A stretch of DNA of 19,979 nucleotides from an uncultured Methanosarcinales archaeon. Lineage in GTDB: Archaea > Nanobdellota > Nanobdellia > Woesearchaeales > JAGVZT01. Each line of letters starts with the position of its first letter. The stretch's first letter is position 1. The stretch lies in assembly GCA_964419615.1 (NCBI GenBank), contig CAYQPU010000032.1, positions 1-19,979 on the forward strand. Direction: 5' to 3'. The notes below the pieces were generated by a model. That model made no database searches. It worked only from the letters and a program-made list of their open reading frames with translations, and was not told where the DNA came from. Below, one piece after another: positions 1 to 19,979 of the stretch. Both the position numbers and the translations under genes were made by a program.

Positions 1-7802: not shown

Positions 7803-8333
7803 ATGAATAGATCTTTTATTAGTCCAGGAATTACAACAGCCGCAAAATACCTGGCATTAGGTGTAACTTCTTTAGCAGTGTTAGGAATTATAAAAGATGA
7901 CTTTAGGTTAGTGAGTGCAGCTTTAACACCAAATGCAACATATCATGCTGAGAACGATGCAACATCTGATCTAACTTTTTATTCAGAAGAGGCAAAAAAC
8001 GAATTCTGTTCAGTTGAAAGCGTAGAACTTCAAACTTGGAGATTCTTGCCAGCTTCTAAACTTACTCTCACTTTAGATAATAGGTTAAGGGGCTGCACAG
8101 AGAATCCAGATCCTGAATGGATTTTTTTTGCCAAACGTTCTATAGGTAGACCATATTATTTAACAGACTTGTTGTTTGAACCAAGAAATACAGCTTTACA
8201 TTACAGGGGAGAACCTGGTTACTTAAATCATTTTGGTGAATCTGCTTTTGATGAAGGTGAAATGATAATGTTTTTTTCTCAACAAACAGATCCGAACACA
8301 GCATATGGTGTTCCAGCTTCTGAAATTAATTAA
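7803..8333 (+). CDS. Hypothetical protein with N-terminal hydrophobic segment (secreted or membrane-anchored)
   Basis: 176-aa ORF; KYLALGVTSLAVLGII; TTTAAATA ~23 nt upstream. Confidence 0.55.
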   Translation: MNRSFISPGITTAAKYLALGVTSLAVLGIIKDDFRLVSAALTPNATYHAENDATSDLTFYSEEAKNEFCSVESVELQTWRFLPASKLTLTLDNRLRGCTENPDPEWIFFAKRSIGRPYYLTDLLFEPRNTALHYRGEPGYLNHFGESAFDEGEMIMFFSQQTDPNTAYGVPASEIN

Positions 8334-8432
8334 TTTTTTTGTTTAATTATCTTTTATATTACCTGTATCCCAATATAGAACATTACCATATAAGCTATGT
8401 TAGAATTGGTATTAAGTTCCAGACAGAGGCAT

Positions 8433-9008
8433 TCATTCTCCAGAGTCAATCTTTTTCTTAATCTCTTCTTGGAGAGTTTCCCTAAATTCAAATAGAACCT
8501 TATTAAACTCAACCTCTTTATATGAACATTCTAGATTAAATGAAAATTCTTTCTCATCCCAGGTTTTAAGTTCTGCTTCATTGTGCTGAATAAGAACTTC
8601 CAGTTTGTCCATAGCTCTTGCAAACTTTGCTTCATCTGTTTTAAGATCTTCAAACTCTAACCATAAATCTTTGATCTCTTCTCTTGTCTCTGCGGGTAAG
8701 TTTTTTAGTATTTTCTCTAAAGCATTCTTCTCATTTTCAAATTTATTTTTGAGCTCACCTTTGAATGCATGGTGATCTCCTGCACGTATTTCAGCTAAAT
8801 CATGAATAATAATCATCTTCAAAACTTTTAACATGTCAACCTTCATACTAATCTCTTTTTCGAAAACAATAGCCATTAATGCCATTCTCCATGAATGCTC
8901 TGCAACACTCTCCTGCCTATTGTTAGAAAGCCAGCTATGCCTTAGTAATGTTTTTAATCCCTCTGATTCATGGAAAAAATCCAATAAAGCTCTATTTTTA
9001 TTGTCCAT
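8433..9008 (-). CDS. HD-domain phosphohydrolase, YfbR/HDDC2-like (5'-deoxynucleotidase family)
   Basis: LK.LLRHSW, ESVAEHSWRMA, IIHDLAE..AGD and EAKFARAMDKLE motifs. Confidence 0.88.
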   Translation of the reverse strand: MDNKNRALLDFFHESEGLKTLLRHSWLSNNRQESVAEHSWRMALMAIVFEKEISMKVDMLKVLKMIIIHDLAEIRAGDHHAFKGELKNKFENEKNALEKILKNLPAETREEIKDLWLEFEDLKTDEAKFARAMDKLEVLIQHNEAELKTWDEKEFSFNLECSYKEVEFNKVLFEFRETLQEEIKKKIDSGE

Positions 9009-9104
9009 GATAATAAAAAATATTAAGTTTGTTATAAATCTTATCCTCTGCTCAATTTCTTTTGAGATAACGATTTATATACATCTTATCCTTTTCTATA
9101 AAAA

Positions 9105-9806
9105 ATGAACAAAATAAGATCACAAATCCTAAGAAAACTTATACACAAACCAGGATTATCATTTAACAAGATATGGGAAAAAGAAATTCCTTCTAACCAG
9201 TTAGCATATCATCTCAAAGTTCTTCAAGAGGACAATTATGTGGAAAACAAAGATGGGAACTACTATTTAACACATCAGGGGAAGAAGTTTTCAGCTTATA
9301 TTGATGGTATTTCAGGAAAAGAATCCAAAAAACCACTTATATGTGTTGTTGTTGTTCTTGTTGACCAAAACAAAGTCCTAATGCAGCAGAGAAAAAAAGA
9401 GCCATTCTATAATTACTGGGGTTTTGCAGGAGGAAAAATTGAATTTGATCAGTATATCTTGGAAACTGCAAAACAGGAATTAGAAGAAGAAGCAGGGTTA
9501 AAGGCAGATCTTTCTTTGAAAGGAATTCTCTGCATGAAAACCTATAACAATGGCCAGCAGTCATACAACCATCATATATTTATTGTAAGAGGAGACAATC
9601 CAAGAGGAAAACTTATAATAAAAAATAGAGAAGGAATAAACAAATGGATTGAGATAGACAAAATAAAAAGCTTACAAATATTTCCTGATGTTCAAAGAGA
9701 TGTTGAAATTGCTCATGGTGAAGGTTTCACCTTGTTTGAAATGGATAAGTTTATGAAGGATGATAAATTTATAAAATCAGAAATAATCAGAGATGAACAA
9801 ATTTGA
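9105..9806 (+). CDS. N-terminal winged-HTH fused to a Nudix hydrolase
   Basis: SNQLAYHLKVL...YYLT wHTH; Nudix box GGKIEFDQYILETAKQELEEEAGL (Q in place of the usual R). Confidence 0.85.
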   Translation: MNKIRSQILRKLIHKPGLSFNKIWEKEIPSNQLAYHLKVLQEDNYVENKDGNYYLTHQGKKFSAYIDGISGKESKKPLICVVVVLVDQNKVLMQQRKKEPFYNYWGFAGGKIEFDQYILETAKQELEEEAGLKADLSLKGILCMKTYNNGQQSYNHHIFIVRGDNPRGKLIIKNREGINKWIEIDKIKSLQIFPDVQRDVEIAHGEGFTLFEMDKFMKDDKFIKSEIIRDEQI

Positions 9807-9808
9807 TG

Positions 9809-10588
9809 CTATTTCCAGCCTCTTGTATACTCCATCTTATGTTTTATTGAAGGATCAATAACAACCCTAAATCCTAAACTTGGACATGCACCATCAGAAC
9901 CAGTTATTCCATCAACACAATATGAAAAAGCAGACTCAGTATCATACCTGTTTCTCCATTGGGATTTATTAATTAAATATAATTTGTGTGGATGTCTTGT
10001 TTGTATCATTGTTGAAGTCCATTCACTAATATCAGTTTTTTTTAAAAAGGGAAAATAAAATTCTTGACAAAGAATATATTCTGCAGCAGTTGGTAGTCTC
10101 ACCATATCTTCATTCAAATCCAGTCCTTTCGCAATGCTTGGTAAGATTCTCCCTACAATCTTTTGAATCTCAAACCCATTTCTACAATAGTCAACACACT
10201 TGTTTCTGTGATACTTGTAATTAAAAACTCTATGTTCTTGATTTTGAAAAATCTCAATAAATGGATCATTCTCATATTCTTTAATCTTACCTGTCCTACC
10301 TCTCAACTGAGGTGGAACAGAGTTTTCAAACAATATCCAATTTCCATCTAATGTATTGATGCTACTGCTTACATGTGCATACTCTTCATACAATCTGGTC
10401 CTAACCTCTAAACCAAACAAATCAATAGTTTTTTCTCTTCGTTTCTCAGGATCCTCAAACAACACTCTCTTAGGCAAATAAACTAAATCAAAATTAAACT
10501 GCTCTAATCTCTCATGTAATTCAAGCATCTGTTCAGGAATGTCAGCAACTTCAATTTCCAAGTTTTTCGGAGGATGCAAAATAGCCAT
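9809..10588 (-). CDS. Hypothetical protein with C-terminal FGE-sulfatase/C-type-lectin (CLec)-like motifs
   Basis: RLPTAAEY, SEWT and LGFRVV occur in the order typical of the FGE/CLec fold (RLPTEAEW..WEW..GFR); TTTATATA ~24 nt upstream. Confidence 0.55.
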   Translation of the reverse strand: MAILHPPKNLEIEVADIPEQMLELHERLEQFNFDLVYLPKRVLFEDPEKRREKTIDLFGLEVRTRLYEEYAHVSSSINTLDGNWILFENSVPPQLRGRTGKIKEYENDPFIEIFQNQEHRVFNYKYHRNKCVDYCRNGFEIQKIVGRILPSIAKGLDLNEDMVRLPTAAEYILCQEFYFPFLKKTDISEWTSTMIQTRHPHKLYLINKSQWRNRYDTESAFSYCVDGITGSDGACPSLGFRVVIDPSIKHKMEYTRGWK

Positions 10589-10681
10589 ATCAAGATGAGA
10601 TTGATATTATTATATAAACTTAACGCAGTTTACCCCTTTAAAGTACTCTAAACAATAATATTTATATATCAAGCACTCTTT

Positions 10682-11209
10682 TTGAAAAACACAATGATAA
10701 ATCAACTACTTGAAAAAGAACCTTGGGATCACCTTATTAGAAATAATGTTGAAAATTGGCTTCCGTACCAGATTGTTGGCAAACAAATTAGAGCTGCAGC
10801 AGAAGTTGTACTTGAACCTCATAGTGGTGTCAGAGGAGACTACCACATACTAGGTAGAGTCCCTATTGATATTGAATTGGAAGCAACAAAAGAGAATATT
10901 AGAAAATTGGCTAAAGTTTTGTATATTGATAATTCTGAAAGACAAATGAGCAACTTGGGTGGGCATGTATTACTGTTTAATGAAGGTCGTGTTAAAAGAT
11001 ATGGTGCGCATGAGGTCTTTGAACAAGATCTTGAAGGTTCAACTATCTTTGAAATCCAACCCAATATATTTGGCTTAGGAGACGGGGATCATGATATTAC
11101 ATTTGCTATGGCATATGGTGCAGGGAAGTGGGGTGGTGTTTATATTCATAATGAATATGCTGTCTCTCCCAAACATAGAAGAATACACAAATTAGATGGT
11201 AAAATCTGA
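10682..11209 (+). CDS. Hypothetical protein (TTG start; ATG at 10694 is an alternative)
   Basis: 175-aa ORF with normal composition; no motif recognised. Confidence 0.6.
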   Translation: MKNTMINQLLEKEPWDHLIRNNVENWLPYQIVGKQIRAAAEVVLEPHSGVRGDYHILGRVPIDIELEATKENIRKLAKVLYIDNSERQMSNLGGHVLLFNEGRVKRYGAHEVFEQDLEGSTIFEIQPNIFGLGDGDHDITFAMAYGAGKWGGVYIHNEYAVSPKHRRIHKLDGKI

Positions 11210-11263
11210 TTTGACCAGTGAACAGCAACAATCTTATTTATCTATCTTTAATCTTCCATTAAC

Positions 11264-11827
11264 ATGGTTATAGATCCAAAGCAACAAGTGAAAAATTACG
11301 TAGAATCAGTCCACTTAGCATGGTCTTGTGAACATTTTAGTCTACAGCAACCTGGAAATGGTATGTTTACTCATCTTGACATTAAGCCAGATCTGATTCC
11401 AGATCCTTATGAACATGAAATTCTAATTGAAATGAAATCAAGAAGCAAACCTCCTCAAAGAAAAGATAATAGAAACCACTGGTTTGCACTAATGACTAGT
11501 CAAATAAGGGGATACATTGCAGCCACATCTATGGGATACAAACACGCATGGGAATTTGTTCATGGTAAGGTCACAGACTTTCCAAAAAAAATTCATGAAG
11601 AAAATTTTCCATTCAGAGAAAAACATTTAATATCAAGACAAGTATTTATTGTTCCTTCTGATGTCTGGCAAATAGCAAACAATCCAAACCTAGAGACTAG
11701 ACCATACTTGAATGTTTCAGTACCTGGCCTACTTGAAACATATGAATTTGAAACAAGAGAAGTTGATAATGCAGTTGTTTATGTTGCAAAAGATTTAGAT
11801 GATGTAATTAAGAGTTGTTTTCTTTAA
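11264..11827 (+). CDS. Putative PD-(D/E)xK superfamily nuclease
   Basis: KPDL...ILIEMK followed by QIRGY (QxxxY, RecB/Cas4/Mrr-like motif). Confidence 0.5.
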   Translation: MVIDPKQQVKNYVESVHLAWSCEHFSLQQPGNGMFTHLDIKPDLIPDPYEHEILIEMKSRSKPPQRKDNRNHWFALMTSQIRGYIAATSMGYKHAWEFVHGKVTDFPKKIHEENFPFREKHLISRQVFIVPSDVWQIANNPNLETRPYLNVSVPGLLETYEFETREVDNAVVYVAKDLDDVIKSCFL

Positions 11828-11867
11828 ATTAAAAACATTTTTATCTAATAAACAAATCTAAGGAAAT

Positions 11868-12722
11868 ATGACAATAAAAGCAATCATCATTGATGTTGAC
11901 GGAGTAATAATTGGAGAAAAGATAGGGTTTAATTCTCCTTATCCAAATGAGAAGGTAATACAAGCTCTAAAAACAATTAGATCAAAAGGAATACCAATAA
12001 TCCTCTGCACTGCAAAACCTCATTTTTCAATAGCTAAAGTGTTCCAAGATGCAAATCTATCCAATTATCACATCACAGATGGAGGAGGTGTGATAATTGA
12101 TCCAGTAGAAAATAAAATCCTCAAGAAATACACACTTGATTCAAAATGTGCAGCCAAGGTAATTCAAACAATGATTGATAATAATGTGTACACAGAGTTC
12201 TACACCCCTGATAGTTATTTTGTTCAAAATTCTCAAGAAAGTAAAATCACAAAAGATCATAATTTAGTACTCCAAACAAAACCAGTTATGGTAGACTCTT
12301 TAGCAGAAGAATCAAAAAAACAAGAAATAACAAAAATAATGCCAATAGCATTAAACCCAGAAGATAAGCCAAGAGTAAATAAAGTATTTGAGCCATTTAA
12401 AGATGAATTAATAATGAACTGGGGAGTACATCCAGTCATTCTCCCATTACAGTTTGGTATAATAACTGCAAAAGGTATATCTAAAAAAACCTCAGCACAA
12501 GAAATAATCTCAAAATATAATCTTTCATTTAACAATGTGCTTGGAGTAGGTGATAGTACAAGCGACTGGCAATTTATCCAGCTATGTAAATACAAAGCAG
12601 CAATGGGAAATGCATCAGCAGAACTAAAAGATTTAGTATCCAAAGAAGAAAATTCATTTGTTGGAAAATCAGTCGATGAAAATGGTATCATTAATATATT
12701 TGAACATTACAAATTAATTTAA
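11868..12722 (+). CDS. Cof-type HAD-superfamily (IIB) phosphatase
   Basis: IIDVDGVI (motif I), LCTAK (II), GISK (III), GVGDSTSD and AMGNA (IV). Confidence 0.88.
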   Translation: MTIKAIIIDVDGVIIGEKIGFNSPYPNEKVIQALKTIRSKGIPIILCTAKPHFSIAKVFQDANLSNYHITDGGGVIIDPVENKILKKYTLDSKCAAKVIQTMIDNNVYTEFYTPDSYFVQNSQESKITKDHNLVLQTKPVMVDSLAEESKKQEITKIMPIALNPEDKPRVNKVFEPFKDELIMNWGVHPVILPLQFGIITAKGISKKTSAQEIISKYNLSFNNVLGVGDSTSDWQFIQLCKYKAAMGNASAELKDLVSKEENSFVGKSVDENGIINIFEHYKLI

Positions 12723-12732
12723 GGGTATAATT

Positions 12733-13533
12733 ATGGAAGATACAATTAAGCAATCACTCAAAGTTGCAGGCAAAACTCTATTAGATTATTTTGGCAAAAT
12801 CAATAAGATAGGTATAAAAGAAAACCAAAGTAATATTGTAACAAAAGCAGATATTGAATCAGAAAAAGCAATTGTAAAGATTATTCAATCAAAGTTTCCT
12901 GACCACAACATAATAGCAGAAGAAACAGGTTTTTTAGACAAAGGTTCTGAATACACATGGGTGGTGGATCCATTAGATGGGACATCAAACTTTGCTGCAG
13001 GTATCCCTTGGTTTGGAGTGTTAATTGCTGTTTTGAAAAACTCAAAACCAATTATGGCAGGAATATTCTTACCTTTATACAAAGATCTTTATTTTGCAAA
13101 AAAAGGTAAAGGCGCATACAAAAACAATAATAAAATTAAAGTTTCAGATGAAAAAAATCTAAAGAATGTTTTATTTGCATATTCCCTTGATTATTCAGAA
13201 GACTTATCCAAGACAGAGAAAGAATCTCAAATAATCAAGTTACTAGTTAATCAAGTTAGAAACCTAAGATCAACAAATGCAGTTGTTGAGTGGGCTTATA
13301 CAGCTGATGGAAGATTGGGAGGCAGTATCAATCAGACAACAAAAATATGGGATGTTGCTGCAACCTCTTTAATAATAAAGGAAGCAGGAGGAATTGTCAC
13401 TGACTTCAATGGAGAAGAATTAAATTTTAAAGTTGGCAAAGAAGATTACAAGAAAAGCTTCTCTTTTTTAGCATCAAACAAGCATTTGCATCCAAAATTA
13501 ATGAAGATCATCAGTAAGGTTTTTAATGAATAG
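12733..13533 (+). CDS. Inositol monophosphatase family protein (SuhB/IMPase-FBPase-like), copy 1
   Basis: VTKADIESE, IAEETG, WVVDPLDGTSNF and WDVAA...EAGG motifs. Confidence 0.92.
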   Translation: MEDTIKQSLKVAGKTLLDYFGKINKIGIKENQSNIVTKADIESEKAIVKIIQSKFPDHNIIAEETGFLDKGSEYTWVVDPLDGTSNFAAGIPWFGVLIAVLKNSKPIMAGIFLPLYKDLYFAKKGKGAYKNNNKIKVSDEKNLKNVLFAYSLDYSEDLSKTEKESQIIKLLVNQVRNLRSTNAVVEWAYTADGRLGGSINQTTKIWDVAATSLIIKEAGGIVTDFNGEELNFKVGKEDYKKSFSFLASNKHLHPKLMKIISKVFNE

Positions 13534-13538
13534 GCAAA

Positions 13539-14909
13539 TTAAGAATCCTTTTTCTTATTTCTAAAAGTAGTTATTGTATGCACTAAACCTTCAGTTGGTA
13601 TTGTGGTAACTATATTAAACAATAGCTTATGATAGGGAATATGTTCCACCTCTCTTACTTCTTTTAACTTTGGGAGAAAAGTAAATGATGCTATGTACCT
13701 TAAAAGTCCACTCAACAAAAAGACAAGTAAATACTTTGACCAAAATATATTATTATGATTAACAATGAATGTTCCGATCAGAGATCCTGAAATTATGGCA
13801 ATACCATTAAGTACATTGTAATATGCAACGCAGGTAGCTCGTTTTTTGGGTTTCGTTGTATCAAAAATAAAGTTAAATGATGATAATTCAAAACCTCCCC
13901 AAGCAAATCCAGCAAACATCTGCACAAATACCAGATAGATTGGAGAATGAGAAACAAGCCAGAGCATAGGACATATTGGCATAAGAAAACCAGCAAGTGT
14001 AAGAATCTTTTTTGTGCCATAATTGTCAATAACTTTACCCCAAATAGGTAAAGATATGAACTTTGTTAGAAGGAATGCACCATTTAGTATAGTGAACTGT
14101 AAATAACTAAACTTTAGATCATATAGCATATAAGCTGAAAAAAAGGGTGCAGATAAAAACGCGGATAAATTAATAAAGCACAAGTAAAAAACAAATAATC
14201 CATAGTTTCTAAACCTAGCATGTTTAATAAACTGGAAAAAAGTAAAATGCTCCTTTTTTGTTGGTTTCCTGTATTTTGGATCATATTTTTTAGTTAAGTA
14301 AATAAGAGAAATAATTCTTGAGATAAGCGCAACTGCAAAAATGATAACAAAACCAATATACTGATTTTTTACAGTGCCGGAAAATGCTTGAAGAATATTC
14401 CCTGCAATAATATAAGAAACAAAAGATGTCATCCCTGTTACTCTACTTCTTTTTCCAAAATATGTTCCTCTTTCTTTTGGATTGACCAGATCTCCCATCC
14501 AGCTGTTCCAAGCTGGACTGACAACCATACCAAAGATTTTGTATAACGACACAAACAAAATAAAATACCATAATCTAAATTCACCTAAGAAAAACACCAA
14601 TGCAATAGCAATATACATAAGACCTTCAAACGAAGCACTAATCAGTATTAAGCGCTTTCGTGAGTTAATAAAAGCAATTAACTTATCTGAAAAAAGTTGT
14701 AGTAATGAACCAAGTGCAAGAGGAAGACTTCCCAACAGTCCTAAATGAATTGTAGCAGCATTTAAAAACACAGCAAATGCAGAAAAAAAAGACTCTCCAA
14801 AGCTAACCATAGCAGAGTAAAAAGCTCCATCTATTACAGAGTACTTAAGGCTGTTCCTAACCTTTTCCTCTATCTTGGTTTTGTTATCTGGCTTCTTTTT
14901 CAATTGCAT
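13539..14909 (-). CDS. MFS transporter (~12 TM)
   Basis: 456 aa, repeated hydrophobic helices, MFS signature-like GKVIDNYGTKK and WMGDLV..KERG.YFG. Confidence 0.85.
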   Translation of the reverse strand: MQLKKKPDNKTKIEEKVRNSLKYSVIDGAFYSAMVSFGESFFSAFAVFLNAATIHLGLLGSLPLALGSLLQLFSDKLIAFINSRKRLILISASFEGLMYIAIALVFFLGEFRLWYFILFVSLYKIFGMVVSPAWNSWMGDLVNPKERGTYFGKRSRVTGMTSFVSYIIAGNILQAFSGTVKNQYIGFVIIFAVALISRIISLIYLTKKYDPKYRKPTKKEHFTFFQFIKHARFRNYGLFVFYLCFINLSAFLSAPFFSAYMLYDLKFSYLQFTILNGAFLLTKFISLPIWGKVIDNYGTKKILTLAGFLMPICPMLWLVSHSPIYLVFVQMFAGFAWGGFELSSFNFIFDTTKPKKRATCVAYYNVLNGIAIISGSLIGTFIVNHNNIFWSKYLLVFLLSGLLRYIASFTFLPKLKEVREVEHIPYHKLLFNIVTTIPTEGLVHTITTFRNKKKDS

Positions 14910-14970
14910 CTTCTCTCATCTAATGAATATACAATTGCTCTGTGTTCTGGAAAATTATATAAAGCTTTCT

Positions 14971-15744
14971 TTAAGTAGAACCAATTAACTTTAGAATCTT
15001 ATCATGACATTTTCCATTAGAAGCAACCACATCATTTGAATTTATGGTAAAAGGATTTCCTTTCATATCAGTCACTTTTCCACCAGCTTCTTGTACCAAT
15101 AAAATTCCTGCAGCATAATCCCAATAGTGTACACCTTTTCTAAAATGAAAATCGGCAATTCCATCTGCAACATGTAACATTAACCTTCCGCAACAAGATG
15201 TAGCTGAGTTAATATTTCTCATCTTAAAAATAAGTTTTTCATATATCTTGAAATTATTTTTTCTATTATCTAAATTCGAACTCATTTGTGTATTTACATA
15301 CATATCTGAAATCTTTGATACATCTGATACATCAATGTCTTTCCCATTATATGTGGTTCCTTTACCTTTTTGTGCAATAAGCAATTCCTTTGTAACTGGA
15401 AACCAAATAACTCCTAATTGCACTACTTCTTTCTTAACAAAAGCAATCATCACACAAAAATCAGGATTACCTTTATAAAAATGGGAAGTACCATCCAAAG
15501 GATCAATAACCCACAAATGCTCTGAATCCATCTGATGGTGTCCAGACTCTTCTGCTAAGATATCATGATCAGGATACTTCTTTTTAATAATAGATATAAT
15601 TCTTTCCTCAGCCTCTAAATCAGCTTTTGTTAAAACATCTCTTGGATTCTTTGCCTTATGAAAAACATCAACCTTTCTAAAATACTTTAATTGAATCTTA
15701 CCTGCTTCTCTGCATGCTTTGATTGCTGTTTTTAATTCTGTCAT
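14971..15744 (-). CDS. Inositol monophosphatase family protein, copy 2
   Basis: LTKADLEAE, LAEESG, WVIDPLDGTSHF and WDYAAG.LLVQEAGG motifs. Confidence 0.92.
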   Translation of the reverse strand: MTELKTAIKACREAGKIQLKYFRKVDVFHKAKNPRDVLTKADLEAEERIISIIKKKYPDHDILAEESGHHQMDSEHLWVIDPLDGTSHFYKGNPDFCVMIAFVKKEVVQLGVIWFPVTKELLIAQKGKGTTYNGKDIDVSDVSKISDMYVNTQMSSNLDNRKNNFKIYEKLIFKMRNINSATSCCGRLMLHVADGIADFHFRKGVHYWDYAAGILLVQEAGGKVTDMKGNPFTINSNDVVASNGKCHDKILKLIGST

Positions 15745-15866
15745 ATAAAAGATTATGTTTTGCTTATTTATTAAATTATCTTTTTATTAGGATTTATGAA
15801 ACATTTAAACTTTACTCCTGAATACATAGAGAAAAATATTAATACTATCTTCTAAGATTTGCTTAT

Positions 15867-16079
15867 ATGTTTAGAAATACCAAACCGAAAAAAGATAAAA
15901 AAATACTGATAGCAGAGAAGAAAAAGAAAAGAGTTGAGAAAAGACAATTAAAATCCGAAAAAAGAATAAAAGCAAGAAGAAATCGAATTGAAAGGATAAT
16001 TAGAAGGCTTTCTAGAAATCCAAAAAAGAATGCTAAGAAAATAAAGCAATGGACAACAAGATTTGGCAAAATAAAATAG
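15867..16079 (+). CDS. Small highly basic (K/R-rich) hypothetical protein
   Basis: 70-aa ORF filling the gap upstream of the EamA gene; TATA-like AT tract ~25 nt upstream; no family recognised. Confidence 0.45.
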   Translation: MFRNTKPKKDKKILIAEKKKKRVEKRQLKSEKRIKARRNRIERIIRRLSRNPKKNAKKIKQWTTRFGKIK

Positions 16080-16094
16080 AATATAAAAATAAGA

Positions 16095-16976
16095 ATGAAA
16101 AAAGAACACTGGTACATAATAATTGCAGCAATCCTTTACGGTACAATAGTTGCAGGTGGACAGTTCTTTAAAGATCTTGGAATGAGTGTCTATGAATTAT
16201 CAATAATTAGACCTGTAATTGTGGTTTTACTTATTCTTCCATTCATTATATTCAATAAAAAACTCAGATTAAAAAAACAAATGATTCCATTTTTCACACT
16301 TTATGGTCTAATTGGAAGCTTTGGAATTTTATTTCAGTATGCAGGTTTAGCATATGGTGTTCCTGTGGCAGTAATAATCTTTTTGTATTACACTCAACCA
16401 ATTTGGACTTTGTTTTTAGGTAAATTATTCTTAAAAGAAAGTATAACAAAAATAAAAATTATTAGCACAATAGTCGCACTCTTGGGTGTGTTGGTTTTAG
16501 TCAAACCATGGGACATAACTTCAGTTGGAAAACCAATTGGATTGATATTTGCCTTACTTGGGGCCATAACTGGTTCATTATGGATAATTATGGCTAGAAA
16601 ATCTGGTAAACAAAAACAACACTATGTAACTGCAACATTTAGTTATTTTCTTCCATTAATTGTTTTTATATTTCTTTTTCAACCAATCTCAAGACTGCTT
16701 TTCCAAGATCCATCAATAACAAGAATCTCATTTAATTTCCAACCAATCTTTTGGATCTATGCATTAATCTGGTCAATTATTGGAGGAATAATCCCCTACT
16801 TCTTATACTACAAAAGCACAGAAAAAATTGAAGCAGGTATAGCTCAAATAATCCTTTTAATAGAAGCAATAAGTGCAACACTCTTAGCATTCATATTCTT
16901 TAATCAACCAATAGGAATAAACATTCTAGTTGGCGGTGGGTTGATACTGGTTGCTAATTACCTTGTAGTAAGGTAA
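16095..16976 (+). CDS. EamA/DMT family transporter (10 TM)
   Basis: Two 5-TM repeats; YTQPIW..FLG.LFLKE.IT, ALLGV.VL and ILLIE...A.LLAFIFFNQ motifs. Confidence 0.9.
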   Translation: MKKEHWYIIIAAILYGTIVAGGQFFKDLGMSVYELSIIRPVIVVLLILPFIIFNKKLRLKKQMIPFFTLYGLIGSFGILFQYAGLAYGVPVAVIIFLYYTQPIWTLFLGKLFLKESITKIKIISTIVALLGVLVLVKPWDITSVGKPIGLIFALLGAITGSLWIIMARKSGKQKQHYVTATFSYFLPLIVFIFLFQPISRLLFQDPSITRISFNFQPIFWIYALIWSIIGGIIPYFLYYKSTEKIEAGIAQIILLIEAISATLLAFIFFNQPIGINILVGGGLILVANYLVVR

Positions 16977-17820
16977 CATGCTTAGGTATCCAGACTTTTG
17001 TTTCTTTCTTACCTGCACGTTTTGTGGCATACAAAGCTTGATCTGCTCTATTCACAAGATCTTCAATTTTATTATCCGAAGGAATTAACTGTGCCACTCC
17101 TAAACTAATTGAGATAGGAAGATTGAAATCAGAGTACAATTGCCTTGCAACATAGGTTCTCAACCTTTCAGCCATTAGTAAAGCTTCATGTTCAGCCATT
17201 TCTGGAAGTAAAATAACAAACTCATCTCCACCATACCTACCAAGTAAGTCTATATCTCGAGTGTTACTGTTTAGATCTTTCGCCATTGCAATTAAAACTT
17301 GATCCCCAATTGTATGTCCATGATTATCATTATATAACTTAAAATCATTAATATCAAGCATAATCACAGACAGAGGTCTTGTATGTCTTCTAGCAAGCTT
17401 ATGTGTTTCAGTTGCTTTTTCAAAAAAATATCTTCTATTATAAACTCCAGTTAATGGATCAGTTATAGATTGTTGCTTATAATGTTCAATAAGACCGACT
17501 TTTCCAGTTATATCTTCAACAGAAACTATCCAACCTTCAAATCCATTCTCACTCCTATTTCCTGAAATCTCCAAATGATGGTTTTCTTCTCTTTTTTTAA
17601 ATTTCCCATCAACTAACATTTTTTCAACTCTAAATGGTTTATTGTAAAATCTCTTAGAATTAAGTAGGTTTTGTAATCTGGTATTATCTTGTTTTAGACC
17701 AAGCATGTCATACAAAGACATCCCCAACAACTCTTCGCCAGAATATCCAACAATTCCACTCATCTCAACAGCCTGATTCGCCCATAATATCTGTCCTTCA
17801 TAATTAACATCAAGATGCAT
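16954..17820 (-). CDS. PAS-GGDEF putative diguanylate cyclase
   Basis: PAS (ILWANQA...GYS.EELLG...V.DIT), DPLTGVYNRR, DINDFKLYNDNHGHTIGD, RDID I-site (RxxD), GRYGGDEF, SLGVA, ADQALY.TK.AG. The real gene probably extends to 18121. Confidence 0.92.
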   Translation of the reverse strand: MHLDVNYEGQILWANQAVEMSGIVGYSGEELLGMSLYDMLGLKQDNTRLQNLLNSKRFYNKPFRVEKMLVDGKFKKREENHHLEISGNRSENGFEGWIVSVEDITGKVGLIEHYKQQSITDPLTGVYNRRYFFEKATETHKLARRHTRPLSVIMLDINDFKLYNDNHGHTIGDQVLIAMAKDLNSNTRDIDLLGRYGGDEFVILLPEMAEHEALLMAERLRTYVARQLYSDFNLPISISLGVAQLIPSDNKIEDLVNRADQALYATKRAGKKETKVWIPKHVTLLQGN

Positions 17821-18121
17821 CTCTGGTGATTCAATAACCGGTCTTTCTTTTAGAAAAGCGGCACTGTATCTTTTTCCATCAATACTGATGTTTGATTCTG
17901 TTATCTCGATCGGCAGCCATCTTTCATCTGAATCCCAATAAAAATACCTATCTTCTCTATTTGAAATCAGCTGATCAAGAGTTAGCCCATTAACATTCTT
18001 ATAACCACTTAAATCAGAAGCAGCACTTGTTGCAGCAATAACTTGATTATCTTCAATTACTAGAATTGGTACACCTAAGCCATCATTGTTTTTATACCAT
18101 TCTGAACTTGTTATTTGGCAT
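17821..18121 (-). other. Unannotated in-frame N-terminal extension of the GGDEF gene encoding a further PAS-like domain; lacks an in-frame ATG/GTG/TTG
   Basis: The frame stays open from 17820 to 18138 (GLGVPILVIEDNQVIAATSAASDLSGYKNVNGLTLDQLIS...). The nearest ATG (18121-18119) is one base out of frame. Confidence 0.7.
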
Positions 18122-18152
18122 TTTAATACAATTACTATTTAGTGACAAATCA

Positions 18153-18205
18153 TATATAAATCTTTTGTTTTTATATATATTAGGAAATAGGACAGCATTT
18201 ATATA
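18153..18205. promoter_or_regulatory. Divergent TATA boxes for the GGDEF gene (-) and the Zn-ribbon/rnd operon (+)
   Basis: TTTATATA on the minus strand at 18160-18153, 31 nt before ATG 18121; TTTATATA on the plus strand at 18198-18205, 22 nt before ATG 18228. Confidence 0.55.
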
Positions 18206-18227
18206 CTCGCCTATATTTAACACATAT

Positions 18228-18503
18228 ATGGCTCCAAAATACAAGCAAAAATGCTCAAGATGTAGTAATTATGTGGCCATAACCAGATATCAAAGGTATG
18301 TGGTATGTGAAGAATGCCAGTTAAAAGAATCAAACCAGAAAATTGAGGATCCAAAATATAAAAAACTCTTTGATATTCCAAAAGATTACTACAAAAAAAA
18401 CAAATTTCTAAGAGATATTAAATTAAATTATCTTAGATACGAGAACCTAACAGAAAATCAGATAAAAGCCTTTAAAAAGGCAGTCAAAGAAATGAAAAAA
18501 TGA
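18228..18503 (+). CDS. Small Zn-ribbon protein (CxxC-x14-CxxC), 91 aa
   Basis: CSRC...CEEC. The start was reassigned from 18066 to ATG 18228 because the upstream part overlaps the PAS extension and the promoter region. The stop overlaps the next ATG (ATGA). Confidence 0.7.
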   Translation: MAPKYKQKCSRCSNYVAITRYQRYVVCEECQLKESNQKIEDPKYKKLFDIPKDYYKKNKFLRDIKLNYLRYENLTENQIKAFKKAVKEMKK

Positions 18504-19600
18504 ATTCTTACATATATGTAGATACTAAAGAGAAGCTGGAAAGAGAATGTAAAAATTTAGAAAAATATACTGAACTTGGTATAGATCTAGAGTGTGAGAA
18601 TCATCTGCACCATTACAAAATCTGTATAGCACTAATCCAAGTATCAAGCCATGATAAAAACTGGTTGTTTGATATAATAAAACTAAAAGATTATGCACCT
18701 TTAATAAGAGTTTTAGAGAACAAATCTATCCAAAAAATATTCCATGATATCTCTTTTGATTTTCGAATTCTTAACTATCAATTCAAGAGCACACCAAAAA
18801 ACATATTTGATACACAAGTTGCAGCTAAAATGTTAGGCAAAGAAGAAATCAGCCTTCGCTCCCTATTAAAAGATTACTTTGATATTGAAAAAGAAGAAAA
18901 ATTCCAAAGAGCAAATTGGACAAAAAGACCTTTATCAGAAGGTATGCTAAGTTATGCAGTAAAAGATACAGTTTATTTAATAAAACTAAGAAACATTCTT
19001 GTTAGAGAATTGCAGCAAAAAAACAGATGGGAGTGGACAAAACAAGAATTCCAAGCACTAGAAGAACTAGATTTCACATACAAGGATCCTGGATTTTTTG
19101 ATATGCATGGAATTGTAGGAATCACACCAAAAGAAAGAGCAATACTCAAAAGATTATATCACCTTAGAGAAAAACTAGCAAAAAAAGTTAACAGACCTGT
19201 ATACTTTATCATGAACAATAAGCAGATGAAGCAAATTGCGCAAGAACCACTGAAAACAAAAAAGCAGTGGCAGTCTTTGAGAAGAGTGCATCCAATAGTA
19301 AAATCTGAGATAAGACAATTTATGGATGCTGTATCAAAAGGAAGCAAAGAAACAGTTTTCATGCCAGTAAAAGAAAAAAAGAAATTCACACCTGAGCAAA
19401 GATCGATATATATTGCTTTAAATGAAGTTAGGGACAAGCTTTCAGAAAAGCTTGACATTAAAAAACATCTTATTTTAAGCAAGGGCCAAATGCAGCAAAT
19501 AGCATCAACTGGCAAGCTTGACAGTCTAAGAAACTGGCAAAAAGAGCATTTAATTAGTGCTGCAGGTAAAAAGCTTAAACTGAAATTACATCTCAATTAA
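18500..19600 (+). CDS. rnd: Ribonuclease D-like 3'-5' exonuclease (DEDDy) with HRDC domain(s)
   Basis: GIDLE (ExoI), ALIQVS, KIFHD (ExoII), FDTQVAA..LG, NW.KRPL...MLSYAVKD (ExoIII), and HRDC-like RE.LAKK.NRP.YFIM. Confidence 0.88.
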   Translation: MNSYIYVDTKEKLERECKNLEKYTELGIDLECENHLHHYKICIALIQVSSHDKNWLFDIIKLKDYAPLIRVLENKSIQKIFHDISFDFRILNYQFKSTPKNIFDTQVAAKMLGKEEISLRSLLKDYFDIEKEEKFQRANWTKRPLSEGMLSYAVKDTVYLIKLRNILVRELQQKNRWEWTKQEFQALEELDFTYKDPGFFDMHGIVGITPKERAILKRLYHLREKLAKKVNRPVYFIMNNKQMKQIAQEPLKTKKQWQSLRRVHPIVKSEIRQFMDAVSKGSKETVFMPVKEKKKFTPEQRSIYIALNEVRDKLSEKLDIKKHLILSKGQMQQIASTGKLDSLRNWQKEHLISAAGKKLKLKLHLN

Positions 19601-19618
19601 CAAAAACCTTTTTATATA
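19601..19618 (+). promoter_or_regulatory. BRE + TATA for tRNA-Gly
   Basis: CAAAAACC-TT-TTTATATA, ending 22 nt before G1 of the tRNA. Confidence 0.6.
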
Positions 19619-19660
19619 CTGTAATATTCCAGAACCTTATGCGTCGGTGGTCTAATGGCT

Positions 19661-19752
19661 ACAAACTTTTAAGAAAAGTTTGATCAAAACAGAGGCGGCA
19701 TGCGCTCGTAAAGCTCGCTTAGCCCCCTGCTGGTCATAAATGTTTGCCATAA
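19661..19752 (+). other. 92-nt D-loop (20a/21) BHB intron
   Basis: Perfect central helix ATGG/CCAT, bulges CT|A and AA|A, outer helix CAAAC/GTTTG. Confidence 0.9.
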
Positions 19753-19769
19753 ATGACTCCGGCCTTCCA

Positions 19770-19813
19770 CGCGTTAAGATCAAAGATCCACTAGATCTTT
19801 GCTTCGCAAAGAT
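19770..19813 (+). other. 44-nt canonical (37/38) intron
   Basis: Removal restores the anticodon loop. Central helix CTTC/AAAG with one C-A mismatch; internal hairpin CAAAGATC-CACTA-GATCTTTG. Confidence 0.87.
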
Positions 19814-19834
19814 AGCCGGGTATCCGGGTTCAAA

Positions 19835-19921
19835 TCGACCTTTTGCCGCTTCGCTGAAAAGCTCGACCAAAAATGGCGTCTTCGCCTTTGTCGAATCCGC
19901 TTTGCAAAAGAGTCTTGAAAG
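19835..19921 (+). other. 87-nt T-loop (59/60) BHB intron
   Basis: Central helix TTCA/TGAA (19916-19919), bulges AA|T and AG|T, outer helix GACCTTTTGC/GCAAAAG(A)GTC. Confidence 0.9.
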
Positions 19922-19979
19922 TCCCGGCCGACGCACTTTTTTTGGTCAAAAAATTTAAATAAACCTTCAACTTTATAAT

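What the first reader, a model, noticed from the sequence alone, without database searches (positions are those of the whole stretch)
19641..19935. tRNA-Gly(UCC) split by three introns totalling 223 nt, three quarters of the gene
Seen: introns of 92, 44 and 87 nt in the D-, anticodon- and T-loops, each with BHB geometry, leaving exons of 20, 17, 21 and 14 nt. Established: triple-intron tRNAs are known mainly from Thermoproteales, with short introns. Such long structured introns in all three loops of a probable DPANN tRNA are unusual. Automated pipelines would likely call spurious ORFs here and report the tRNA as missing.
Basis: partly seen in the sequence, partly recalled or inferred. Interest (0 to 1): 0.72.

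Follow-up and report, generated by a model that had tools for sequence, protein, structure and literature searches.

The report
Three-intron glycine tRNA gene, Woesearchaeota
This is a real and apparently the only glycine-tRNA(UCC) gene of a small DPANN (Woesearchaeota-type) archaeon, cut into four pieces by three protein-spliced introns; two belong to intron families copied among this genome's tRNA genes, so the gene is typical of an unusually intron-laden genome.

Summary
Exons 19641-19660, 19753-19769, 19814-19834 and 19922-19935 join into a 72-nt tRNA-Gly(UCC). ARAGORN calls the joined sequence. It differs at 3 of 72 positions from an intron-less orthologue that scores 67 bits against Rfam tRNA.

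Each junction can form a bulge-helix-bulge, and each has one imperfection. The genome encodes one EndA and one RtcB. No second Gly(UCC) gene was found, and GGA makes up 45% of glycine codons.

The gene is not exceptional in its genome. My intron-aware census found 34 tRNA genes with 67 introns, 13 of them with three introns. This scan had already noted the same intron families on other contigs of this genome.

New for this locus:
- Intron 3 is 92% identical to the T-loop intron of tRNA-Cys in the same genome. It is absent from the syntenic Gly(UCC) gene of a congener and of a sister genus, so it is probably a recent copy.
- Intron 1 is shared with the sister genus and carries a conserved hairpin module.
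- Intron 2 is old.

Standard finders miss the gene. JGI/IMG calls a 94-aa antisense "protein" over it.

It is a new variant of a known kind, closest to the Thermoproteales intron transposition.

The parts
19610..19618 (+). A/T-rich TATA-like box, centred about 27 nt upstream of tRNA position 1
   Evidence: Read directly. The spacing fits an archaeal promoter (own knowledge). Not tested experimentally.
19641..19660 (+). Exon 1: tRNA positions 1-20a (acceptor 5' strand, U8, D-stem 5' strand, most of the D-loop)
   Evidence: Matches the intron-less orthologues.
19661..19752 (+). Intron 1, 92 nt, D-loop 20a/21. A rod-like fold with a conserved hairpin module at its tip.
   Evidence: BHB H 4/4, h' 5 bp. 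A homologous 91-nt intron sits at the same site in G004, with 81% identity over exon 1 to exon 3.
19694..19728 (+). Conserved module inside intron 1: GGCGRCAT, a variable hairpin, then AGYCCCCT
   Evidence: The pattern search hits 3 sites in G000 and 6 of 61 Woesearchaeales genomes; the reversed control hits none of these six genomes. R/Y covary in G000, G004 and other copies.
19753..19769 (+). Exon 2: positions 21-37 (D-stem 3' strand, anticodon stem 5' strand, anticodon UCC)
19770..19813 (+). Intron 2, 44 nt, canonical 37/38 site, a simple 7-bp hairpin intron
   Evidence: Homologous 44-45-nt introns occur in G001, G004 and G012, the last in another family.
19814..19834 (+). Exon 3: positions 38-59 (anticodon stem 3' strand, variable loop, T-stem 5' strand, T-loop)
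19835..19921 (+). Intron 3, 87 nt, T-loop 59/60. Member of a genus-restricted intron subfamily.
   Evidence: 92% identical to the T-loop intron of tRNA-Cys(GCA) on C21, with further copies in Gln(CUG), Ile(GAU) and another tRNA. Absent from the Gly(UCC) genes of G001 and G004.
19922..19935 (+). Exon 4: positions 60-73 (T-stem 3' strand, acceptor 3' strand, discriminator A). No encoded CCA.
19937..19943 (+). Run of seven T directly after the discriminator: likely transcription stop
   Evidence: Read. Function inferred.
19652..19936 (-). Spurious 94-aa ORF antisense to the tRNA gene
   Evidence: Listed. The exact protein is present in JGI/IMG gene calls on 8 contigs, with no Pfam family.

Best explanation
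The locus is the functional, single-copy tRNA-Gly(UCC) gene of a Woesearchaeota-type (DPANN) archaeon.

It is probably transcribed from the TATA-like box at 19610-19618 to the T-run at 19937. This gives a roughly 295-nt precursor.

In the precursor, conserved loop sequences of the tRNA pair with a short complementary stretch near the 3' end of each intron. The D-loop ATGG pairs with CCAT. Anticodon-loop positions 32-35 pair with AAAG. The T-loop TTCA pairs with TGAA. These pairings form the central helix of a bulge-helix-bulge.

The genome's single EndA-type splicing endonuclease cuts in the two 3-nt bulges at each of the three sites. RtcB joins the four exons into a 72-nt tRNA, and CCA is added afterwards.

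The three introns have different histories:
- Intron 2 is old and is shared beyond the family.
- Intron 1 is shared with a sister genus. It carries a conserved structured module that also occurs in other introns.
- Intron 3 is a recent copy of a T-loop intron that also sits in tRNA-Cys, Gln, Ile and other genes of the same genome.

Shown: exon and intron structure, BHB potential, enzyme genes, paralogy and presence/absence. Inferred: transcription, actual splicing, and the direction and mechanism of intron copying.
For: - The spliced product is a canonical tRNA-Gly(tcc).
- Intron-less orthologues in six relatives match the spliced product. G005 differs at 3 of 72 positions. Four of them were scanned and score 66-68 bits on Rfam tRNA.
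- The 27-43 pair changes from C-G to T-A across intron 2 in G001 and G004, a compensatory change.
- Synteny: an RNase D-like gene lies upstream in G000, G001 (72% aa identity) and G004 (53%).
- BHB helices are present at all three junctions. In the unconstrained MFE fold (z = -5.3), the T-loop junction forms a near-BHB with a 5-bp central helix. The other two form only under constraint.
- One EndA (219 aa, closest solved relatives N. equitans alpha and M. jannaschii EndA) and one RtcB are encoded.
- Only one Gly(UCC) candidate exists in a 99%-complete assembly, and GGA is 45% of Gly codons.
- The gene is identical in 7 metagenome contigs from different samples.
- Intron 3 is 92% identical to the Cys T-loop intron of the same genome. 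Orthologous introns of G000 and G001 are only 77-78% identical. G001 and G004 Gly(UCC) lack a T-loop intron, and the subfamily was found only in this genus among the 5 genomes searched.
Against: - There are no RNA data, so splicing is inferred.
- None of the three BHBs is perfect.
- The splice-competent fold is about 10 kcal/mol less stable than the unconstrained MFE (-94.8 against -105.1). This is mainly because the 5' arm of intron 1 can form a 9-bp local hairpin instead of the BHB inner helix.
- Only one EndA gene of the simple alpha type was detected. That type is classically considered strict for canonical BHB (PMC5829648).
- My tRNA finder only looks for introns in the three loops and could miss a divergent second Gly(UCC) gene. 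The assembly is in 64 contigs.
Confidence: 0.9

Rival explanations
1. Intron 3 is ancestral in Gly(UCC) and was lost independently in G001 and G004. On this view its 92% identity to the Cys intron reflects gene conversion between resident T-loop introns rather than a new insertion.
For: The 59/60 site of Gly(UCC) is occupied in many relatives by introns of 14-157 nt with unrelated sequences, so occupancy may be old and the sequence replaced. All family members share conserved 5' and 3' ends that could support recombination.
Against: It needs two losses plus a conversion, against one gain. No T-loop intron of this subfamily was detected in G004, G002 or G003 at all. Either way, sequence moved between tRNA genes after the split of G000 and G001.
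Confidence: 0.15
2. The locus is a dead tRNA gene disrupted by insertions of a repeat element, and the working Gly(UCC) gene lies in an unassembled part of the genome.
For: The inserts are members of multi-copy repeat families. The assembly is fragmented, and contig C32 ends 44 nt after the gene.
Against: - The exons are intact and 96% identical to an intron-less orthologue.
- All inserts sit exactly where a BHB can form.
- A promoter-like box and a T-run are present.
- Thirteen different tRNA genes show the same three-intron layout, and they cannot all be dead.
- No second candidate was found.
Confidence: 0.04
3. The structure is an assembly chimera produced by repeated intron sequences.
For: C32 and C40 overlap by exactly 55 nt at the gene's 3' end, which marks an assembly-graph break.
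Against: Seven contigs from seven different JGI samples carry the identical 295 nt with the same upstream gene, and two run through into the C40 sequence.
Confidence: 0.01

Closest known systems
Multi-intron tRNA genes and 'intron transposition' in Thermoproteales (Sugahara 2008; Fujishima et al. 2010, as summarised in PMC4090602; numbers in PMC8450103)
   Same: Both have up to three BHB introns per tRNA gene, at the canonical site plus non-canonical sites. Both have near-identical introns in non-orthologous tRNA genes, and presence/absence differs between close relatives. That pattern implies gain by copying.
   Different: - Different superphylum: DPANN/Woesearchaeales, not Crenarchaeota.
- Higher density here: about 2.0 introns per detected gene, against 0.84 on average for Thermoproteales and 71 introns in 46 genes for the record holder.
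- The introns concentrate on two universal loops, though my finder only looks there.
- Many are long (T-loop median 87 nt, maximum 191 nt) and modular, with conserved structured cores.
- Only one alpha-type EndA gene was detected, rather than an alpha/beta pair.
Disrupted tRNA genes of DPANN archaea with alpha4 or epsilon2 EndA (ARMAN/Micrarchaeota: PMC3239211; survey in Kaneta et al. 2018, PMC5829648)
   Same: DPANN lineage, multiple non-canonical introns, tRNA sets that standard software cannot complete, and a simple EndA gene content.
   Different: That survey used tRNAscan-SE on one Woesearchaeota genome and reported incomplete tRNA sets. In the parts I read (the term matches) I found no description of long paralogous intron families, of this gene layout, or of recent intron gain. 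I did not test whether the EndA here has the 'L3' loop.
[quoted passage not shown]
   Same: About two intervening sequences per tRNA gene, many missed by annotators, repeated gains, and placement at BHB-competent sites (abstract only).
   Different: That study reports no general route of arrival and no support for copying between tRNA genes. Here copying between tRNA genes is directly visible (92% identity).

Membership tests
tRNA (Rfam RF00005), isoacceptor Gly(UCC) | Cloverleaf with 7-bp acceptor stem, D, anticodon and T arms, and anticodon UCC after removal of the inserts | tested here: met
   ARAGORN calls the spliced 72-mer tRNA-Gly(tcc). The unspliced gene is not detected.
tRNA (Rfam RF00005), isoacceptor Gly(UCC) | Orthology with recognised tRNA genes | tested here: met
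   Intron-less orthologues score 66-68 bits against a cut-off of 29, and G005 differs from the spliced product at 3 of 72 positions. Synteny with the RNase D-like gene holds in G001 and G004.
tRNA (Rfam RF00005), isoacceptor Gly(UCC) | Expressed, spliced and aminoacylated | not testable with these tools
   No RNA data are available.
Archaeal BHB (EndA-spliced) introns | Two 3-nt bulges separated by a 4-bp helix at each exon-intron pair, flanked by helices | tested here: met
   Central helix 4/4, 3/4 and 4/4 bp; inner helices of 5, 3 and (after one mismatch) 3+6 bp; outer helices are the D, anticodon and T stems. Each junction has one imperfection.
Archaeal BHB (EndA-spliced) introns | Splicing endonuclease and RtcB ligase encoded | tested here: met
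   PF01974 plus PF02778 in a 219-aa ORF on C3, and RtcB on C1.
Archaeal BHB (EndA-spliced) introns | Endonuclease type able to cut relaxed or non-canonical sites (alpha/beta, epsilon2, or a specific loop) | tested here: inconclusive
   Only one catalytic-type gene was found, even at E<=10. Its best PDB match is the N. equitans alpha subunit. The specific loop was not assessed.
Transposed (paralogous) tRNA intron families, Thermoproteales type | Near-identical introns in tRNA genes of different identity within one genome | tested here: met
   Gly T87 against Cys T87 is 92%, Gln(CUG) 83-91% and Ile(GAU) 78-90%, depending on the alignment.
Transposed (paralogous) tRNA intron families, Thermoproteales type | Presence/absence of the intron in orthologous genes of close relatives | tested here: met
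   There is no T-loop intron in the Gly(UCC) genes of G001 (same genus) or G004 (same family).
Self-splicing group I / group II introns | Ribozyme core detectable | tested here: not met
   No Rfam family matches 19560-19979 at E<=1. The inserts are only 44-92 nt.
Intron-encoded C/D box sRNA (Haloferax tRNA-Trp type; own knowledge) | C (RUGAUGA) and D (CUGA) boxes, or an snoRNA model match | tested here: not met
   No Rfam match, and no C box was seen by eye in any of the three introns.

The most novel reading that the evidence does not exclude
The long D-loop and T-loop introns may be members of an autonomous, protein-less mobile RNA element family of Woesearchaeales. On this reading each element carries its own half of the BHB central helix, complementary to the universal D-loop or T-loop. 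It could therefore enter any tRNA and rely on the host EndA/RtcB machinery, for example through circular intron intermediates and reverse splicing. The conserved core module (GGCGRCAT, hairpin, AGYCCCCT) would then have a function of its own, such as binding a protein or promoting insertion. That would explain why it recurs in 23 copies in a distant genome (G060) and 6 in another (G024).
Probability: 0.2. Interest if true: 0.8.

Novelty: new variant of a known kind. Interest (0 to 1): 0.55.

Why it matters
How protein-spliced archaeal tRNA introns arise and spread is unresolved. The Thermoproteales case showed that they spread but not how, and a recent Asgard study found no route of arrival.

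This locus offers a clean, dated example. One gene holds an old intron, an intron shared with a sister genus and a freshly copied one. The likely donor family is identified in the same genome, and the congener and sister-genus orthologues lack the T-loop intron, with intron-less orthologues elsewhere in the order.

There is also a practical lesson. Standard finders detect only 10-14 of the tRNA genes of this 99%-complete genome, and public annotation carries a fictitious protein over this gene. Statements that tRNAs are missing in DPANN genomes should be read with care.

Tried and rejected
- ARAGORN with introns allowed and Rfam, at gathering threshold and at E<=1, find nothing at the locus.
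- A first relaxed search for a second Gly(UCC) gene was too noisy to use. The filtered version left only this locus and one implausible 773-nt candidate on C15.
- I considered that the intron-1 core module might be a piece of an IS200/IS605 omega-RNA, because it is highly multi-copy in G060. Of the two such loci whose flanking ORFs I scanned (L146, L125), none has a transposase or TnpB domain. No Rfam family matches, and the flanking genes are ordinary (TruD, a lipid synthase, a TIM-barrel protein). The idea was dropped, and the context of those copies is unresolved.
- My tRNA finder assigned only 1 of 27 such copies outside G000 to a tRNA intron: Arg(CCU) D-loop in G050.
- The 347-aa ORF that overlaps the EndA stop has no Pfam family and no PDB relative, so it cannot be called a structural subunit.
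- I looked for C/D boxes in the introns and found none.
- A look-up of earlier scan notes by the sequence of intron 1 returned nothing.

Full report
**1. The observation**

Joining 19641-19660, 19753-19769, 19814-19834 and 19922-19935 gives a 72-nt sequence. ARAGORN calls it tRNA-Gly(tcc) with a complete cloverleaf.

The unspliced gene is invisible to ARAGORN, with or without its intron option, and to all 4227 Rfam models even at E<=1.

The introns are 92, 44 and 87 nt long, 223 of 295 nt in total. They lie at D-loop 20a/21, at 37/38 and at T-loop 59/60.

**2. Junction geometry**

I used the archaeal rule that cleavage follows the second nucleotide of each 3-nt bulge.
- Intron 1 has a perfect 4-bp central helix between D-loop ATGG and intron CCAT, and a 5-bp inner helix. 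Its outer helix is weak: the 3-bp D-stem behind a U13.U22 mismatch.
- Intron 2 has the anticodon stem as outer helix and a 3-bp inner helix. Its central helix has 3 bp plus a C35.A mismatch. Most orthologues carry the perfect partner GAAG.
- Intron 3 has the T-stem as outer helix and a perfect TTCA/TGAA central helix. Its long inner helix begins with one C.U mismatch.

The unconstrained fold of the 295-nt precursor is -105.1 kcal/mol (z = -5.3). It forms a near-BHB at the T-loop, with a 5-bp central helix. A fold forced into all three BHBs plus the cloverleaf stems is -94.8 kcal/mol. The main competitor is a 9-bp local hairpin formed by the 5' arm of intron 1.

**3. Comparative evidence**

I wrote an intron-aware tRNA finder. 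It looks for an acceptor stem, U8, A14, C61 and a T-arm, allows an intron in each of the three loops, chooses boundaries by BHB score, and checks the spliced product with ARAGORN.

Applied to loci from 20 relatives in the same order, it recovers a Gly(UCC) gene in each.
- Six relatives are intron-less 72-mers: G005, G010, G016, G026, G027 and G036. G005 differs from the spliced G000 product at three positions. The four that were scanned score 66-68 bits on Rfam tRNA.
- The other relatives carry zero to three introns at the same loops, with lengths from 13 to 157 nt.
- Across intron 2, the 27-43 pair is C-G in G000 and T-A in G001 and G004, a compensatory change.
- The RNase D-like gene just upstream (window 18500-19600) is also upstream of the gene in G001 (72% aa identity) and G004 (53%), so these are orthologous loci.

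The data point for G006 (D 20, A 15, T 71 nt) rests on an unpublished genome and is not needed for any conclusion.

**4. Is it the working gene?**

The assembly is 99.4% complete. A search that starts from any YUUCCR anticodon loop and asks for G+C-rich stems leaves only this locus and one implausible 773-nt candidate.

GGA is 45% of glycine codons in long open frames, so the tRNA should be indispensable.

A TATA-like box lies at 19610-19618, and seven T follow the discriminator. The genome encodes one EndA (219 aa, N-terminal and catalytic domains) and one RtcB. The closest solved relatives of the EndA are the N. equitans alpha subunit and M. jannaschii EndA. No second endonuclease-like gene appears even at E<=10.

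Seven JGI metagenome contigs from seven samples carry the 295 nt without a single difference. That excludes an assembly artefact.

**5. The organism**

The 80 closest EndA-bearing contigs kept by the search are titled mostly Candidatus Woesearchaeota or Nanoarchaeota archaeon. Some carry evidently wrong automatic labels. The genome is 1.48 Mb with 33% G+C and has an archaeal SSU rRNA. The DPANN guess is supported.

**6. Context in the genome**

ARAGORN finds 10 tRNA genes in the genome. Rfam finds 10 above threshold and 14 at E<=1.

My finder gives 34 credible genes with 67 introns, or 1.97 per gene. Thirteen have three introns. By site there are 14 D-loop, 28 anticodon-loop and 25 T-loop introns, and T-loop introns have a median of 87 nt and a maximum of 191 nt. 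Gly(UCC) ranks fifth of the 13 three-intron genes by intron load.

Three caveats apply:
- The finder only looks in the three loops.
- It misses genes with stem mismatches. Two such genes were found by eye.
- Some ARAGORN isotype calls are doubtful.

For scale, PMC8450103 gives 0.84 introns per gene for Thermoproteales and 71 introns in 46 genes for the richest genome.

Earlier notes of this scan describe the same intron families on other contigs of this genome. My census recovers, for example, their tRNA-Arg(CCU) with introns of 169, 64 and 140 nt.

**7. Histories of the three introns**

*Intron 3.* BLAST finds copies in the T-loops of several G000 tRNA genes:
- Cys(GCA) on C21: 92% over all 87 nt.
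- Gln(CUG) on C2: 91% by BLAST.
- Ile(GAU) on C13.
- An unassigned tRNA on C13.
- A fragment inside the Gln(UUG) T-loop intron.

In G001 related introns sit in Ser(UGA), Tyr(GUA) and Cys(GCA). None was detected in G004, G002 or G003.

In alignment A1 the Gly and Cys copies of G000 are 92% identical. The orthologous Cys introns of G000 and G001 are 78% identical, and the orthologous intron 2 of Gly is 77% identical. The Gly(UCC) genes of G001 and G004 have no T-loop intron.

The simplest reading is that intron 3 was copied into Gly(UCC) after G000 and G001 diverged.

The subfamily has a conserved 5' hairpin and a core hairpin, and six pairs show changes on both sides. The Gly copy has one disrupted pair in the core hairpin.

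*Intron 1.* It is homologous to the 91-nt intron at the same site in G004. G001, G003 and G006 instead have a 19-23-nt intron at 15/16.

Its core (19694-19728) is a module made of GGCGRCAT, a variable hairpin and AGYCCCCT. The module recurs in a T-loop and an anticodon-loop intron of two tRNA-His candidates on C26 in G000. It also occurs in the T-loop intron of G003 Gly(UCC) and in a D-loop intron of Arg(CCU) in G050. There are 23 and 6 copies in G060 and G024. The R and Y positions covary in most copies, and the apical hairpin is replaced wholesale between copies.

*Intron 2.* It is a plain hairpin intron, homologous in G001, G004 and G012. G012 belongs to another family.

**8. An unexplained detail**

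In intron 1 the 5' arm can pair with two downstream copies of the same 5-nt word. One is next to it and gives the local hairpin. The other is at the 3' end and gives the BHB inner helix.

Between G000 and G004 an A-to-G change in the arm is matched by T-to-C in both partners. The long family members show the same arrangement. This could reflect a conformational switch, a footprint of nested insertion, or templated copying. I could not decide between these.

**9. Annotation consequences**

The 94-aa ORF antisense to the gene (19655-19936) is present as a called protein in JGI/IMG on 8 contigs, without any family.

**10. Comparison with what is known**

The closest described phenomenon is the set of paralogous "transposed" BHB introns of Thermoproteales (Fujishima 2010, summarised in PMC4090602).

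Kaneta et al. 2018 (PMC5829648) noted that DPANN lineages with alpha4-type EndA show increased tRNA gene disruption and incomplete predicted tRNA sets. Their survey included one Woesearchaeota genome.

My four full-text searches turned up no description of long modular intron families in Woesearchaeota tRNA genes.

The finding is therefore a sound, well-supported member of a genome-wide phenomenon that is a new variant of a known kind. The gene itself is ordinary within that genome.

Noticed in passing
window 6870-7102 (+): A second interrupted tRNA gene in the window. ARAGORN calls the spliced form Arg(GCG). It has a 12-nt 37/38 intron and a 147-nt T-loop intron of the long structured family.
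   Followed up: partly
window 19925-19979 and contig C40:1-55; loci L157, L158: C32 ends with the same 55 nt that start C40, so the two contigs abut, and two JGI contigs run through the join into a NUDIX gene. In two other JGI contigs the sequence diverges completely right after the discriminator base. The 3' end of this tRNA gene is therefore a strain-level rearrangement or integration breakpoint.
   Followed up: partly
G060 (23 copies, e.g. L142, L146, L139, L140), G024 (6 copies, e.g. L125, L128, L134): The intron-1 core module (GGCGRCAT, hairpin, AGYCCCCT) is highly multi-copy in two distant Woesearchaeales genomes. It lies within longer repeated non-coding stretches. No Rfam family matches, the flanking ORFs scanned at two loci have no transposase domain, and my finder could not place these copies in tRNA genes.
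   Followed up: partly
window 16954-17820 (-): A PAS plus GGDEF diguanylate cyclase gene (GGDEF E = 1.8e-44) in an archaeal genome. The same gene neighbours the locus in a JGI contig (L157).
   Followed up: no
window 5646-6806 (+) and 18500-19600 (+): A bacterial/eukaryal-type S-adenosylmethionine synthetase (three S-AdoMet_synt domains) and an RNase D-like protein (3'-5' exonuclease plus HRDC). Both look like bacterial-type genes in a DPANN archaeon. The RNase D-like gene lies directly upstream of the tRNA gene, and its position is conserved in G001 and G004.
   Followed up: partly
G000:C1:6953-8592 (L002): The SSU rRNA match spans 1640 nt against a 1478-position model, so the 16S gene probably carries an insertion or intron. 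A two-intron tRNA-Ala(UGC) follows at C1:8735-8860.
   Followed up: no
L001:446-1489 (-), G000 contig C3: A 347-aa ORF with no Pfam family and no PDB relative overlaps the stop of the EndA gene by 16 nt and is probably co-transcribed. Whether it is related to splicing is unknown.
   Followed up: partly
G001:C50:2038-2176 (L015/L159), and G003, G006: The Gly(UCC) genes of G001, G003 and G006 carry a short D-loop intron at 15/16 instead of 20a/21. Two different D-loop sites are therefore used in orthologous genes within one family. The G006 genome is unpublished.
   Followed up: partly
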